A DNA stretch of 64,000 bases from Candidatus Eiseniibacteriota bacterium (GTDB lineage: Bacteria; Eisenbacteria; RBG-16-71-46; SZUA-252), in contig DASTKG010000025.1 in the NCBI GenBank assembly GCA_035716005.1, forward strand, positions 479-64,478, read 5' to 3'. The position numbers and the translations under genes are program-made. Under the pieces are notes generated by a model. The model did no database searches. It worked only from the letters and a program-made list of their open reading frames with translations, and had not been told where the DNA came from. Within the stretch, counting starts at the first letter, position 1. Each line of letters opens with the position of its first letter. Shown one piece after another: positions 1 to 64,000 of the stretch.

Positions 1-2
1 TG

Positions 3-218
3 GGGCATCCCTCGCGCACCGAGGACCGGCTTCCGATCCTGGGCCCGTCGACGACGATGCCCGGTCTCGTCTACGCGACCGGGCATACGAAGACGGGGAT
101 CGTGCTGGCCCCCGAAACGGCGCGGATCCTCGCCTCGCTTCTCGTGAGCGGCGAGAGGGACCCGCGCCTAGACGACTACGGCGCCGGACGGGTTACGCCT
201 TCGCCGGCTCCTCCTTGA
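3..218 (+). CDS. FAD-dependent oxidoreductase (glycine oxidase ThiO / D-amino-acid oxidase family), C-terminal fragment; 5' end lies outside the window
   Basis: Open frame from the window edge to TGA at 216-218. Translation ...PILGPSTTMPGLVYATGHTKTGIVLAPETARILASLL resembles the conserved C-terminal GH(Y/T)RNGI(L)LAP motif of ThiO/DAO-type flavoenzymes. Confidence 0.45.
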   Translation, partial: GHPSRTEDRLPILGPSTTMPGLVYATGHTKTGIVLAPETARILASLLVSGERDPRLDDYGAGRVTPSPAPP

Positions 219-489
219 TGAACGTCTTCACGAGGAGGAAGACGACGAACGCGATGATGATGAAGTCGATCAAGGCGCCGGCGAAATCGCCGATCCCGAA
301 CTTGATCTTCCAGATGGTCAGCGTCGCCTCGCGCCACTCGCCTCCCGGCACCAGGACCCCGACGATCGGCATCACCAGATCGTTGACGACCGCCGTCACC
401 AGTTTCCCCACCGCGCCGCCGATGACGACGGCCACCGCAAGCCCCACGACCCCGTGCTTCATCACGAATGCTTTGAATTCATCCAGCAT
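193..489 (-). CDS. mscL: Large-conductance mechanosensitive channel MscL
   Basis: Internal ATG of the 193..555 ORF. MLDEFKAFVMKHGVVGLAVAVVIGGAVGKLVTAVVNDLVMPIVG... is the canonical MscL TM1/TM2 sequence. About 98 aa. Confidence 0.9.
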   Translation of the reverse strand: MLDEFKAFVMKHGVVGLAVAVVIGGAVGKLVTAVVNDLVMPIVGVLVPGGEWREATLTIWKIKFGIGDFAGALIDFIIIAFVVFLLVKTFIKEEPAKA

Positions 490-647
490 GATCGGTTCCT
501 CCCTGGCGAGAGCGTGCGCCCGCGTGGGTCCGCGGGCGGCCCGACACCGATGCACGGTCGGCGCCGGGATACTAGCGCGATGTGATAACCTCCCGCCATC
601 GGGAACCGGAGCGCGCCGAGAGACGGCGGACCCGCGACCCGCCCCGC

Positions 648-1997
648 ATGGGCTCCTTCTTCGACACGCTTTTTCCGCGACGGATTTTCCAGGAGGGCGA
701 CCGCCGGCTCCTGCACCTCTTCATCGGCCGGATGCTCGGCTCGACGGGGTTCGCGGTCACGATCCCCTTCCTCGGCATCTATCTCCACGGCGAGCGCGGC
801 GTCTCGATGAGCGCGGTCGGCGGCATGTTCTTCATCGGCGCTCTCGTGGGCGCCGTCGCCCAGATTCTGGCGGGCGAGTGGGCCGACCGATACGGCCGGA
901 AGATCGTCATGGTGGCCGCCCAGCTCGGGCGTGCCGTGATCTTCGTCGCGATGGGGATCGCCGCGATGACGAACGCCTCCTTCGCGACGTTCGTCGTCAT
1001 CACGTGCGGGAGCGCCTTCTTCGGCCGTCTCTACGAGCCTCCCTCCGGCGCCATGCTCGCCGATATCACCGAGGGGGACGAGCGGGCCGAGGCGTTCGGC
1101 ATCATGCGCGTCGCGGGAAATCTCGGCTTCGCGCTCGGCCCCGCCATCGGCGGCTTCCTCGCCGCCCTCTCCTACGCGGCGCTCTTCTTCGTCTCGGCGG
1201 GCGTCCTGCTCGCCTCGACGCTCTTCATCGCGATTCAGGTGAAGGAGTCGCTGCCGCAAGAGAGGCGGCGCGGCGCGGAGGCGGGAATCGGCGACGACCT
1301 CCACCCCGGAATCCCGCGGCCGGCGGCGGCCGCCGCCCGTCCGTCGCGCGGGATCGACCTCCGTTCGGTGGTCGCCACGCTCCACGACTCGCGGTTCTTG
1401 CGGCACTGCGTCTCGTGCCTTCTTCTCTTCACCGTGCTCGGCCAGCTCATGTCGACCCTCTCGGTCTACGTGGTGGAATGGTGCGGCCTTTCGAAGCCGG
1501 AGCTGGGCTGGCTCTACTCGATCAACGGGCTCATGGTCGTGCTGGTGCAGTTCCCGGTCGTGAAGCTCGTCGCGCCCTACCGCGTGACGACCGGGCTCAT
1601 CGTGGGCAGCGTGCTTTTCTCCATCGGCTATGGGATGATGGGATTCGTCCACGGCTTCTGGCCGCTCGCGCTCTGCATGGGAATCGTCACGCTGGGCGAG
1701 GTGACCTCGGTGCCGGGGACGATGATGCTCTCCGCGAATTTCGCGACCGAGGAAACGCGCGGGCGCTACATGGGCGTCTACGGCCTCTTCAACTCGTTCG
1801 GCTGGTCGCTGGCGCCGCTCGTCGGCGGCGCTCTGCTCGACGCGTCGAACCGCGTCGCCTGGATTCCCTGGAGCGCCATCGCGCTCCTCGGCCTCTTCGC
1901 GGCGATCGGATTCTGGGACCTGCGCGGGCGGCTCTCGCCCGCGATGGATCGTGACGGCGAGTCGGCCTCCGCGAAGCCCGCGGCGGTCGCGGTCTAA
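648..1997 (+). CDS. MFS transporter
   Basis: 12-TM hydrophobic profile. MFS signature GEWADRYGRK between TM2 and TM3. Start taken at MGSFFDTLF (ATG 648), which avoids the Arg-rich spurious N-terminal extension. Confidence 0.85.
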   Translation: MGSFFDTLFPRRIFQEGDRRLLHLFIGRMLGSTGFAVTIPFLGIYLHGERGVSMSAVGGMFFIGALVGAVAQILAGEWADRYGRKIVMVAAQLGRAVIFVAMGIAAMTNASFATFVVITCGSAFFGRLYEPPSGAMLADITEGDERAEAFGIMRVAGNLGFALGPAIGGFLAALSYAALFFVSAGVLLASTLFIAIQVKESLPQERRRGAEAGIGDDLHPGIPRPAAAAARPSRGIDLRSVVATLHDSRFLRHCVSCLLLFTVLGQLMSTLSVYVVEWCGLSKPELGWLYSINGLMVVLVQFPVVKLVAPYRVTTGLIVGSVLFSIGYGMMGFVHGFWPLALCMGIVTLGEVTSVPGTMMLSANFATEETRGRYMGVYGLFNSFGWSLAPLVGGALLDASNRVAWIPWSAIALLGLFAAIGFWDLRGRLSPAMDRDGESASAKPAAVAV

Positions 1998-2008
1998 GGA
2001 GGAATGAC

Positions 2009-2494
2009 ATGAGCGCGCCTTCGAACAGACACGAGTTCCCCTGCCGCCTGGTCTGGACCGGCGCGGCGAAGGGGGGCAGCACGAGCTACGAAACCTACTC
2101 GCGCGATTGCCGCGTCGATTTCCCGGGCAAGCCGTCGATCCGCGGCACCTCGGCGCCGGCTTTCCGCGGCGATCCGGCGATCACGAACCCCGAGGATCTC
2201 CTCGTCGCTTCGATCTCGATGTGCCACTTCCTCTCGTACGTCGCCATCTGCGCGCGGAAGGGCGTGAACGTCATCGCCTACGACGACGACGCCGTCGGCA
2301 CGATGGATCGCGTGGAGAAGACGTTCAAGTTCACCGACGTCCTCCTGAAGCCGCACGTCACGATCGCGCCGGGCTCGGACCCCGAGCTGGCGCGCACGAT
2401 CCACGAGCGGGCGCATCAGGACTGCTTCATCTCGAACTCGGTGAATTTCCCCGTAAGGCACGAACCCGTCATCACGGTCGCCGCTCCGGTCTAG
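2009..2494 (+). CDS. OsmC/Ohr family protein (peroxiredoxin-like)
   Basis: AAGGAGG ribosome-binding site 7 nt upstream of ATG 2009. About 160 aa with an OsmC-like pattern of two conserved Cys (..SISMCHFLSY.. and ..HQDCFISNS..). Confidence 0.8.
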   Translation: MSAPSNRHEFPCRLVWTGAAKGGSTSYETYSRDCRVDFPGKPSIRGTSAPAFRGDPAITNPEDLLVASISMCHFLSYVAICARKGVNVIAYDDDAVGTMDRVEKTFKFTDVLLKPHVTIAPGSDPELARTIHERAHQDCFISNSVNFPVRHEPVITVAAPV

Positions 2495-2504
2495 AGGGCT
2501 CGTC

Positions 2505-2990
2505 GTGACGGCGCGCACCATCCATCGCCCCTGGCAGGTCTATGCGCTCACGGCCCTCTGGGCGCTGAAGGCGTTTCAGGAGCTGCTCGGCGGCGCGGTC
2601 GGCGGCGCCTTCTACATCGCGAGGCAGGTCGGCGAGGGGACGCTCTTCGGCTACGGGCTCCAGATGGCGATGCAGAGCGTCCTCTTCTCCACGCTCCTCG
2701 CCGCCGGCGGCTTCTACGTGATGACCGCGCTCTGGCTCGGCCAGCGTCCCGCGCGCCGCTGGGGCACCGCGGTGGCCGCGCTGAGCGAAGCGGTGGCGCT
2801 CGGGTACCTCTTCAGCCGTCCGCCGCAGGTCGGCAGCGATCGCGACCTGGTTCGGTTCGTCCTCGTCTCCTCCCTCGTCAATCTCGGCATCGTCACCATC
2901 TTCCTCTTCGACCGGAGGCTGGCGGAATTCCTCGGAAGCAAGCGGCTCGTGGGATGGTGGGCGCCGAAGCGGCGCGGAGGCGAGGAGTAG
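2505..2990 (+). CDS. hypothetical integral membrane protein (4 predicted TM helices)
   Basis: GTG start 11 nt after the OsmC stop. Hydrophobic segments throughout. No recognisable catalytic motif. Confidence 0.5.
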   Translation: MTARTIHRPWQVYALTALWALKAFQELLGGAVGGAFYIARQVGEGTLFGYGLQMAMQSVLFSTLLAAGGFYVMTALWLGQRPARRWGTAVAALSEAVALGYLFSRPPQVGSDRDLVRFVLVSSLVNLGIVTIFLFDRRLAEFLGSKRLVGWWAPKRRGGEE

Positions 2991-3014
2991 AGGAGTAGAG
3001 GGGTAGAGGAGTAA
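2983..3014. repeat. Four tandem copies of an octamer GAGGAGTA (one copy GAGGGGTA), each containing a GGAGG Shine-Dalgarno-like core
   Basis: Direct reading gives gaggagta gaggagta gaggggta gaggagta. It spans the TAG stop (2988-2990) of the preceding CDS. Confidence 0.6.
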
Positions 3015-3018
3015 AGGG

Positions 3019-3041
3019 CGGCCGCGTTCGTTCGGCGGCCG
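3019..3041. terminator. GC-rich hairpin between convergent genes; possible bidirectional terminator
   Basis: CGGCCGC-gttcgttcg-GCGGCCG forms a 7-bp perfect stem. It lies between the 2505..2990(+) CDS and SCO(-). There is no obvious U-tract. Confidence 0.3.
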
Positions 3042-3042
3042 A

Positions 3043-3666
3043 TCAGTTCGGCCCTCCCCGCGCACCGACCGCGCGAATTCCCCGCGCGATCTCCTCCGTC
3101 GTCGCCGAGCGCCCGTAGCCCCACGGAATCTGGCCCTTCGGATCCACCACGAACACCTGGGTGGTGTGGGCCGTATCCTTCGAGACGCCCCAGGCGAGCG
3201 CGGTCTCCGCCACCTCCGCGGGCGTGCCGGAGAGCCCCACGAAGGAGGGGTGGAACTGGCGCGCGTAGGCCGAGGCGACCTCGGGCGTGTCGATCTCGGG
3301 GTCGATGCTCACGAAGACGAACCGGACGCGCGACGTGTCGGCGCCGAGGGACGCGCGGACTTCCTTCCAGCGGGTGAGCGTGGCGGGGCAGATGTCGGGG
3401 CACTGCGTGAAGCCGAAGAAGACGAGGACGACGTGCCCGCGCTCGTTCGCGAGGTCGAAGCGGCCGCCGCAGCCCCCCTCGCGGAGCCAGAGCGCCGGCG
3501 CGGGACGGGGCGGATCGTAGATCGCGCCCGGAAGCGAATCGAGCGAGGCGTCGCCGCCCCGCTCGCCACAGCCGGCCACGAGAATCGCGGCGGCCGAGAC
3601 GAGCGCCGCCACGAGCGCCGTCGACCGCGCGGCGCGCCGTCCCCTACCCGAGCGTATAGCCCCCAT
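3043..3666 (-). CDS. SCO1/SenC family copper chaperone (thioredoxin-fold lipoprotein)
   Basis: Signal peptide with lipobox LVAGC. The CxxxC copper-binding motif FTQCPDICP and a downstream conserved His are typical of Sco proteins. Confidence 0.85.
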
Positions 3667-4396
3667 CCACGATGATCGTCTGGCCCGTCACCCAGGAGGC
3701 CTGGGGCGTGCAGAGGAACGCCGCCATGTTGGCCACCTCCTCGGTGGTCCCGACGCGGCCGAAGGGGGTGCGGCGGATCGACTCGGAGATGAGCTGATCG
3801 TAGGAGGGGAAGATCTTCAGCGAATCGGTGTCGATGAAGCCGCCCGAGACGGCGTTCACGTTGATCTTCTTCGGCGCCAGCTCGTAGGCGAGATAGCGGA
3901 CCAGGGTCTCGATGGCGGCCTTGGAGACGCCGATCGACGCGTAGCCCGGGATGTAGCGGTGCGAGCCGAGCGACGTGAGCGCCACGATCCGCCCGCCCTC
4001 GGGCATCATCTTCACCGCCTGCTGCGCGCCGAAGAGAAGTGCCTTCGCGTTCGTGTTCATGGCGATGTCCCACATCTTGTCGTCGACGTCGAGGATGTTC
4101 CCGAAGTGGCCGATGGCGGCGTTCGAGACGAAGATGTCGAGCTTGGAGAAGTGCGTCCGGAGCTCCTCGAACATCTTGGGAATCTGCTCTTCGTTCCCCA
4201 CGTTCGCCCGCACGGCGAACCCCTTCACGCCCTTCGCCTCGATCTCCGCGACGGCCTGCTTCGCGGAATCGCGGCTGCGGAAGAAGTTGATGGCGACGTC
4301 GGCGCCCATCTCCGCGAGATCGAGGGCGATGGCCTTCCCGATGCCGCGCGTGCCGCCCGTGACGAGCGCCGTCTTACCTTTTAGGTCGAAGAGCAT
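3644..4396 (-). CDS. Short-chain dehydrogenase/reductase (FabG/FabL-like, NAD(P)-dependent)
   Basis: [12 protein letters not shown] Rossmann motif, NAAIG, and catalytic S...YxxxK ([10 protein letters not shown]). GGAGGG ribosome-binding site upstream of ATG 4396. Confidence 0.85.
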
Positions 4397-4519
4397 GGTC
4401 CCTCCCTGACAATGCCAAGAGAGGGGAATGGTGCGGGGGCGGCGCGCACATGTCAAGGCCGGGCGGGGGCTTGCGCCCGGCGCCGCGCCGCGCGAGGCGC
4501 GGGCTCGAGAGGGCGTGCG

Positions 4520-5077
4520 CTACGCCGCCGAGCGAACCTCCCGCGCGACGAGGGTGATGCCCCCCTTCCCGCGCCAGCCGTCCACGACGGCCACGAGCCG
4601 GACGGAGCGGCCGTCGGCGGGGCGTTCCATCGTCGGCGCGACGCTCACCGGGAAACTCTGCCCCGTTTCCGCCATGGTGAAGCGAAGCGATCCGTCGGCG
4701 CCCTTCGCGATGGATCCGTTCGCCTCGAAGAGGACGTCGACGAGGTTCAGGTCGTGGAGGCGATTCTCGGCGAGCGACTTGATGACCTCGCGAAGCGGCA
4801 CGACGCGCGGCTTCGCGTAGAGGACTTCCACCTGCGATCCGTTCACGTGCGTCTCGCCTCCCTTGGCGCTCCCCTTCGTCATCTGACGAATGGTCGTGCG
4901 GCAGTGGTCGCACGACGTGCATCCGCGAAGGGCGAGGTAGACCTTGGCGAAGGGCGGCGGCGCGGGCGCGGGCGTGGCGGCCTTGGCCGTCGACTTCGGC
5001 GCGGGCGCCGCGCCGATCGCGAGGGCCAGGATCAGGAGCGTGGCGACTGCGTTCGTGCGACCGATCGAGCGGGTCAT
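4520..5077 (-). CDS. secreted hypothetical protein with an HMA-like (heavy-metal-associated) beta-alpha-beta-beta-alpha-beta segment carrying G-C-T-S-C
   Basis: Signal peptide MTRSIGRTNAVATLLILALAIGAAPA. KVYLALRGCTSCDHCRTTIRQM...VNGSQVEVLY..PLREVIKSLAENRL matches the GMxCxxC HMA pattern. GGAGGA ribosome-binding site. Sits in the same strand block as the OMP, SDR and SCO1. Confidence 0.55.
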   Translation of the reverse strand: MTRSIGRTNAVATLLILALAIGAAPAPKSTAKAATPAPAPPPFAKVYLALRGCTSCDHCRTTIRQMTKGSAKGGETHVNGSQVEVLYAKPRVVPLREVIKSLAENRLHDLNLVDVLFEANGSIAKGADGSLRFTMAETGQSFPVSVAPTMERPADGRSVRLVAVVDGWRGKGGITLVAREVRSAA

Positions 5078-5097
5078 GATGACGGTTCCTCCGTGAT

Positions 5098-6243
5098 CTA
5101 GAACTGGAACGCGGCGCCCACGTTCAGCCGGGTCAGATCCTGGTCGGCGCCGTCCTTCCAGAATTCCACGTCCGTTTTCAGGGCCACTTCGCGCACCGGA
5201 CGATACGAGACGCCCGTGGTGAAGACTTTGCGCTCGGCCGCGGGATCGCGAGCGATGCCGGGTTCGGTGTCGCCGTTCGTGTCGAACCGCTCGTATCGCG
5301 TGAAGAGCCAGAGGGCGCGGCCGGGCGCCTTGCTTCGCCCGTTGATCAGGTCGAAGGCGGCCTCCCAGGTCACGCCCCAGATGTTGCTCCCCACCGGTTC
5401 CCCGACGGCGATCGAGACGCTGTCGGAATTCCCGATCGAGACGCCCGCCCATTCGCCGCGCAGGTCGAACGCCCCGCGGCGGAAGCGAAGGTCTCCTTCG
5501 AAGATCGTGACGTCGACGCTCCCGAGGCCGGGGGTTCCCTGGTCGGCGCCGCCGACGTAGCCCGACGTGCCGAGCGTGAAGCCTCCCTTGATCGCGTACT
5601 CGAGCCGCCCGACCAGTCCGAGATCCTCCGCCTTCGCCTCCACGCCGTGCTGGCGCCCGCCGCGAATTCCGTCCGAGGTGGAGAAGCCGGTGGCGTCGAG
5701 CCCGGAGACGACGTACGCGCGGTAGGCGAGCGCGCCGTTCGTCGTCCGCCCGACGAGGCCGAGGCCGATGTCCTGCCACGTCGTCGGAAGCACGTAGGTC
5801 TCGATGTAGGGGCGCTCGACGCTGTGATAGGTCGGGGGCTCGTGGAACTCGTTCAGGGGGCCGACGGGCAGGAGGAGACTTCCGACTCGGAAGCTCAGCG
5901 TCGGCGTCAGATCGTATTCGAGGAGGGCGTACTCGAGCTCGATCTCGGTGGCCGAGTGTTCGAAGTCGACCTCCGCGCTCATGCGGATGGAAGAGGTGAA
6001 TTCGTATTCCCAGCCGAGCACCAACCGATGAACGTCGACCCGCGCGAGCGCGTCCTTGTCCATCGTGCCGGTCTCGGGATTGTTGTAGTGGATCTCGCCG
6101 TAGCCGTGGATTTCGAGGCGCTTGTCCTCGGGAGGAGCGTCGCCCTCGGCGCGGGCGGGCGCCGCGAGGCTGAGGGCGAGAAGGATGGCGGTCGCCGCGA
6201 CGGCGCCGGCGTTGTCCCGGATTGTGGCGGAAGCGGGTCTCAC
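5098..6243 (-). CDS. outer-membrane beta-barrel protein (porin-like)
   Basis: GTG start with GGGAGGAAT ribosome-binding site. Signal peptide ...LSLAAPARAEG. Alternating amphipathic beta-strands and a C-terminal aromatic residue (..AAFQF), the signature of a BAM-dependent OMP. Confidence 0.65.
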   Translation of the reverse strand: MRPASATIRDNAGAVAATAILLALSLAAPARAEGDAPPEDKRLEIHGYGEIHYNNPETGTMDKDALARVDVHRLVLGWEYEFTSSIRMSAEVDFEHSATEIELEYALLEYDLTPTLSFRVGSLLLPVGPLNEFHEPPTYHSVERPYIETYVLPTTWQDIGLGLVGRTTNGALAYRAYVVSGLDATGFSTSDGIRGGRQHGVEAKAEDLGLVGRLEYAIKGGFTLGTSGYVGGADQGTPGLGSVDVTIFEGDLRFRRGAFDLRGEWAGVSIGNSDSVSIAVGEPVGSNIWGVTWEAAFDLINGRSKAPGRALWLFTRYERFDTNGDTEPGIARDPAAERKVFTTGVSYRPVREVALKTDVEFWKDGADQDLTRLNVGAAFQF

Positions 6244-6497
6244 TCGATTCCTCCCTCTGATCTGGCGCGACGATTCCGAAGGCCGGTGTGAAGACTACGG
6301 CCCAATGTGCGGCTGTACAAGCAAAAGTTAACCTACCTTCACTACTCCTTTGGTATACCTCGCGACTCCACTCAAGTCCATAATTAGAAGCCACTTGGCC
6401 GTAGTCACGCAGCCGGGCCCTCCTCCCAGGCGTGCGGCGAGCGAGGCGGCCAATCCCTCCCCTTGCGCGGACTTCCCCCCCGTGATACTGCTCCGGC
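6244..6497. promoter_or_regulatory. Divergent intergenic region with a locally AT-rich patch (about 6290-6400) and several short palindromes (TGTACA, GTTAAC, GGTATACC, CATAATTAG)
   Basis: GC drops well below the ~70% background. It lies between the start codons of divergently transcribed genes. No ORF with coding character. Confidence 0.3.
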
Positions 6498-7448
6498 GTG
6501 AGCTTCGGACGGCTCCTGATCGGCGCGATTCTGGTAGGGATTGGGGGGATTCTGCTCGCCTCCCAGCTCGGCTATCTGCCGGCCGGCGTCATGCCGTGGT
6601 TCCTCCAGTTCTGGCCCGCGCTTCTCGTCCTCTTCGGCCTCGCCCTCCTCGCCAACGCCATGAAGAACCTCTTCCTCGGATGGCTGACCGCCATCCTCGC
6701 TCTGGCGGCGATCGCGTTCGGGGGGTGGTGGCTGGCGCACAACAAGGCCGCGGCGGGGACGGCTCATCTCTCCCGGCATCCGATGGGTCGCCCGGCCGTG
6801 GAGACTCTGACCATTCGAGCGAGAACGTTCGGCGGCCGGCTCTCCATCGGCGCCGCGCCGGGCGGACGCGGCGCGGCGGGAGACTCGGCGGCGCGAGCGA
6901 ACGCGAGAACCTTCGAGGTCTCGATCCGCGGCGTGGGCGAGAAGGACGCGAAGCATGCCTGGAACGTCGCGGGGCGCACGGCCGAGTTCGTCTGGCCGCT
7001 CCACGTCCTCGTTCCCAACACGGCGCCCTTCGGCGCGGAGCTGACGCTCCAGGCGCCGGAGCGGACGCCCGTGCGCCTCCGCACCGAAACGGTGCTTTCG
7101 GGCGCCGACATCGACCTGACCAAGCTCCGACCCGAGTCGTGCGAACTCAACGTGATGTCGGGCGCCGTCCGGCTCCATGTCGGGTCCGCCTCGCCGCAGA
7201 AGATCCGCATTCGCGGGATGCTCGGGGCGGTCGAGGTCGATCTCCCCGCGTCGGGCCCCGTGCGAGTCGAGTTCCTCTCACCCTTCACGGCGCGCTCGCT
7301 CCCCGACGATTTCCTGGAGCACGTGGGCGGACGCGGCAAGGCGAAGATCTGGGTTTCGGAAGGCAAAGGGGTGCCGCTCGTCATCGAAGTGGACGGCGCC
7401 CTTCTCTACGTGAAGATCAAGCGCGCGCCCGTGAGCGCGGGAGGCTAG
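6498..7448 (+). CDS. LiaF-like membrane protein: N-terminal LiaI/LiaF-type TM region plus C-terminal DUF4097 (toastrack) domain
   Basis: N-terminal ..LLIGAILVGIGGILLASQLGYLP..WFLQFWPALLVLFGLALL resembles the cell-wall-stress LiaF/PspC TM region. The C-terminal repeated beta-strand segment (..VRLHVGSASPQKIRIRGMLGAVEVDL..) resembles DUF4097. Confidence 0.65.
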   Translation: MSFGRLLIGAILVGIGGILLASQLGYLPAGVMPWFLQFWPALLVLFGLALLANAMKNLFLGWLTAILALAAIAFGGWWLAHNKAAAGTAHLSRHPMGRPAVETLTIRARTFGGRLSIGAAPGGRGAAGDSAARANARTFEVSIRGVGEKDAKHAWNVAGRTAEFVWPLHVLVPNTAPFGAELTLQAPERTPVRLRTETVLSGADIDLTKLRPESCELNVMSGAVRLHVGSASPQKIRIRGMLGAVEVDLPASGPVRVEFLSPFTARSLPDDFLEHVGGRGKAKIWVSEGKGVPLVIEVDGALLYVKIKRAPVSAGG

Positions 7449-7450
7449 GG

Positions 7451-7621
7451 ATGGCTGGAGGCGGTCAGAGCAGCATCGCGTTTCCCCTTACCATCGTCGC
7501 GGTCGGGGCACTCCTTCTCCTCAAGGAGTTCGGCTACCTCCACGGGAACATCCTCCGCTACTGGCCGGTCCTCCTGATCGTCTGGGGTCTGGGGATGATC
7601 TGGGCCGCCCGGAAGGGGTAG
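7451..7621 (+). CDS. small (56 aa) two-TM membrane protein, LiaI/DUF5668-like
   Basis: ATG 2 nt after the previous stop. IAFPLTIVAVGALLLLKEFGYLHGNILRYWPVLLIVWGLGMIW is similar to the N-terminal region of the preceding protein. Confidence 0.45.
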   Translation: MAGGGQSSIAFPLTIVAVGALLLLKEFGYLHGNILRYWPVLLIVWGLGMIWAARKG

Positions 7622-7655
7622 CGGAACCGGAGGGGCGGCTGTAGAGTTCTAGCCG

Positions 7656-7931
7656 ATGATGCTCCGCGTACGAGGCCGCCTTCCGTTCTTCGCCGGGCTC
7701 GCGCTCCTGCTCATGGGAGCGTGGCTCGCCATCGGGCTGCTCCATGGGCACCCTCACGATCCTTCCTGCCAGATCTGCAGCGCGCTTCAATACACCGCGG
7801 CGGAGCTGGTGGCTCCACCCGCCCTGGCCGAACCGGTCGCCGTCGAGATCGAACTCGCGCCGGCCCCGCCCGCCCACGTCGCCCCGACCAGCCACGCGAC
7901 CCCGCGGGGCCGCGCTCCTCCCGCCGCCTAG
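7656..7931 (+). CDS. possible small membrane protein with a His/Cys cluster (HGHPHDPSCQIC)
   Basis: ATG start, one predicted TM helix (FFAGLALLLMGAWLAIGLL) followed by HGHPHDPSCQICS. The coding call is weak because Ala/Pro-rich frames arise spuriously in high-GC DNA. Confidence 0.3.
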   Translation: MMLRVRGRLPFFAGLALLLMGAWLAIGLLHGHPHDPSCQICSALQYTAAELVAPPALAEPVAVEIELAPAPPAHVAPTSHATPRGRAPPAA

Positions 7932-7984
7932 CCTCCCCCGCTTCCCAGTTTCCGAAGTTTCACAACCGAACCACGGAGGCTCTC

Positions 7985-9118
7985 GTGCGCGCATTCGTTC
8001 GCGCGGCGATCGCGTTCCTGGCGCCCCTTGTCGCAGGCGCCGGACTCGCGACGGCCGCGTTCGCTCAACAGGAGTCGGGCTCCACGTCCGGGGCGCTCCC
8101 CCAGGGCGCGAATCTTCTCAACCCCGCCGTCAGCGTCATCGGCTGGTTTCAGGGAGAAGCCGGCGACCGCATCCAGGAGGAAGGGACGTCGGCGTTCTCG
8201 CTCAAGGAGGCCGAGCTCGGATTGCAGGCGAACGTCGATCCCTACAGCCGGGCCGATTTCTTCGTTTCGATGAGCCCGTCGGAGGGCCTCGACGTCGAGG
8301 AGGGGTACCTCACGCTCCTCGCGCTCCCGGCCGGGCTCTCCGCCAAGCTCGGGAAGTTCCGCGGCAATTTCGGGAAGTTCAATCGCACGCATCCGCCGGA
8401 GACGTCCTTCGCCGACCGGCCCCTCGCGGCGGAGCGATTCTTCGGCGAGGAAGGGTTGAGCGCCGAGGGCGTCTCGGCCTCGTGGCTGATTCCCTGGCTC
8501 CCCTTCTACGCCAATCTCGACGCCGAGGCCACGACGACGCCCGACCTCGGCGGCACGCCCGCCGCGTTCGCGCCCTACCGGGGCCAGGATCTTCTCTACC
8601 TCGGCCGCCTCTCCACTTTCTTCGACCTGAGCGAAGCGTCGAACATCGCCCTCGGCGGCTCCTACGCGAACGGCGCGAACGGATCGGCGCGGGCCGACTC
8701 CTCGAGCGACCCCGAAGCGATGCGCGCCCGCGTCGTCGGCGCCGATCTCACCTTCCGCTGGAAGAATCCCCGCCGCTCCATCTATCGCTCGCTGATCGCG
8801 CAGGTCGAGTGGATGGAGCGAACCGCCGAGACGCTCGGCGGGCCCGACGTGACGCGCACCGGCGGCTTCGCCTGGGCCGATTTCCAGTTCGCGCGGCGGT
8901 GGCGCCTGGGAGGGCGTTACGACTGGTCCGACAACCTCGACGCCTCGGAGGCGAAGCCCGCCACCGGCGTCCTCGGATTCCTCACGTTCAACCCCAGCGA
9001 GTTCGCCTCCATGAGCGGCCAGGTGAGCCGGCGGAGCCTCGAGGGCGGCACGAAGGAGACGCAGGTCTACTTCAAGACGACGTTCAACATCGGCCCGCAC
9101 GGCGCCCACCCGTTCTGA
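7985..9118 (+). CDS. outer-membrane beta-barrel protein (porin-like), first gene of a metal-uptake cluster
   Basis: GTG start with GGAGG ribosome-binding site. Signal peptide AFLAPLVAGAGLATAAFAQQ. Amphipathic beta-strands. C-terminal ...GPHGAHPF with terminal Phe. Confidence 0.65.
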   Translation: MRAFVRAAIAFLAPLVAGAGLATAAFAQQESGSTSGALPQGANLLNPAVSVIGWFQGEAGDRIQEEGTSAFSLKEAELGLQANVDPYSRADFFVSMSPSEGLDVEEGYLTLLALPAGLSAKLGKFRGNFGKFNRTHPPETSFADRPLAAERFFGEEGLSAEGVSASWLIPWLPFYANLDAEATTTPDLGGTPAAFAPYRGQDLLYLGRLSTFFDLSEASNIALGGSYANGANGSARADSSSDPEAMRARVVGADLTFRWKNPRRSIYRSLIAQVEWMERTAETLGGPDVTRTGGFAWADFQFARRWRLGGRYDWSDNLDASEAKPATGVLGFLTFNPSEFASMSGQVSRRSLEGGTKETQVYFKTTFNIGPHGAHPF

Positions 9119-9137
9119 GCCGAAAGGAGATAGATCC

Positions 9138-10133
9138 ATGATTCGACGCTTCGGAGGTCTCGCCCGCTTCGCCGGCGCCGCGATTCTCGCGCTCGGATTC
9201 CTCGCGCCGGGCGCGCGCATTCCCGTCTTCCAGGAGGATCCCGTGGCGGAGGTGGGCCGGGCCCACGCCGGCGGGAAGCTCGCCGTCGTCACCACCACGC
9301 AGGATCTCGCCTCCATCGCCGCCGAGATCGGCGGCGACCGGATCGACGTGGAATCGCTGGCGAAGGGCTATCAGGACCCGCACTTCGTCGACGCCAAGCC
9401 GTCCTATCTCGTGAAGCTCCGGAAGGCCGATCTCTTCATCGAGGTGGGCCGCGAACTGGAGATCGGCTGGGCGCCCGGCCTCATCAACAACGCCCGGAAC
9501 AGCAAGATCCAGACGGGCGGCGCCGGCTTCCTCGACGCCTCCGCGAACGTGAAGATCCTCGAGCTGGGCGCGAAGGTCGGACGCGAGCAGGGCGACGTCC
9601 ACCCGCTCGGGAATCCGCACTACTGGCTCGATCCGGCGAACGGCCTCGTCGTGGCCGCCAACATCCGCGACGCGCTCTCTCGGCTCACGCCGGGCGACGC
9701 CCCCTACTATCGGCAGCGTTACGCCGCGTTCGAGGCGAAGCTCACGGCGAAGTTGGAGGCGTGGAAGAAGACGGCCGCGTCGCTCGGGCTCACCGGCATG
9801 AACGTCGTCACCTATCACCGCTCCTGGCCCTACTTCGCCGAGGCGTTCGGGCTGAACGTCGTCGACTACGTGGAGCCTCGCCCCGGCGTGCCGCCGGCGC
9901 CGAAGCACGTGCAGGACCTGATCGCGGCGATGAAGTCGGAAAAAGTGGGGCTCCTGATCGTCGAGCCCTACTTCGACCCGAAGCTATCGCAGCAGATCGC
10001 GCGGAACGCGGGGGTGCCGATGGTCGTGCTGCCGCCGTCGGTGGGGGCGGTGCCGCAGGCGACCGACTACCTGACGCTCTTCGACACGCAGCTCGACCTG
10101 ATCCGGAAGGCTCTCACGGGAGGGAAGTCATGA
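9138..10133 (+). CDS. metal ABC transporter substrate-binding protein (TroA/ZnuA/MntC cluster A-I family)
   Basis: AAAGGAGA ribosome-binding site. Signal peptide. Conserved DPHFV, NPHYWLDP and TYH motifs of Zn/Mn-binding proteins. Confidence 0.85.
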   Translation: MIRRFGGLARFAGAAILALGFLAPGARIPVFQEDPVAEVGRAHAGGKLAVVTTTQDLASIAAEIGGDRIDVESLAKGYQDPHFVDAKPSYLVKLRKADLFIEVGRELEIGWAPGLINNARNSKIQTGGAGFLDASANVKILELGAKVGREQGDVHPLGNPHYWLDPANGLVVAANIRDALSRLTPGDAPYYRQRYAAFEAKLTAKLEAWKKTAASLGLTGMNVVTYHRSWPYFAEAFGLNVVDYVEPRPGVPPAPKHVQDLIAAMKSEKVGLLIVEPYFDPKLSQQIARNAGVPMVVLPPSVGAVPQATDYLTLFDTQLDLIRKALTGGKS

Positions 10134-10963
10134 GCGACGCGTTCGCGCTTCTCCTCTGGCCGCTGCTCGCCTGCATCGCCATCGCGGGGATCCACGCCTA
10201 TCTCGGATTTCACGTCGTGGAGCGGGGGGTCATCTTCGTCGACCTCGCGCTCGCGCAGGTCGCCGCGCTCGGCGCCACGATCGGCTTCCTCCTCGGCTAC
10301 GACCTCCACGACCCGATGGCGGGATGGCTCTCCATGGGCGCCGTCGTCCTCGGCGCCGCGCTCATCTCCGTCCTGAAGGCCGAGAAGCGCCGCATTCCCC
10401 AGGAGGCCTTCATCGGCATCGTCTACGCCGTGGCGGCGGCGACCGCGATCCTGATCGTCGACCGCACGGCCGAGGGCGCCGAGCACATCAAGTTCATGTT
10501 CGTCGGAAATCTCCTCGCCGCCTCGCCGGGCGACGTGGCGCGCCTGGCGGCGCTCTACCTCGGCATCGGCGTCCTTCACTTCGTCTGGCGCCGGCCCTTC
10601 TTCGCGATCTCGCACGGACGCACGGAGGGGATGTCCAAGACCGCGATCCGTCTCTGGGATTTCCTCTTCTATCTCACGTTCGGGCTCGTCGTCACGCAAT
10701 CGGTGGCGGTGGCGGGCGTGCTCCTGGTCTTCTCGTACTTGATCGTGCCGTCGGTGATCGGGATGCTCGTCGCCGATTCGGCCCCGACCCGGCTCGCCGT
10801 CGGCTGGATCACCGGCGTGGCCGTGAGCGTGGCGGGGATGCTCGCCTCCTACCATCTCGACTTCCCGACCGGCGCCACCGTGGTGGCGACGTTCGGCCTG
10901 GCACTCCTCCTGGCGCTCGCGTACCGCGGGGTGGTGCGGCGGGCGACCCCGGCGGAGGCGTAG
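10130..10963 (+). CDS. metal ABC transporter permease (ZnuB/MntB, ABC-3 family)
   Basis: ATGA start/stop overlap with the substrate-binding protein gene. About 8 TM helices. Conserved ABC-3 core region. Confidence 0.85.
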   Translation: MSDAFALLLWPLLACIAIAGIHAYLGFHVVERGVIFVDLALAQVAALGATIGFLLGYDLHDPMAGWLSMGAVVLGAALISVLKAEKRRIPQEAFIGIVYAVAAATAILIVDRTAEGAEHIKFMFVGNLLAASPGDVARLAALYLGIGVLHFVWRRPFFAISHGRTEGMSKTAIRLWDFLFYLTFGLVVTQSVAVAGVLLVFSYLIVPSVIGMLVADSAPTRLAVGWITGVAVSVAGMLASYHLDFPTGATVVATFGLALLLALAYRGVVRRATPAEA

Positions 10964-11166
10964 CGGGCGGGAGCGCAGCCGGCCAGGAGGGGGGCGAAAC
11001 CGAAGGGGCGCATTGGGCGTAGAATGGGAACCAGGGGCTGCCGCTCCGGGGTTCACGAGACCCTCGGATCCCGCGACACCGCGGCCATACGACGTTGCGG
11101 CCGCGAGCGTTGGGCGAAGATCCCCCCTTCCGCGGCGCCCTTGACCCTTTTCGCCGGAGGTACCCC

Positions 11167-11571
11167 GTGGCACGCGGAAGAACCCTGCTCGTCGTCGTGG
11201 CCTTCGCGGCCTTTTGCCTGGCGCTCGGCTATTGGTGGAGCCTTCGGGTCGGCCTTCCCCTGACGGGGACGAAGCCCTGGTGGTACGGGAAGGACGCCCA
11301 CGTGCGCGTCCAGGTCCTGGAGGACGGCCACGACATGGCCACCGTGTCGATGCGGCTCCCGAAGGGGATGATGGACACGATGGTCGCGCTCGGGACGGAC
11401 GCGAAGATCGTACTCGACAAGGACGAGACGGTCGTCGGCTTCTCCGACTCGAAGAGCGCGCACGAGATCCATCTGCGCGACATCTGGAAGGACCTGCAGC
11501 GGCTCCCCAAGGGGGAGAAGCTCACGGTCCACAAGCCCGGCTCGACCCTCACGATCTGGATCGAGGCGTAG
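11167..11571 (+). CDS. hypothetical membrane-anchored protein
   Basis: GTG start, N-terminal TM anchor LLVVVAFAAFCLALGYWW, then a ~100-aa soluble domain. No recognisable motif. Confidence 0.4.
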   Translation: MARGRTLLVVVAFAAFCLALGYWWSLRVGLPLTGTKPWWYGKDAHVRVQVLEDGHDMATVSMRLPKGMMDTMVALGTDAKIVLDKDETVVGFSDSKSAHEIHLRDIWKDLQRLPKGEKLTVHKPGSTLTIWIEA

Positions 11572-11586
11572 CTCCGCTCCCGACGG

Positions 11587-12672
11587 CTACGGCAGGAACC
11601 GCTCCGGATGCGCGATCTTCTGGGGCAGGTACTCGTCCATCACGTAGTTGAGCCCGTGCGCCGCCAGCGCCTGCTGCTCGGCGCGGACCCCCATGGAGAC
11701 CAGGTGCTCCATCGCCTTCGCCCACGCCTTGTGGTGCTTGAAGAAGGGGTCGTTCTTGATGGCGTCCTTCGCCCGCTTCACGTCGACGTCCTTCAGCGGA
11801 TGCGTCGGCAGCTTGTAGTCGATGATGTCCTGCGGCGTGATGCCTAGAAAGCGCGCCTGCGGCACGCAGAAGAACTCGTTGATGTGCGCCGCGTTCCCCG
11901 AGCCGACCTTGAAGGTGCGGTAGATGTTCGAGATTCCGTACGGGTCTCCGTCGACGAAGACGTAGACCGGAATCTTCTTGTCGTCGGCCAGGCGGCGGAT
12001 GAAGCGCCGGCAGGCCCGCGTCGGCACGCCCCCCATCGAGACCAGGATGCAGTTCGCCTTCTTCCAGTAGCCGTGCTTCACGAGGCGCTGGAACATGCCG
12101 GCCGTCTCGATGACGAGGATGAATTTCGCCTTCGTCTCGAACTTCAGATGCTCGACCGAGATCGGGATCGAGTAGGCGCCGCTCCCGAATTGCGTGCAGT
12201 CGATGCGGATCGGCTTCCCCGTCTCCCCGTCCTTGTCGACGACGACGAGGGCGCCCGAAACGTCGCCCCCCTTCTCCTCGGGCGCGAAGCCCATCTGCTC
12301 GCGGTTCACCTCGAAGAGCGCTTCGACGTCGTCCATCACCGTGTCGGACTCCGTCTGCTCCAGGAAACGCGCGTCGCCCCAGTTCTTCGAGACGTAGTAG
12401 GCCTCTCGCTTCGTGGCGATGTCGTCGGTCTCGACCAGCGTCTTCGAGAGCGCCATCATGCGGAGCGTTTGGGCGAAGGTCTTCACCGTGTTCACGGTGA
12501 GGGTCCGCTCCTTCTTCATGCCGCGGATCTCGAAGTAGCCGTCCTTCTCCACGTACTTCACGTTCGCCAGCGAGCGGACGGGGAACTTCATCGTCGGCTT
12601 CTTCCGCTTGAGAATCTGGTCCTCGACGTTCTGCGCTTCCTTCCTGATCTTCGGTACCAGGTTCCCGCTCAT
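11587..12672 (-). CDS. top6A: DNA topoisomerase VI subunit A (Spo11/Top6A family)
   Basis: Winged-helix domain with catalytic-Tyr region (..[10 protein letters not shown]..). Toprim domain with acidic cluster (..[13 protein letters not shown].. / ..[10 protein letters not shown].. / ..[10 protein letters not shown]..). 361 aa, typical size. Confidence 0.9.
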
Positions 12673-14333
12673 GTGCGGCTCCGTTCCAGGACGTCCTTGA
12701 GGGTGGCGCAGACCTTGTCGCGCTCCTTGTCGCTGATGTCCAGGATCTCCTGGAGCGCGATGCCGATGTGGGGGATGTACTTCTCGATGTAGGAGCGCTT
12801 CTTCTCCTCGTCCGCCTCGCGGATGCCGCGCCGGATGTAGATGCCGAGCTTCCGGCCCACGTCCTGGAGGGCGAGCTTGATCTCCTTCATGATCTCGGGG
12901 TAGGAGGCGACCGCCTCCTTCGACTCCGACGTGAAGGGCACCCAGACCGACGCGATGTGGACCATGAGGATCATCGGCGCGGTGGGGAGCGCTCCCTTCG
13001 ACTGCTGGAGCCCGTACGCCTTCCAGTTCGTCTGGATCACCGACTTCGAGACGGCGCAGGCCGACTGCTGATAGAGGAGCGGCACGCGGTTCGCGAAGCG
13101 GAGCATCGTGATCAGCTCGTCGCCCGGGAGCGATTCGCCGCCGTAGGCGAGCGCCGCCTCCACGCAGAAGGGATTCCCGCGGTAGACGGCCGGCGAGCGC
13201 GACGTGGCCGCGTAGAACTTGGCCTCCACCTGCTTCTTCATCCCCGCGAGGAGCAGCTCCTCGCCGATCGGCGAGAGGACGTTCGACGGCGGCGCCATCA
13301 GCTTCGTCGCCTGGATCGCCTTGTAGAGCGCCTCCGCCTGGTCGCGCGCCGCCTTGTGCGGCGAGTACGAGGGCGGGAGCATGGCGGTCGCGGCGATCTC
13401 GTCGGCCGAGGCGGCGCTCACGCGCGAGAACTCGCTCGTGAGGAATCCCTGGAGATTCTTCGCCTTCGTCTCATGGAGCATCTTGAGAAGGATGCCGAGC
13501 TCCACGCCGTGCGGGTGGGGCTTGATCTCCTTCGGCGGAATCGGCAATTCGTGCGCCACGCGGGCGTACTCGACGCGCTCGCCCTTCGGATCGACGTAGG
13601 TGATCTGCGCGTGCGGATTGGCGATGGCGGTCTGCTCCACGTAGCCGTCGACCGAGTGGCGCCCCTTCTTGTAGGTCGCCTCGATCTCCAGCTCCACGCG
13701 CGTTCCGTGCGCGGGGATCCACTGCACCTCGTGATCCGCCACGACGACCGGCCGGTTCGCGCGCGTGTCGATCTGGATCTCGAAGCGATGCGCCGGCTTT
13801 CCGGCCCCGGGCTTCGAAATCACGTCGATCGCCTTCCCGGTGGTGAGCTGCCCGTACATGGCCGCCGCCGAGATGCCAATTCCCTGCTGTCCGCGCGACT
13901 GGCGGAGGCGATGGAACTTGGAGCCGTAGAGGAGCTGCCCGAAGATGCGCGGCACCTGCGCCTTCACGATCCCCGGGCCGTTGTCCTGCACGGCCACGCG
14001 GTAGCGCGTCTCGTTGATCTCCTGGATCTCGATCAGGAGGTCGGGAAGGATGCCGGCCTCCTCGCACGCGTCGAGCGCGTTGTCGACGGCCTCCTTCACC
14101 GTGGTGAGGAGGGCCTTCGCGGGGCTGTCGAATCCGAGGAGATGGCGGTTCTTGGTGAAGAACTCGCTGACCGAGATCTCGCGCTGCTTCTCGGCCATGT
14201 CGGCGGCGGTGAGCTGCACGACTTTCGGGGGCTGCTTCGGGCCGCGCTTCACGGCCCGGGCCGGCGCCGGCGGTTTGGCGGCGGCGGCTCGCTTGCCGCC
14301 GGTGCTCGTCTTCTTCGCGGTCGCTCCGCTCAT
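12669..14333 (-). CDS. top6B: DNA topoisomerase VI subunit B (GHKL ATPase plus transducer) with a basic Ala/Lys/Pro-rich N-terminal tail
   Basis: Bergerat-fold motifs EAVDNALDA (N box), QDNGPGI (G1) and [17 protein letters not shown] (G2). Transducer-domain region ..[14 protein letters not shown]... 4-nt ATGC overlap with top6A. Confidence 0.9.
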
Positions 14334-14655
14334 GGATTCCCTTCCCTCACATCCCCTGGTGAACTTCCTTAAACCGCCGGGACTCTACCCCCCGCGGCGC
14401 GGCGCCGCAAGGCCGGCGGCGGCTCGGAACTGGCCGGCGACCGAAAATCGGCCCGACCTTGCCCGGTCGGAACGCCCGCCCGCGCGTCCGAGGCGGCCCG
14501 CCGCTCGCGGGCGCAACCGCCTGCTAAAGCGTCCGCTCCACCCATGGCCGGCCCCGGCGCCCCACCCCTCGTCCGATGCCCGCCGGGGTGGCACGCCCAT
14601 TGCGATTTGCATCGCCAGGCCATCGTCCGTCCATTTCTCGAACCGGAGGCAGATC

Positions 14656-16152
14656 GTGAGCTCGACTCCCCGTCCGACGCGCCGCATGACGTCCATCCTG
14701 CTCGACTGCGGCCTCGTCACGTCCGAGCAGATCGAGCGGGCCGTCTCCCGCCAGACGGAGACCGGCCGCATGATCGGCGAGACGCTGGTCGAGCTCGGCT
14801 TCACCACCGAGGAGAGCATCATCTGGGCTCTCTCGAAGCAGCTCGGCGTTCCGTTCGCCGACGTGCAGCCCGAGGCCATCGATCAGGAGCTGGTCCGCCG
14901 CTTCCCCGAATCGCTCCTCCGGCGCACGCAGGCCGTTCCGCTCTTCCGTTCGCCGGAGGGCGTGACGGTCGCCTGCGCCGATCCCTCCGATCACGAAGCG
15001 GTCGCCGCGCTCCAGGAAGCCTCCGACGGCGCCGTCTCGTTCGTCATCGGCGGTCCGGCCTCGATCCGCCGCGCCCTCGACACCGTGCTCGGCCCGTCGC
15101 GGCCGACGCCGGCCGAGGCGCGCGTGGCCGTGCTGACCACCGGCGACGAGCCGCCGGCCAGCGACATCGTCTGGGACCGCGGCGGACGGAACTTCCTCCT
15201 CTTCCACCTCCACACGGCCCGGGAGAAGAAGGCGTCGGAGATCCACTTCATTCCGACCCCCTCCTCGCTGACGGTCTCGTATCGCACGGAGCACGGGCTC
15301 GAGACGCAGTCGAACGAGCTGCCGGAGACGGCGCTCTACCTCCGGACCCGGCTCCACTCGCTCGGCATCCCCGATCTCGATCACGGCGACGCCACGACCG
15401 CGCGCGGACGCACGACGGTCGATCTCGACGGCGGCCGGATCGCGCTCGACGTCTTCCACGCGCGGACCATCGGCGGGGTGGCCACCGTGATTCGACTGAG
15501 CCCGCTTCCGCACGAGGCGCCCGAACTCTCCGCGCTCGGCCTCTCGCCCATCGGCGAGGCCGAGATCCGGGAATTCGTCGACGGCCCCGAGGGCATCGTG
15601 CTCGTCACCGGGCCGCCGCGCTCGGGAGGCTCCATGGTTCTCGCCGCGCTCGCCGCGCTCGCCGCGCGGCCCGAGCGGCGCATTCTGGTTCTGGACGACG
15701 GATCGGCCGCGCCCTACCCGCGCGACTCGGTCCGCGTCTACACGTCGCCCTCGGGATCGTGCGTCCAGAGGGAGCCCCGGGCCACGAGCGGCGAGCGCTG
15801 GGACTCGCTCGCGCTCGGCCTGGGGGCCGACGTGGTCGTGCTCGACGGAACGCTCTGCGGCGAGTCGATCGCCGACGTCCTCTCCGGGGCCACGGTCGGA
15901 CGGCTCGTCTTCGCGCGCACCGACTGGCTCGACGCGAAGGCGCTCCTCGCCTACCTCGCGTCGCGCCCCGCCGGCAGGGCGGTGCTTCGCGACCGCCCGT
16001 TCGCGCTCGTTTCTCTCCCCAGCTGCCGTCACGAGGGGGCCGAAGCCTGGACGTCGCACGACGACGCCGACGGGCGGGCCGGCTGCCTCGAAGTCACCCT
16101 CCTTTCGGATGAAGATCGAGATGCGCTGGCGCGCGGAGGTAAGGCCCGATGA
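14656..16152 (+). CDS. GspE/PilB-family secretion-ATPase homologue with a degenerate active site; N-terminal T2SSE_N/MshEN-like domain
   Basis: GTG start 7 nt after a GGAGG ribosome-binding site. N-terminal ..LLDCGLVTSEQIERAVSRQTETGRMIGETLVELGFTTEESIIWALSKQLGVPF matches the MshEN/GSPII_E_N repeat. The N2 domain is recognisable (ASEIHFIPTPSSLTVSYRTEHGL..GRTTVDLDGGRIALDVFHARTIGGVATVIRL). Walker A is GPPRSGGSM with no Lys. Asp box, His box and tetracysteine are not conserved. Confidence 0.75.
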   Translation: MSSTPRPTRRMTSILLDCGLVTSEQIERAVSRQTETGRMIGETLVELGFTTEESIIWALSKQLGVPFADVQPEAIDQELVRRFPESLLRRTQAVPLFRSPEGVTVACADPSDHEAVAALQEASDGAVSFVIGGPASIRRALDTVLGPSRPTPAEARVAVLTTGDEPPASDIVWDRGGRNFLLFHLHTAREKKASEIHFIPTPSSLTVSYRTEHGLETQSNELPETALYLRTRLHSLGIPDLDHGDATTARGRTTVDLDGGRIALDVFHARTIGGVATVIRLSPLPHEAPELSALGLSPIGEAEIREFVDGPEGIVLVTGPPRSGGSMVLAALAALAARPERRILVLDDGSAAPYPRDSVRVYTSPSGSCVQREPRATSGERWDSLALGLGADVVVLDGTLCGESIADVLSGATVGRLVFARTDWLDAKALLAYLASRPAGRAVLRDRPFALVSLPSCRHEGAEAWTSHDDADGRAGCLEVTLLSDEDRDALARGGKAR

Positions 16153-17249
16153 CGCTGGATCTGACGACGCTGCTCAAGGCGACCCTCGAGGCCGGGGGCT
16201 CGGACCTCCATCTCTCCACGGGCCAGCCGCCGATGGTGCGCCTGCGCGGCCGAATGGTCCGCTCGCAGTCGGCGCCGCTCCACGAGGAGCAGTCGCGCGA
16301 CCTGGTCTATTCGGTCATGACGGAGGAGCAGCGCCGCAGCTTCGAGGCGGGCGCCGAGATCGACTTCGCGTTCCAGGTCCCGGGCCTCGCCCGGTTCCGC
16401 GCGAACGTCTTCCGCCAGCGAAACGGCGTCTCGGCGGTCTACCGCGTCATCGTCTCCCGGATTCCGACGCTCGAGGAGCTGAACGCGCCGCCGATCCTCC
16501 GCGAGCTCGCCCTGCGGGAGCGCGGCCTCGTGCTCGTCACCGGCCCCACCGGGAGCGGGAAGTCGACGACGCTCGCGGCCATGCTCGACTACGTGAACGA
16601 GAACCGCCAGGGCCACATCATCACGATCGAGGACCCGATCGAGTTCGTCCACGAGAGCAAGAAGTGCCTGGTTCACCAGCGCGAGGTGGGCGCCCACACC
16701 GAGAGCTTCGCGGCGGCGCTTCGGAGCGCGCTCCGGGAGGATCCGGACGTTCTTCTGGTCGGGGAGCTCCGCGACCTCGAGACGACCGCGCTCGCCGTCA
16801 CGGCGGCCGAGACGGGGCACCTCGTCTTCGGGACGCTCCACACGAATTCGGCGGCCAAGACGGTCGATCGCGTGATCGACATCTTCCCCGCCGACCGCCA
16901 GTCGCAGATCCGGACCATGCTGAGCGAATCGCTCGAGGGTGTCATCGCCCAGACGCTCCTTCCCACCGCCGACGGCAAGGGCCGCGTGGCGGCGCTCGAG
17001 ATCCTGGTCGGCGTTCCCGCCCTCCGGAATCTCATCCGCGAGGGGAAGACCACGCAGATCGCGAGCGTCATGCAGGTGGGCACGCAGCACGGGATGCAGA
17101 CGCTCGACCAGTCGATCATGGAGCTTCTCGCGTCGGGAAAGATCACCAAGGAAGAAGCGCAGGCGCGAACGAACAATCCGCGCCTCGCCGAGCCGCCGTC
17201 CGCCGCCGCCGGGGGGCGCCAGCCCGGCAAGTTGATCGTCCGGCCGTAG
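16149..17249 (+). CDS. pilT: Type IV pilus retraction (twitching motility) ATPase PilT
   Basis: ATGA overlap with the upstream gene. Intact Walker A GPTGSGKST. Asp box ITIEDPIEF. Walker B/His box DPDVLLVGELRDLET..GHLVFGTLHTNSA. The AIRNLIRE motif is present as ALRNLIRE. Confidence 0.92.
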   Translation: MTLDLTTLLKATLEAGGSDLHLSTGQPPMVRLRGRMVRSQSAPLHEEQSRDLVYSVMTEEQRRSFEAGAEIDFAFQVPGLARFRANVFRQRNGVSAVYRVIVSRIPTLEELNAPPILRELALRERGLVLVTGPTGSGKSTTLAAMLDYVNENRQGHIITIEDPIEFVHESKKCLVHQREVGAHTESFAAALRSALREDPDVLLVGELRDLETTALAVTAAETGHLVFGTLHTNSAAKTVDRVIDIFPADRQSQIRTMLSESLEGVIAQTLLPTADGKGRVAALEILVGVPALRNLIREGKTTQIASVMQVGTQHGMQTLDQSIMELLASGKITKEEAQARTNNPRLAEPPSAAAGGRQPGKLIVRP

Positions 17250-17343
17250 GGGGTAAGGCCGGGCCTGGAGCGAGCCGGGCGCTCACCACGCGCCCGCGCT
17301 CGGCTCCGGGGGGTTTGGGGTGCCTTCCCCGGCTCCTTCCGGT

Positions 17344-17349
17344 TATAAT
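17344..17349 (+). promoter_or_regulatory. TATAAT -10-like hexamer upstream of otsA
   Basis: Perfect TATAAT in an otherwise ~70% GC context, 65 nt upstream of the otsA ATG. No convincing -35. Confidence 0.3.
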
Positions 17350-17413
17350 TTCGCATTAGGGGGTCGTCGAGGAGCGTCACCGTGAACGTGGCGGGGGCGC
17401 TCGGAGTGTTTTC

Positions 17414-19009
17414 ATGGCGCAAAAAACGATACCGATCGCCGATCGCATCACCCGGGCCCTCGGCCGGGCCGCGACCCGGCAGGTCTTGAAGGGCGAACTC
17501 GGGTCCCAGACCACCTCCGCCGATCTGGCCGCCAGCGCCCGCGAGCATTGCGGCGGCGCGCGCGTCGTCATCGCCTCCTGCCGCGAGCCCTATCAGCACT
17601 CCCACGCCGAAGACGGTATCCGCGTCGTCCGAAGCCCCGGAGGCCTCGCCTCCGCGCTCGACTCCGTCGCGCGAGCCACCGGCGCCACGTGGGTGGCCCA
17701 GGCGACGGGCGACGCCGATCGCGACGTCGTCGACGAGCGCGGCCGCGTGGCGGTCCCTCCCGGCGAGGGGCGCTACACCCTCCAGCGCATCTGGATCGAG
17801 CCCGGCGAGCGCGAGGCCGAATTCCGCCGGTTCACGAACGGCTGCCTCTGGCCCCTCTGCCACATCGTCTACGTCCGCCCCCAGTTCGTCGCGAGCCAGT
17901 GGCGGGCGTACCAGGAGGTGAACGAGCAGTTCGCCTCGGCGATCCTCGACGCCGCGGGAGACGGCCCGGCCATCGTGCTGCTCCAGGACTTCCATCTGGC
18001 GCTCTGCGCCGCCACGCTCCGGGCGCGCCGGCCCGATCTCACCATCGTTCTCTTCTGGCACATCCCGTGGCCCAACTCGGAGGTCTTCCGCATCCTCCCG
18101 TGGGGCCCGAAGCTGATCGACGGACTCCTGGCCTGCGACATCCTCGGATTCCACATTCACTACCACGGCCTGAACTTCATCGACTCGGTCGCGCTCATGA
18201 TGGAGGCGCGCGTCGACCGGGAGCGCCAGGCGATCCTGCGACGGGGCCACCGCACCTACGTCCGCGCCTATCCGATCGCGCCCGACGCGGCCGAGATCTC
18301 CCTCGCGGCGAGCGAGCCGTGGGCGATTCGCGCGGCCGAGGGGCTTCGCCAGTCGCTCGGGCTGGGCGACGCGCGCGTCGTGCTCGGGGTCGACCGGCTC
18401 GATTACACGAAGGGGATTCCCGAGCGGATGGCGTCCTACGAGCGGTTCCTCGAGCAGCACCCCGAGGAGGCGGGCCGGACCCGATTCATCCAGATCGGCG
18501 TGCCCTCCCGCGTCGACCTTCCCGAGTATCAGGCTCTCGGCGCGAGCGTCGAGGCGATGGCGGCGCGGCTCAACGAACGCTTCGGCCGCCCCGGCTCGCC
18601 GGTCGTCCACCTCGTCACGCGAAACCTCGACTTCCGCGAGCTGATTCCCTACTACGTTCTGGCCGACGTTCTCGCCGTGACGTCGCTTCACGACGGGATG
18701 AACCTCGTCGCGAAGGAGTACGTCGCGGCGCGCGTTCATCAGGACGGCGTCCTCATCCTCAGCCCCTTCACGGGTGCCGCCCGAGAGCTGGAGCACGCGA
18801 TCCAGGTGAGCCCCTACGACGTGGAGGCCTCGGCGATCGCGATCGCCAGGGCCCTCGCGATGCCGCCTCAGGAACGAACGGAGCGGATGCGCTCGCTCCG
18901 CGAGGTGGTGGCCGCGAGGAACATCTACGACTGGGGCGCGAAGATCTTCCGCGACGTGAAGCGGCTCCACCTCGCGCCGAACGGATCGTCCCCGCCCCGG
19001 AGGCAATGA
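17414..19009 (+). CDS. otsA: alpha,alpha-trehalose-phosphate synthase (GT20)
   Basis: GT20 hallmarks: ..LWPLCHIV.. / ..LQDFHL.. / ..VLGVDRLDYTKGI.. / ..SLHDGMNLVAKEY... About 530 aa. Confidence 0.9.
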   Translation: MAQKTIPIADRITRALGRAATRQVLKGELGSQTTSADLAASAREHCGGARVVIASCREPYQHSHAEDGIRVVRSPGGLASALDSVARATGATWVAQATGDADRDVVDERGRVAVPPGEGRYTLQRIWIEPGEREAEFRRFTNGCLWPLCHIVYVRPQFVASQWRAYQEVNEQFASAILDAAGDGPAIVLLQDFHLALCAATLRARRPDLTIVLFWHIPWPNSEVFRILPWGPKLIDGLLACDILGFHIHYHGLNFIDSVALMMEARVDRERQAILRRGHRTYVRAYPIAPDAAEISLAASEPWAIRAAEGLRQSLGLGDARVVLGVDRLDYTKGIPERMASYERFLEQHPEEAGRTRFIQIGVPSRVDLPEYQALGASVEAMAARLNERFGRPGSPVVHLVTRNLDFRELIPYYVLADVLAVTSLHDGMNLVAKEYVAARVHQDGVLILSPFTGAARELEHAIQVSPYDVEASAIAIARALAMPPQERTERMRSLREVVAARNIYDWGAKIFRDVKRLHLAPNGSSPPRRQ

Positions 19010-19016
19010 CCCCCGC

Positions 19017-19811
19017 ATGTCCCGATCTCTCTTCGCCCATCGCGTCTGGGAACGGCTCCACGACACGCTCCGCTCCCGGGCGGCGATCCTCGTCGCCCTC
19101 GACCTCGACGGAACGCTCGCGCCGATCGTCGGGCGGCCCGAGAGGGCGCGCGTCCTTCCCCGCATCCTTCCCCTCCTCGCGAAGGGCGCGCGGAGGAGAC
19201 GCACGCGCATCGCGATCGTGAGCGCGCGGCCGGCGTCCGCCATTCGGCGGCTCGTTCCGATCGCCGGCGTGCAGCGCGTCGGCCAGTACGGGCTGGAGGG
19301 TCCCTTCGCGCCGCCCGCCGAGCGGCGCCGGACGCTTCATCGAGCCGCCGACGCCCTCGCGATCCTCGCGGAGAGCGGCGTGGAGCCGATCGCGGGGGCC
19401 TGGGTCGAGCGGAAGCGGCTCACGGTCGCGATTCACGGCCGCGCGGTTCCTCCGGTGCATCGCCCCGCGCTCGACCGCGTCGTCCATCGTCTCGCCCGAG
19501 ACGCGCGCCGTCTCGGGTTTCGCCCCCAGATCGGCCGCCGCGTGGTCGATTTCGTCCCGGCCGGTTTCGACAAGGGGACCGCGCTTCTGGAGATCATCCG
19601 AGCCCATCGTCCCGACGTGACGCTCTACTTCGGCGACAGCCCGTCCGACGAGCGCGCGTTCCGCGCCCTCGGACCGGACGACTTTCCGATCCGCGTCGGC
19701 GCGGGGGCGACGGCCGCCCCGTTTCGCGTCGGCGGACCCGGCGACGTCGCCCGGGTGCTGAGCGCCGTCGTTCGACTCAGGGCCGATTCCGCGTCCCATC
19801 CACGGAGGTAA
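19017..19811 (+). CDS. otsB: trehalose-6-phosphate phosphatase (HAD-IIB)
   Basis: HAD motif I LDLDGTL at the N-terminus and a C-terminal GDSxSDE motif (YFGDSPSDERAF). Immediately downstream of otsA. Confidence 0.8.
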   Translation: MSRSLFAHRVWERLHDTLRSRAAILVALDLDGTLAPIVGRPERARVLPRILPLLAKGARRRRTRIAIVSARPASAIRRLVPIAGVQRVGQYGLEGPFAPPAERRRTLHRAADALAILAESGVEPIAGAWVERKRLTVAIHGRAVPPVHRPALDRVVHRLARDARRLGFRPQIGRRVVDFVPAGFDKGTALLEIIRAHRPDVTLYFGDSPSDERAFRALGPDDFPIRVGAGATAAPFRVGGPGDVARVLSAVVRLRADSASHPRR

Positions 19812-19815
19812 TGCC

Positions 19816-20523
19816 ATGTCGCCGAACTGGGATTTCGCGTCGCTGCTTCCCCCTCACTTCGTGGAGCAGCTCCAGCTCACGCTCGTCGGACTCATCGGCG
19901 CGCTCGTTCTCTTTCTCATCGCCGCCGCGGTCGTCTTCGTCGGATGGCTCCTCGCCCTCGGCCTCAGCCGAGGCGTTCAGGGGCTCCTCGTGCTCCTCGG
20001 CATCGACGCCCCCGTCGCCAAGCTCCAGGCGAGGGAGCGCGCGCGGACGTTCGCCCTTCCGAGCCGCATCGCGAGCTACGTCACGTTCTGGAGCGTCCTT
20101 CTCGCCGCGTGCGTCTTCGCCCTGCGGGTCATGGGGCTCGACCTGGCGCCTTCCATCACGGCGCGGCTCCAGGACGTCGTGCCGCGCGTGCTCACGTCGA
20201 TCCTGGTCATGATCGCCGGCACTCCGATCGCGCTCGCCGCCGCGCGTCTCCTGAACACGCTCTTTCCCGTGTCGACGTCCCGTTCGGGCAAGATCCGGTA
20301 TCAGGTCTTCCTCTACATCCTGGTCGGGATCGTCCTTCTCCTCGCACTGGAGCAGCTCGGCCTCGCCGCGCAGCTCGTCATCGCGATCGGCGTCACCGCG
20401 GCCGGCGCCGTGGGCCTCGCCCTCGCGCTCGCGTTCGGGCTCGGTTGCCGCGAGCTGGCCCGGGATCTGATCGTCGAGTATCTCCGTGCGACGGAGACGG
20501 ACGCCGGAACCGACCGTCCGTGA
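19816..20523 (+). CDS. integral membrane protein with repeated 'conserved TM helix' segments (MscS-N-terminal-like)
   Basis: Four or five TM helices. Repeated hydrophobic motif like PF05552. No MscS beta-domain. Confidence 0.55.
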   Translation: MSPNWDFASLLPPHFVEQLQLTLVGLIGALVLFLIAAAVVFVGWLLALGLSRGVQGLLVLLGIDAPVAKLQARERARTFALPSRIASYVTFWSVLLAACVFALRVMGLDLAPSITARLQDVVPRVLTSILVMIAGTPIALAAARLLNTLFPVSTSRSGKIRYQVFLYILVGIVLLLALEQLGLAAQLVIAIGVTAAGAVGLALALAFGLGCRELARDLIVEYLRATETDAGTDRP

Positions 20524-21329
20524 CGACAGCGGATTCTTCCTTTTCGCTTCTCTCCGTCTCGCATCTGGAGTCCCCGACGGGGGCTTCGGCCGCGAGCCTC
20601 GAGGCGCTGCGGGAGGCGATCGCGGAGGCGGGGCACGACGTGCTCTTCCATCACGTCACGCGCCTTCCCATTCGCTTCGCCAACGCGCGCGACCTCCCCG
20701 CGAACGACTTCGCACGCTGGGCGAGGACGGCGCTGCAGGACCCCGCGGCGGCGGAGCAGCTCGCCTTCGCGGGGGCGCCTTCGCTGGCTCCGCTGGAGGA
20801 GGTGCGCGCGTCGCTTCTCGCCGCGCTGGAGCGCGTGCCGGAACGCCGGAGGCGGCACGAATCCCCGGAGGAGACGGCCTTCCGCTTCGTCCGGGCGCGG
20901 AGCGTCACGGCGCCCTTGTCGGCGCGGCTGAGCGATCCGCGGGACATCTCGACCCACTGGCCCCTCCTCGATCAAGCGTCCGTCTTCTATCACCTGGTGG
21001 AGGCCTCGGTGCTGGGGCCGGAACCGGCCGCGCTCATTCCCTGGCTCGAGGCCCGCGGCGCGGCCACGCTCGCGCGGCACGCGCGGGAACTCGCGGCGGC
21101 GGGACTGCCGCTCGCCCGTCTTCACCGCGAACTCGGAGCGCGATGGCGGCGGAGACTCATCCCCGAGCGCCTCGTGCGGCGGCTCGATGCCTCCGAGGAG
21201 CTGCGGCGGGCGGAGGCGCACGCCGCCATCGCGCGTCTGGCCGGCCGGCTTCGCGGCACGCCTGAAGCGAGCGAAGGCGGCGAGCCGGAGCCGGAGCCGC
21301 CGGAGAGCTCGGAAGGGGGGCGTCCATGA
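20520..21329 (+). CDS. hypothetical protein, translationally coupled to treT
   Basis: GTG overlaps the upstream TGA (GTGA), and its own TGA overlaps the treT ATG (ATGA). 269 aa, soluble, Arg/Ala/Glu-rich C-terminus. No recognisable domain. Confidence 0.45.
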   Translation: MTTADSSFSLLSVSHLESPTGASAASLEALREAIAEAGHDVLFHHVTRLPIRFANARDLPANDFARWARTALQDPAAAEQLAFAGAPSLAPLEEVRASLLAALERVPERRRRHESPEETAFRFVRARSVTAPLSARLSDPRDISTHWPLLDQASVFYHLVEASVLGPEPAALIPWLEARGAATLARHARELAAAGLPLARLHRELGARWRRRLIPERLVRRLDASEELRRAEAHAAIARLAGRLRGTPEASEGGEPEPEPPESSEGGRP

Positions 21330-22591
21330 GCGGAGTCGACGACGCCGTCCGGTCGGGCGATTCGCTCGGGGCCGGCCCCTCCACGCCGAGCCTCCTCGAT
21401 CGCTACAGCCGGGTGGTCGGCGCCGACGCCCTGCGCACCCTCGAGGCGCTCGCGCATCGGCTGGGCGGGCGGAGCGTCGTCATGGTGAACACGACGAAGT
21501 CGGGCGGCGGCGTGGCGGAGATCCTTCACCGGGTCGTCGTGATCCTGAACGAGCTCGGCGTGCCGACCCGGTGGGAGGTGATGGAAGGCGACCTCCGCTT
21601 CTTCAACGTGACGAAGAAGATGCACAACTCGCTCCACGGGCACGGAACGCCGCTCACGGCCGAGGACCGCGACGTCTATCGCGAGCAGAATCGGCTGGAG
21701 GCGCGGCGGCTCGCGCTCGACGACGACATCGTCCTCATCCACGATCCCCAGCCCGCCGCTCTCATCGACCACTGCCGCCGCCCCGGGCAGCAATGGGTGT
21801 GGCGGTGCCACATCGATCTCTCCCGCCGCGCGCCCGATCACTGGGATTTTCTCGCCCCGTGGGTCGCGGCCTACGACGCCGCGATCTTCTCGGCGATCGA
21901 GTTCGTGCCGCCGCTGCCGAATCCGGTCTACCTCGTGCCCCCCTCCATCGATCCCTTCTCCGAGAAGAACCGCGACATGCGGCTCGAGGAGGCCGAGGAG
22001 GTGCTCGCCTGCTTCGGGCTCTCCACGCGCCCTCCGCTCGTGACGCAGGTCTCCCGCTTCGACCGGATCAAGGACCCGCTCGGGGTCATCGAGGCGTTCG
22101 CGCTCGTCCGAAAGCGGCGCCCGGCGCAGCTTCTCCTCGCCGGAGGCGGCGCGAGCGACGATCCCGAGGGCGAGGAGGTCCTGGCGGAGGTCCGCGAGCG
22201 CGCGGCCTCCATGAAGGACGTCACGATCCTCGAGCTCCCTCCGATGTCGGACCGGGAGATCAACGCGATCCAGCGGGCGTCGGCCGTGGTGATCCAGAAG
22301 TCGCTCCGCGAGGGTTTCGCTCTCACCGTTTCGGAGGCGCTCTGGAAGCGCCGGGCGGTGGTGGCGAGCGCGGTCGGCGGCATTCCGTTGCAGGTATTGC
22401 ACGAGCAGACCGGGCTCCTCGTCCGCTCGATCGAGGGGACGGCGTTCCAGACGATCCGCCTCCTCGACAATCCGGTTCTGCGCCAGGAGCTGGGCGCCGA
22501 AGGGCGGGCTCACGTGCGCGACAACTTCCTCCACACGCGCGAGGTGCGGGACTACCTGGCGGTCTTCGCCTCGCTCCTGGACGCCCCTTGA
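21326..22591 (+). CDS. treT: trehalose glycosyltransferring synthase TreT-like GT4 glycosyltransferase
   Basis: Strong motif-by-motif agreement with archaeal/bacterial TreT: SGGGVAEILH, FFNVTKKMHN, HDPQPAALI, WRCHIDLS, PPSIDPFSEKN, TQVSRFDRIKDP, DDPEGEEV, NAIQRASAVVIQKSLREGFALTVSEALWK. Confidence 0.85.
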   Translation: MSGVDDAVRSGDSLGAGPSTPSLLDRYSRVVGADALRTLEALAHRLGGRSVVMVNTTKSGGGVAEILHRVVVILNELGVPTRWEVMEGDLRFFNVTKKMHNSLHGHGTPLTAEDRDVYREQNRLEARRLALDDDIVLIHDPQPAALIDHCRRPGQQWVWRCHIDLSRRAPDHWDFLAPWVAAYDAAIFSAIEFVPPLPNPVYLVPPSIDPFSEKNRDMRLEEAEEVLACFGLSTRPPLVTQVSRFDRIKDPLGVIEAFALVRKRRPAQLLLAGGGASDDPEGEEVLAEVRERAASMKDVTILELPPMSDREINAIQRASAVVIQKSLREGFALTVSEALWKRRAVVASAVGGIPLQVLHEQTGLLVRSIEGTAFQTIRLLDNPVLRQELGAEGRAHVRDNFLHTREVRDYLAVFASLLDAP

Positions 22592-22623
22592 CCGCCCCCG
22601 CGTGGGTGCTACACTTGTCGCCT

Positions 22624-23373
22624 ATGCGGCCCGCATTCCTCGCGTTCGTTCTCCTCGTCGCCGCCCTGCCGGCCTTCGCCGAAACCGATCCCGGTTCCGA
22701 CTCCGCCGGCGCCCCGACCGAAATCGTTCTCGGCGACGTCTCCCCTCCGCCACCGCCCGCTCCCGACGACTTCCGCGTGCAGGCCGTCGAACGCTTTCTG
22801 GCGAAGCGGCAGGATGGAAGCCTGGCCCGGTCGGTGGATCGCGCCGTGAAGCTCCAGGCGATGGCCCCCAAGGAGGCCACGGCGGAAGAGCTCTACGGGC
22901 CGGCGGGATCCCGCCTCATCGCGTTCGACTTCATGCCCGAGGCGATCGAATCGGAGCGCGCCGGCCACTTCCGGATTCCGGTCTACCTCCTCTTCGCCAA
23001 CGAGGAGGGAGAGGTCGTGGAGAGCCGCGACGAGTCGCTCGACTTCTCCGAAGCGAACGGGGATTGGGCCTGCGTCTCCCGCCGGACGAGCGCGGCGATG
23101 AGCTGGAGCAGCGACGGCGTGCTCGACGAAGCCAAATCGCTCGGCGTGTCCGAAGAGCTCGGCAAGGCGGAAAAGCACCTTCGCGACTGGACCGCCGGAC
23201 GGAAGGACGGACTCGCCTATTCCGTGGCCGACATCGGCAAGGACGCCGGGGGCCGCGTCGTGGTGAAGTGCCTTCGTTTCTCCGCCGAAGTCGGCCGGCG
23301 CGGATTCGAGGTGAAGAGCGACCCGCTCGTGCTCTCCCGCGAGCAGGGCGTGCTTCACATCGAGTCGAACTAG
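22624..23373 (+). CDS. secreted hypothetical protein
   Basis: Signal peptide MRPAFLAFVLLVAALPAFA. About 230-aa mature domain. No known motif. Confidence 0.45.
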   Translation: MRPAFLAFVLLVAALPAFAETDPGSDSAGAPTEIVLGDVSPPPPPAPDDFRVQAVERFLAKRQDGSLARSVDRAVKLQAMAPKEATAEELYGPAGSRLIAFDFMPEAIESERAGHFRIPVYLLFANEEGEVVESRDESLDFSEANGDWACVSRRTSAAMSWSSDGVLDEAKSLGVSEELGKAEKHLRDWTAGRKDGLAYSVADIGKDAGGRVVVKCLRFSAEVGRRGFEVKSDPLVLSREQGVLHIESN

Positions 23374-23397
23374 CACCACCCTCGAGTCCACCCCACC

Positions 23398-24084
23398 ATG
23401 CGTCTCGTTCTCTTCGACATCGACGGCACGCTTCTTCGGGAGGGCGTCGCCCCGAAGATCGCGTTCGCGCGCGCCCTTCGGGAGACCTACGCGACCGCCG
23501 GACCGGTGGGGACGTTCCGCTTCGCGGGGATGACCGACCCGGAATGCGTGACCGAGATCATGCGCCTCGCGGGCGTGGCCGAGGAGGTCATCCACCAGCG
23601 GCGCGACGAATGTCTCCGCCGCTACGTGGAGCACCTCGAAATGGAGATGCCGAACTACGACGGCGCCCGGCTCTTCCCCGGCGTGCGGGAGCTCCTGGAG
23701 CGGCTGAACAAGCTGGACGACGTCCTGGTCGGCCTCCTGACCGGGAACGTCCTGCGAGGCGCCCAGCTGAAGCTCCGCCGCTGGAATCTGGAACCCTATT
23801 TCCGGTTCGGGGCCTTCGGAGACGATCACGCGGACCGCTCCGTGCTGGCGGCCATCGCCCTCGAGAAGGCGCGGGCCTTGATGGGGCATTCGTTCTCGGG
23901 GGCCGAGACGACCGTCATCGGCGACACGCCCAAGGACATCTCGTGCGCGCGGGCCATCGGCGCGCGGGCCGTCGTGGTGGCGACGGGTCAGGTCACGCGT
24001 CAGGAGCTGGCCGAGTGTTCGCCCGACGTGCTCCTCGATTCGTTCGAGAATCACGAAGCCGCGCTCCGCGCCATCTTCCCCTAG
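23398..24084 (+). CDS. HAD-superfamily hydrolase (phosphoglycolate-phosphatase-like, subfamily IA)
   Basis: Motif I LFDIDGTL, motif II LLTGN, and motif IV GDTPKD with a C-terminal Asp. Confidence 0.8.
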   Translation: MRLVLFDIDGTLLREGVAPKIAFARALRETYATAGPVGTFRFAGMTDPECVTEIMRLAGVAEEVIHQRRDECLRRYVEHLEMEMPNYDGARLFPGVRELLERLNKLDDVLVGLLTGNVLRGAQLKLRRWNLEPYFRFGAFGDDHADRSVLAAIALEKARALMGHSFSGAETTVIGDTPKDISCARAIGARAVVVATGQVTRQELAECSPDVLLDSFENHEAALRAIFP

Positions 24085-24154
24085 CGTCCCGCCGGCGCCG
24101 CTCCGGCGGCACCCGCGCCTCCAGTTGTCGGACTCCGGAGCCGATGAATCGCCC

Positions 24155-26587
24155 ATGATCGGCAGGTTCCATTTCGTCGCGACGGCCCTCTCCGCGGCGG
24201 GCCTCCTCGCCGCGATCCTCGCTTCGCCGCCGCGAGGCGGCGCCGCGTCCGCCCCCGGACCCGACACCACGCTCTGGTCCGCGCTCGGATCTCCCCGGGC
24301 CGCCGCGCCCCGCGAGCTCACGCCGCCTTCGTCGCCCCCGCCCCCCCTGCCCCACGTTCTCGCGAGGGGCGATCGATTCGAGATCGTCCGCGACGGCAAG
24401 GCGAGGCCGGTCTTCTTCCGGGGCGTGAACCTCGGCGCGGGCCCTCCCGGCCACTTCCCCGGCGAATTCGCCATCGGGATCGAGGACTACCGCCGCTGGT
24501 TCCGCTTCGCCCGCGATCTCCACGCGAACGCCATTCGCGTCTACGCGCTCCACCCTCCCGACTTCTACCGCGCGCTCCGCGAGGAGAATCTCGCGAACCC
24601 CGAGCGCCCGATCTGGCTCTTCCAGGAAGTCTGGACGGAGCTTCCCGAGACGAACGACTTCTGGACCCCCTCCTATCGCCGCGGCTTCGAGCGCGAGATC
24701 CGGATGGCGATCGACGCCGTTCACGGAAACGCGGCCGTGAAGCCGCGCCCGGGCCACGCGTCGGGCCGCTACGAATCCGACGTCTCGCCCTGGCTCGCGG
24801 GGTGGATCCTGGGCCGCGAGTGGGAGCCCTTCGCGGTTCGGGAGACCGAGCGGCTGAATCCCGACACCACGAGCTACAACGGCGAGATCTTCTCCGTGGA
24901 GAGCGGGACCGCCATGGAGTGCTGGCTCGGCCGCGTCTGCGACGTGGCCGCGCGCTACGAGAAGCGGAACTACGGCCTGGCCCGCGCCGTCTCGTTCGTG
25001 AACTGGCCGACGCTCGACCCGATGCGCCACCCGACCGAGACGGAGCGCGGCGGGGCCGAGGCCGAGCACGACGAGGACGCCTACAGCGTCGATCCGCTTC
25101 GCGTCCGGCCGCGGCTCGCGATCGGCGACAGCACGGGGTTCCTCGGCTACTTCGCGAACTATCACGCCTATCCCTACTACCCCGACTTCATGAACCTCGA
25201 TCCCGGATACGCCGCGTTCCGCGACAAGCACGGCGCCTGCAGCTACGCCGGCTATCTCGCCGATCTGAAATCGCACACGCGCGGCGTGCCGCTCCTGATC
25301 GGCGAGTACGGCGTGCCGACGAGCCGCGGCATCGCGCACCTTCAGCCCCAGGGAATCAACCACGGGGGGGAATCGGAACGCGAGCAGGGGCTCTTCGACG
25401 TGAGGCTCCTCGAGGACATCGCCGGCTCGGACGCGTCGGGGTCGCTCCTTTTCGCGCTCTTCGACGAGTGGTTCAAGGTGAACTGGATGGTGCAGCGCGT
25501 GGAGCAGCCCCGCGACCGCGATCCTCTCTGGCACAACGTCCTCGATCCCGAGGAGTGCTACGGCCTCCTCGCCTTCGATCCTCCTCCGGCGGTCCGGATC
25601 GACGGCGACTTCGGCGACTGGCGCGGTGTGGCGCCCTACGCCGTCGCCGACTCCGCGAGCGCGGCGCGCGGCGGGGCGCTCCTGCGCGCCCTCTACGCGA
25701 CGTCCGATCAGGAGCGCTTCTACCTGAGAGTCGATCTCGCCCCGCGCGCCGCCGAGCGGGGGATCCGGTCGGTCGGCGTCGCCTTCGACGTCCTCGACGC
25801 CGCCCGCGGCGATCGCCGGCTCCCGGCGCCGCTCGACGCGACGTGGTCGCGCGGCGCCGAGTTCGTGCTCCTCCTGGAGCCCGCGCTCGGCTCCCGGGAC
25901 GACCGGTCGCGCCGGGCCTCCCTCTTCGCCGACTCCCGCACGCGCTACTCGGAGTTCGCGCGCGTCCGGAACGGCGACGACTACGGCTTCCTTCGCGCGC
26001 CCTATCGGCCCGTGGCGAACGACGACGGCCTCTACAACCCGCTCGTCGTGGAGACGAATCGCGAGCGCGTGGCGCGAGACGGCCGGCTCTTTCCGGCGCA
26101 CTACCTGAACGCGGGGCGTCTCGCGTACGGCGCCGAATGGCGGCTCGACGAAGCGCGCCGCACGATCGAGATCGCGATTCCGTGGGGACTCCTCGGCGTG
26201 GGAGATCCGTCGAGCCACGCGGTGATCGACGATCGCGACGGCACGAGCGAGATCGAGACGACGCGCACGCCCGGCATCGCGCTCCTCGCGTGGGCCTCGA
26301 CCGCCCCCGGGGCGCGGGCCGATTCGCTCGGCCCCACGGCCGCGGGGGCGCGGCGCGCCTCCCCGCGGGAGGTCTCCTTCCTCGGCCCACCAGGAACCTC
26401 GCAAACGGTTCGTGGACAAAACGTTAGCGTGACGACTCCCGACGGGGAAGTGGCGGTGTGGAACGGCTGGGAAATGCCGATAACTATCGAACGAGTCAAG
26501 AGTTCGGCCCGGTTCGTCCGGGAAGCCTTCGAGGGAATGGAAGCCCGTGAATCGAAAGAGCCGTCGAACGTGGGTGCGGGCCCGTAG
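24155..26587 (+). CDS. secreted glycoside-hydrolase-like protein (TIM-barrel GH-like N-terminal domain plus beta-rich C-terminal domain); PgaB-C-terminal/GHL-type
   Basis: Signal peptide MIGRFHFVATALSAAGLLAAILA. ..FFRGVNLGAG..FARDLHANAIRVYALHPP.. resembles a (beta/alpha)8 GH fold. Position and co-orientation match an exopolysaccharide locus. Confidence 0.55.
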   Translation: MIGRFHFVATALSAAGLLAAILASPPRGGAASAPGPDTTLWSALGSPRAAAPRELTPPSSPPPPLPHVLARGDRFEIVRDGKARPVFFRGVNLGAGPPGHFPGEFAIGIEDYRRWFRFARDLHANAIRVYALHPPDFYRALREENLANPERPIWLFQEVWTELPETNDFWTPSYRRGFEREIRMAIDAVHGNAAVKPRPGHASGRYESDVSPWLAGWILGREWEPFAVRETERLNPDTTSYNGEIFSVESGTAMECWLGRVCDVAARYEKRNYGLARAVSFVNWPTLDPMRHPTETERGGAEAEHDEDAYSVDPLRVRPRLAIGDSTGFLGYFANYHAYPYYPDFMNLDPGYAAFRDKHGACSYAGYLADLKSHTRGVPLLIGEYGVPTSRGIAHLQPQGINHGGESEREQGLFDVRLLEDIAGSDASGSLLFALFDEWFKVNWMVQRVEQPRDRDPLWHNVLDPEECYGLLAFDPPPAVRIDGDFGDWRGVAPYAVADSASAARGGALLRALYATSDQERFYLRVDLAPRAAERGIRSVGVAFDVLDAARGDRRLPAPLDATWSRGAEFVLLLEPALGSRDDRSRRASLFADSRTRYSEFARVRNGDDYGFLRAPYRPVANDDGLYNPLVVETNRERVARDGRLFPAHYLNAGRLAYGAEWRLDEARRTIEIAIPWGLLGVGDPSSHAVIDDRDGTSEIETTRTPGIALLAWASTAPGARADSLGPTAAGARRASPREVSFLGPPGTSQTVRGQNVSVTTPDGEVAVWNGWEMPITIERVKSSARFVREAFEGMEARESKEPSNVGAGP

Positions 26588-28274
26588 CCGACGCGCCAGA
26601 CACAATCTCGCCCCGGGGCGCACGCGCGCCATCGTCCTCTTCATCTGCGTCTTTCTGCTCCTCGTCGCCAAGCTCGTCTTCGCGGCCGAACCGTGGCCCG
26701 AGGCGGACGCGCCCGCCGACTCCACCGCGCGCGCGACGCCCGCGGCGGCGCCCACCGACGCGCCCGCGCCCGCCGATTCGCTCGTTCGCGCGGCGCGTCT
26801 CCACGCCGACGAGAAGCGCTTCGACCTGGCCGCCGACGCGCTCCGTCTCGCGCTCGCGGCGCGCCCCGGGGACCTCACCGCGTGGTCGCTTCTCGCGCGC
26901 GTCCTCGCGTGGGACCGGAAGTACGACGAGTCGATCGCCACCTATCGCGAGCTTCTCGCGGCCCATCCCGACGACGTCTTCGATCGCACCGGCTACGCGC
27001 GCGTGCTCGCCTGGTCGGGGCGGTACGACGAATCGATCCGCGAGTTCGGCCGCGCCGCCGCGGGCGACTCCACGAATCTCGAGGCGAGGATCGGTCTCGC
27101 GCGCGCCCGCTCGTGGGCGGGCGATCTCCCCGGGGCCGCCATGGAGTACCGTCGCCTCCAGCGGATCGCCCCCACGTACGGCGACGCCTATCTCGGCGAG
27201 GCGACGGTCGCCCGGTGGCGCGGGGCGGCCACGGCCGCCGACGTCCGCGCGTCGAGGGCCGCGCTGCTCGGCGCCGACGCCTCGGCGCTGAAGGAAGAGC
27301 GCGGCGCCATCGACCGAGCGCTGGCCCCCGTCGGCACGATCGGCTGGATCTCGTCGCACGAGTGGCAGCGGGCGAACGACGCGCCCGATTTCAAGATCGA
27401 GGAGACGGGTCCCTACGCGGCGATCCGGGCCACGGCGGGACGCTCGGTCGGTCTCGTCTATCGCGTGGCCCGAACGCAGCTCTTCGAGCGGAACACGCGC
27501 GCCGCCCCGAACGACACGACGCTCAACTACGATCTGGAGAACTACAGCCTTCGGCTCGACGCCACCTTCCTGCGCGGCTATCCCGTCCAGGCGGCCGTCG
27601 GCGGCGAGTGGCGGAATTTCGACCCTCGGAGCGGGAAGGTCCTCTACCCCCTCACCGACGACGACGTCTTCACGGGATGGAACGCGCGCGTCTGGGGGTA
27701 CGCGGGGCGCTTCACGCCGGGCCTCGTGGCGCGGCGCACGTTCCTCGCCATCAAGGGGTGGCAGGCCTCCGCGGGCGCCAACCGCTTCCTGCCGGGCCAT
27801 CTCACCGATCTCGAGGGAACGCTCGGCTGGCAGTGGAACGCGCGCGGCAGCGCGTCCCTCCTCGGCACGAAGGGCGAGACCTCCGACGACAACCGCCGCT
27901 GGCTGGCCGGCGGCACGGTCGCCTACCGCGTCCGCGTGGGGCGTCCCGACGTGCGGCTCGATTACGGGCTCCGGTTCGGCGATTGGGACCGGCGCTCCCC
28001 GTCCTACTTCACGCCCCTGGCGAGCACGCGCCACGCGGCGGGCGTCACGGTCAGCGGCTACGCGATCGCCGGCGACGTGGAGTACGGCGCCCGATACGAA
28101 TTCTCGCATCTCTCGTCGTCCAACTTCGCGGACATCGACGCGAACGCGCTCAGCGGCTGGCTGAACGGCATCGCCGGAGGGCGCTTCCCGCTCGGCATCG
28201 AAGGTTCCTACTCGGTCGACAACAACGACTACAAGACCTGGTACGTCGGCGTCTCGGCGGGCGTTCGATGGTGA
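26547..28274 (+). CDS. TPR-repeat plus C-terminal beta-barrel outer-membrane exopolysaccharide export protein (PgaA/BcsC/PelB-like)
   Basis: GTG start overlaps the upstream gene by 41 nt. N-terminal TPR-like repeats (..AWSLLARVLAWDRKYDESIATYRELLAAHPDD.. x3). C-terminal amphipathic beta-strands ending ..YVGVSAGVRW. Confidence 0.7.
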   Translation: MNRKSRRTWVRARSRRARHNLAPGRTRAIVLFICVFLLLVAKLVFAAEPWPEADAPADSTARATPAAAPTDAPAPADSLVRAARLHADEKRFDLAADALRLALAARPGDLTAWSLLARVLAWDRKYDESIATYRELLAAHPDDVFDRTGYARVLAWSGRYDESIREFGRAAAGDSTNLEARIGLARARSWAGDLPGAAMEYRRLQRIAPTYGDAYLGEATVARWRGAATAADVRASRAALLGADASALKEERGAIDRALAPVGTIGWISSHEWQRANDAPDFKIEETGPYAAIRATAGRSVGLVYRVARTQLFERNTRAAPNDTTLNYDLENYSLRLDATFLRGYPVQAAVGGEWRNFDPRSGKVLYPLTDDDVFTGWNARVWGYAGRFTPGLVARRTFLAIKGWQASAGANRFLPGHLTDLEGTLGWQWNARGSASLLGTKGETSDDNRRWLAGGTVAYRVRVGRPDVRLDYGLRFGDWDRRSPSYFTPLASTRHAAGVTVSGYAIAGDVEYGARYEFSHLSSSNFADIDANALSGWLNGIAGGRFPLGIEGSYSVDNNDYKTWYVGVSAGVRW

Positions 28275-28290
28275 CGGCGGAGTCGGAGCG

Positions 28291-29394
28291 ATGATCGAGT
28301 ACAACGTACTCATCCTGACACTCGGCATCCTTCTCGGGGTGGTGCTTCTCACGACCGGCGCGGCCATCGTGAACAAGATCCTCTCGCTCCGCGAGGCGAG
28401 CACGCGCCAGGCGACGATGGATCGCCTCCGCCAGGCGTTCCTGCTCCTCACCGATCCGCGCGAGGCGCACGTCGCCCATCGGGTCATCGCGGACGCGGTC
28501 TCGGGTCCGTGGGCCGAGCTGGCCTCCGAGGAGGTGGCCCAGCTCGATCTCACGCTTCGGCTCGACGTCGTGCGCATGCTCGAGGACCAAGGCGTCGTGG
28601 CGCGCTATCTGCGCGACGCGAAGCGAGGCACGAAATGGATTCGCGCCCGCGCGCTCCGGATCCTGGGCGACCTCAAGGTGCCGGCCTCGGTCCCGGCGCT
28701 CCTCCATGCGCTGGAGGATCGCGACGCCGACGTTCGAAACGTGGCCGCCCGATCCCTGGGCCGCATGAAGCTCCAGGCCGCCGAGGAGGCGCTCATCTCG
28801 CTCCTCGGCAAGCACGATCAGGCCGTCTCCTCGCGCATCGCCGCCATCTGCATCGAGATGGGTCCGCGCACCGCGCCGCTCCTCATCCGGACGCTCCGGG
28901 AGGGCTCGCCGAAGGCCCGCTTCTGGGCGGCGCGCGTCCTCGGCGAGATCCGCGACACGCGCGCGATCCGCTCGCTCGGCGACGCCCTCCTCGACGCCGA
29001 TCCGGAAGTCCGCTCCGCGGCCACCTGGGCGCTCGGGCGGATCGGCGAGCGCGCCACGGCGTCGCTCATCGAGCCGATTCTCCGTGACGGCGCCTGGTAC
29101 GCGCGCGCGCACGCCGCCGAGGCGCTCGGGAGGCTGGGCGATCCCACGTACGCCGCGGCCCTCGGCGAATCGCTCCGGGACCGCTCGTGGTGGGTGCGGA
29201 AGAACGCGCTCGACGCCCTCGTTCTCCTGGGCGAGCCGGCGACGCCGGTGCTCCTGAAATCGCTCCAGAGCGACGACCGGTTCGCGCGGGATTGCGCCGT
29301 GGAGGCGCTCATGACGCTCGGCGTGCCGCTTCCCGCCGGGGCCGACGGGGCCGGCGGCTCCGCCGGTCTCGCGGGCTCGGGGGCGCGCCCATGA
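28291..29394 (+). CDS. membrane-anchored HEAT/PBS-lyase-repeat protein
   Basis: N-terminal TM helix LILTLGILLGVVLLTTGAAIV. At least 7 repeats of the HEAT-like unit (..VRxxAAxALGRIGxxxAxxxL..). Confidence 0.7.
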   Translation: MIEYNVLILTLGILLGVVLLTTGAAIVNKILSLREASTRQATMDRLRQAFLLLTDPREAHVAHRVIADAVSGPWAELASEEVAQLDLTLRLDVVRMLEDQGVVARYLRDAKRGTKWIRARALRILGDLKVPASVPALLHALEDRDADVRNVAARSLGRMKLQAAEEALISLLGKHDQAVSSRIAAICIEMGPRTAPLLIRTLREGSPKARFWAARVLGEIRDTRAIRSLGDALLDADPEVRSAATWALGRIGERATASLIEPILRDGAWYARAHAAEALGRLGDPTYAAALGESLRDRSWWVRKNALDALVLLGEPATPVLLKSLQSDDRFARDCAVEALMTLGVPLPAGADGAGGSAGLAGSGARP

Positions 29395-30836
29395 CGCCGA
29401 TCGCCGTCCCGGCCTGGCTCCTCGCCTCGATCGACACGATCAGTCTCGTCATCCTGATCTACTTCAGCGCGCTCCAGCTCGTTCTCTTCACGCTCCTCGT
29501 TCTCTCCTATTTCGACATGCGCCGGAGGCTGGCGCAGAACTACTACGCCGACTACGAGGCGCTGGCCAAATCGCACTTCACCTTTCCGATCAGCGTCATC
29601 ATGCCCGCGTACAACGAGTCGACCATGGCGGCCACGGCGGTCCACTCCGTCCTCTCCCTCGACTACCCGCAGCACGAGGTGATCGTCGTCAACGACGGCT
29701 CGACCGACGTGACGCTGGATTCGTTGATCCGGGAATTCCGGCTGGAGCGGCGGGACGTCGTGGTGCGGAGGAGCCTCCCCTACCGGGGCGAGGTGCGCGG
29801 CATCTACAAATCGGCGGCCTATCCGAAGCTGACGGTCATCGACAAGGAGCACGCGGGGAAGAGCGCCGCCCTGAACTGCGCCATCAACGTGTCGCGCTAT
29901 CCCCTCTTCTGCTCCATCGACGCCGACTCGATCTTCCAGGAGAACGCGCTCCTCCGGGTCGTGCGCCCCTTCCTGGAGGATCCGGAGCGCGTCATCGCGG
30001 TCGGCGGGCAGGTCCGAGTCGCGAACGGCTGCCACGTGGAGCGGGGACGCGTGGTGGAGCCGAGGCTGCCGCAGAAGATCCTGGCCGCCTTCCAGGTGGT
30101 GGAATACCTGCGCGCGTTCGTGGCGAGCCGCCTCGGCCTCTCCGCGATGAACAACCTCCTCCTCCTCTCGGGCGTCTTCAGCCTCTTCCGGAAGGACGCG
30201 GTCATCGAGGTCGGCGGCTACCGGTCCGACATCGTCACGGAGGACATGGAGCTGGTGGTGCGGCTCCACGACCACATGCGCGCGCAGCGGCGGCCCTACT
30301 CCGTCGTCTTCCTTCCCGACCCGATCTGCTGGACCGAGGTGCCGGAGAATCTCGGCACCCTCGCGCGCCAGAGGAACCGATGGCATCGCGGACTCATCCA
30401 ATCGCTCTGGCTCCACAAGAGCATCCTCTGGCGGCGGAACTCGGGCTCGCTCCGATGGGTCGGCATGCCCTACTACATCTTCTTCGAGTTCCTCGGACCG
30501 ATCGTGGAGCTGGTGGGATACATCCTGATTCCGATCGCCTATTTCCTCGGATTCCTCTCCCCCGTCTGGTTCTGGGCCTTCCTCTTCCTCTCCGTCACCT
30601 CGGGAGCGTTCCTCTCCGTCTCGGCGGTGCTCCTCGAGGAGCTGTCGTTCGGCCTCTACCGTTCGTGGGGCGATTTCTCCCTGATGATCGCCATCGGCGT
30701 CATCGAGAATTTCTCCTACCGGATCCTCACTCTTTTCTTCCGCCTGGGGGCCGTCCTGGATATGATTTTGGGACGCGGCGGTTGGGGAAAGCAGGAGCGG
30801 ACCGGATTCGGGCGCGCCCGGGCACAGGCTCCATAA
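29391..30836 (+). CDS. family-2 processive glycosyltransferase (PgaC/IcaA-like poly-beta-1,6-GlcNAc synthase type)
   Basis: ATGA overlap with the HEAT gene. GT2 motifs: VVNDGSTD, DAD (CSIDADS), and Q(R/Q)xRW (QRNRWHRG). N- and C-terminal TM helices. No PilZ domain. Confidence 0.85.
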   Translation: MTPIAVPAWLLASIDTISLVILIYFSALQLVLFTLLVLSYFDMRRRLAQNYYADYEALAKSHFTFPISVIMPAYNESTMAATAVHSVLSLDYPQHEVIVVNDGSTDVTLDSLIREFRLERRDVVVRRSLPYRGEVRGIYKSAAYPKLTVIDKEHAGKSAALNCAINVSRYPLFCSIDADSIFQENALLRVVRPFLEDPERVIAVGGQVRVANGCHVERGRVVEPRLPQKILAAFQVVEYLRAFVASRLGLSAMNNLLLLSGVFSLFRKDAVIEVGGYRSDIVTEDMELVVRLHDHMRAQRRPYSVVFLPDPICWTEVPENLGTLARQRNRWHRGLIQSLWLHKSILWRRNSGSLRWVGMPYYIFFEFLGPIVELVGYILIPIAYFLGFLSPVWFWAFLFLSVTSGAFLSVSAVLLEELSFGLYRSWGDFSLMIAIGVIENFSYRILTLFFRLGAVLDMILGRGGWGKQERTGFGRARAQAP

Positions 30837-30879
30837 CTCCCAGCGGCCGAACGTTTTCACGGCTGGAGGGAGTCGCGTC

Positions 30880-33870
30880 TTGCGCCTGCTCGGGGTTGTC
30901 CTGGGAGTCCTGTTCCTCGCGGGGACGACCTGCGCTCACGCCGCGCCCCCCGTTCAGAGCTGGAGCGAGATCGCCGCGCGGCGCGGACCGCTGGCCGCAT
31001 CGCGGCTCCGAGCCGCCCTCGCCGCCACGAAGCCGCTCGGCGTCGACCAGGCCTCCCAGACCCGTCTGACCGGCTCGGCCCACTTCAAGGCCCTCGTCAT
31101 CCTCGTCCAGTTCTCGGACCATCCCGCCGACACGCTGAATCACACGCCGGAAGATTACGACAGTCTCCTCTTCAGCGTCGGGACGCTGCCGACGGGCAGC
31201 ATGCGCGACTACTACCGCGAGGTTTCGCGAGGCGCGTTCGACATCTCGGGCGTCGTGACGCGGTGGTACACGGCGCCCCGGACGTACGCGGAGTACGCCT
31301 CGAGCGCCGGCGGCTTCGGCGGCCCGCCCTTCAACGCGCAGCAGCTGGCGGCCGACGCGATTCTCATGGCCGACGCCGACTTGAATCTCACGCAATTCGA
31401 CAACGACGGGCCGGACGGCGTGCCGAACTCCGGCGACGACGACGGGACGATCGACGGGCTCTTCATCGTGCACGCGGGCCCCGGAGGCGAGGAGACGGCC
31501 GATCTCAACGACATCTGGTCCCACAAGTGGACTCTTCCGAACCCCTACGTTTCCCCCGACGGGGTCTCCGCCTATCCCTACACGACGGAGCCCGAGGAAT
31601 GGGCGGGGCTCGCCTTCGCCACCACGCCGGGGCAGCTCATTTCCGTGGGCGTCTTCTGCCACGAGTACGGCCACGTGCTGGGCCTCCCCGATCTCTACGA
31701 CACCTCCGGCACGTCCACCGCGAACGAGGGAGTCGGCGAGTGGGACCTCATGGGCTCCGGCCTCTACAACCATCTCCCCGGCCAGGCGCTCGGGACGACC
31801 CCCTGCCACTTCTCCGCGTGGTCGCTCGCGCGCCTCGGCTGGGTGACGCCGACGTGGGTCACGCAGGACTCTCTCGCCGTCGCGATCGCCCCCGTGGAGA
31901 CCTCCGACCAGGTCTTCCGGCTCTGGACGAACGGCCAGGAGGATTCGGAGTACTTCCTGATCGAGAACCGCCAGCCGATCGGATTCGACGCCGCGCTCGT
32001 CCGCTCGTCGACCGAGTCGGGAAACGGAGCCTCGCACGGCCTCCTCATCTACCACATCGACGAGGGGGTCCTCGGGCAGTCCGATCCCGCGCGAAAGATG
32101 GTCGACGTGGAGGAGGGGGGCGGTTCGCGGACTCCGTCGGGCTTCCTGGGCGAACAGAACCTCGACCTCGGGTCGGGGCAGACGGCCACCCAGACGACGT
32201 GCGGCGGAACGCCGAACGTCACGGGAAATCGCGGCGACGCCTACGACCCCTGGCCGGGCGCGGGGGATCGGACCGCCTTCGACGGGCTTTCCTGCCCGAA
32301 CAGCGTGCGCGATTGCGGAAACCTGGCCACGCAGGTCGGCGTCCGGAACATCACCGAATCGGGCGGAACGATCACCGCCGATCTCCTCGTCACGGGGCTC
32401 ATGATCCGCCGCGAGACGCCGGCGATCGACGACTCTCCCACGACCGGCACGCCGAACAACGGCAACGGACTCCTGGAGAGCGGCGAGACCGTGCTGCTCC
32501 GCTTCCCGATCACGAATGTCGGCGCCACGCCGACGGGCCCCCTCGTGGGACACGTCGCGTCGCTGGAGCCCTACCTCACGATCTACTCCGACGCCATCAA
32601 CTACGCGCCTCTCGCGCCCGGCCAGACCGATTCCGCGGCCGTGGTCTTCGCCGACGTGAATCTCGCGCCCGACCCGGGAAGCGCCATGGTTTCGTTCCAG
32701 CTCCTCGGGGATTTCAGCCAGATCCTCGCCGACAGCTTCCAGATGATGATCGGCGACAACACCGGCATCTGCGAGAACTTCGAGGGGACGTCGGCGCACT
32801 GGTACGGCGTGGCCATCGGCTGCGACGGCGTGAACGAGTGGCACCGGGAGACCGGACTGGGGGCGAACCACACCGGATTCGGCGCGTGGTCGTGGCGGCT
32901 CGGACCGGTGGGGCCGGTCGGGTCGTACGCTCCGTCCGAGGACGCCCGTCTCATCAGTCCGCCCATTCTCCTTCCGAGCGCGTCGGCCACGCTCCGATTC
33001 TGGCAGAAGTACGACTGCGAATTCGTCTTCGACGGACTCTGGGTGGAGATTTCCACCGACGCCGGCGCGACCTGGACGCCGCTCACGCCCGTCGGGGGAT
33101 ACAACACGGGCGACCGATACAGCGGGACGAGGTCGACCTTCACGGAGGCCGTCTTCCCCCTCGACGGCTATTCGGGGATCGTGCAGATCGCGTTCCACTT
33201 CGTGTCGGTGCCGCCGAACGGGGGCTCCGGCTGGTGGATCGACGACGTCACGATCGACGGGACGGCCCCCTGCGCGCCGGTCAGCGTCGACGTGGATCGC
33301 TTCACCGCGGTCGCGGAACAAAACTCGAACCCGCCGCGCGTCCGCCTCGACTGGGCTCTCTCGCAGGGCACGAGCGCGACCGTCGACTTGCGGCGCGCCA
33401 TCGCCGGCCTCGACCCCGTCTCGATCATCCGGATTCCCAACTTCAGCGGCGAGGGCTCGGCCGAGGACGTGAACGTGGTTCCCGGCGCGAGCTACGACTA
33501 TTCGCTGCACGTCGTCCGGGACGGAGCTCCGGACGTGGTGGCGGGCCCCATCCGGGTGGACGTGCCGGCCCTGGCGCCCCCCGGGGCGCCCCGCGTGTTC
33601 GCGCTCGCGCCCGTCCGACCCAACCCGTTCCGCCCCGAAGCGGGGCTCGTCGTCTCCCTGGACCGCGACGGACCCTTCATGGTACGCATCTACAGTCCGG
33701 ACGGCAGGCTCGTGCGGACGATGCGATTCGACTCGCGGCCGGCGGGGACGCACTCGATCCGATGGGACGGCCGCGACGATCACGGCCGCCCGGCGTCCGC
33801 CGGCATCTACCTCTTCGAGCTGCGGTTCGGATCCCGAACCAGCGTCCAAAAGGCGGTACTCCTGCGATGA
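30880..33870 (+). CDS. secreted M6-family (immune inhibitor A-like) zinc metalloprotease with a T9SS/FlgD-Ig-like C-terminal domain
   Basis: TTG start after a GGAGGG ribosome-binding site. Signal peptide. HEYGHVLGLPDLYD zinc motif. C-terminal ..PNPFRPEAGLVVSLDRDGPFMVRIYSPDGRLVRTMRFD..WDGRDDHGRPASAGIYLFELRFG..KAVLLR matches Por_Secre_tail/FlgD_ig-type sorting domains. Confidence 0.8.
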   Translation: MRLLGVVLGVLFLAGTTCAHAAPPVQSWSEIAARRGPLAASRLRAALAATKPLGVDQASQTRLTGSAHFKALVILVQFSDHPADTLNHTPEDYDSLLFSVGTLPTGSMRDYYREVSRGAFDISGVVTRWYTAPRTYAEYASSAGGFGGPPFNAQQLAADAILMADADLNLTQFDNDGPDGVPNSGDDDGTIDGLFIVHAGPGGEETADLNDIWSHKWTLPNPYVSPDGVSAYPYTTEPEEWAGLAFATTPGQLISVGVFCHEYGHVLGLPDLYDTSGTSTANEGVGEWDLMGSGLYNHLPGQALGTTPCHFSAWSLARLGWVTPTWVTQDSLAVAIAPVETSDQVFRLWTNGQEDSEYFLIENRQPIGFDAALVRSSTESGNGASHGLLIYHIDEGVLGQSDPARKMVDVEEGGGSRTPSGFLGEQNLDLGSGQTATQTTCGGTPNVTGNRGDAYDPWPGAGDRTAFDGLSCPNSVRDCGNLATQVGVRNITESGGTITADLLVTGLMIRRETPAIDDSPTTGTPNNGNGLLESGETVLLRFPITNVGATPTGPLVGHVASLEPYLTIYSDAINYAPLAPGQTDSAAVVFADVNLAPDPGSAMVSFQLLGDFSQILADSFQMMIGDNTGICENFEGTSAHWYGVAIGCDGVNEWHRETGLGANHTGFGAWSWRLGPVGPVGSYAPSEDARLISPPILLPSASATLRFWQKYDCEFVFDGLWVEISTDAGATWTPLTPVGGYNTGDRYSGTRSTFTEAVFPLDGYSGIVQIAFHFVSVPPNGGSGWWIDDVTIDGTAPCAPVSVDVDRFTAVAEQNSNPPRVRLDWALSQGTSATVDLRRAIAGLDPVSIIRIPNFSGEGSAEDVNVVPGASYDYSLHVVRDGAPDVVAGPIRVDVPALAPPGAPRVFALAPVRPNPFRPEAGLVVSLDRDGPFMVRIYSPDGRLVRTMRFDSRPAGTHSIRWDGRDDHGRPASAGIYLFELRFGSRTSVQKAVLLR

Positions 33871-34373
33871 GCTCCACGACCACGCGACTCGACGGCCCCA
33901 TGGTCTACTTGGAAGTGCCCGGCCCCGAACACCTCCCCACGATCTGGAAGGTCTATCTCGACGCACCCGACTACTTCGAAGCCATCCTCGGGACGAAGGA
34001 CTTCGACCCGGTCGCGGTGGAGATGCTCTACGAGGAGGCGATCTCGGACGAGAACCGTTTCTACTTCGGGGTCCGCCGCACCGACACGAAGGCGCTCATC
34101 GGAACGCTCGAGGTGGAGGTGGGCACGTCGGAGATTCCCGCCATTCTGCGCGGGCTGGTCCTGTCGCAGGCGGAGCGGGGCCACGGCTACGGACGGGCGG
34201 CTCTGGAGCTGGTGGAGCGGTTCCTGGCGGACGAGTACGGCGTGGGAGCGCTGGCGGCGGAAGTGCCGCCGGGCCTCGACGACGGAGAGCGGTTCCTGGA
34301 GGCGATGGGCTTCCGCGAACGCCGCCTCAAGTCGGGCGACGTCCGCTGGATCAAGAAGCTCGATTCGGAGTAG
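33867..34373 (+). CDS. GNAT-family N-acetyltransferase
   Basis: ATGA overlap with the protease gene. Acetyl-CoA-binding motif RGHGYGRAALELV. Confidence 0.7.
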   Translation: MSSTTTRLDGPMVYLEVPGPEHLPTIWKVYLDAPDYFEAILGTKDFDPVAVEMLYEEAISDENRFYFGVRRTDTKALIGTLEVEVGTSEIPAILRGLVLSQAERGHGYGRAALELVERFLADEYGVGALAAEVPPGLDDGERFLEAMGFRERRLKSGDVRWIKKLDSE

Positions 34374-36705
34374 CGTTTCGCGCCGCCATGGCGCGGTTCA
34401 CGCGGGAGACCAGCTCCTCCAGATCGAACGGCTTGCTGACGACGAAATTCACGCCGTGCGATTGGACCATCTCCTCGCTGATGGTCGCGCCCCAGCCGGT
34501 GACGAGGCCGAGCACCACCGACGGCGCCCCTTCCTTCCGCACCACCTGCGCCACGCCCCAGCCGCTCACGTCGGCCATGCCCAGGTCGGTCAGCACCACG
34601 TCGTAGGGCTGCTCGCGGAAGCGCTCGATCCCGTCCAGGCCGCACGAGGCCGCCGTCACCTGGTGCCCGGCCCGCTCCAGCGCGTCGCGCAGAACTCCGA
34701 GCAGCTCCGTCTCGTCGTCCACCACCAGGATGCGCGCCTGGAACGGCGCCTGCACGCGGACGGGCGAGTGCGCGGCCGGGCTCGCCTCGCGGGTGGCGGG
34801 GAAGCGCATGCGGATGGTCGTTCCCTCTCCCGGCGCCGTCTCCACCTCCACCGTGCCGCGATGACGCGAGACGATGCCGTAGACCATGGAGAGCCCGAGT
34901 CCCGTTCCCGCCATTCCCTTCGTCGTGAAGAACGGCTCGAACATGCGGCTCTTCACGCTCTCGTTCATGCCGGTTCCGTCGTCGATGACCTCGAGGATCG
35001 CCTCGTCTCCCTCGACGCGGCTCCGGATGGCGATCACGCCTCCCCGCGGAAGTGCGTCGACCGCGTTGAAGATGAGATTCGTGAGCGCCTCGCGGATCTC
35101 GGCGCGCGAGCCGAGGATGGGACGGGAATCGACGACCTCGACGCGGACGTCCACCTTCACGCCGCGGCGCTGCGCGTCGTTGCTCCACTTCCCGCGCGTG
35201 ATCTCCACCACTTCCTCGGCCACGCTCGGAAGGTCGAGCGGCTCGTGGGCGCGGTCCTCCCGCACCCGCGTGAATTGCTGGATTCGGCGCACGGCCTCGC
35301 CGCCGTCCATGGCGGCCTGCCGGATGACGTTCAGTCCGGCGGAGATCTCCTGGTCCTGCGACTTCATGAGAAGGAGCTGCGTGCGCCCGAGGATGATTCC
35401 GAGGTTGTTGTTGAAGTCGTGCGCCACGCCGGCCGCCAGCTCGCCCAGGGCGCGGAGCTTCTCGCCGCGCACGAGCCTGCCCTGCAGATCGCGCAGCGCG
35501 GAGACGTCCGAGAGGAGGATCATGCTGGCCGGCTCGTTCTGGAAGACGAGCGGCGCCACCTGAAGCTCCGCGTGAACGCTCCGGCCGCCGGCGTGCTGGA
35601 TTTCGACGGAGACCTGCGTCGCCTCCGATTCGGTCCCGAGCAGCGCGGATCGCACCGCCGAGCGGGACGCCGGCGCGAAGAGGGACCCGACGTCGAATTC
35701 GGGCGTCTTCAGCTCGCTCACGCTCCGCCCCGTCATCCTCTCCAGCGCTGGATTCGTGAAGACGATGCGGTCGGCCTGGAGGATGGCGATCCCCTGCGGG
35801 GCGCTTTCGACCAGGACGCGGTACTTCGCCTCCGATTCCACGAGCGCCCGCGTGCGGGCCTCCACGGCCGCCTCCAGCGTCTGGTTGAGACGCGCGAGAT
35901 TCTCGCGGCTGGCGAGGATCTCGGCCTGCTGGCGCTGCACCTCGCCGGCCATGTGGTCGAAGTGCCACGCGAGCGTCTCCAGCTCGTCGCCCGACTTGAG
36001 ATCGACGCGCTGCGAGTAGTCTCCCGTCGCGATGGCGCGCGTGGCGGTCACGAGCCGCTGGATCGGGCGCGTGATGCCGCCGGCCGCCGCGCGCGCCGCG
36101 AGGAGGCAGAGGATCGCGGCCAGGATGCCCGCCAGAATCAGGTTCCAGGTGAGCGATGCGACCTCCCGGTCGACGCCCTCCATGGAAAGGGCGATCCGGA
36201 CCGTTCCCCATTTCACGGCGTAGCCCTGGACGAAGACGGGGAGGAAGATTTCGAGGAGGCGCGCCTCGCCGGGCCTCTGCGGCGGAAGGAAGCGCCAGCG
36301 CTCCTCGCGCGTGGCGTGGGCGAAGAAGTCGGCGGCGTCGCGCGGCGGATTGCCGAACGAATTGTCGCTCCGGCTGTCGGCCGCGATCATCCCTTCCTTG
36401 TCGTAGATGACGACGTACGCGATCTCGCTCCCTTCCTGCGAGCGGCTGGCGGCCTGATTGAGCGCGACGTAGTTGTAGGAGAGGAGGGACGGCGTGGAGA
36501 GCCAGGCGATGTTCCGCGCCACGGCGATGCCGCGCTTCCGGGTCTCGCGCTGGAGCGAGTCCGATTCGCTTCGAACGAGGAAGGTCACCGCGGCGGCCAC
36601 GAGGCCGACGACGACGACCGCGAAAGTCAGGAAGATCCGCGCCTGTAGCCCGCGCCAGAACGGAATCGGGCGTTCAGCGGGATGCGTCGCGACGGTCCCG
36701 GCCAT
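34351..36705 (-). CDS. hybrid sensor histidine kinase / response regulator (periplasmic sensor, HAMP, PAS, HisKA, HATPase_c, REC)
   Basis: Two TM helices flank a ~150-aa periplasmic domain. H-box AHDFNNNLGII. N/G1/G2 boxes (NLIFNAVDA, DDGTGM, GTGLGLS). C-terminal receiver with ILVVDDE...D...K. Confidence 0.85.
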   Translation of the reverse strand: MAGTVATHPAERPIPFWRGLQARIFLTFAVVVVGLVAAAVTFLVRSESDSLQRETRKRGIAVARNIAWLSTPSLLSYNYVALNQAASRSQEGSEIAYVVIYDKEGMIAADSRSDNSFGNPPRDAADFFAHATREERWRFLPPQRPGEARLLEIFLPVFVQGYAVKWGTVRIALSMEGVDREVASLTWNLILAGILAAILCLLAARAAAGGITRPIQRLVTATRAIATGDYSQRVDLKSGDELETLAWHFDHMAGEVQRQQAEILASRENLARLNQTLEAAVEARTRALVESEAKYRVLVESAPQGIAILQADRIVFTNPALERMTGRSVSELKTPEFDVGSLFAPASRSAVRSALLGTESEATQVSVEIQHAGGRSVHAELQVAPLVFQNEPASMILLSDVSALRDLQGRLVRGEKLRALGELAAGVAHDFNNNLGIILGRTQLLLMKSQDQEISAGLNVIRQAAMDGGEAVRRIQQFTRVREDRAHEPLDLPSVAEEVVEITRGKWSNDAQRRGVKVDVRVEVVDSRPILGSRAEIREALTNLIFNAVDALPRGGVIAIRSRVEGDEAILEVIDDGTGMNESVKSRMFEPFFTTKGMAGTGLGLSMVYGIVSRHRGTVEVETAPGEGTTIRMRFPATREASPAAHSPVRVQAPFQARILVVDDETELLGVLRDALERAGHQVTAASCGLDGIERFREQPYDVVLTDLGMADVSGWGVAQVVRKEGAPSVVLGLVTGWGATISEEMVQSHGVNFVVSKPFDLEELVSRVNRAMAARNATPNRAS

Positions 36706-38395
36706 CCCTGGGCTCCGTGAGGTGGAGCTTCTCCATGGCGAGCGTCGAGATGCCGAGCGGATTCATCTCGAGTCCCGCCACGTTGTCCTTCATTCCGATG
36801 AAACTGACCGTCGAATAGAGCGGCACGAAGGGGGCGTCGCGAAGGATCGCCTCCTCCGCCTCGCGGTAGAGCTCGTTGCGATGGTCGCCGTCCAGCGTCG
36901 AGCGCGCCAGGTCGAGGAGCGAGTCGACCGCCCCGGAGCGGTAGCGGAAGTAGTTCGTCGCGCTGGTCGAGTAGGCGAGGCTTCGGAGGAACGTTTCCGG
37001 ATCGGGGATGTCGGCGATCCAGGCGAGTCCGAAGAGCGCGGCCTTTCGCTCGGTGATGACCTTGTCGAGGACGGCCCACGACTCGTAGCGAACCGCGACG
37101 TCGATTCCCGCCTCCGCGAGGGAGCGGACCATGACCGAGTCGGTCAGGCGGAGGTTCGCGCTCGTCATGCTCTTCCAGAGCGTGAGCCGCGGGAGCGGAT
37201 GCCCCGGACCGTACCCCGCCTCGGCGAGAAGCCTCTTCGCCGCGGCCACGTCGCGCGCCGGAACCTTGTTCGAGGGGCTGTACCCCGGCACGCCGGCCGG
37301 AAGGATCCCCTGCGCGAGGGTCTTCCCCTCGGGCCTCGCGTCGAGCATGCCCTGGCGATCGATGGCGAGCGCGACCGCGCGGCGAACGCGCGCGTCGTCG
37401 AGCGGCGGGACGGACGCGTTCATGCCGATGAAGGAGAGGCTCAGGTCCTGCCAGCGGAGCACGGCGAGCCCGGGGCGCGCGCGGAACTCCTCGATCCGGT
37501 TGCTCGGCAGGAGACTCAGCGTCGCGCGTCCTTCGAGGAGGGCGTCGGCCCCGGCCTCGAGAACGTCGCCGGGGGGCGCGATGAAGATGAGGCTGTCGAG
37601 CTTGGGGCGCCCCATGAAGTAGTCGTCGTTCGCGGCGAGGGCGACGGCGCGATCGCCTTCCATGCGAACGTACCGGAACGGTCCGGTGCCGACCGGATTC
37701 GACTCGAGGGCGCGCGGCCCGCCCTTCTCCAGCACCTCGCGCGGGACGACGCTCGTCTGGTCGAGCGCCAAGGCGTAGAGGAGCGAGGAGTAGGGCCGGC
37801 TCAGCGTGATCTGGAGCTGGTAGCGGTCGAGGGCGCGAATGCCGCGAATCGACGCCGCCTTCCCCCTCACGAAGTCAGGCACGCCGGCGATCGCGTCGAG
37901 GTAGTTCGCGGCGAGCCCCTCGGAGCGGAACGGCTCCCGAAAGACGCGCGTCAGGCTGTAGGCGAAGTCCTCCGCCGTCACCTCGCGTCCGTTGTGGAAG
38001 CGCACCCCGGGGCGAACGTGGAAGACGTAGCGGAGTCCGTCCTTCGAGATCGTCCAGCTCTCGGCGAGCTGGGGCGTCGGCTCCAGGTCGGAGGTCATCC
38101 CGACGAGGGGACTATAGATCTGCGCCACGACCTCGGAGGAATAGGAGTCCGACGCGTGCGCCGGATCGAGCGTGTGCGGGAATTCCTGGTAGAAGCGGAA
38201 GACGTTGGGACCGGGACGGAGCGTGGGCGCGACGGAGGGGCTCGGCGCCCTGCCCGTGCGACCGCCGTCGACGGGCGCGCCCGACTGGCGGCGGAGGACG
38301 CTCGGCAGAGCGACCGCGGCCAAAAGGAGCAGCACCGCGCCGAGCGCGGCCGCCCTCCCACCCCACTTGTCCCAAAAGGCGCCCATCTCGATCAT
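36674..38395 (-). CDS. ABC-type substrate-binding protein, family 5 (DppA/OppA/NikA-like), overlapping the hybrid histidine kinase
   Basis: Signal peptide. SBP_bac_5 core (..YVFHVRPGVRFHNGREVTAEDFAYSL..). The 3' end overlaps the histidine-kinase start by about 32 nt. No ABC permease or ATPase genes nearby. Confidence 0.75.
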   Translation of the reverse strand: MIEMGAFWDKWGGRAAALGAVLLLLAAVALPSVLRRQSGAPVDGGRTGRAPSPSVAPTLRPGPNVFRFYQEFPHTLDPAHASDSYSSEVVAQIYSPLVGMTSDLEPTPQLAESWTISKDGLRYVFHVRPGVRFHNGREVTAEDFAYSLTRVFREPFRSEGLAANYLDAIAGVPDFVRGKAASIRGIRALDRYQLQITLSRPYSSLLYALALDQTSVVPREVLEKGGPRALESNPVGTGPFRYVRMEGDRAVALAANDDYFMGRPKLDSLIFIAPPGDVLEAGADALLEGRATLSLLPSNRIEEFRARPGLAVLRWQDLSLSFIGMNASVPPLDDARVRRAVALAIDRQGMLDARPEGKTLAQGILPAGVPGYSPSNKVPARDVAAAKRLLAEAGYGPGHPLPRLTLWKSMTSANLRLTDSVMVRSLAEAGIDVAVRYESWAVLDKVITERKAALFGLAWIADIPDPETFLRSLAYSTSATNYFRYRSGAVDSLLDLARSTLDGDHRNELYREAEEAILRDAPFVPLYSTVSFIGMKDNVAGLEMNPLGISTLAMEKLHLTEPRDGRDRRDASR

Positions 38396-38512
38396 GAATC
38401 GGAAGACGGGCCTCGTAACTTCAGTTGAAACTGGGAGTTCGGGGGAGGGGCGCCCGGGCGTTAGCGGCTTGTAATCGATTGCGGGACAGGCTTTTACGGC
38501 CGGACCGGAAGA

Positions 38513-38923
38513 CTATTCCGACTCTCTCCAGCGGCGCTCCCGCTTCACGGCGCCGCGCTGCTTCTTGGCCTCGATCCGGGCGGCCCGCGACGACGCCGTC
38601 GCCTTCGTGGGGCGCCGGACACGCCGCGGCGCGAGGGCCGCCGCCACGAGCGCGCGAAGGCGTTCCACGGCCGCATCCCGATTCCTGGACTGGGAGCGAA
38701 AGCGCTGCGAGACGACGCGGATCGTTCCGTCCGCCGCGAGTCGTGACGCGAGGGCCGCTCGAACCACGGTCTTCGCCTCGGGCGAGAGCGCGGACGCCTC
38801 CAGGTCCCAGACCGCCTCGACGCGCGTCTCCACCTTGTTCACGTTCTGCCCGCCCGGCCCTCCGGCCCGAGACGTCCGGAACCGGATCTCGCGGAGCGGG
38901 ACGGTCACGCGCGGCGTCGACAC
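38513..38923 (-). CDS. arfB: peptidyl-tRNA hydrolase ArfB (alternative ribosome-rescue factor B / YaeJ)
   Basis: GGQ motif (SRAGGPGGQNVNKVETRVE). Basic C-terminal tail (..KKQRGAVKRERRWRESE) typical of ArfB. Confidence 0.85.
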   Translation of the reverse strand: MSTPRVTVPLREIRFRTSRAGGPGGQNVNKVETRVEAVWDLEASALSPEAKTVVRAALASRLAADGTIRVVSQRFRSQSRNRDAAVERLRALVAAALAPRRVRRPTKATASSRAARIEAKKQRGAVKRERRWRESE

Positions 38924-38925
38924 GG

Positions 38926-40212
38926 TCAGGCGAGGAGCGCGGGGAGTTCGCGCTGGACGGGGGCCGTGGTGACGACGGCCTTGCCGCCGTCGAGGAGGAG
39001 ATTCACCTCGCTTCGCGCGCCGAAGTCGTCGAGGTAGACGCCGGGCTCCACCGAGACGAGGGTGCCGTCGAGGAGGCGGCGGTCGTCGTGCGTCTCGAGA
39101 TTGTCGAGATGAACGCCGTTCGCGTGCACCTCCTCGCCGATCGAATGCCCCGTGCGGTGGAGGAATCGGTCGCCGTAGCCGCGCGCGCGGACGACGGCGC
39201 GCGCCGCGTCGTCGACGTCGCAGCCCCGAATGGACCTCCCCGCGGCCAGCGCCGCCTCGACGGCGCCGACGGCGGCGTCACGCGCGTCGCGGACGACGGC
39301 GAAGATCTCGCGATGCCGCGCGGGCGCGGAGGCCCCGACGAAGGCGCATTGCGTGTAGTCGGCGTAGACGGCGCCCGGCCGCTTCGCCTTGCACCAGGCG
39401 TCGATCAGGAGAAAGTCCCCCTCGCGAATCGGCGCGTCGGTGGCCTCGTTCGTGTCGAAATGGGGATCTCCCGAGTGGGCGTTCACGGCGACGGTCGGCG
39501 CGTCGACGGAGGTCATTCCCTCGGCGTCGTACCGCTCCAAGATCCAGCGCTGGAGCGACGTCTCCGTGAGCGGCTTCCCCGCCCGAACGCTCTCGCGCAC
39601 GCGGGCGAAGGCCGCGTCGAAGATCCCGTGCAGGATCCGCCCCGTGGCCACGTGGTCGCGCCGCGCCTCCGGCGAGAGGACGCCGCCGAAGCGCTGCGCG
39701 AGATTCGCCGAGGAGACGACCTGCGCCCCCGCGGCGCGCACGAGTTCCACCGTCCCCGCGTCGACGCGCGAGACGTAGGGGAGCCGGGCGAGCGGCGAGT
39801 ACTCCATGGCGATCGAGGGGGCGAATCCGCCCGCGGTGCCGAGCGAAGCGACCGTCGTTCCCACGGCCTCCGCGACGGCCCGGCCGAGCTCCGCCCACTC
39901 GAGGTAGACGGTCGTCTCGCCGGGGAAGGGATCGAGGGCGCGCGGCTCGATGCGATGAACGACGCGACGCGGCGTGCCGCGCGCGGGGACGAGATAGAAC
40001 CAGCGGCGCGACGTCTTGCCGCGATGGGGCAGCCGGTCGAAGCCGAGCACCGCGGGCGCGATCGGATTCGAGCCGTGGAAGTCGTAGAGAAGCCAGGCGC
40101 CGATCTCCTCCTCGAGGAGCGCGGCCTGAATCGCCTCCACCCGGGCGCTCGCGCGCTCCGGCGTGTCGGGGGGCTCGAGCGCGCCCGCGGGCCGCGGAGC
40201 CGGCGAGCTCAC
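38926..40212 (-). CDS. M24-family metallopeptidase (Xaa-Pro aminopeptidase/creatinase-type)
   Basis: GTG start overlapping the hflX stop (GTGA). Pita-bread fold motifs ..HRTGHSIG.. and ..EPGVYLDDFGARSEVN.. (conserved metal-ligand His/Glu). Confidence 0.8.
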   Translation of the reverse strand: MSSPAPRPAGALEPPDTPERASARVEAIQAALLEEEIGAWLLYDFHGSNPIAPAVLGFDRLPHRGKTSRRWFYLVPARGTPRRVVHRIEPRALDPFPGETTVYLEWAELGRAVAEAVGTTVASLGTAGGFAPSIAMEYSPLARLPYVSRVDAGTVELVRAAGAQVVSSANLAQRFGGVLSPEARRDHVATGRILHGIFDAAFARVRESVRAGKPLTETSLQRWILERYDAEGMTSVDAPTVAVNAHSGDPHFDTNEATDAPIREGDFLLIDAWCKAKRPGAVYADYTQCAFVGASAPARHREIFAVVRDARDAAVGAVEAALAAGRSIRGCDVDDAARAVVRARGYGDRFLHRTGHSIGEEVHANGVHLDNLETHDDRRLLDGTLVSVEPGVYLDDFGARSEVNLLLDGGKAVVTTAPVQRELPALLA

Positions 40213-41402
40213 GACCCGTCCTCGCCGTGAAGTCTCGCCGCGATCGCCTTCCGGAGCTCGGGGAGCCCATCGCGCGTCACGGCCGAGACGAAGACCGCGC
40301 CGGGATGCTGCGCGCGGAGGCCCAGGAGCGCGATCTCGTCGTGGAGGGCGTCGATCTTGTTGAAGACGAGGAGCCGCGGGCGCTGGAGCGCGTCGAGCTC
40401 CTCGAGCACGGCGTGCACCGCCTCGATGTGGGCGTCGATGTCGGGCTCGGTCGCGTCGACGACGTGGAGGAGGAGATCGGCCTCGGTCACCTCCTCGAGC
40501 GTGGCGCGGAACGACGCGACGAGGTGGGCGGGAAGCTTCCGGATGAAGCCGACGGTGTCGGTGAGGAGGACCCTCACGCGCCCCTCCGCGGCGATGGCGC
40601 GCGTCGTGGGATCGAGCGTGGCGAAGAGCTGGTTCTCGACGTAGACGTTGGCGCGCGCGACGGCGTTGAAGAGGGTCGACTTCCCCGCGTTCGTGTAGCC
40701 GACGAGCGAGACCTTGAAGCACTCCTTCCGCCCCTTCCGCTGCACGCGCCGCTCGCGGACGACCCCTTCGAGATCGCGCTTCAGCCGTGCGATCCGCTCG
40801 CGGATGCGGCGGCGGTCGACCTCGAGCTGCGTCTCGCCGGGGCCGCGGGTTCCGATGCCGCCGCCGAGGCGCCCGAGGTGCTCCCACATGCGCGTGAGCC
40901 GCGGCAGGAGGTATTCGAGCTGCGCCAGCTCGACCTGAAGCCGGGCCTCGCGCGTCCGCGCGCGGCGGGCGAAGATGTCGAGGATGAGGCCGCTCCGGTC
41001 GACGACGCGCATCCCGAGCTCCTTCTCGAGATTCTTGTGCTGGGCGGGCGAGAGATCGTCGTCGAGGAGGAGGAGCCCGGCGCGCTCTTCCGCCGCCAGC
41101 TCCTGGATCTCCTCGATCTTCCCCTTGCTGAGAAACGTCGACGCGCGCACGGGGCCCCGGCGCTGCACCACCTGGCCGCGCACCCGGGCGCCGGCCGTTT
41201 CGGCCAGGAGCTTCAACTCGGCGAGCGTGGCGGAATCGACGGCCCCGCGCGTGACGCGGCCCGCGAGGATGGCGCGTTCGGGGTCCCCCGCCGGGCGCGC
41301 GGCGTCCGTCAGCCGCACGTGCCCGGTGATGGCGTCGGCCTCGTGGCTATGTCGCGGGCGCGACTTCGAGCCCGTACGGGATGTGCTCCGCGAGGTTCTC
41401 AA
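40209..41402 (-). CDS. hflX: GTPase HflX
   Basis: HflX N-terminal domain (..ERAILAGRV...) plus G1 GYTNAGKST, G3 DTVGF, G4 NKID. The start is uncertain. An in-frame GTG at 41318 would remove the 56-nt overlap with the upstream M24 gene. Confidence 0.85.
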   Translation of the reverse strand: MRTSRSTSRTGSKSRPRHSHEADAITGHVRLTDAARPAGDPERAILAGRVTRGAVDSATLAELKLLAETAGARVRGQVVQRRGPVRASTFLSKGKIEEIQELAAEERAGLLLLDDDLSPAQHKNLEKELGMRVVDRSGLILDIFARRARTREARLQVELAQLEYLLPRLTRMWEHLGRLGGGIGTRGPGETQLEVDRRRIRERIARLKRDLEGVVRERRVQRKGRKECFKVSLVGYTNAGKSTLFNAVARANVYVENQLFATLDPTTRAIAAEGRVRVLLTDTVGFIRKLPAHLVASFRATLEEVTEADLLLHVVDATEPDIDAHIEAVHAVLEELDALQRPRLLVFNKIDALHDEIALLGLRAQHPGAVFVSAVTRDGLPELRKAIAARLHGEDGS

Positions 41403-42579
41403 AGGTACCGTCCGGCCTGGCGTAGACCACGTCTTCGATGCGCACGCCGAGGCCGCGAGAGGGATAGTAGAGGCCGGGCTCGAGCGTGAAGAGCGAGCCG
41501 GGCTCGAGACGATCGGGATTGGAGGGCGGTCCGCCCAGATTGGGGCGCTCGTGCACCTCGAGCCCGATGCCGTGGCCCAGGCCGTGCACGTACCCCTCCT
41601 CGATGCGGTCGTTCTGCCGAATGGTCGGGTGTCCCTGCTTCTCGAAGAAGTCGCAGAGCCGGTCCTGGTAGGAGCGCGCCCGCGCCCCCGATTCCAGGGC
41701 GCCGTACGAGTCTCGCAAGGAGGCGTGCACGCAGTCGTAGAGCGCGCGCAGCTCGGGAGTCGCGCGCCCCACGCAGAAGGTGCGCGTCACGTCGAAGAAG
41801 TAGCCCCCGTGCGGCTGCGCCGGGAAGATGTCGATCACGATCGGCGCGCCCTCGAGGAGAACGTCGTCGTCGTTCCCGCTGTTGTGCGGCACGCCGGCAT
41901 CCCGTCCCTGGGCGACGATGTTCCCGTGCGGCTCCTCGAGGCCCGCCTCGAAGAAGACGCGGCGGATCTCGCGGCGGAGCCGTCCGACGGTCACCCAGCC
42001 CTCGGCGTCGCGAAGCCGGCCACCCTCCAGGCGCCCCTTTCCGATCGTCTCGCGGACGCGCGCGTAGGCGGTTCCGCAGACTGCGCCGACCTTCCGCACC
42101 TCCGCCACCTCCGCCTCCTCCTTCGTGAGCCGGGCCTGAAGGAAGAGCCGCGGATCGCGGTCCTCCACGATCTCGAGATCGGGGCGCCGCGCGCGCAGGC
42201 GGCCGAGGACTTCGAAGTAGCGGCCGATCGGTCCGATGCCGTCGACGAGGATGCGGCCGGTCACCCCGAGATCGCGCAGGACCTCGTCGAGGAATCGCGC
42301 CTCCGCGGCCGTGGGCGTCGCCTCCTCGGTGGCGATCTTCCGGTAGCCACGCTGGCCGTAGTCGCTCAGATCGAAGCCCGTGGCCGCCGCGGCGTCGCGC
42401 TCCATGGAGGCATGGACCAGGTGCGGCCTCGCGCCGCGCCGCCAGACGAGGATGCTGGTGGAGAGATGCTCGCGCGTTCCGACGAGGTACGAAAAGGTCG
42501 GATTCGGGTGCTCCGTTTTCAGGACTACGGCGGCCGCGAGGTCGCGCTCCTTCAGGAGCGCGTCGACGTCAGAGCGCAT
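41347..42579 (-). CDS. M24-family metallopeptidase (second paralogue)
   Basis: ..HGLGHGIGLEVHE.. and ..EPGLYYPSRGLGVRIED.. metal-ligand motifs. N-terminal creatinase/prolidase-like domain. Confidence 0.8.
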   Translation of the reverse strand: MRSDVDALLKERDLAAAVVLKTEHPNPTFSYLVGTREHLSTSILVWRRGARPHLVHASMERDAAAATGFDLSDYGQRGYRKIATEEATPTAAEARFLDEVLRDLGVTGRILVDGIGPIGRYFEVLGRLRARRPDLEIVEDRDPRLFLQARLTKEEAEVAEVRKVGAVCGTAYARVRETIGKGRLEGGRLRDAEGWVTVGRLRREIRRVFFEAGLEEPHGNIVAQGRDAGVPHNSGNDDDVLLEGAPIVIDIFPAQPHGGYFFDVTRTFCVGRATPELRALYDCVHASLRDSYGALESGARARSYQDRLCDFFEKQGHPTIRQNDRIEEGYVHGLGHGIGLEVHERPNLGGPPSNPDRLEPGSLFTLEPGLYYPSRGLGVRIEDVVYARPDGTFENLAEHIPYGLEVAPAT

Positions 42580-42636
42580 GCGAATTCCTCCGGATCGTGG
42601 CCGCGATGGCGATGGCGTGCGGGCCCCTTCGCGCGC

Positions 42637-43830
42637 TCATGTGCGGAAGAGGACCTGTTCGTTCGAGAAGAGGCGGATGGCCACGACGATCATGACCGCG
42701 GCGAGGAGGCTGCTCGACCCGATGGCGGCGAACGCGTGCGCCGCCTGCACCGTGTCGGTGAGGATCTCGCGCTGGAGGAGCGCGGTGTTCAAGATCGGGA
42801 TGAAGAACTGCTTCATCGGCACCGACTGCGACTGGGAGAAGGAGCTGAGTCCCAGGAAGACGGACGCCATGTAGACGTACGTGGCGTAGGTCTGCCCCTC
42901 GCGCATGCTCCGCGCGAAGCAGCCGATGGCCACGAGGACCGCGCTGAGGAAGATCGCCGCGGGCAGGAGGGTCAGGAAGAGGAGCACCATCTTCTCCGGG
43001 CCGATCGAGAGCTCGAGCGACTGGCTCTGCATGGCCGAGAAGCGGCTGGCCAGAATCCCGAACGAGATCCAGAGCCCGAGGATGCCGGTGATCGCGCCGG
43101 TCAGGGACGCCGCCAGCACCGCCAGCACCTTCCCGACCACCAGCTCGGCGCGCGTCGCCGCGCTCGCGAGGATCGTCTCGAGCGTGCTTCGCTCCTTCTC
43201 CCCCGTCGTCGCGTCGACGGCCGTCTGCATCGACCCCGCGGCCACCATGAAGATGAGGAGATACGGAATCATGAGCGCCGCGACGTACCGCCCGACCTCC
43301 TTTTTCGAGGAGACGTCCTTCCGCTCCACGGTGAGCGCGGGCGGCGCGTCGGCCGTGGCGCCGCGGCTCTTCGCCCACGCGAGGGTGAGGGACTGGCGGA
43401 TGTCGTCGAGGGCCGGCTTCAGCCGCTTCGCCGTCTCCGACGACATGTTGTCGGCGTCCTTGTAGAGGAGCTCCACCTTCACGCTGTCGCCGCGCGCGAT
43501 GAGCCCCGCGAGGTCGGGCGGCACGACGAGGATCGCCTGGACGCCCGCGTCGTCGAGGTTCGCCGGCACCTCGACGAGCGAGACGACGGTCACGCCCTCC
43601 ACGGCGCGCACCTTCTCGGCCGCGGCCGGGAACTGCGCGGAGCCGACGATCCCGACCTGCACCGCGAACGTCTTGGCCTCGTCGTTGTTCTTATGCTGGA
43701 TGTAGGCCATGAGCATGAGCAGGGCCGGGTAGAGGACGAACGGGAAGACGAAGATGGCGAAGATCGTCCGCCCGTCGCGGAGCGTGTCGGTGATCTCCTT
43801 GCGGAAGACGGCGAGCGTCTTAGCGGTCAT
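42637..43830 (-). CDS. ABC-2 type transporter permease (NatB-like)
   Basis: N-terminal TM, large extracytoplasmic loop, and five C-terminal TMs. Overlaps the upstream ATPase gene by 11 nt. Confidence 0.75.
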   Translation of the reverse strand: MTAKTLAVFRKEITDTLRDGRTIFAIFVFPFVLYPALLMLMAYIQHKNNDEAKTFAVQVGIVGSAQFPAAAEKVRAVEGVTVVSLVEVPANLDDAGVQAILVVPPDLAGLIARGDSVKVELLYKDADNMSSETAKRLKPALDDIRQSLTLAWAKSRGATADAPPALTVERKDVSSKKEVGRYVAALMIPYLLIFMVAAGSMQTAVDATTGEKERSTLETILASAATRAELVVGKVLAVLAASLTGAITGILGLWISFGILASRFSAMQSQSLELSIGPEKMVLLFLTLLPAAIFLSAVLVAIGCFARSMREGQTYATYVYMASVFLGLSSFSQSQSVPMKQFFIPILNTALLQREILTDTVQAAHAFAAIGSSSLLAAVMIVVAIRLFSNEQVLFRT

Positions 43831-44566
43831 CGGCCACCCCCTTCACCACGTCCACGAAGACGTCCTCGAGACTGCCCGAGCCGTTCCCGGCGCCGAGCTG
43901 CGCGAGCGTCCCCTGCCGGAGGATCGATCCCTTCTCGATGATGGCGATCTCGTCGCAGATCCGCTCCGCCTCGGTCATGATGTGGGTGGAGTAGATGACC
44001 GTCCTCCCCTTCTTCTTGAGATCGAGCACGAGGGAGAGCACCTCCCGCGCGCCGAAGACGTCGAGCCCGGACGTCGGCTCGTCGAAGATGAGGACCTCGG
44101 GATCGTGAAAGACGACGCGCGCGATCGAGAGCCGCTGCTTCATGCCGGTCGACATCCTGCCGACGCGCTTGTCCAGGAGTTCCTCGAGTCCGAAGGGTCC
44201 GGTCAGCTCCTCGACGCGCGAGGGTATGCGCGCGGCGTCCATCCCCGCGAGGGTTCCGAAGTAGGCCAGGAGCTCGCGTCCGGTGAGCCGGTCGTAGAGC
44301 TTCGTGTCGCCCGAGAGGTAGCCGATCCGCCGGCGCACCTCCGCCGGCCGCTCCACGATGTCGAAGCCCGCCACCTTCGCCGTGCCGGCCGACGGGGTGA
44401 GAATCGTCGCGAGCATGCGGAGCGTCGTCGTCTTGCCGGCGCCGTTCCGGCCGAGAAGTCCGAAGACCTGGCCCGGCTTGCAGACGAAGGAGATCTCCTT
44501 CACCGCGGGGATGTCCCCCTTCTTTCGATCGTGAAAGGTCTTCCGTAGCCCCTGGACTTCGATCAA
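43820..44566 (-). CDS. ABC transporter ATP-binding protein (NatA-like)
   Basis: Walker A GRNGAGKTT. Signature LSTGMKQRLSIA. Walker B VLIFDEPTSGLD. H-loop present. Confidence 0.88.
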   Translation of the reverse strand: MIEVQGLRKTFHDRKKGDIPAVKEISFVCKPGQVFGLLGRNGAGKTTTLRMLATILTPSAGTAKVAGFDIVERPAEVRRRIGYLSGDTKLYDRLTGRELLAYFGTLAGMDAARIPSRVEELTGPFGLEELLDKRVGRMSTGMKQRLSIARVVFHDPEVLIFDEPTSGLDVFGAREVLSLVLDLKKKGRTVIYSTHIMTEAERICDEIAIIEKGSILRQGTLAQLGAGNGSGSLEDVFVDVVKGVADDR

Positions 44567-44776
44567 GGAGATCTCTCCCTTGGTGGTGAGCCTCGCCTGC
44601 GGAACCGCCTTTGGAGCAAAGAGCCTCCCAGTCTAGGAACGGGGCGGGAGGGTGTCAACGGAGGCCGGAATCTCGGCTTGAAGCTCGGCGTCTAAATCGT
44701 TACATTGTAGGCATGGTGCGACGGGGCGCGCCGATAACCGACACAGCCGTAACTACTTGCGAAGGAGTTCACACCA

Positions 44777-45109
44777 ATGTCCCAGGCCGTCACCGAAGTC
44801 ACCGACAGCACGTTCGACGCCGAGGTGCTGCAGTCTCAGGTCCCCGTGCTCGTCGATTTCTGGGCCACCTGGTGCGGCCCCTGCCGCATGATCGCGCCCG
44901 TCGTGGAAGAGTTGGCGAAGCAGTACGAGGGGAAGCTGAAGGTCACGAAGGTGGACGTGGACAACAACACGCGCATCGCGACCAAGTACGACATCCGCAG
45001 CATCCCCAGCCTCTACATCTTCAAGGGCGGCAAGGTGGTTCAGACGATCATCGGCGCGGTGCCGAAGAACCAGCTGGTCTCGGCGCTCGAGGGCGTGCTC
45101 GCCGCGTAG
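44777..45109 (+). CDS. trxA: thioredoxin
   Basis: WCGPC active site. [20 protein letters not shown] is a classic TrxA sequence. 110 aa. Confidence 0.93.
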
Positions 45110-45135
45110 GCGGACGCCTCACTCGAAATACGCGA

Positions 45136-45163
45136 GGGCCGGACGTGGCGACACGCCCGGCCC
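45136..45163. terminator. GC-rich hairpin between convergent trxA and the kinase gene (candidate bidirectional terminator)
   Basis: GGGCCGG-acgtggcgacacgc-CCGGCCC gives a 7-bp stem, followed by TTCGC. Weak U-tract. Confidence 0.35.
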
Positions 45164-45184
45164 TTCGCATGTCCGGCCCGCGCC

Positions 45185-47659
45185 TCAGCCGGTGAATCCC
45201 ATTTTCTTCAAGAACACCCCCCATCTCGGATCGCCGCGAAGCGAGCGGAAGAGCGGGTCGATCTTCACCTCCGCGAGGCCCGGATCCCGGCGCGCGTACG
45301 CCTTCTCCAGCCACTCGAACGCGCGGTCCGTCTCGCCGCGAAACGCGTAGGCGCCCGCGATCTGGAAGAGCGCGTTCTCCCGATGTTTCTCGATCAGCTC
45401 GCGGAGCGCGGCGTCGGATCCCGCCCGGTCGCGCTCGAGAAAGCGCGACAGGACGAGCCCATGGAGCCGGAAGTAGTCGACCGGAACCCGCTCGAAGAGC
45501 GCCCGCGCCTCCGCCGCGCGCCCCTGCGCGATGCGAACGAGGCCCGTGCCGTAGGGTAGGAATCCGTTCTCGGGCCCGAGTTCCATCGCCTTCTTCAGCG
45601 CGCTGTCGGCCTCGGCGAGGCGGCCCGCCTGATAGGCGTGCGCGCCCAGGTTTCGCAGCGCCGAGACGCTGAGCGGATCGAGCGCGGCGGCGCGGCGGTC
45701 GAGGTCGATCGCCTGATCGAGCCGCCCGAGCGACGCGAACGCGCCGGAGACCGCGTGGAGGACGTCGGCGTTCCCCGGCGCGAGCGCGAGCGCGCGCTGG
45801 TAGGAAGAGTCCGCCAGGCTCCAGTTCCAGTCGTGCCAGAGATTGACCCAGCCGAGCGCCACGTATCCCTCGGCGAGATCCGGCTCCAACTTCAGCGATC
45901 GCTCGGCCGCCTCCCGCGCGCGCGCGAACCCTTCGTCGGCCGACGTCGCCCACCCCCACGACGCCTGCGCCATGTGGGCTCGCGAGAGCCCCGCCCAGGC
46001 GAGGGCGTTCTCGGGATCGAGGGCCACGGCGCGGCGGAAGAAGTCGATCGCCTTCGCCATGTCTCCCTCGTTGAAGCGATCGTAGAAGAAGCGCCCCTGG
46101 AGATAGAGGCGATACGCCTCGGGATTCGTTCCGCGGCCGCTCGCCGCCGCCTGAACGTCGGCGGGATTCAGCCCGGCCGCGGCGCCGGCGCCCTTGGTTC
46201 CCTCGAGCGCCGTTCGCAGTTCCTTCACCACCGCCTGCGCGATCCGATCCTGCACGGAGAAGACATCGTCGATCACGAGATCGAACGTCTCGGACCAGAC
46301 GTGAAAGCCGTCCGACGCCTGGATGAGCTGCGCCGTGATCCGATACCGCTTCCCTTCCTTCCGGACGCTCCCCTCGAGAACGTGCGCCACGTGGAGCTGC
46401 CGCCCCACCTCCGGGATTTGGACCTCCTTGCCCTTGAAACTGAACGATGACGTGCGCGCCGCGACGCGGACACCTTTCAGTTGGGCGAGAACGTTCAGCA
46501 GCTCTTCGCTGATGCCGTCGGCGAAGTATTCCTGGTCCTTCGCCGGGCTGAGATCGACGAAGGGAAGCACCGCGACCGACGCGTATTCGGCGGGAGCGGT
46601 CGCCGAGGCCGGCGACTCGGGGGGCGTCGGCTTCCCGGCGCGCGAGGACTCCCAGACGCGGTAGCCGCCGATGGCGACGGCCACGGCGACGATGACGAGC
46701 GCGGGCGCGAGCCAGCGCGGCGCGCGACGACCCGGCGTCGAGAGCCGGGCCGTCGAGGGGCGCGCGTAGGCGAGGGCTCCGCCCCCGCTCGCGACGGCGG
46801 CCTCCACGAGCCGGAGCTCGTTCCGGACGTCCTTCGCGGTCTGAAAGCGGTTCTCGGGATTCTTCTCGAGGCAGCGCCCCACGATCCGAACGAGGTCGGC
46901 GGGGAGATCGTCCCGCTCGGCGGCCATCGGCGGGGGGATGTCGCGAAGAATCGAGGAGGCGAGATCGGCTTCGGTCCGGCCGTCGAAGGGGCGCCGGCCC
47001 GTCGTCAGCTCATAGAGGATGACGCCGAGCGGGAAGAGATCGGTCCGGGCGTCGAGCGGCTCGCCTCGGAGCTGCTCGGGGGCCATGTAGGGGATCGTCC
47101 CCATCACGTGCCCCTCCACCGACTGGAATCCCTTCACCGTGAGCGTGGCGGCGTCGGCCGTGGCGTCTTGTTCGCCGGCGGCCGCCGGCTTCGCCAATCC
47201 GAAGTCGAGCACCTTCACGCGCCCGTCCTTCGACACCATCACGTTCGCGGGCTTAAGATCGCGGTGGACGATCCCCTTCTCGTGCGCCGCGGCGAGCGCG
47301 TCGGCGATCGGGATGGCGAGCTCGAGGAGGCGGGGAACGGGGAGTCCCCCGCGGGCGACCAGCAGATCGAGGCTCTCTCCCTCGACGAGCTCCATCGTGA
47401 GGAAGCGGACGCCGTCCGACTCCTCGATCGAATGGAGCGTGACGATGTTCGGATGATTGAGCGAGGCGACGGTCTTCGCCTCGCGCTCGAGCCGCGCGAG
47501 CCGCTCCGCGCTGGCCGCCACCGCCTCGGGAAGGACTTTCACCGCCACGTCGCGCCCGAGCCGGTGGTCGCGCGCGCGATAGACCTCGCCCATCCCGCCC
47601 GCGCCGAGGGGGGCGAGAATCTCGTACGCACCGAGCCGAGTACCGGTCTTCAGCGACAT
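45185..47659 (-). CDS. Ser/Thr protein kinase with TM segment, TolB-N-like periplasmic module and TPR repeats
   Basis: Kinase subdomains: GAGGMGEVY, VAVK, HRDLKPAN, DFG, APE. TM helix (WLAPALVIVAVAVAIGGY). C-terminal TPR units. Confidence 0.85.
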   Translation of the reverse strand: MSLKTGTRLGAYEILAPLGAGGMGEVYRARDHRLGRDVAVKVLPEAVAASAERLARLEREAKTVASLNHPNIVTLHSIEESDGVRFLTMELVEGESLDLLVARGGLPVPRLLELAIPIADALAAAHEKGIVHRDLKPANVMVSKDGRVKVLDFGLAKPAAAGEQDATADAATLTVKGFQSVEGHVMGTIPYMAPEQLRGEPLDARTDLFPLGVILYELTTGRRPFDGRTEADLASSILRDIPPPMAAERDDLPADLVRIVGRCLEKNPENRFQTAKDVRNELRLVEAAVASGGGALAYARPSTARLSTPGRRAPRWLAPALVIVAVAVAIGGYRVWESSRAGKPTPPESPASATAPAEYASVAVLPFVDLSPAKDQEYFADGISEELLNVLAQLKGVRVAARTSSFSFKGKEVQIPEVGRQLHVAHVLEGSVRKEGKRYRITAQLIQASDGFHVWSETFDLVIDDVFSVQDRIAQAVVKELRTALEGTKGAGAAAGLNPADVQAAASGRGTNPEAYRLYLQGRFFYDRFNEGDMAKAIDFFRRAVALDPENALAWAGLSRAHMAQASWGWATSADEGFARAREAAERSLKLEPDLAEGYVALGWVNLWHDWNWSLADSSYQRALALAPGNADVLHAVSGAFASLGRLDQAIDLDRRAAALDPLSVSALRNLGAHAYQAGRLAEADSALKKAMELGPENGFLPYGTGLVRIAQGRAAEARALFERVPVDYFRLHGLVLSRFLERDRAGSDAALRELIEKHRENALFQIAGAYAFRGETDRAFEWLEKAYARRDPGLAEVKIDPLFRSLRGDPRWGVFLKKMGFTG

Positions 47660-47662
47660 CGG

Positions 47663-50608
47663 TTAGACCGCCGACTCCTTGCAGATCGGCCTGCAGGCGC
47701 AGATGGAGCAGCGGCGGGCGTCGGGGCGGGCGTCGAAGGCGCCCGAGCGGATGGCGGCGGCGATCTCCTCGATCTTGGCGCGCGCCTTGGCGACGCGTTC
47801 CTCGTCGCACGAGGAGACACCGTTCGTTCCGGTCAGGACATAGCGGAGTTCCAGCCGGTCGGGGAGCCGCTCCGTGAGTTCCCGGTAGGCGAGAGCGTAG
47901 ACCGAGAGTTGGAGGCTCTTCCTCGACGCTTCGTCGGCCTTCTCCTCGTCGTCCTTTTCCGAGGTCTTGTAGTCGATGAGCGTGACCCCATCGGGCCCCT
48001 CGTCGACCCGATCCATGCTCCCGGTGATGACGACGTCCTCCAGTTTCACGCGGAAGTGCCGCTCCACGGCCGCGGCCGTCGGGCCCGACTCGATCTCACG
48101 CGCGCGATACGCCTGGAGCGCCTCGACGCCCTGCTGGAAGCGCTGCTTCTCGTGCTCCTCGTTCCGATATCCCTCGCTCCGCCAGACGGAGCGGAAGACG
48201 TCGATCAACTCGGCCTCCGAGATCAACTCGCCTTCCAGCCGCTTCTTCTGCGCGAACGCCACCGCCTGGTGGACCGCGTTGCCGAAGTTCACGCGGTGGT
48301 CGGCGGTGAGGATGGGATTTACGGCGAGCGTGTGGAGGAGTCTGTATTTGTACGGACAGGACTCGTAGTCCTCCAACCGCTTGTAGGAGAGCTGGAGCGG
48401 CTCGCGCGCCGCGGGACGCTCCGTCACGACCGGCGTCGACTCCGACGGCTTCTGATCCGCGATCTCGTCCATGACTCGCCGGCGCGCGCGGGCCGGAGGC
48501 GTCTTCCCGATGTCGAAGGCCTCCGCCAGGAATTGGCTCGGCTTCCGCTTCTGCTTTCCGCCGTAGTCGCGGGCGTAGGTCGTGATCAGCTCGTCCCGCG
48601 CCCGGGTGAAGGCGACGTAGCAGAGGCGCCGCTCCTCCTCGCGGTGCGCCGCCGACGGATCCTCGTCGTCGCGCTCCTTCGGGAGCTCGATTCCGCGCGC
48701 GCGGTTCGCGGTCGGGAAGCGATGCGTCGCCATCTGGACGAGGTAGACGACCGGGAATTCGAGCCCCTTCGCGCGATGGATGGTGAGGACCTGGACCACG
48801 TCGGAGGTCTCGTCGATGTCGGCGACGGCGGGGTCCTCGCCGAATTCCCGCACCGCCTCGAAATGACGGAGGAAGAGCGCCACGCGGTCGGCCAGCGCCA
48901 CTTTCTCGAACGATCGGATCAAGGCGAAGAACTTCACGATGTTCCGGGCGCGCGCCTCGTCCTCGAACGTGCGGGCCGCCATGAGGTCCTTCAGGATGCC
49001 GCGCCGCTCGAGGTAGTGGTAGAGGACCTCCCCCGTTCGCCGCCCGCGCGCGAACTCCTGGATCGCGTCGACGTCCTCGATGAGCCGCGTCAGCCGCTCG
49101 CGGCCCTCGTCGGAGATCTCGAGGGCGCCGCCGCCCGTCGCCGCGCGCCGGAAGAGCGCGCGAAGCGGCGCGGGTTGGCGCGAAAGGGCGTGCATCAACT
49201 TCGTGAGATCGTCCTCGGGGACCCCGTAGGCCTCCGACGCCAGGAGATAGAGGAACTCCGGCCGCGAATCTTGGAAGAGCGACTGGAGGAGCGAGATCAG
49301 CTCCTTGATCTCGGGGCGCTGGAAGAGCCCGCGGCTCCCCGAGAAGTAGTAGGGGATCCCCCGCTCGTCGAGCGCGCGCAGGAACGGCTCGGCGTGACGG
49401 TTGTTCCGGACGAGGATCGCCACGTCGCGCGGGCGGCGGCGCTTCTCCCGCACCGCGGCGGCGATCTCGTCGGCGACCCAGGCCGCCTCGTCGGCTTCCG
49501 CCTCGAACTCCTTCCAGACCGGTTCGACGCCGTCCTTGTCGGTCTGCAATTCCTTCGAGATGCCGTAGCGCACCTCCAGCCGCTCCTGATTCTCGAGGAT
49601 GAGCCGGCGGGAGCGGGCCAGGATCTGCCGCGTGCTCCGGTAATTCCGCCGGAGCACGATCTCCTTCGTCTCGGGATAGTGCTCGCGGAACTCGAGAATG
49701 TTCTTCAGGTGCGCGCCCCGGAACCGGTAGATGCTCTGGTCGTCGTCGCCGACCACCACCAGATTCCGGTGCCCTTCCACAAGACGCCGGACGATCTTGA
49801 ACTGCACGGGGTTCGTGTCCTGGAACTCGTCGACCAGGACGTAGCGAAACTTCTGCTGCAGCCGCCGAAGCGCCGAAGGGCTCTCGGTGAAGAGACGGTG
49901 GGTCAGCGCGAGGAGATCGCCGAAGTCGAGGAAGCCGGCGCGCCAAAGGAGCGAGTCGTAGCGCTCGTAGGCCTCGGCCAGTTCCTCGAGCCGCGACGCG
50001 TGGTCCTCCATCGCGGCCACCAGTTCGGGATCGCCGCCGCCGGCCGCGCGCGCGGCGGCCGCCCGATCCGCGTGCTCCCGGGCGGCGCGCCGGATGTCGT
50101 CGGGCCACTGCGGATCGTCCTTCGCGCGGCTGAAGAAGCCGGCCAGGTCGGCGACGTAGCGCGTCGGATCGGAGAGGGGCCGGTAGTGATTCAGGCCCAG
50201 CTCGTCGAGCCGTTCCGCCAGGAAGAGGGCCTGCGACGTCCCGTCGAGCACCGAGAACCCGGGCGCGATGCCGATCTCCAGACCGTACTGCGCCAGCACG
50301 TTTTCGCCGAATGCGTGGAACGTCTGAATCGTGACGTCGGCATAGCCGTAGGGAACGAGAAGATCGACCCGTTCCTGCATCTCGGCCGCGGCTTTGTCGT
50401 TGAACGCGAGCGCCAGAATCTCCGAGGGCCGCGCGCGCTTCGAGGCGATGAGATGCGCGATCCGCCGCGCGATGACGGTCGTCTTCCCGGTGCCGGCGCC
50501 GGCCACGATGAGGAGCGGCCCGTCGCCGTGTTCCACGGCGGCGCGCTGGTCGTCGTCGAGGGCGATTTCGGGTGCGGGAGGGTTGAGAAGTTCGGGGGCC
50601 TGATCCAT
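47663..50608 (-). CDS. UvrD/PcrA-like superfamily-1 helicase fused to a C-terminal Cas4/AddB-type PD-(D/E)xK nuclease domain with a Cys cluster
   Basis: Walker A GAGTGKTT. Motifs II and III (VLVDEFQDTNP, VVGDDDQSIYRFRGA). Motif VI (VAFTRARDEL). C-terminal ..YESCPYKY.. and ..DYKTSEKDDEEKA.. ending in CSICACRPIC (the Cx2Cx5C of a 4Fe-4S nuclease domain). Only 3 nt separate its stop from the kinase start. Confidence 0.8.
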   Translation of the reverse strand: MDQAPELLNPPAPEIALDDDQRAAVEHGDGPLLIVAGAGTGKTTVIARRIAHLIASKRARPSEILALAFNDKAAAEMQERVDLLVPYGYADVTIQTFHAFGENVLAQYGLEIGIAPGFSVLDGTSQALFLAERLDELGLNHYRPLSDPTRYVADLAGFFSRAKDDPQWPDDIRRAAREHADRAAAARAAGGGDPELVAAMEDHASRLEELAEAYERYDSLLWRAGFLDFGDLLALTHRLFTESPSALRRLQQKFRYVLVDEFQDTNPVQFKIVRRLVEGHRNLVVVGDDDQSIYRFRGAHLKNILEFREHYPETKEIVLRRNYRSTRQILARSRRLILENQERLEVRYGISKELQTDKDGVEPVWKEFEAEADEAAWVADEIAAAVREKRRRPRDVAILVRNNRHAEPFLRALDERGIPYYFSGSRGLFQRPEIKELISLLQSLFQDSRPEFLYLLASEAYGVPEDDLTKLMHALSRQPAPLRALFRRAATGGGALEISDEGRERLTRLIEDVDAIQEFARGRRTGEVLYHYLERRGILKDLMAARTFEDEARARNIVKFFALIRSFEKVALADRVALFLRHFEAVREFGEDPAVADIDETSDVVQVLTIHRAKGLEFPVVYLVQMATHRFPTANRARGIELPKERDDEDPSAAHREEERRLCYVAFTRARDELITTYARDYGGKQKRKPSQFLAEAFDIGKTPPARARRRVMDEIADQKPSESTPVVTERPAAREPLQLSYKRLEDYESCPYKYRLLHTLAVNPILTADHRVNFGNAVHQAVAFAQKKRLEGELISEAELIDVFRSVWRSEGYRNEEHEKQRFQQGVEALQAYRAREIESGPTAAAVERHFRVKLEDVVITGSMDRVDEGPDGVTLIDYKTSEKDDEEKADEASRKSLQLSVYALAYRELTERLPDRLELRYVLTGTNGVSSCDEERVAKARAKIEEIAAAIRSGAFDARPDARRCSICACRPICKESAV

Positions 50609-50616
50609 GCCCAAGC

Positions 50617-51975
50617 CTACCGCGGCACGAGGAGGAAGGCGAGCGAGACGACCGGGACGTAGATGCAGAAGAGAATCATGCAAAACCCGAGAATCTCCCG
50701 GAAGTCGAGCTTCGCCGCCGCCAGGAGCGGGAGCGCCCAGAAGGGCTGGATGATGTCGGTCATCATGTCGCCCCACGCGTAGGCGGTGACCACCTTCGCC
50801 GCGGGAACCCCGAGCGACTGCCCGGCCGAGAGGATGTAGGGCGCCTCGATGGCCCACTTCGAGCCGCCCGACGGCACGAAGTAGTTCACGAGCCCCGAGT
50901 ACCAGTAGACGATGACGGGATAGGTCTGCGGCGACGCGATCGAGGCGAACCCCCGCGCGAGCGCGTCGGCGAGGTGCGTCTCCTTGATGATGCCGTACAT
51001 GCCCGCGTAGAGCGGGAACTGGAGCACGATGCCGAAGATGAGCCGCCCGGCGTCCTCGGCCGCGTCGACGAGCGCCGCCGCCGAACGGTGGAGCGCGACG
51101 GCGAGCCCCATCATGGCGAAATTGAGCGCGTTCAGCGTGACCGGATGTTGAGGCCGCGCGAGATAGCCGGCGATCCAGACGATCGCGAGCGCGCCGAACG
51201 TCACGTTCACCCATCGCGAGTGCTCCAGCCGCGACGCGAGCGTGCGCGCCTCGGGGCCGGTAGGCGGCGCGGGAGGCGTCCAGACCTTGATCGCGTCGAG
51301 CTGCGCCGGGCTCGCGACGACGGTCCGCTCCCGGCTCGGATGGAGGAGCGGCGTCAGCACCGCGAACATCAGAATGACCACGGCGACCAGGATCAGGTTG
51401 AACGGGGCGAAGATCGTCTGCGATGCCGGGATGAGACCGATCTCCTTCTCGAGGAAGTGCCCCGGCGTGGCGACGAGGAGGGGCGCCGACGCGGAGAGCC
51501 CCGCGTGCCACGTCGTCCCCATGCCGAGGTAGGCGGCCGCGACGAGGAGGCGGTAGTCGACCCCGGAGCGCCGGCGTCCCATCTCGCGGACAAGCACCGC
51601 GCTCCCGACGATGCTGAGCCCCCAGTGGACGAGCGCGAGGAGCATCGAGAGGAGCGCCATCAGGAGGATCGCCTGCCGCGGCGTGCGCGGACGCGAGGCG
51701 AGCCACGCGAGCCCCCGCGCCACCGGCGGCGAGACCGCGACGATGCTCCCGGTGAACATCACCAGGCACATCTGCATCGAGAAGGGGAGCAACTCCCAGA
51801 AGCCGTCGCCCCAGTAGCGGACGGCGTCGAAGGGCGTGGCGCGGCCGACGGTGAGGCCGAGGAGGAAGATGAGGAGCGTGAGGATCCACGCGATGGTGAA
51901 CGCCCCGGGAATCCAGCGCTGACTCCAATCGTTGAGCCGAACGGCCGTCCCCGCGAAGAGTCCCGTGACGCTCAT
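50617..51975 (-). CDS. short-chain fatty acid transporter (AtoE family)
   Basis: About 450-aa polytopic membrane protein similar to the AtoE/SCFA transporter family (..YGIIKETHLADAL.., ..WGDMMTDIIQPFWALPLL..). Confidence 0.75.
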   Translation of the reverse strand: MSVTGLFAGTAVRLNDWSQRWIPGAFTIAWILTLLIFLLGLTVGRATPFDAVRYWGDGFWELLPFSMQMCLVMFTGSIVAVSPPVARGLAWLASRPRTPRQAILLMALLSMLLALVHWGLSIVGSAVLVREMGRRRSGVDYRLLVAAAYLGMGTTWHAGLSASAPLLVATPGHFLEKEIGLIPASQTIFAPFNLILVAVVILMFAVLTPLLHPSRERTVVASPAQLDAIKVWTPPAPPTGPEARTLASRLEHSRWVNVTFGALAIVWIAGYLARPQHPVTLNALNFAMMGLAVALHRSAAALVDAAEDAGRLIFGIVLQFPLYAGMYGIIKETHLADALARGFASIASPQTYPVIVYWYSGLVNYFVPSGGSKWAIEAPYILSAGQSLGVPAAKVVTAYAWGDMMTDIIQPFWALPLLAAAKLDFREILGFCMILFCIYVPVVSLAFLLVPR

Positions 51976-52054
51976 GCCGCCGGACGCTACCAGAGCGCGC
52001 GGCGGAGGCACAACGGGCTTGGGGGGCCCGAGGACGGGGTGTATCCTGCCGGGG

Positions 52055-53125
52055 ATGGACGAGAACGAAGGGGCTCCGCTCCCACCGTCACCGGCGCCGG
52101 CGCCGCCCGCGCCGTCGGAGCCGGCCGTGCCGCCGATTCCCGCGGCGATTCCTCCCGCGCCGTTCGTTCCGCGCGCGCCGCTATTGCCGCCGGTCGGCGA
52201 TTTCCTGCGGGAGGTCCTCTCGCTCGGCCGGAAGTCGATCCTCCCCGCGCTTCCGGCCCTCGTGCTTCTCTATTTCTACCGATTGGGGATGGGGCTCTAT
52301 CTCGTCTTCGCGGGCGACACGACCTCGCCCCTGGGATTCCCCGACTATCAGGGACGCGCCGTGACGTGGATCGTGACGGCGACCGCCTACCTGCCGCTTC
52401 TCGTGCTCGTCTACACGCCCTTCCTCCCGCTCCAGGACGGCCTGATTCGCGGGACGAAACGGACGTTCGTCGAGTCGATCAAGCACGTGCTCGAGCTCCT
52501 CTGGCCGTACGGCGTTTCGTCGTTCTATCAACTCCTCATCATCGCGATCCCCGCGGCCGGCATCATGGTGCTGGCCGCGCTCGCCATGATGCCGCTCACC
52601 AACCTTCCCGAGCAGATCCGGGCCCTGCTGCTCTTCTTCGCGCTGATTCCCGCCGGCCTCTGGATCCTGGCCGCGATGTTCCTCCTCTCCTTCGCGACGC
52701 CGCTCCTGATCCTGGACGGGTGGGGGCCCGCCGCGTCGATCCGCGAAAGCGTCCGGTTGGTGCGCCGCAGCTTCGGCGCCCTCTTCGGCCGTTTCTTCAT
52801 CTTCGCCGTCGTGCTCGTCTTCGCCGGCGTCGCCGCGTCGTTCCCGTCGGCGATGCTCAACGTCGTCACGACCGTGGCGCGGCAGAAGATGATCGCGGCG
52901 GACATCGCCCGCGTCTTCTGGGACAGCCTGGTGAGCACCGCGCTCTTCCCCTTCACCATCGCCGGACTCCTGCTCATCTATCGGGCCATCGTGCCGGGCA
53001 CGGCCGCGGCCGATCGCGCGACGGCCGATCGCGCCGAGGCGGGAAGCCCCGGCGCCGCGGAACCGCCGCAGGTCCCCATCGCGGGGCCCACGACCACCAC
53101 GACGAGCCCCTACCAGTTCGAGTAG
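52055..53125 (+). CDS. hypothetical membrane protein with a Pro-rich N-terminal region
   Basis: PAPAPPAPSEPAVPPIPAAIPPAPFVP low-complexity N-terminus, then about 7 TM helices. No motif recognised. Confidence 0.45.
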   Translation: MDENEGAPLPPSPAPAPPAPSEPAVPPIPAAIPPAPFVPRAPLLPPVGDFLREVLSLGRKSILPALPALVLLYFYRLGMGLYLVFAGDTTSPLGFPDYQGRAVTWIVTATAYLPLLVLVYTPFLPLQDGLIRGTKRTFVESIKHVLELLWPYGVSSFYQLLIIAIPAAGIMVLAALAMMPLTNLPEQIRALLLFFALIPAGLWILAAMFLLSFATPLLILDGWGPAASIRESVRLVRRSFGALFGRFFIFAVVLVFAGVAASFPSAMLNVVTTVARQKMIAADIARVFWDSLVSTALFPFTIAGLLLIYRAIVPGTAAADRATADRAEAGSPGAAEPPQVPIAGPTTTTTSPYQFE

Positions 53126-53140
53126 GCGGCGGGCCGGCCG

Positions 53141-54100
53141 ATGACGACGGAACGAATCGGAACCGCATCGGGCCCTTCCCATACGAAGCCGCGGCCCGCC
53201 GTCGTCCATCACGACGGCTACTTCGCCGACATCGGCATGCATGTCTTCCCGATGCGGAAGTATCGGCTCGTGCGCGAGGAGATCGTCCGCCGCGGACTCG
53301 TGCGCGACGAAGAGATCCTCGCCCCCGCGCCCGCGACCGTGGAGCAGGTCCGCCGCGTCCACGATCAGGCGTACGTCGACAAGCTCCTCCAGGGACGCCT
53401 CTCGGCGCTGGAGGAAGCGGTGCTGGAACTCCCCTACTCGAAGGAGCTCGTGGAGGCGTCGTTTCTCTGCGCCGGCGGGAGCATCCTGGCGGCGGGGCTG
53501 GCGCTGGAGCGAGGGATGGCGATCCACATCGGCGGGGGCCTCCACCACGCGTTTCCCGATCACGGCGAGGGATTCTGCGTGCTGAACGACGTGGCGATCG
53601 CGCTCCGAGACCTGCTCGCGACTCGGCGCATCCGGCGCGCCGCCGTCATCGACCTCGACGTGCATCAAGGGAACGGCACCGCGGCCATCTTCCGTGACGA
53701 CCCCACCGTCTTCACCTTCTCGATCCACGAGCAGGACAACTACCCGGCCATCAAACCGCCCAGCGATCTCGACGTCGGGCTGCAGACCCACGCGGGAAGC
53801 GAGGAATATCTCGCCGCGCTCCGGCACCACGTGCCGCGCATTCTCGATCGCGTGGAGCCCGACCTCGTGGCCTACGTGGCTGGAGCCGATCCCTTCGAGG
53901 AGGATCAGCTGGGGCGGCTGCTGCTCGCGCGGGAAGACCTGCGAGCGCGGGACCGCCTGGTCCTGGACGCCTGCGTGGTGCGGGACATCCCCGTCTTCAC
54001 CACGCTCGCCGGAGGCTACGCTCGGGACGTGCGCGACACCGTCGGGATCCACGCCGATCTGGTGGTCGAGGCGTTTCGGATCTTCGGGGCACATTCATGA
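53141..54100 (+). CDS. histone deacetylase-family (arginase/deacetylase superfamily, AcuC/HDAC class) protein
   Basis: HDAC signatures: ..GGGLHHAFPDHGEGFCVLNDVA.. and ..DLDVHQGNGT.. (Zn ligands D, H, D). C-terminal ..GGYARD... Confidence 0.8.
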   Translation: MTTERIGTASGPSHTKPRPAVVHHDGYFADIGMHVFPMRKYRLVREEIVRRGLVRDEEILAPAPATVEQVRRVHDQAYVDKLLQGRLSALEEAVLELPYSKELVEASFLCAGGSILAAGLALERGMAIHIGGGLHHAFPDHGEGFCVLNDVAIALRDLLATRRIRRAAVIDLDVHQGNGTAAIFRDDPTVFTFSIHEQDNYPAIKPPSDLDVGLQTHAGSEEYLAALRHHVPRILDRVEPDLVAYVAGADPFEEDQLGRLLLAREDLRARDRLVLDACVVRDIPVFTTLAGGYARDVRDTVGIHADLVVEAFRIFGAHS

Positions 54101-54259
54101 CCCCGACGGTGATCCAAATCACAGAGTGAGACGGGCGGTCCGCCCTAGACTTCGCGGATGATGACGAAACTGTCCCGGATCGAGGCTCGGGATTTCGGTC
54201 TCGTTCGCCGCGAATCTCGAGCCGATCTTCCCAGCCTGGGTGAACGCTCGCGGCACGCG

Positions 54260-55342
54260 ATGCTCTTCTTCGCCCTGCTGCTCGCGGCCGGCGCCGCGGC
54301 GCCGCGCGCGCAAGCCCTCCCCCGCTACTCCGCCCGCTACGAGCAGAAGTGCGCCCTCTGCCACGTGAACCCCTCCGGCGGAGGGATGCGCTCCACCTAC
54401 GCGGCGCAGGACCTCGTTCCCAAGGAGATCGCCTGGTCGAGGATGAAGCCCGAGGCGATCGCCGAGATCGAGACCCACCTCGCGAAGCAGATCCTGATCG
54501 GCGCGGATCTGCGCGAGATCTACCTCGGCGCCGACATCGAGCCGGCGCATCAGAACTTCTTCCAGATGCAGTCGTCCCTCTACCTCGCGATCCAGCCCGA
54601 TCCCAGGGTCACGCTCTACTTCAATCGCGGCCAGTCGAGCAGCTACGAGAGCTGGGCGCTCGGCTACATTCTCCCCACGCTCTACGTGAAGGCGGGCCGC
54701 TTCGTGCCGTCCTACGGCTGGAAGTTCGACGACCACACGATGTTCGTCCGGAACGAGCTCGGCTTCATGCCCCCCGGGAACACCGACGTCGGTCTCGAAG
54801 CGGGCTACTCGATCGGTTCGATCGACATCCAGGCGGGTGTGGTGAACGGAAGTCCGGGCGGAGCAACGGACAGCGACACGAAGGTCGCCGGGGTCGTGAA
54901 CGCGGTCGGCCGGCGCCGCTTCGGCCCGTTCGGCGCGGCGCTCGGCGCGTCCGGCTACCACCACCCCACGAAGAGCCGGGACTACGACACCGCCGGGCTC
55001 TACGGCTATCTCACCTGGCAGCGCTTCACGTGGATCGGCGAGGCGGATCTCGTCCGCCGCCAGGAGGCGGGCGGGCCGGTCGTGCAGGGCGTCGTCCGTT
55101 CGCACGAACTCTCGTACCTGCTCCACCGCGGCCTCGAGCTCAAGGCGACGTACGACTTCTTCGATCCCGATCGCGACCGCGAGTCGGGGGCGAAGTCGCG
55201 GTGGGGCGGCGGCGTCTACGCGATGCCGTTCGCGTACCTGACGCTCGAAGGCCTCGTGCGGCGAATCGACTACAGCGACGGCCTGGCCTATTCGGGCCAG
55301 GACTACACCGAAACGTTGCTGCAACTCCACGCGCTCTACTGA
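54260..55342 (+). CDS. outer-membrane beta-barrel protein carrying an N-terminal CxxCH motif
   Basis: Signal peptide MLFFALLLAAGAAAPRAQA. Mature N-terminus ..YSARYEQKCALCHVNPSGGG.. carries the CxxCH heme-c attachment consensus. The rest is amphipathic beta-strands ending ..LLQLHALY with an aromatic terminus. Confidence 0.55.
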   Translation: MLFFALLLAAGAAAPRAQALPRYSARYEQKCALCHVNPSGGGMRSTYAAQDLVPKEIAWSRMKPEAIAEIETHLAKQILIGADLREIYLGADIEPAHQNFFQMQSSLYLAIQPDPRVTLYFNRGQSSSYESWALGYILPTLYVKAGRFVPSYGWKFDDHTMFVRNELGFMPPGNTDVGLEAGYSIGSIDIQAGVVNGSPGGATDSDTKVAGVVNAVGRRRFGPFGAALGASGYHHPTKSRDYDTAGLYGYLTWQRFTWIGEADLVRRQEAGGPVVQGVVRSHELSYLLHRGLELKATYDFFDPDRDRESGAKSRWGGGVYAMPFAYLTLEGLVRRIDYSDGLAYSGQDYTETLLQLHALY

Positions 55343-55367
55343 TCGCGGCGCGGGATCCGGAGATGCC

Positions 55368-55970
55368 ATGAAGAGCGCACTCGTCCCGACGATCCTGATC
55401 GCCTCGATGCTCGCCCCGGCGCGGGGCGCGTGCGGCGAGTACGCCGTCCACGCGGGCAAGGAGTGCAAGGTGGTCTTCGTCTCGCGTGCCGCGAACGAGA
55501 AGTTCGAGGGGAAGACCGACCGGCTGGAGGGGAGGATTTCCGTCGACCCCGCGGCGTTGGGCGACTCGGCGACCTTCCGGTTCGAGGTCGACATGGCGAG
55601 CCTCGACACGGGAATCAAGATGCGGAACCGGCACATGCGGGAGAACCACCTCGAGACTTCGAAATTCCCGAAGGCGCTCTTCGAGGGCGGGAGCCTTCAC
55701 GCGGCCTCCGGAGCCCGGCTCGAGGCCGGAAAGCCGGAGTCGCTTCAGGTCGAGGGGACCTTCACGCTGCACGGGGTCAGCCGGAGGATTCGGATCGCCG
55801 TGGCGGTGACGCTGCGCCCCGATCCGTCGCCGGGGGCCATCGATTTCAGCACGGAATTTCCGGTGGCGCTCGCGGATTACGCGATCAGCCGGCCGCAGTT
55901 CCTCTTCCTGAAACTGGCCGACGTGCAGATGGTCCGCGTGAGCGGAACGGCCCACGCCGCGCCCCGCTGA
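55368..55970 (+). CDS. YceI-family periplasmic protein (polyisoprenoid/lipid-binding beta-barrel)
   Basis: Signal peptide. YceI-like core (..KVVFVSRAANEKFEGKTDRLEGRISVDP.. / ..TFTLHGVSRRIRIAV..). Confidence 0.75.
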   Translation: MKSALVPTILIASMLAPARGACGEYAVHAGKECKVVFVSRAANEKFEGKTDRLEGRISVDPAALGDSATFRFEVDMASLDTGIKMRNRHMRENHLETSKFPKALFEGGSLHAASGARLEAGKPESLQVEGTFTLHGVSRRIRIAVAVTLRPDPSPGAIDFSTEFPVALADYAISRPQFLFLKLADVQMVRVSGTAHAAPR

Positions 55971-56019
55971 GCGCGGCGCCCGGCCGGGGGGCGCCGGCGT
56001 TCCGCGCCCTCGACCGACT

Positions 56020-57732
56020 CTACGGCTCCAGTTTCACCAGCCGCTGCGACGCCTCGACTCCGCTCGCCTCGACGCGCGCGAAGTAGACGCCCGCGCCCGC
56101 CGAGCGGCCCTGGTCGTCCGTCCCGTCCCACGTCACCGCATGCCGGCCCGCGGGCAGCCAGGAGTTCACCAGACGTTTCACGAGCCGGCCCTGGATGTCG
56201 AACAGGGCGACCCGCGTCGCGCCGCCCGCCGGGAGGTCGAGCGAGATCACCGTGTACGGGTGGAACGGGTTCGGGGCGCTCTGAACGCGGAAGCCCGGCG
56301 CGGCCGCCGTCGTCGCGACGGCGGTGACGTTCGCCAGCCATCCGAGATCGACGAGCAGATCGTGCGTCAGATCGACGGTGTCGTGAAGGCCGGTGTTGAT
56401 GGCCGGCTCCATCAGCACGTCGGGGGTCGCGCTCACGTCGAAATGAGAGACCGAGGAGCCCGACTCGACCGGATTCGGCGCGTACATTTTCATCCGCCCC
56501 GCCGCGGTGAGTCCCGCGACCCGCGTGGCGCTCTCGCGGATGGTCCCGGTCACGGTCGCCGAGAGCATGGCGTTCTTCAGGGTCGTCCCGTCGGCCTGCG
56601 AGATCATCACGGCGGGAATCACGATGGAGGGATCGGTTCCGCCCATCGTGATCGGGGCGCCGGCGGCATTGTTGACGACGATCACGCCGACCGCGCCGCT
56701 AGACTGCGCGGCGGCCACCTTCGCGACGAAGGTGCAGGTGCCGCGATCGAGCACCGCGATCTGCCCCGCGAGCGCTCCTCCGTTCTGAATCGGCTCGCAG
56801 GCGTCGCTGGTCGGGGCCGTCCCGTCGTTCACCAGAACGAGATTCGCCGTGACGCCGCCCGGGGTCGCCGCGGCGCCGAAATCGGCGCTGAGCGCCACGT
56901 AGTCCCCCGCCACGGAGGCCGGAGCCGTCACGTGCACCTCGGGCTCGTGCCCCAGGTAGAGAGCGGCCGCTCGGTTCGTCCCCGCGCCGTCCCACGTCAG
57001 CTTGCCGGTGTTGACGGCCGAGTTCTTCCGGGCGTTGTTGTTGGTCATCTGATCCCAGTGGAGGCCGGTCGACTCGTCGAAGAGGAAGTGGTCGTAGGCG
57101 GAGGGCGTGCCGCTCAGCGTGCCGCCGGTGCTCGAGCTGGTGAACGTGCTGAAGCCCAGGCCGTGGCCCAGCTCGTGGAGCACCACCGGGAGGAGTTCGA
57201 TGTCGCTCCCTTCCGCGCCGTCGAGGCCGTAGTACCAGTTGGACGTGCCGAGGCAGGTGGAGTTGTCCACGTCGGAGTTGAAGGTCGCGCTGATGTCGTC
57301 GGAAGGGCTCAGGTCCGAGTTCGAGAGCTTGTTGGCGAGCGCCTGGTGGTACCAGTGGTTCGTGAGCGGCGCGCCGGCGAAGTTGGCGTGCGCGGATTGC
57401 GAGCCGGCGCTCCCGAGGACGCCCGACGTGGCGTCGCAGGTCTGGGAGTTGAATTGCGCCGCGACCCGGATCGTGATGGCGCTCGGCAGGATGGCCCCCC
57501 AGATGGAGGCGGCATGCTTGAAGATGAAGAGGCGCTGCGCGCCGAGCGTGGTGCCGGGGTTCCCGCCCACGGGGGCGACCGGAGTCGGATCGTTGAATCC
57601 CTCGTTCGCGCCGTCGTTGTTCACGATGACGATCGTGGCGGCGTGGCCGGGAGAGGGCAGGGAGAAGGACGCGGCGACGGGGATGGCAAGGGCGAGCGCT
57701 GCGAGCGCGAAGCGTCGGAAGGTCGGTCGCAT
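56020..57732 (-). CDS. secreted zinc metallopeptidase (HExxH) with PA (protease-associated) domain and T9SS/FlgD-Ig-like C-terminal domain
   Basis: Signal peptide. VLHELGHGLGF zinc motif. PA-domain segment (..ACEPIQNGGALAGQIAVLDRGTCTFVAKVAAAQSSGAVGVIVVNN..). C-terminal ..APNPFHPYTVISLDL..WDGTDDQGRSAGAGVYFARVEA..RLVKLEP. Confidence 0.7.
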   Translation of the reverse strand: MRPTFRRFALAALALAIPVAASFSLPSPGHAATIVIVNNDGANEGFNDPTPVAPVGGNPGTTLGAQRLFIFKHAASIWGAILPSAITIRVAAQFNSQTCDATSGVLGSAGSQSAHANFAGAPLTNHWYHQALANKLSNSDLSPSDDISATFNSDVDNSTCLGTSNWYYGLDGAEGSDIELLPVVLHELGHGLGFSTFTSSSTGGTLSGTPSAYDHFLFDESTGLHWDQMTNNNARKNSAVNTGKLTWDGAGTNRAAALYLGHEPEVHVTAPASVAGDYVALSADFGAAATPGGVTANLVLVNDGTAPTSDACEPIQNGGALAGQIAVLDRGTCTFVAKVAAAQSSGAVGVIVVNNAAGAPITMGGTDPSIVIPAVMISQADGTTLKNAMLSATVTGTIRESATRVAGLTAAGRMKMYAPNPVESGSSVSHFDVSATPDVLMEPAINTGLHDTVDLTHDLLVDLGWLANVTAVATTAAAPGFRVQSAPNPFHPYTVISLDLPAGGATRVALFDIQGRLVKRLVNSWLPAGRHAVTWDGTDDQGRSAGAGVYFARVEASGVEASQRLVKLEP

Positions 57733-57735
57733 CGC

Positions 57736-58353
57736 TCAGCGCTCCTCGTGCCGCGGCTCGGTCCGCGCGGCAGGCTCGGCCGTCGCGGTCGCGCCGGGGG
57801 CGTCGTCGCCGCGAAGCGCGGCGTCGAGCTCGGACTCCTGCACGCACGTCTCGACCTTCCGTCCGTCGGGCGTGATGCGCATCACCGCGTAGTCCTGGAA
57901 GCGTCCCTGCAGATCCACCATCATCGAGCCGTCGGGCCGGTGAATCACGGTCAGGCCGGCGTCGGATCGATCGAGGGCCGGGCTCAGGTTCGCGGCGCGA
58001 TCGAGAGCGGCGCGCTCCGCCTTGGAGGGAAGCCCGAGTTTCCCGGTCTCGGGGTCGATCCCGACGATCATGCCGGCCGAACCGCGCGGCGTGGCCGGCG
58101 TGGCGGCCGCGATCGCGGGGGCGTCGGATTGCGCGGACGCCGGGACGGATTTCGCGGGGGCTTCGGATTCGAGCGGCATCGACGCCGTGGCGACGGTTGA
58201 CGCGCCGGCGGCGCGTGCCGCGGCGGGAGCGGTCGCCGATCCCGAGTCCTGTCGTGGGCGGTGGAGCGCGTGAGCCACGAGCGCGCCGCCGAGAATCGCG
58301 AGCGCGACGGCCAACGCGATCCGGCGTACGGGATATCCAAGGGTGCGCGGCAT
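57736..58353 (-). CDS. hypothetical membrane-anchored protein upstream of the PA-metallopeptidase (3-nt intergenic gap)
   Basis: N-terminal TM (IALAVALAILGGALVAHAL), an Ala/Pro/Ser-rich linker, and a ~90-aa C-terminal globular domain. No motif recognised. Confidence 0.4.
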   Translation of the reverse strand: MPRTLGYPVRRIALAVALAILGGALVAHALHRPRQDSGSATAPAAARAAGASTVATASMPLESEAPAKSVPASAQSDAPAIAAATPATPRGSAGMIVGIDPETGKLGLPSKAERAALDRAANLSPALDRSDAGLTVIHRPDGSMMVDLQGRFQDYAVMRITPDGRKVETCVQESELDAALRGDDAPGATATAEPAARTEPRHEER

Positions 58354-58556
58354 GATGTCCTCCAGGGGCGACGAGCGGCTTGTGGAATCTAGTGAGTTTG
58401 GCGCAAGATCCAGGCCACGGCAACGCGCAAAATGTCAGGTGCGTAAGGGCTTACGGAATCGGCGTTAATCCCGCCCGACCCGGCGCGGCCCCTCCGGCTC
58501 CCTGTGCGAATTGGACCAGTCAGCGGCAATTCACCCATCGCCAAGAGGCCCCTCGA

Positions 58557-59651
58557 ATGAACCGAATCATCCTCACGCTCCTCCTCCTGGCGAGCGCGGC
58601 GCGCGCGTCCGCCGCCGACGTCGCCTCCCCTGCCGCGCCCGCCCCGAAATCGGTCGCGAACCACGAGCGTTCGGTGGGCGAGGCGGCGGAAGGCGTCTAC
58701 GTCATCGAGCACAAGGACGCGCCCGACACGAATCCGCAGGGGAACACGACCGTGATCGTCGGCGATCGCGACGTGATGGTGATCGACTCGGGCTACCTCC
58801 CCTCGAGCACGCGCGAGGACATCGCGCAGATCCGCGAGTGGACGAAGAAGCCGGTCCGCTTCCTCGTGAACACCCACTGGCATCCCGATCACATACGCGG
58901 GAATTCGCTCTACGCCGACGCGTTTCCCGGGCTCGTCATCCTTGCCCACGCGGTGACGCCCGAGCTGGAGGAGGGCTGGGACGTTCCGAATCGGGCGCGC
59001 TATCGCGGGCGCGTGGCGGTGCTGGAGGAACAGTTGAAGACCGGAAAGGGCGCCGACGGGAAGAAGCTGCGCGATGCCGATCGGAAGGCGATGACCGAGG
59101 AATTGGCGGGGCGCCGCGCGGTGCTGCAGGAATTCGCCACGTACGTGCCGGCGTACCCCACCGTCACCTTCTCGGACGCCATGACGATCGATCTCGGCGG
59201 CCGGGTCGTTCAATTGAAGTTCTACGGCCGCGGCCACTCCTCGGGCGACATCGTCGCCTACCTCCCGCGCGAGCGCGTCCTCGTGGCGGGCGATCTCGTG
59301 GCGTCGCCCGTCCCCTACTTCTTCGCCGGCTACCCCTACGACGAAATCGCCGCGCTGGAGGCGCTCGCCGCGCTCGACGCCCTGACGATCGTGCCCGGTC
59401 ACGGCGACGTCATGCTCGACGAGAGCTATCTCAACCGGACCATCGAGGTGATGAAGGACGTGCGGGACCAGGTGGTGCGGGAGACGAGGCGGCTCGGCCC
59501 GCTCTCGGCGAAACTCGAGGACGTGCGGAAGGGCGTGAACTACAAGACCTACGCGGCCGAGTTCGCCGGGACCGACAAGGAGAGCCTGGAGTTCTTCACC
59601 GAGTCGATGGACGGGCTGGTGAAGACCCTCTTCGAGCAGATTCCGAAGTAG
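58557..59651 (+). CDS. secreted metallo-beta-lactamase-fold hydrolase
   Basis: Signal peptide MNRIILTLLLLASAARASA. MBL motif NTHWHPDHIRGN (HxHxDH), with downstream His (..GRGHSSGD.., ..PGHGDV..). Confidence 0.8.
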   Translation: MNRIILTLLLLASAARASAADVASPAAPAPKSVANHERSVGEAAEGVYVIEHKDAPDTNPQGNTTVIVGDRDVMVIDSGYLPSSTREDIAQIREWTKKPVRFLVNTHWHPDHIRGNSLYADAFPGLVILAHAVTPELEEGWDVPNRARYRGRVAVLEEQLKTGKGADGKKLRDADRKAMTEELAGRRAVLQEFATYVPAYPTVTFSDAMTIDLGGRVVQLKFYGRGHSSGDIVAYLPRERVLVAGDLVASPVPYFFAGYPYDEIAALEALAALDALTIVPGHGDVMLDESYLNRTIEVMKDVRDQVVRETRRLGPLSAKLEDVRKGVNYKTYAAEFAGTDKESLEFFTESMDGLVKTLFEQIPK

Positions 59652-59658
59652 GGCGCGC

Positions 59659-59880
59659 CTACTTCTTCAGCTTGTACTGAAGCGCCCCCGACGGGCAGCG
59701 CTCGATCTGCGCGGCCACCTCCGCCGCCGTCGCCGCCTCCGGCCGGATCCAGTGCTTCCGATTCACGTCGAAGACGGCCGGCAGGCCGCGAACGCAGTTG
59801 CCCGAGTGGCAGCAAAGATTCGGGTCGAACGTGACCACGATCTCGGGCGTTTCGTAGGTTTGAAGCCGCTTCTCGTTCAT
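59659..59880 (-). CDS. small (4Fe-4S)-binding protein, 'divergent 4Fe-4S mono-cluster' (Fer4_19/DUF1271-like)
   Basis: 73 aa. ..VTFDPNLCCHSGNCVRGLPAVFDVNRKHWIRPEAA.. plus ..IERCPSGAL.. gives four Cys in the arrangement typical of this family. Confidence 0.6.
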   Translation of the reverse strand: MNEKRLQTYETPEIVVTFDPNLCCHSGNCVRGLPAVFDVNRKHWIRPEAATAAEVAAQIERCPSGALQYKLKK

Positions 59881-59916
59881 GGCACCTCCTCCGCCGCCAG
59901 CCGGCCGCCTGCCGCC

Positions 59917-60327
59917 CTACAATTTCTGCGCGCGGAAATTCAACGTGCCCGACACCTTGCTCGCGAGGACCTGGATCGTCCAATTGCCCGCGGCACCCGT
60001 CGCGGTGGTGAACGTGCCGTTCTGCTTCAGGCTCCTGGAGTAGACCGTCGCCCCCGCGCTGTCCTTCAGCACGAGCGTCGCGTCTCCGCCCGTGATGGAG
60101 CTCGCTTGATTGATCGTGGCGGCGGTGCCGGAGTTCGCCCACGTGTACGCGTACGTGTGGCTGTAGTTCTTGGTGTCCGTGACCTGGAACTGGAAGCTGT
60201 CGGCCACGTTCGCGACCTGGAGATCCTTGCCGGGGCTCGAATCGTCGCCGCAGCCGCCCACGGCGAAGAGGGCCAGCAACGTGAGGGGTGCGAGCAGGCG
60301 CGGAGCGAAACTGGCGGGGAGTTTCAT
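59917..60327 (-). CDS. hypothetical lipoprotein
   Basis: AGGAGGCACC ribosome-binding site. Signal peptide with lipobox (..LLALFAVGGCGDD). Beta-rich ~110-aa mature domain. Confidence 0.5.
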   Translation of the reverse strand: MKLPASFAPRLLAPLTLLALFAVGGCGDDSSPGKDLQVANVADSFQFQVTDTKNYSHTYAYTWANSGTAATINQASSITGGDATLVLKDSAGATVYSRSLKQNGTFTTATGAAGNWTIQVLASKVSGTLNFRAQKL

Positions 60328-60470
60328 CACGGTGCCTCCTTGGGAAGGGTTCCGCGATCCCGCCCCCATCGGGATGCCGGCACGGCTCGAATCGTTCCCA
60401 TTCCGGGAACTAGCGCGAATGTAACGCCGGGCGCCGCCCGCGTCCACGTCCACCCGCCTCGGCGGCCCGA

Positions 60471-60495
60471 AAACTCGAGGGGGCCGGTCCCCTCC
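60471..60495 (-). terminator. candidate rho-independent terminator downstream of groEL
   Basis: On the minus strand, GAGGGGACCGGCCCCCTC (a 7-bp stem) is followed immediately by GAGTTTT. It lies about 90 nt past the groEL stop. Confidence 0.4.
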
Positions 60496-60580
60496 GTGGG
60501 TTCCGACCCCCTCATCATCATCGACCTCGGCGCGTCACCGAGTCCCACAACGCGGTTTCCCGCGAGGCGACGATCGACGT

Positions 60581-62233
<1,653 letters not shown>

Positions 62234-62269
62234 TTACAGAGATAGAGGTGCGTTCGGGCGAAGAATCGC

Positions 62270-62560
62270 TCAGCTGACGATGGCGAGGACTTCTTCCTCG
62301 CGAATGATGATGTAGTCGGTGCCGTCGATCTTCACTTCGCTGCCCGAGTACTTGCCCATGAGGACCTTGTCGCCCTTCTTGACGTCGAGCGGAACCCGCT
62401 TGCCGTCCTCGAAGCGACCGGGGCCGACGGCGATGACCTCACCCTGCTGCGGCTTTTCCTTGGCGGTGTCGGGAATGATGATTCCGCCGCGCTTCGTTTC
62501 CACTTCCTCGAGACGACGGACGAGGATGCGATCCGACAGTGGCTTCACATTGACGGACAT
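62270..62560 (-). CDS. groES: co-chaperonin GroES (Cpn10)
   Basis: [48 protein letters not shown]... is the canonical GroES. 51 nt upstream of groEL. Confidence 0.95.
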
Positions 62561-62728
62561 GGAGTGAGACTCCTTCGTTTCGAATTGGTTTTCGGTGAGT
62601 CGGTGACATTTGGGCCGGGATGCGGTGATTCCCCCGACCTGGAGGCATCATACCGCAATCGCCGTGCCGCCATTTGGCGCGGCTGCCAGAAATGGGGCGT
62701 AACTATCTGTAAATAAATAAGATAAAAA

Positions 62729-62753
62729 TAGCACTCCACCTGTCGGAGTGCCA
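62729..62753. promoter_or_regulatory. CIRCE-like inverted repeat (HrcA operator) upstream of groES
   Basis: TAGCACTC-N9-GAGTGCCA versus the consensus TTAGCACTC-N9-GAGTGCTAA. About 170 nt upstream of the groES start, flanked by an unusually AT-rich stretch. Confidence 0.6.
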
Positions 62754-62812
62754 GCCGCGGGGCGGTCGGGCTGCCATCTCTTGTCCAAACGGCAGAGGCG
62801 ATGGCAGAGGCA

Positions 62813-62842
62813 TTGAGCGAATGCCCCTCGCTTTCCTATAAT
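62813..62842 (+). promoter_or_regulatory. sigma70-like promoter candidate for the downstream glycosyltransferase gene
   Basis: TTGAGC (-35), 18-nt spacer, TATAAT (-10). About 110 nt upstream of ATG 62954. Confidence 0.35.
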
Positions 62843-62953
62843 GCCGCAACAACTTATGCACGCCTTCCGAGATGCCGTCCCATCGTGTCGCCCCTCCGGC
62901 CAGTTTGTCGCCTTGGCGCGGCAGGCCCGGGCGCGCTAGCGCCCCGCCCAGCC

Positions 62954-64000
62954 ATGCCCAAGGCCAAACCGAAATCGAAGGCCGCGCCGGCGGCGAAGCG
63001 CGCTCCCGGGGCCTCCGGTAAGCCTCGGCGCGGCCCCCGCTTCTCGCTCGCGTCCATCGATCGCGCCCTCCTCGCGATCCTCGTCCTCTCGACGCTCCTT
63101 CGCCTCTGGGGGATCGGCGATCGCCTCCCCGACGCGTCGCTCGGCATCAACGTCGTCGACGACACCGCCATCGAGGAGACCGACCGGACGACGGTCATGC
63201 GATCGTGGGCCATGTGGCAGGGGGGGATGAAGGAGTTCGACCTGAACCCCCACACGGGCGGATGGCCCGCCCTTTCGTTCTATCTCACGCTCGCCATCCA
63301 GATCTTCTACAAGGCCTGGTACGGCTTCCTGCACTCGGGAGTCACGACCGCCGAGTTCGCCAAGCACGTGCAGCTCGATTCGGCGGGCCTCTTCCTCCTC
63401 GCGCGCATCGTGAACGCGACGATCGGGATCCTGAGCGTCGCGCTCACGTGGCGCCTGGCGCTTCCGCTCGTGGGCCGCACCGGGGCGATCCTCGCCGCGG
63501 CGTTCCTCGCGACGAACCCGCTCCACATCCTCACCTCCCAGCACATCAGCGATCCCAATCTCCTGGCGCTGGTCTTCGTCGCGCTGGCGGCGGCGGCGAT
63601 GGTGAAGGTGGCGGACGAGGGGAGGACGCGCGATTCCGTTCTCGCCGGGATCTGGATCGGGCTCGCCGCGGCATGCAAGTACGTCCCGCTCGTCCTGCTC
63701 GCTCCGCTCGCGCTGGCCCATCTTCGCGGCGGCCGCTGGAACTGGAGGCCGTTCGCCCTCGCGGCCGGACTCGCGTTCGTCGCCATGTTCGCGGCCTCGC
63801 CCTACACCTTCCTCGACTGGAAGACGACGATGGACGCCTTCGGCGTGCAGCGGCGGAGCCTCTTCAGCGACTGGGTGGGGCAGTCGACCTTCCCGATCTC
63901 CCTTCCGACCTACCTCATCGCGTCCCTTCCGAAGGCGCTCGGCTGGCCCGTCTATCTCCTCTCGATCGCCGGCTTCGCGGGGCTCTGGCGAAAGGGAGGC
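62954..64000 (+). CDS. ArnT/PMT-family (GT39/GT83-like) membrane glycosyltransferase, 3' end outside the window
   Basis: Lys/Ala-rich N-terminus, then multiple TM helices. The ..DRTTVMRSWAMWQGG.. motif is characteristic of dolichyl/undecaprenyl-phosphate-sugar-dependent glycosyltransferases. The frame stays open to the window end. Confidence 0.65.
   Translation, partial: MPKAKPKSKAAPAAKRAPGASGKPRRGPRFSLASIDRALLAILVLSTLLRLWGIGDRLPDASLGINVVDDTAIEETDRTTVMRSWAMWQGGMKEFDLNPHTGGWPALSFYLTLAIQIFYKAWYGFLHSGVTTAEFAKHVQLDSAGLFLLARIVNATIGILSVALTWRLALPLVGRTGAILAAAFLATNPLHILTSQHISDPNLLALVFVALAAAAMVKVADEGRTRDSVLAGIWIGLAAACKYVPLVLLAPLALAHLRGGRWNWRPFALAAGLAFVAMFAASPYTFLDWKTTMDAFGVQRRSLFSDWVGQSTFPISLPTYLIASLPKALGWPVYLLSIAGFAGLWRKGG

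Follow-up and report, generated by a model that had tools for sequence, protein, structure and literature searches.

The closest described systems are the archaeal Topo VI enzymes of M. mazei (2Q2E) and S. shibatae (2ZBK), together with the Top6A subunit of M. jannaschii (1D3Y). Archaeal Top6B proteins start 0–7 residues before the N-terminal strap and have no basic N-terminal tail; on closure of the ATP gate, the strap itself crosses over to the ATPase of the partner subunit (PMC13040014). Bacterial Topo VI was surveyed by Allen and Maxwell in 2024, who reported 17 families and 7 phyla; Eiseniibacteriota was not among these families or phyla, and the survey made no mention of an N-terminal tail, disorder or lysine (PMC11302465). 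The same survey treats it as an open question why Topo VI, an archaeal-type enzyme, is kept by bacteria, some of which also have gyrase and Topo IV, and it suggests 'alternative accessory proteins' (PMC11302465). No paper describing a Top6B tail or its motif was found in the literature.

The locus described here lies in a window of 64,000 nucleotides, this being the whole stretch of DNA that was analysed, from a Candidatus Eiseniibacteriota bacterium. It shares the two-subunit architecture and the catalytic and DNA-sensing motifs of the archaeal enzymes, but differs in carrying a basic N-terminal tail on Top6B and in having no Ig-like C-terminal domain, which is present in M. mazei. Top6B comprises, in order, the basic tail, strap, GHKL ATPase, H2TH, transducer and C-terminal stalk. 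The features are as follows:

14385..14387, minus strand: TAG stop in the top6B frame, 18 codons ahead of its ATG
14337..14348, minus strand: Shine-Dalgarno-like sequence GAGGGAAGGGAA, its end lying 4 nt ahead of the ATG (14333)
12669..14333, minus strand: top6B coding sequence, 554 aa (from the list of open reading frames)
14220..14333, minus strand: basic N-terminal tail, codons 1–38, outside the family model and the solved structures
14148..14219, minus strand: conserved N-terminal strap, residues ~39–62, aligning with M. mazei Top6B from residue 6 onward
13797..14114, minus strand: GHKL ATPase core (HATPase_c), residues 74–179, from Pfam
12798..13292, minus strand: transducer domain, residues 348–512 (PF09239, 8.9e-58)
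12669..12672, minus strand: 4-nt ATGA shared by the stop of top6B and the start of top6A, from the sequence
11587..12672, minus strand: top6A coding sequence, 361 aa, with winged-helix, all-beta and Toprim domains

An earlier note on this DNA had recognised a complete top6B-top6A pair with a 4-nt overlap, and the open reading frames, the Pfam and NCBIfam matches and the motif residues all agreed with it. Top6B scored 706 bits against the NCBIfam equivalog NF003218 (cut-off 274), and its residues 43–535 aligned contiguously with PDB 2q2e_B, including the H2TH region (1.5e-159); the AlphaFold model had a mean pLDDT of 86.4 and a pTM of 0.80. The N box (E81/N85), the G1 box (DNGPGI, 117–122, with D117–G121), the G2 box (GQQGIGIS, 148–155, with G148–G153), the WKxY motif of the transducer (W437–Y440) and the switch lysine (K472) were identified, and in an alignment of 42 homologues the columns of the GHKL boxes, WKxY and the switch lysine were invariant. 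Top6A matched PF04406 (TP6A_N, 4.1e-15), PF20768 and PF21180 (Toprim, 1.3e-60), all above their cut-offs and the last over the full length of the model, and it matched PDB 1d3y at 3.8e-109. R89 and Y93 (REAYY) aligned with R99 and Y103 of M. jannaschii, and the Toprim metal residues were present as E189 (IETAG) and D241/D243 (DGDPYG). The best NCBIfam model for Top6A, NF003337, gave 483 bits, below its cut-off of 675; this was not counted against membership because such models are tuned to archaeal subgroups and all three Pfam domains pass. The pair was thereby confirmed as a complete bacterial Topo VI in which every catalytic motif is kept.

The A and B genes are adjacent, an arrangement that allows A2B2 assembly, and relatives are arranged likewise; one of them (L082) has the identical 4-nt overlap, which probably reflects translational coupling of top6B and top6A. 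The operon would encode an active A2B2 type IIB topoisomerase. A defence-related Toprim nuclease (Wadjet JetD/MksG or Gabija) was considered and rejected, since the PADLOC match to JetD reached just 23.9 bits over the Toprim domain of Top6A, with nothing for Top6B; the housekeeping neighbours also oppose it. Neither gyrase, Topo IV nor dnaN was found within the 64-kb window. By the pattern reported in the survey (PMC11302465), this Topo VI would be expected to coexist with gyrase and, as outside Pseudomonadota and Terrabacteria, to replace Topo IV, and it is probably the decatenase of the Eisenbacteria lineage.

The alignments of Top6B with NF003218 and with the M. mazei structure both began at residue 43, which leaves ~38–42 extra N-terminal residues. 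The basic extension proposed previously, and its absence from canonical Top6B, were thus upheld, the archaeal proteins being without it; its length had been given as about 45 aa. Such an extension could be an annotation artefact, produced where open frames in high-GC DNA run on by chance, and a start at GTG (V39), which would equal position 1 of the family model, or at ATG (M46) would give a canonical Top6B. Several observations make this very improbable. The Shine-Dalgarno-like GAGGGAAGGGAA precedes the ATG at 14333, and no such sequence was found ahead of V39 or M46. In four genomes this box was invariant except for a single A/G difference, with the ATG and the opening ~15 codons invariant too, and the in-frame TAG upstream, which makes 14333 the earliest possible start, was kept in three relatives (L081, L082 and L001). 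Insertions and deletions among the tails of relatives were in frame (+15/-12 nt), as opposed to 1, 21 and 22 nt in the intergenic region, while GC3 was 0.895 in the tail and 0.68–0.78 in the intergenic region. Independent gene callers picked the same start, and the composition of the tail is conserved over hundreds of sequences. A later in-frame start, which the earlier note had named as one outcome that would refute it, was rejected on these grounds, and the tail is translated.

The divergent PilB-like gene named in the earlier note was found in that orientation, but the shared intergenic region measured ~352 bp by the start assigned here (322–366 bp in relatives) rather than 320 bp. A conserved TTGCGG-N17-TAGAGT block was observed upstream of top6B. 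A consensus scan for a sigma-70 promoter of top6B was negative, so no promoter is claimed, and a search of the ~350-bp intergenic region for structured RNAs or riboswitches gave no Rfam match at E<=1.

The tail has a net charge of +10 and consists of 18.4% lysine, 8% arginine, 24% alanine and 16% proline, with no aspartate or glutamate. In confident reading frames of the window, lysine accounts for 2.8% of residues and aspartate plus glutamate for ~11%; lysine is therefore enriched 6.6-fold in the tail, against the bias of a 69% GC genome. Two other lysine-rich segments were seen in the window, one a spurious antisense reading frame and the other the cytoplasmic N-terminus of a membrane protein; from these identities, a genome-wide habit of lysine-rich tails was rejected. 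In the AlphaFold model, residues 1–31 had pLDDT below 50 and no secondary structure preceded the first helix (H43–49), so that the tail is predicted to be intrinsically disordered.

The tail had been likened to H1/Hc1-type sequences; the resemblance is one of composition only, and there it is partial. Its capture by domain fusion from a histone-like gene (of the H1, Hc1 or HU-tail type) might be read from the Ala/Lys/Pro-rich composition and from two relatives (P0123 and P0121) with strongly H1-like KKAA/AKKA runs. Yet neither the tail alone nor the most H1-like tail among the relatives matched any Pfam family at E<=10, no repeat unit was found, and tails of different lineages could not be aligned to each other, a pattern that fits evolution of low-complexity sequence in situ. 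H1 tails contain ~40% lysine, and the 18% observed here is roughly half of that. Homology to histone-like families was rejected for want of any Pfam match, and capture of the tail from such a gene is scarcely credible.

A tail was present in all 119 full-length close relatives, which were mostly Eisenbacteria. These tails ranged from 20 to 79 aa, with 27% K+R, 3.7% D+E and a net charge between +6 and +20, at an identity of 40%, as compared with 87% for the core. A positive charge kept at such low identity indicates that selection most likely acts on the charge of the tail rather than on its sequence. The first 8–15 residues were far more conserved than the remainder, synonymous sites included, a sign that bulk charge may not be all that matters there.

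The earlier note had described Topo VI as only sporadic in bacteria, which understates its spread. Among species-representative genomes, at least 599 stretches were found with a Top6B of this type, and 75 of the best 80 were bacterial, from at least nine phyla (taxonomy was taken from the genome scan). The tail is universal in the well-populated Eisenbacteria clade, an outcome that the earlier note had itself named as refuting its reading, and common in other bacteria: a tail of at least 25 aa with a net charge of at least +5 was found in 45 of 63 bacterial species-level loci, representing at least nine phyla, versus none of five DPANN sisters. In a crude neighbour-joining tree, without support values and from a sample biased toward this sequence, Top6B fell inside a compact Eisenbacteria clade, and the bacteria adjoined tail-less DPANN archaea; this agrees with the bacterial cluster near DPANN/Euryarchaeota described previously (PMC11302465). 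The operon is best explained as chromosomal and vertically inherited, with its chromosomal context and conserved synteny as support. From these comparisons, the tail is not specific to one genome but appears to be a trait of the bacterial Topo VI clade as a whole; it would have been gained once the enzyme had passed into bacteria from DPANN-like archaea, which have tail-less Top6B.

A few bacterial subclades were without a long N-terminal tail, so it is not indispensable. These carried an insertion in a surface loop of the GHKL domain, which in the Fibrobacterota/Gemmatimonadota-type subclade consisted of [ND]LGLEL plus an NGK-rich run. No compensating basic C-terminal tail was found in tail-less bacterial Top6B, the bacterial proteins all ending at the same residue; if there is any compensation for the missing tail, it would be the loop insertion. 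In other lineages, where top6B and top6A are separated, no conserved accessory gene lay between them. The inserted genes (M32 carboxypeptidase-like, methyltransferase-like, aminotransferase-like and others) were heterogeneous, which argues against an accessory factor.

Unexpectedly, tails of other bacterial lineages also hold an invariant short motif of the beta-clamp-binding type. Patterns of this type (Q-phi-x-L-F and Q-phi-x-L-x-L in a disordered terminal region; bioRxiv 10.64898/2026.05.27.728225) occurred in 15 of 62 non-redundant tails, versus 0.64 in shuffled sequences. Q[MLI]xLF was present in 87 of 114 Acidobacteriota tails (as QMDLF or QLDLF) and Qxx[FL]xF at residues 4–9 in ~86 of 118 Myxococcota tails (as QESFAF); Planctomycetota tails contained TLFD. 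Deep Eisenbacteria tails still hold QLELI, which is close to the QLELF motif of B. subtilis Pol I. Clamp binding by the tails of these relatives is suggested by such matches. The bacterial clamp partners listed in the literature include no topoisomerase. For the window's own Top6B and Top6A, penta-, hexa- and MutL-type clamp patterns gave no match, and the motif was missing from 104 of the 119 close relatives as well. The N-terminal octapeptides (MSGATAKK, MAQALKKD and MAQAQLKK) stand at the site of the clamp-type motif in other lineages. Arranged in series, QLELI, QLKKI, ALKKD and ATAKK trace the decay of the motif in the window's lineage, where only the basic tract is left. The gene pair is typical of its clade and encodes a tail without the motif.

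These observations bear on two further explanations. The first treats the octapeptide as a diverged short linear motif that still serves as a docking site for the sliding clamp or some other factor, the basic run being no more than a linker. The extreme N-terminus is indeed the best-conserved part of the tail, the octapeptide occupies the motif site, and the deep QLELI resembles its Pol I counterpart; but the tail in the window has none of the key clamp-binding residues (motif positions 1, 4 and 5), and we consider a mainly docking role distinctly unlikely. The second explanation holds that the motif was once the purpose of the tail and that the leftover low-complexity sequence is a drifting, functionless relic. 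Such an origin would account for the loss of the motif, the visible series of decay and the hypervariable sequence and length. However, under drift at 69% GC, AAG/AAA codons would be expected to wear away and acidic residues to appear, which is contrary to the charge retained in every one of the close relatives and their low content of D+E; none of them has lost the tail, and the start region is invariant. A relic is therefore unlikely.

We prefer to interpret the locus as an active Topo VI whose tail is a disordered DNA tether on the strap of the ATP gate, a clade-wide trait from which the clamp motif has decayed in this lineage, and we regard this as moderately probable. The tail fuses directly to the strap and, since the strap swaps between the two ATPase domains, each enzyme would hold two tails at the gate entrance. 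There the tail would act by charge, as a non-specific tether that raises local affinity for DNA and aids its capture or retention. Binding of DNA by the tail is suggested by its composition and by analogy with the lysine-repeat tail of actinobacterial TopA; its lysine density (18%), which is below that of proven DNA-binding AKP tails, counts against a tether. Alternatively, the tail could regulate the gate by modulating dimerisation or ATPase activity of the B subunit, for example through DNA-dependent closure or autoinhibition. Its contiguity with the strap and the GHKL surface-loop insertion of tail-less subclades are compatible with this, but a length that varies from 20 to 79 aa and a variable sequence suit precise allostery poorly, and such regulation is improbable.

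A wider interpretation, held tentatively and at somewhat less than even chances, is that the tail is the remnant of a bacteria-specific adaptor, in which a clamp motif and a polybasic DNA-binding linker were grafted onto an archaeal-derived Topo VI once it had reached bacteria. The adaptor would join the enzyme to the replisome and clear precatenanes behind the fork, which is the task of Topo IV elsewhere. Acidobacteriota, Myxococcota and Planctomycetota would keep the full module, the Fibrobacterota/Gemmatimonadota-type subclade would have shifted a similar pair into the GHKL loop, and the Eisenbacteria lineage would retain the DNA tether alone. Having lost the motif and kept the tether, the window's lineage would then be a natural separation-of-function variant.

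A disordered tail that is specific to bacteria and sits at the ATP gate offers a lead on how bacteria use an archaeal-type enzyme, given that its charge is conserved over hundreds of genomes and that several phyla show a clamp-type motif. Confirmation would make this the first demonstrated link between a bacterial type II topoisomerase and the sliding clamp, and an example of a horizontally acquired archaeal machine adapted to the bacterial replisome.

Among known systems, the Ala-Lys-Pro-rich tails of the H1 C-terminal domain, chlamydial Hc1 and HU-like AKP proteins resemble the present tail in being disordered and cationic; it differs in having no homology to them and no repeat unit, and in belonging to an enzyme rather than a chromatin protein. 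The clamp-binding proteins Pol IV (QLVLGL), Hda (QLSLPL), Pol III alpha (QVELEF) and PolY1 (QLDLF) resemble related bacterial Top6B, whose tails hold QLDLF/QMDLF, QLGLF, QLVLGL or QESFAF in a disordered terminus, the typical setting of clamp motifs; the window's own Top6B has no such motif. The best functional analogue is the lysine-repeat domain of actinobacterial TopA; in Streptomyces the repeats have been shown to stabilise the complex of enzyme and DNA and to make the enzyme processive (PMC5714199). Both are polybasic, low-complexity extensions of topoisomerases from high-GC bacteria, although TopA is a type IA enzyme with a C-terminal location and much longer repeats, and the two are not homologous.

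The genes of the topo VI operon are:

12669-14333, minus strand: top6B, an ORF of 554 aa
11587-12672, minus strand: top6A, an ORF of 361 aa, downstream of top6B

Sequence reading showed that the stop codon of top6B and the start codon of top6A overlap as ATGA. Top6B matched HATPase_c and the Top6B transducer at 8.9e-58 in Pfam, and scored 706 bits on the NCBIfam Top6B equivalog, whose cut-off is 274; Top6A matched every Pfam domain of the Top6A/Spo11 family, namely TP6A_N, the all-beta domain and Toprim (1.3e-60 for the last). In structure-sequence comparisons, Top6B aligned with its M. mazei counterpart without large gaps (1.5e-159) and Top6A with that of M. jannaschii (3.8e-109). All catalytic residues were kept in Top6A (R89/Y93, E189, D241/D243), as were all catalytic and DNA-sensing residues in Top6B (E81/N85, the DNGPGI and GQQGIGIS boxes, the KKGR loop, WKAY and K472). 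The earlier note's description of complete Top6A and Top6B motifs with a 4-nt overlap was correct. A defence nuclease was ruled out as an identity for Top6A, since PADLOC returned only a 23.9-bit Toprim echo to JetD. In one Eisenbacteria relative (L003, 7551-8644), a frameshift near codon 150 seemed to break top6A in two, probably through misassembly or because the gene is a pseudogene.

The synteny of top6BA with a divergent PilB-like/PilT pair was kept in relatives, its G-C3 was fully host-like and no mobile elements were found among its neighbours in the window; these features indicate jointly that the operon is chromosomal, old and inherited vertically. In a neighbour-joining tree of Top6B cores, which was crude, without support values and drawn from a sample skewed towards the query (the window's Top6B), all sampled bacteria formed one clade adjoining tail-less Woesearchaeota and Nanoarchaeia, and the query fell inside a compact Eisenbacteria group (L001-L005). 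Top6A identities ranked in the same order as this tree, which also agrees with the published clustering of bacterial Topo VI near DPANN/Euryarchaeota (PMC11302465). Within the large clade of bacterial Topo VI, this gene pair is unremarkable.

Other features of the window considered here are:

14371-14470, minus strand: strongly conserved non-coding blocks upstream of top6B, CGGGCAAGGTCGrGCCGATTTTCGG..CGCCGGCCAGTTCC and CCTTGCGGCGCCGCG..GGTAGAGTCCCG
14589-14603, plus strand: sigma-54-type -24/-12 promoter pattern TGGCACGCCCATTGC, some 83 nt ahead of the PilB-like gene
14686-16152, plus strand: PilB-like gene, with a MshEN / c-di-GMP-binding N-terminus (NF053729, 49.9 bits against a cut-off of 38)
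16149-17249, plus strand: PilT gene, intact (GPTGSGKS; TIGR01420 at 500 bits)
17414-22591, plus strand: trehalose synthesis cluster (GT20 OtsA-like, trehalose phosphatase, TreT-like synthase), directly downstream of PilT
62950-64000, past the window end, plus strand: multi-pass membrane protein, glycosyltransferase-like by appearance, with N-terminus MPKAKPKSKAAPAAKRAPGASGKPRRGPR

No second sigma-54-type match occurred in the 64 kb (0.05 matches were expected), and the promoter pattern lay in an intergenic block invariant in three relatives; it suggests that the PilB-like neighbour has its own predicted sigma-54 promoter and a regulation not shared with top6BA. The Walker A of the PilB-like protein was GPPRSGGS, without lysine, and its T2SSE domain was matched only in part; the protein may be a pseudo-ATPase that senses c-di-GMP and has PilT as its partner. 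The second pair of elements upstream of top6B resembled TTGCGG-N17-TAGAGT, yet failed a sigma-70 consensus scan; no Rfam match was found in the conserved blocks. The trehalose cluster was kept in relative L081, and other genes stood in its place in L082. The membrane protein carried another Lys/Ala/Pro-rich N-terminus, probably ordinary positive-inside membrane topology.

Alignment of Top6B to family models and structures started only at residue 43. The 38 residues ahead of the conserved strap (approximately residues 39-62), hereafter the tail, comprised 7 Lys, 3 Arg and neither Asp nor Glu; Lys accounted for 18.4%, against 2.8% in the window's confident ORFs, an enrichment that runs counter to mutational bias because the genome is 69% G-C. 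Several results show that this tail is genuine and is translated. The reading frame is open from a TAG 18 codons ahead of the start, and an SD-like box, GAGGGAAGGGAA, precedes the ATG at 14333 by 4 nt; no such box stood ahead of the in-frame GTG (V39) or ATG (M46). When the window was aligned with three relatives at the DNA level, the box, ATG, first 15 or so codons and upstream TAG were invariant, and indels measured +15 and -12 nt in the tail and 1, 21 and 22 nt in the intergenic region. G-C3 was 0.895 in the tail, 0.95 in the Top6B core and 0.68-0.78 in intergenic frames. Gene callers picked the same start on two independent metagenome contigs. The later in-frame start that the earlier note had raised as an alternative is rejected: the box, the conserved ATG and TAG, the in-frame indels and G-C3 all favour 14333. 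AlphaFold, run with a 42-sequence alignment, gave a confident core (mean pLDDT 86.4, pTM 0.80); residues 1-31 had pLDDT under 50, and the first secondary structure was a helix at 43-49.

A search of 5.8 billion proteins returned more than 8000 matches. The best 120 were 78-96% identical to the query and largely labelled Candidatus Eisenbacteria, and every full-length protein among them had a basic tail. Across 119 close relatives the tail was 20-79 aa long, with 27% K+R, 3.7% D+E and a net charge of +6 to +20; its identity to the query averaged 40%, against 87% for the core. What is conserved in the tail is its charge and not its sequence. When species were scanned by one genome each, at least 599 stretches were found to code for this type of Top6B. 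The best 80 comprised five DPANN archaea and 75 bacterial genomes (Eisenbacteria, Acidobacteriota, Myxococcota, Planctomycetota, Krumholzibacteriia, Fibrobacterota, Elusimicrobiota, Spirochaetes-labelled and Gemmatimonadales), the closest locus among the matches listed being an Eisenbacteria MAG (L001, 93% identity; NCBI lineage, candidate phylum Eiseniibacteriota). Of the 63 bacterial loci whose 5' end could be placed, 45 had a tail that was 25 aa or longer and carried a net charge of +5 or more; no DPANN locus (0 of 5) did. In a set of cluster representatives at 50% identity, tails were frequent in the top, bacterial-like matches (P0123 has 40 K/R in 96 aa), and more distant, archaeal-like ones began 0-7 residues ahead of the core. 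Many representatives (P0121, P0124, P0125, P0136, P0140, P0160, P0167, P0171 and others) were 800-1570 aa long and matched the query in 2-3 separated stretches, a pattern suggestive of inteins or of some other kind of large insertion within the GHKL (ATPase) and transducer regions. The basic extension was therefore real and absent from archaeal-like Top6B, as claimed, but it is clade-wide rather than peculiar to the window's genome; the query sits within a populated group of its own phylum where the tail is universal, the outcome that the earlier note had named as refuting its view. The note's observation thus holds, and its interpretation is supported in part.

The H1/Hc1-type likeness, at most one of composition, did not extend to homology. 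No Pfam family matched the query tail, or the most H1-like relative tail, at E<=10, and tails of different lineages were not alignable with one another; 'histone-like' is a statement of composition only. The strap is the extreme Top6B N-terminus and swaps onto the partner's ATPase fold at ATP-gate closure (PMC13040014). Since the tail is joined directly to this swapping strap, the A2B2 enzyme would carry a pair of flexible +10 arms at the gate's mouth. The simplest reading is that the tail acts as a non-specific electrostatic DNA tether, which would raise local DNA concentration and retention; a gate regulator is an alternative. An analogue of such a tether is the lysine-repeat extension of actinobacterial topoisomerase I, which stabilises that enzyme's complex with DNA and makes it processive (PMC5714199). 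In the published distribution, Topo IV is absent from topo VI-bearing bacteria outside Pseudomonadota and Terrabacteria (PMC11302465), and therefore the window's topo VI is probably the organism's decatenase; no gyrase, Topo IV or dnaN genes lie within the 64-kb window.

Many bacterial tails opened with a short hydrophobic motif, followed by a basic run. Beta-clamp-binding motifs take the form Q-phi-x-L-F (consensus QL[S/D]LF) or Q-phi-x-L-x-L, positions 1, 4 and 5 mattering most (bioRxiv 10.64898/2026.05.27.728225). Of 62 non-redundant long tails, 15 had such a pattern, against a mean of 0.64 and a maximum of 4 in 1000 shuffles that preserved composition; this count is indicative only, as the motif was noticed before the patterns were fixed and the sequences are related. 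Two replication searches were more persuasive. In one Myxococcota lineage, approximately 86 of 118 proteins started M-x-[DE]-Q-x-x-[FL]-x-F at residues 4-9, before hypervariable basic sequence. In one Acidobacteriota/Polarisedimenticolia lineage, Q[MLI]xLF occurred in 87 of 114 tails (71 QMDLF, 12 QLDLF), and most tails without it simply start at the motif's internal Met. Single bacterial loci had QLVLGL, QLGLF, QPSLF or QASLF. A tail-less subclade (Fibrobacterota/Gemmatimonadota/Krumholzibacteriia types) had instead a GHKL-loop insertion of 26-46 aa after query residue 104, reading [ND]LGLEL and then an NGK-rich run (L031, L040, L045, L046, L050, L066, L074). In a Planctomycetota Top6B (L071), GVGLELEED...KKRKKK was inserted in a transducer loop near the AYGG loop; a hydrophobic 'GLEL' element with a basic run thus recurs at different Top6B sites. 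Four Woesearchaeota Top6B of the DPANN sister group (L058, L068, L078, L079) had acidic C-terminal tails of 24-78 aa sharing the aromatic-acidic element [FY]DEE[FL]A (e.g., EEFDEEFAKIG), whereas every bacterial Top6B ended exactly at the core; a disordered adaptor would therefore lie at opposite ends, with opposite charge, in two domains of life.

Neither subunit in the window matched the clamp-type patterns. The Eisenbacteria N-termini formed a decay series, from MAKRQLELIPRK (QLELI) through MAQAQLKK[IM]PRK and MAQALKKD to MSGATAKKT in the query, and QLEVLF, QLEVSF and QEELLF were still present in more divergent Eisenbacteria. Therefore, the query lineage appears to have lost the hydrophobic motif and kept the basic tract, which argues that the tract has a function of its own; the alternatives are that the tail is a neutral relic or a diverged docking motif.

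The tail is apparently undescribed; the main bacterial Topo VI survey (PMC11302465) never mentions it. No paper was found that ties the clamp to Topo VI or to another type II topoisomerase of bacteria, and no topoisomerases appear in a review table of bacterial clamp partners. The main value of these observations is a family-level lead, in that a basic tail with a clamp-type motif opens the role of bacterial Topo VI to direct testing. Among known systems, the QLDLF of Acidobacteriota/Polarisedimenticolia is exactly the published clamp-motif consensus, the QLVLGL of one bacterial Top6B tail matches the motif of E. coli Pol IV letter for letter (bioRxiv 10.64898/2026.05.27.728225), and the QLELI of Eisenbacteria may be compared with the Pol I motif, QLELF.
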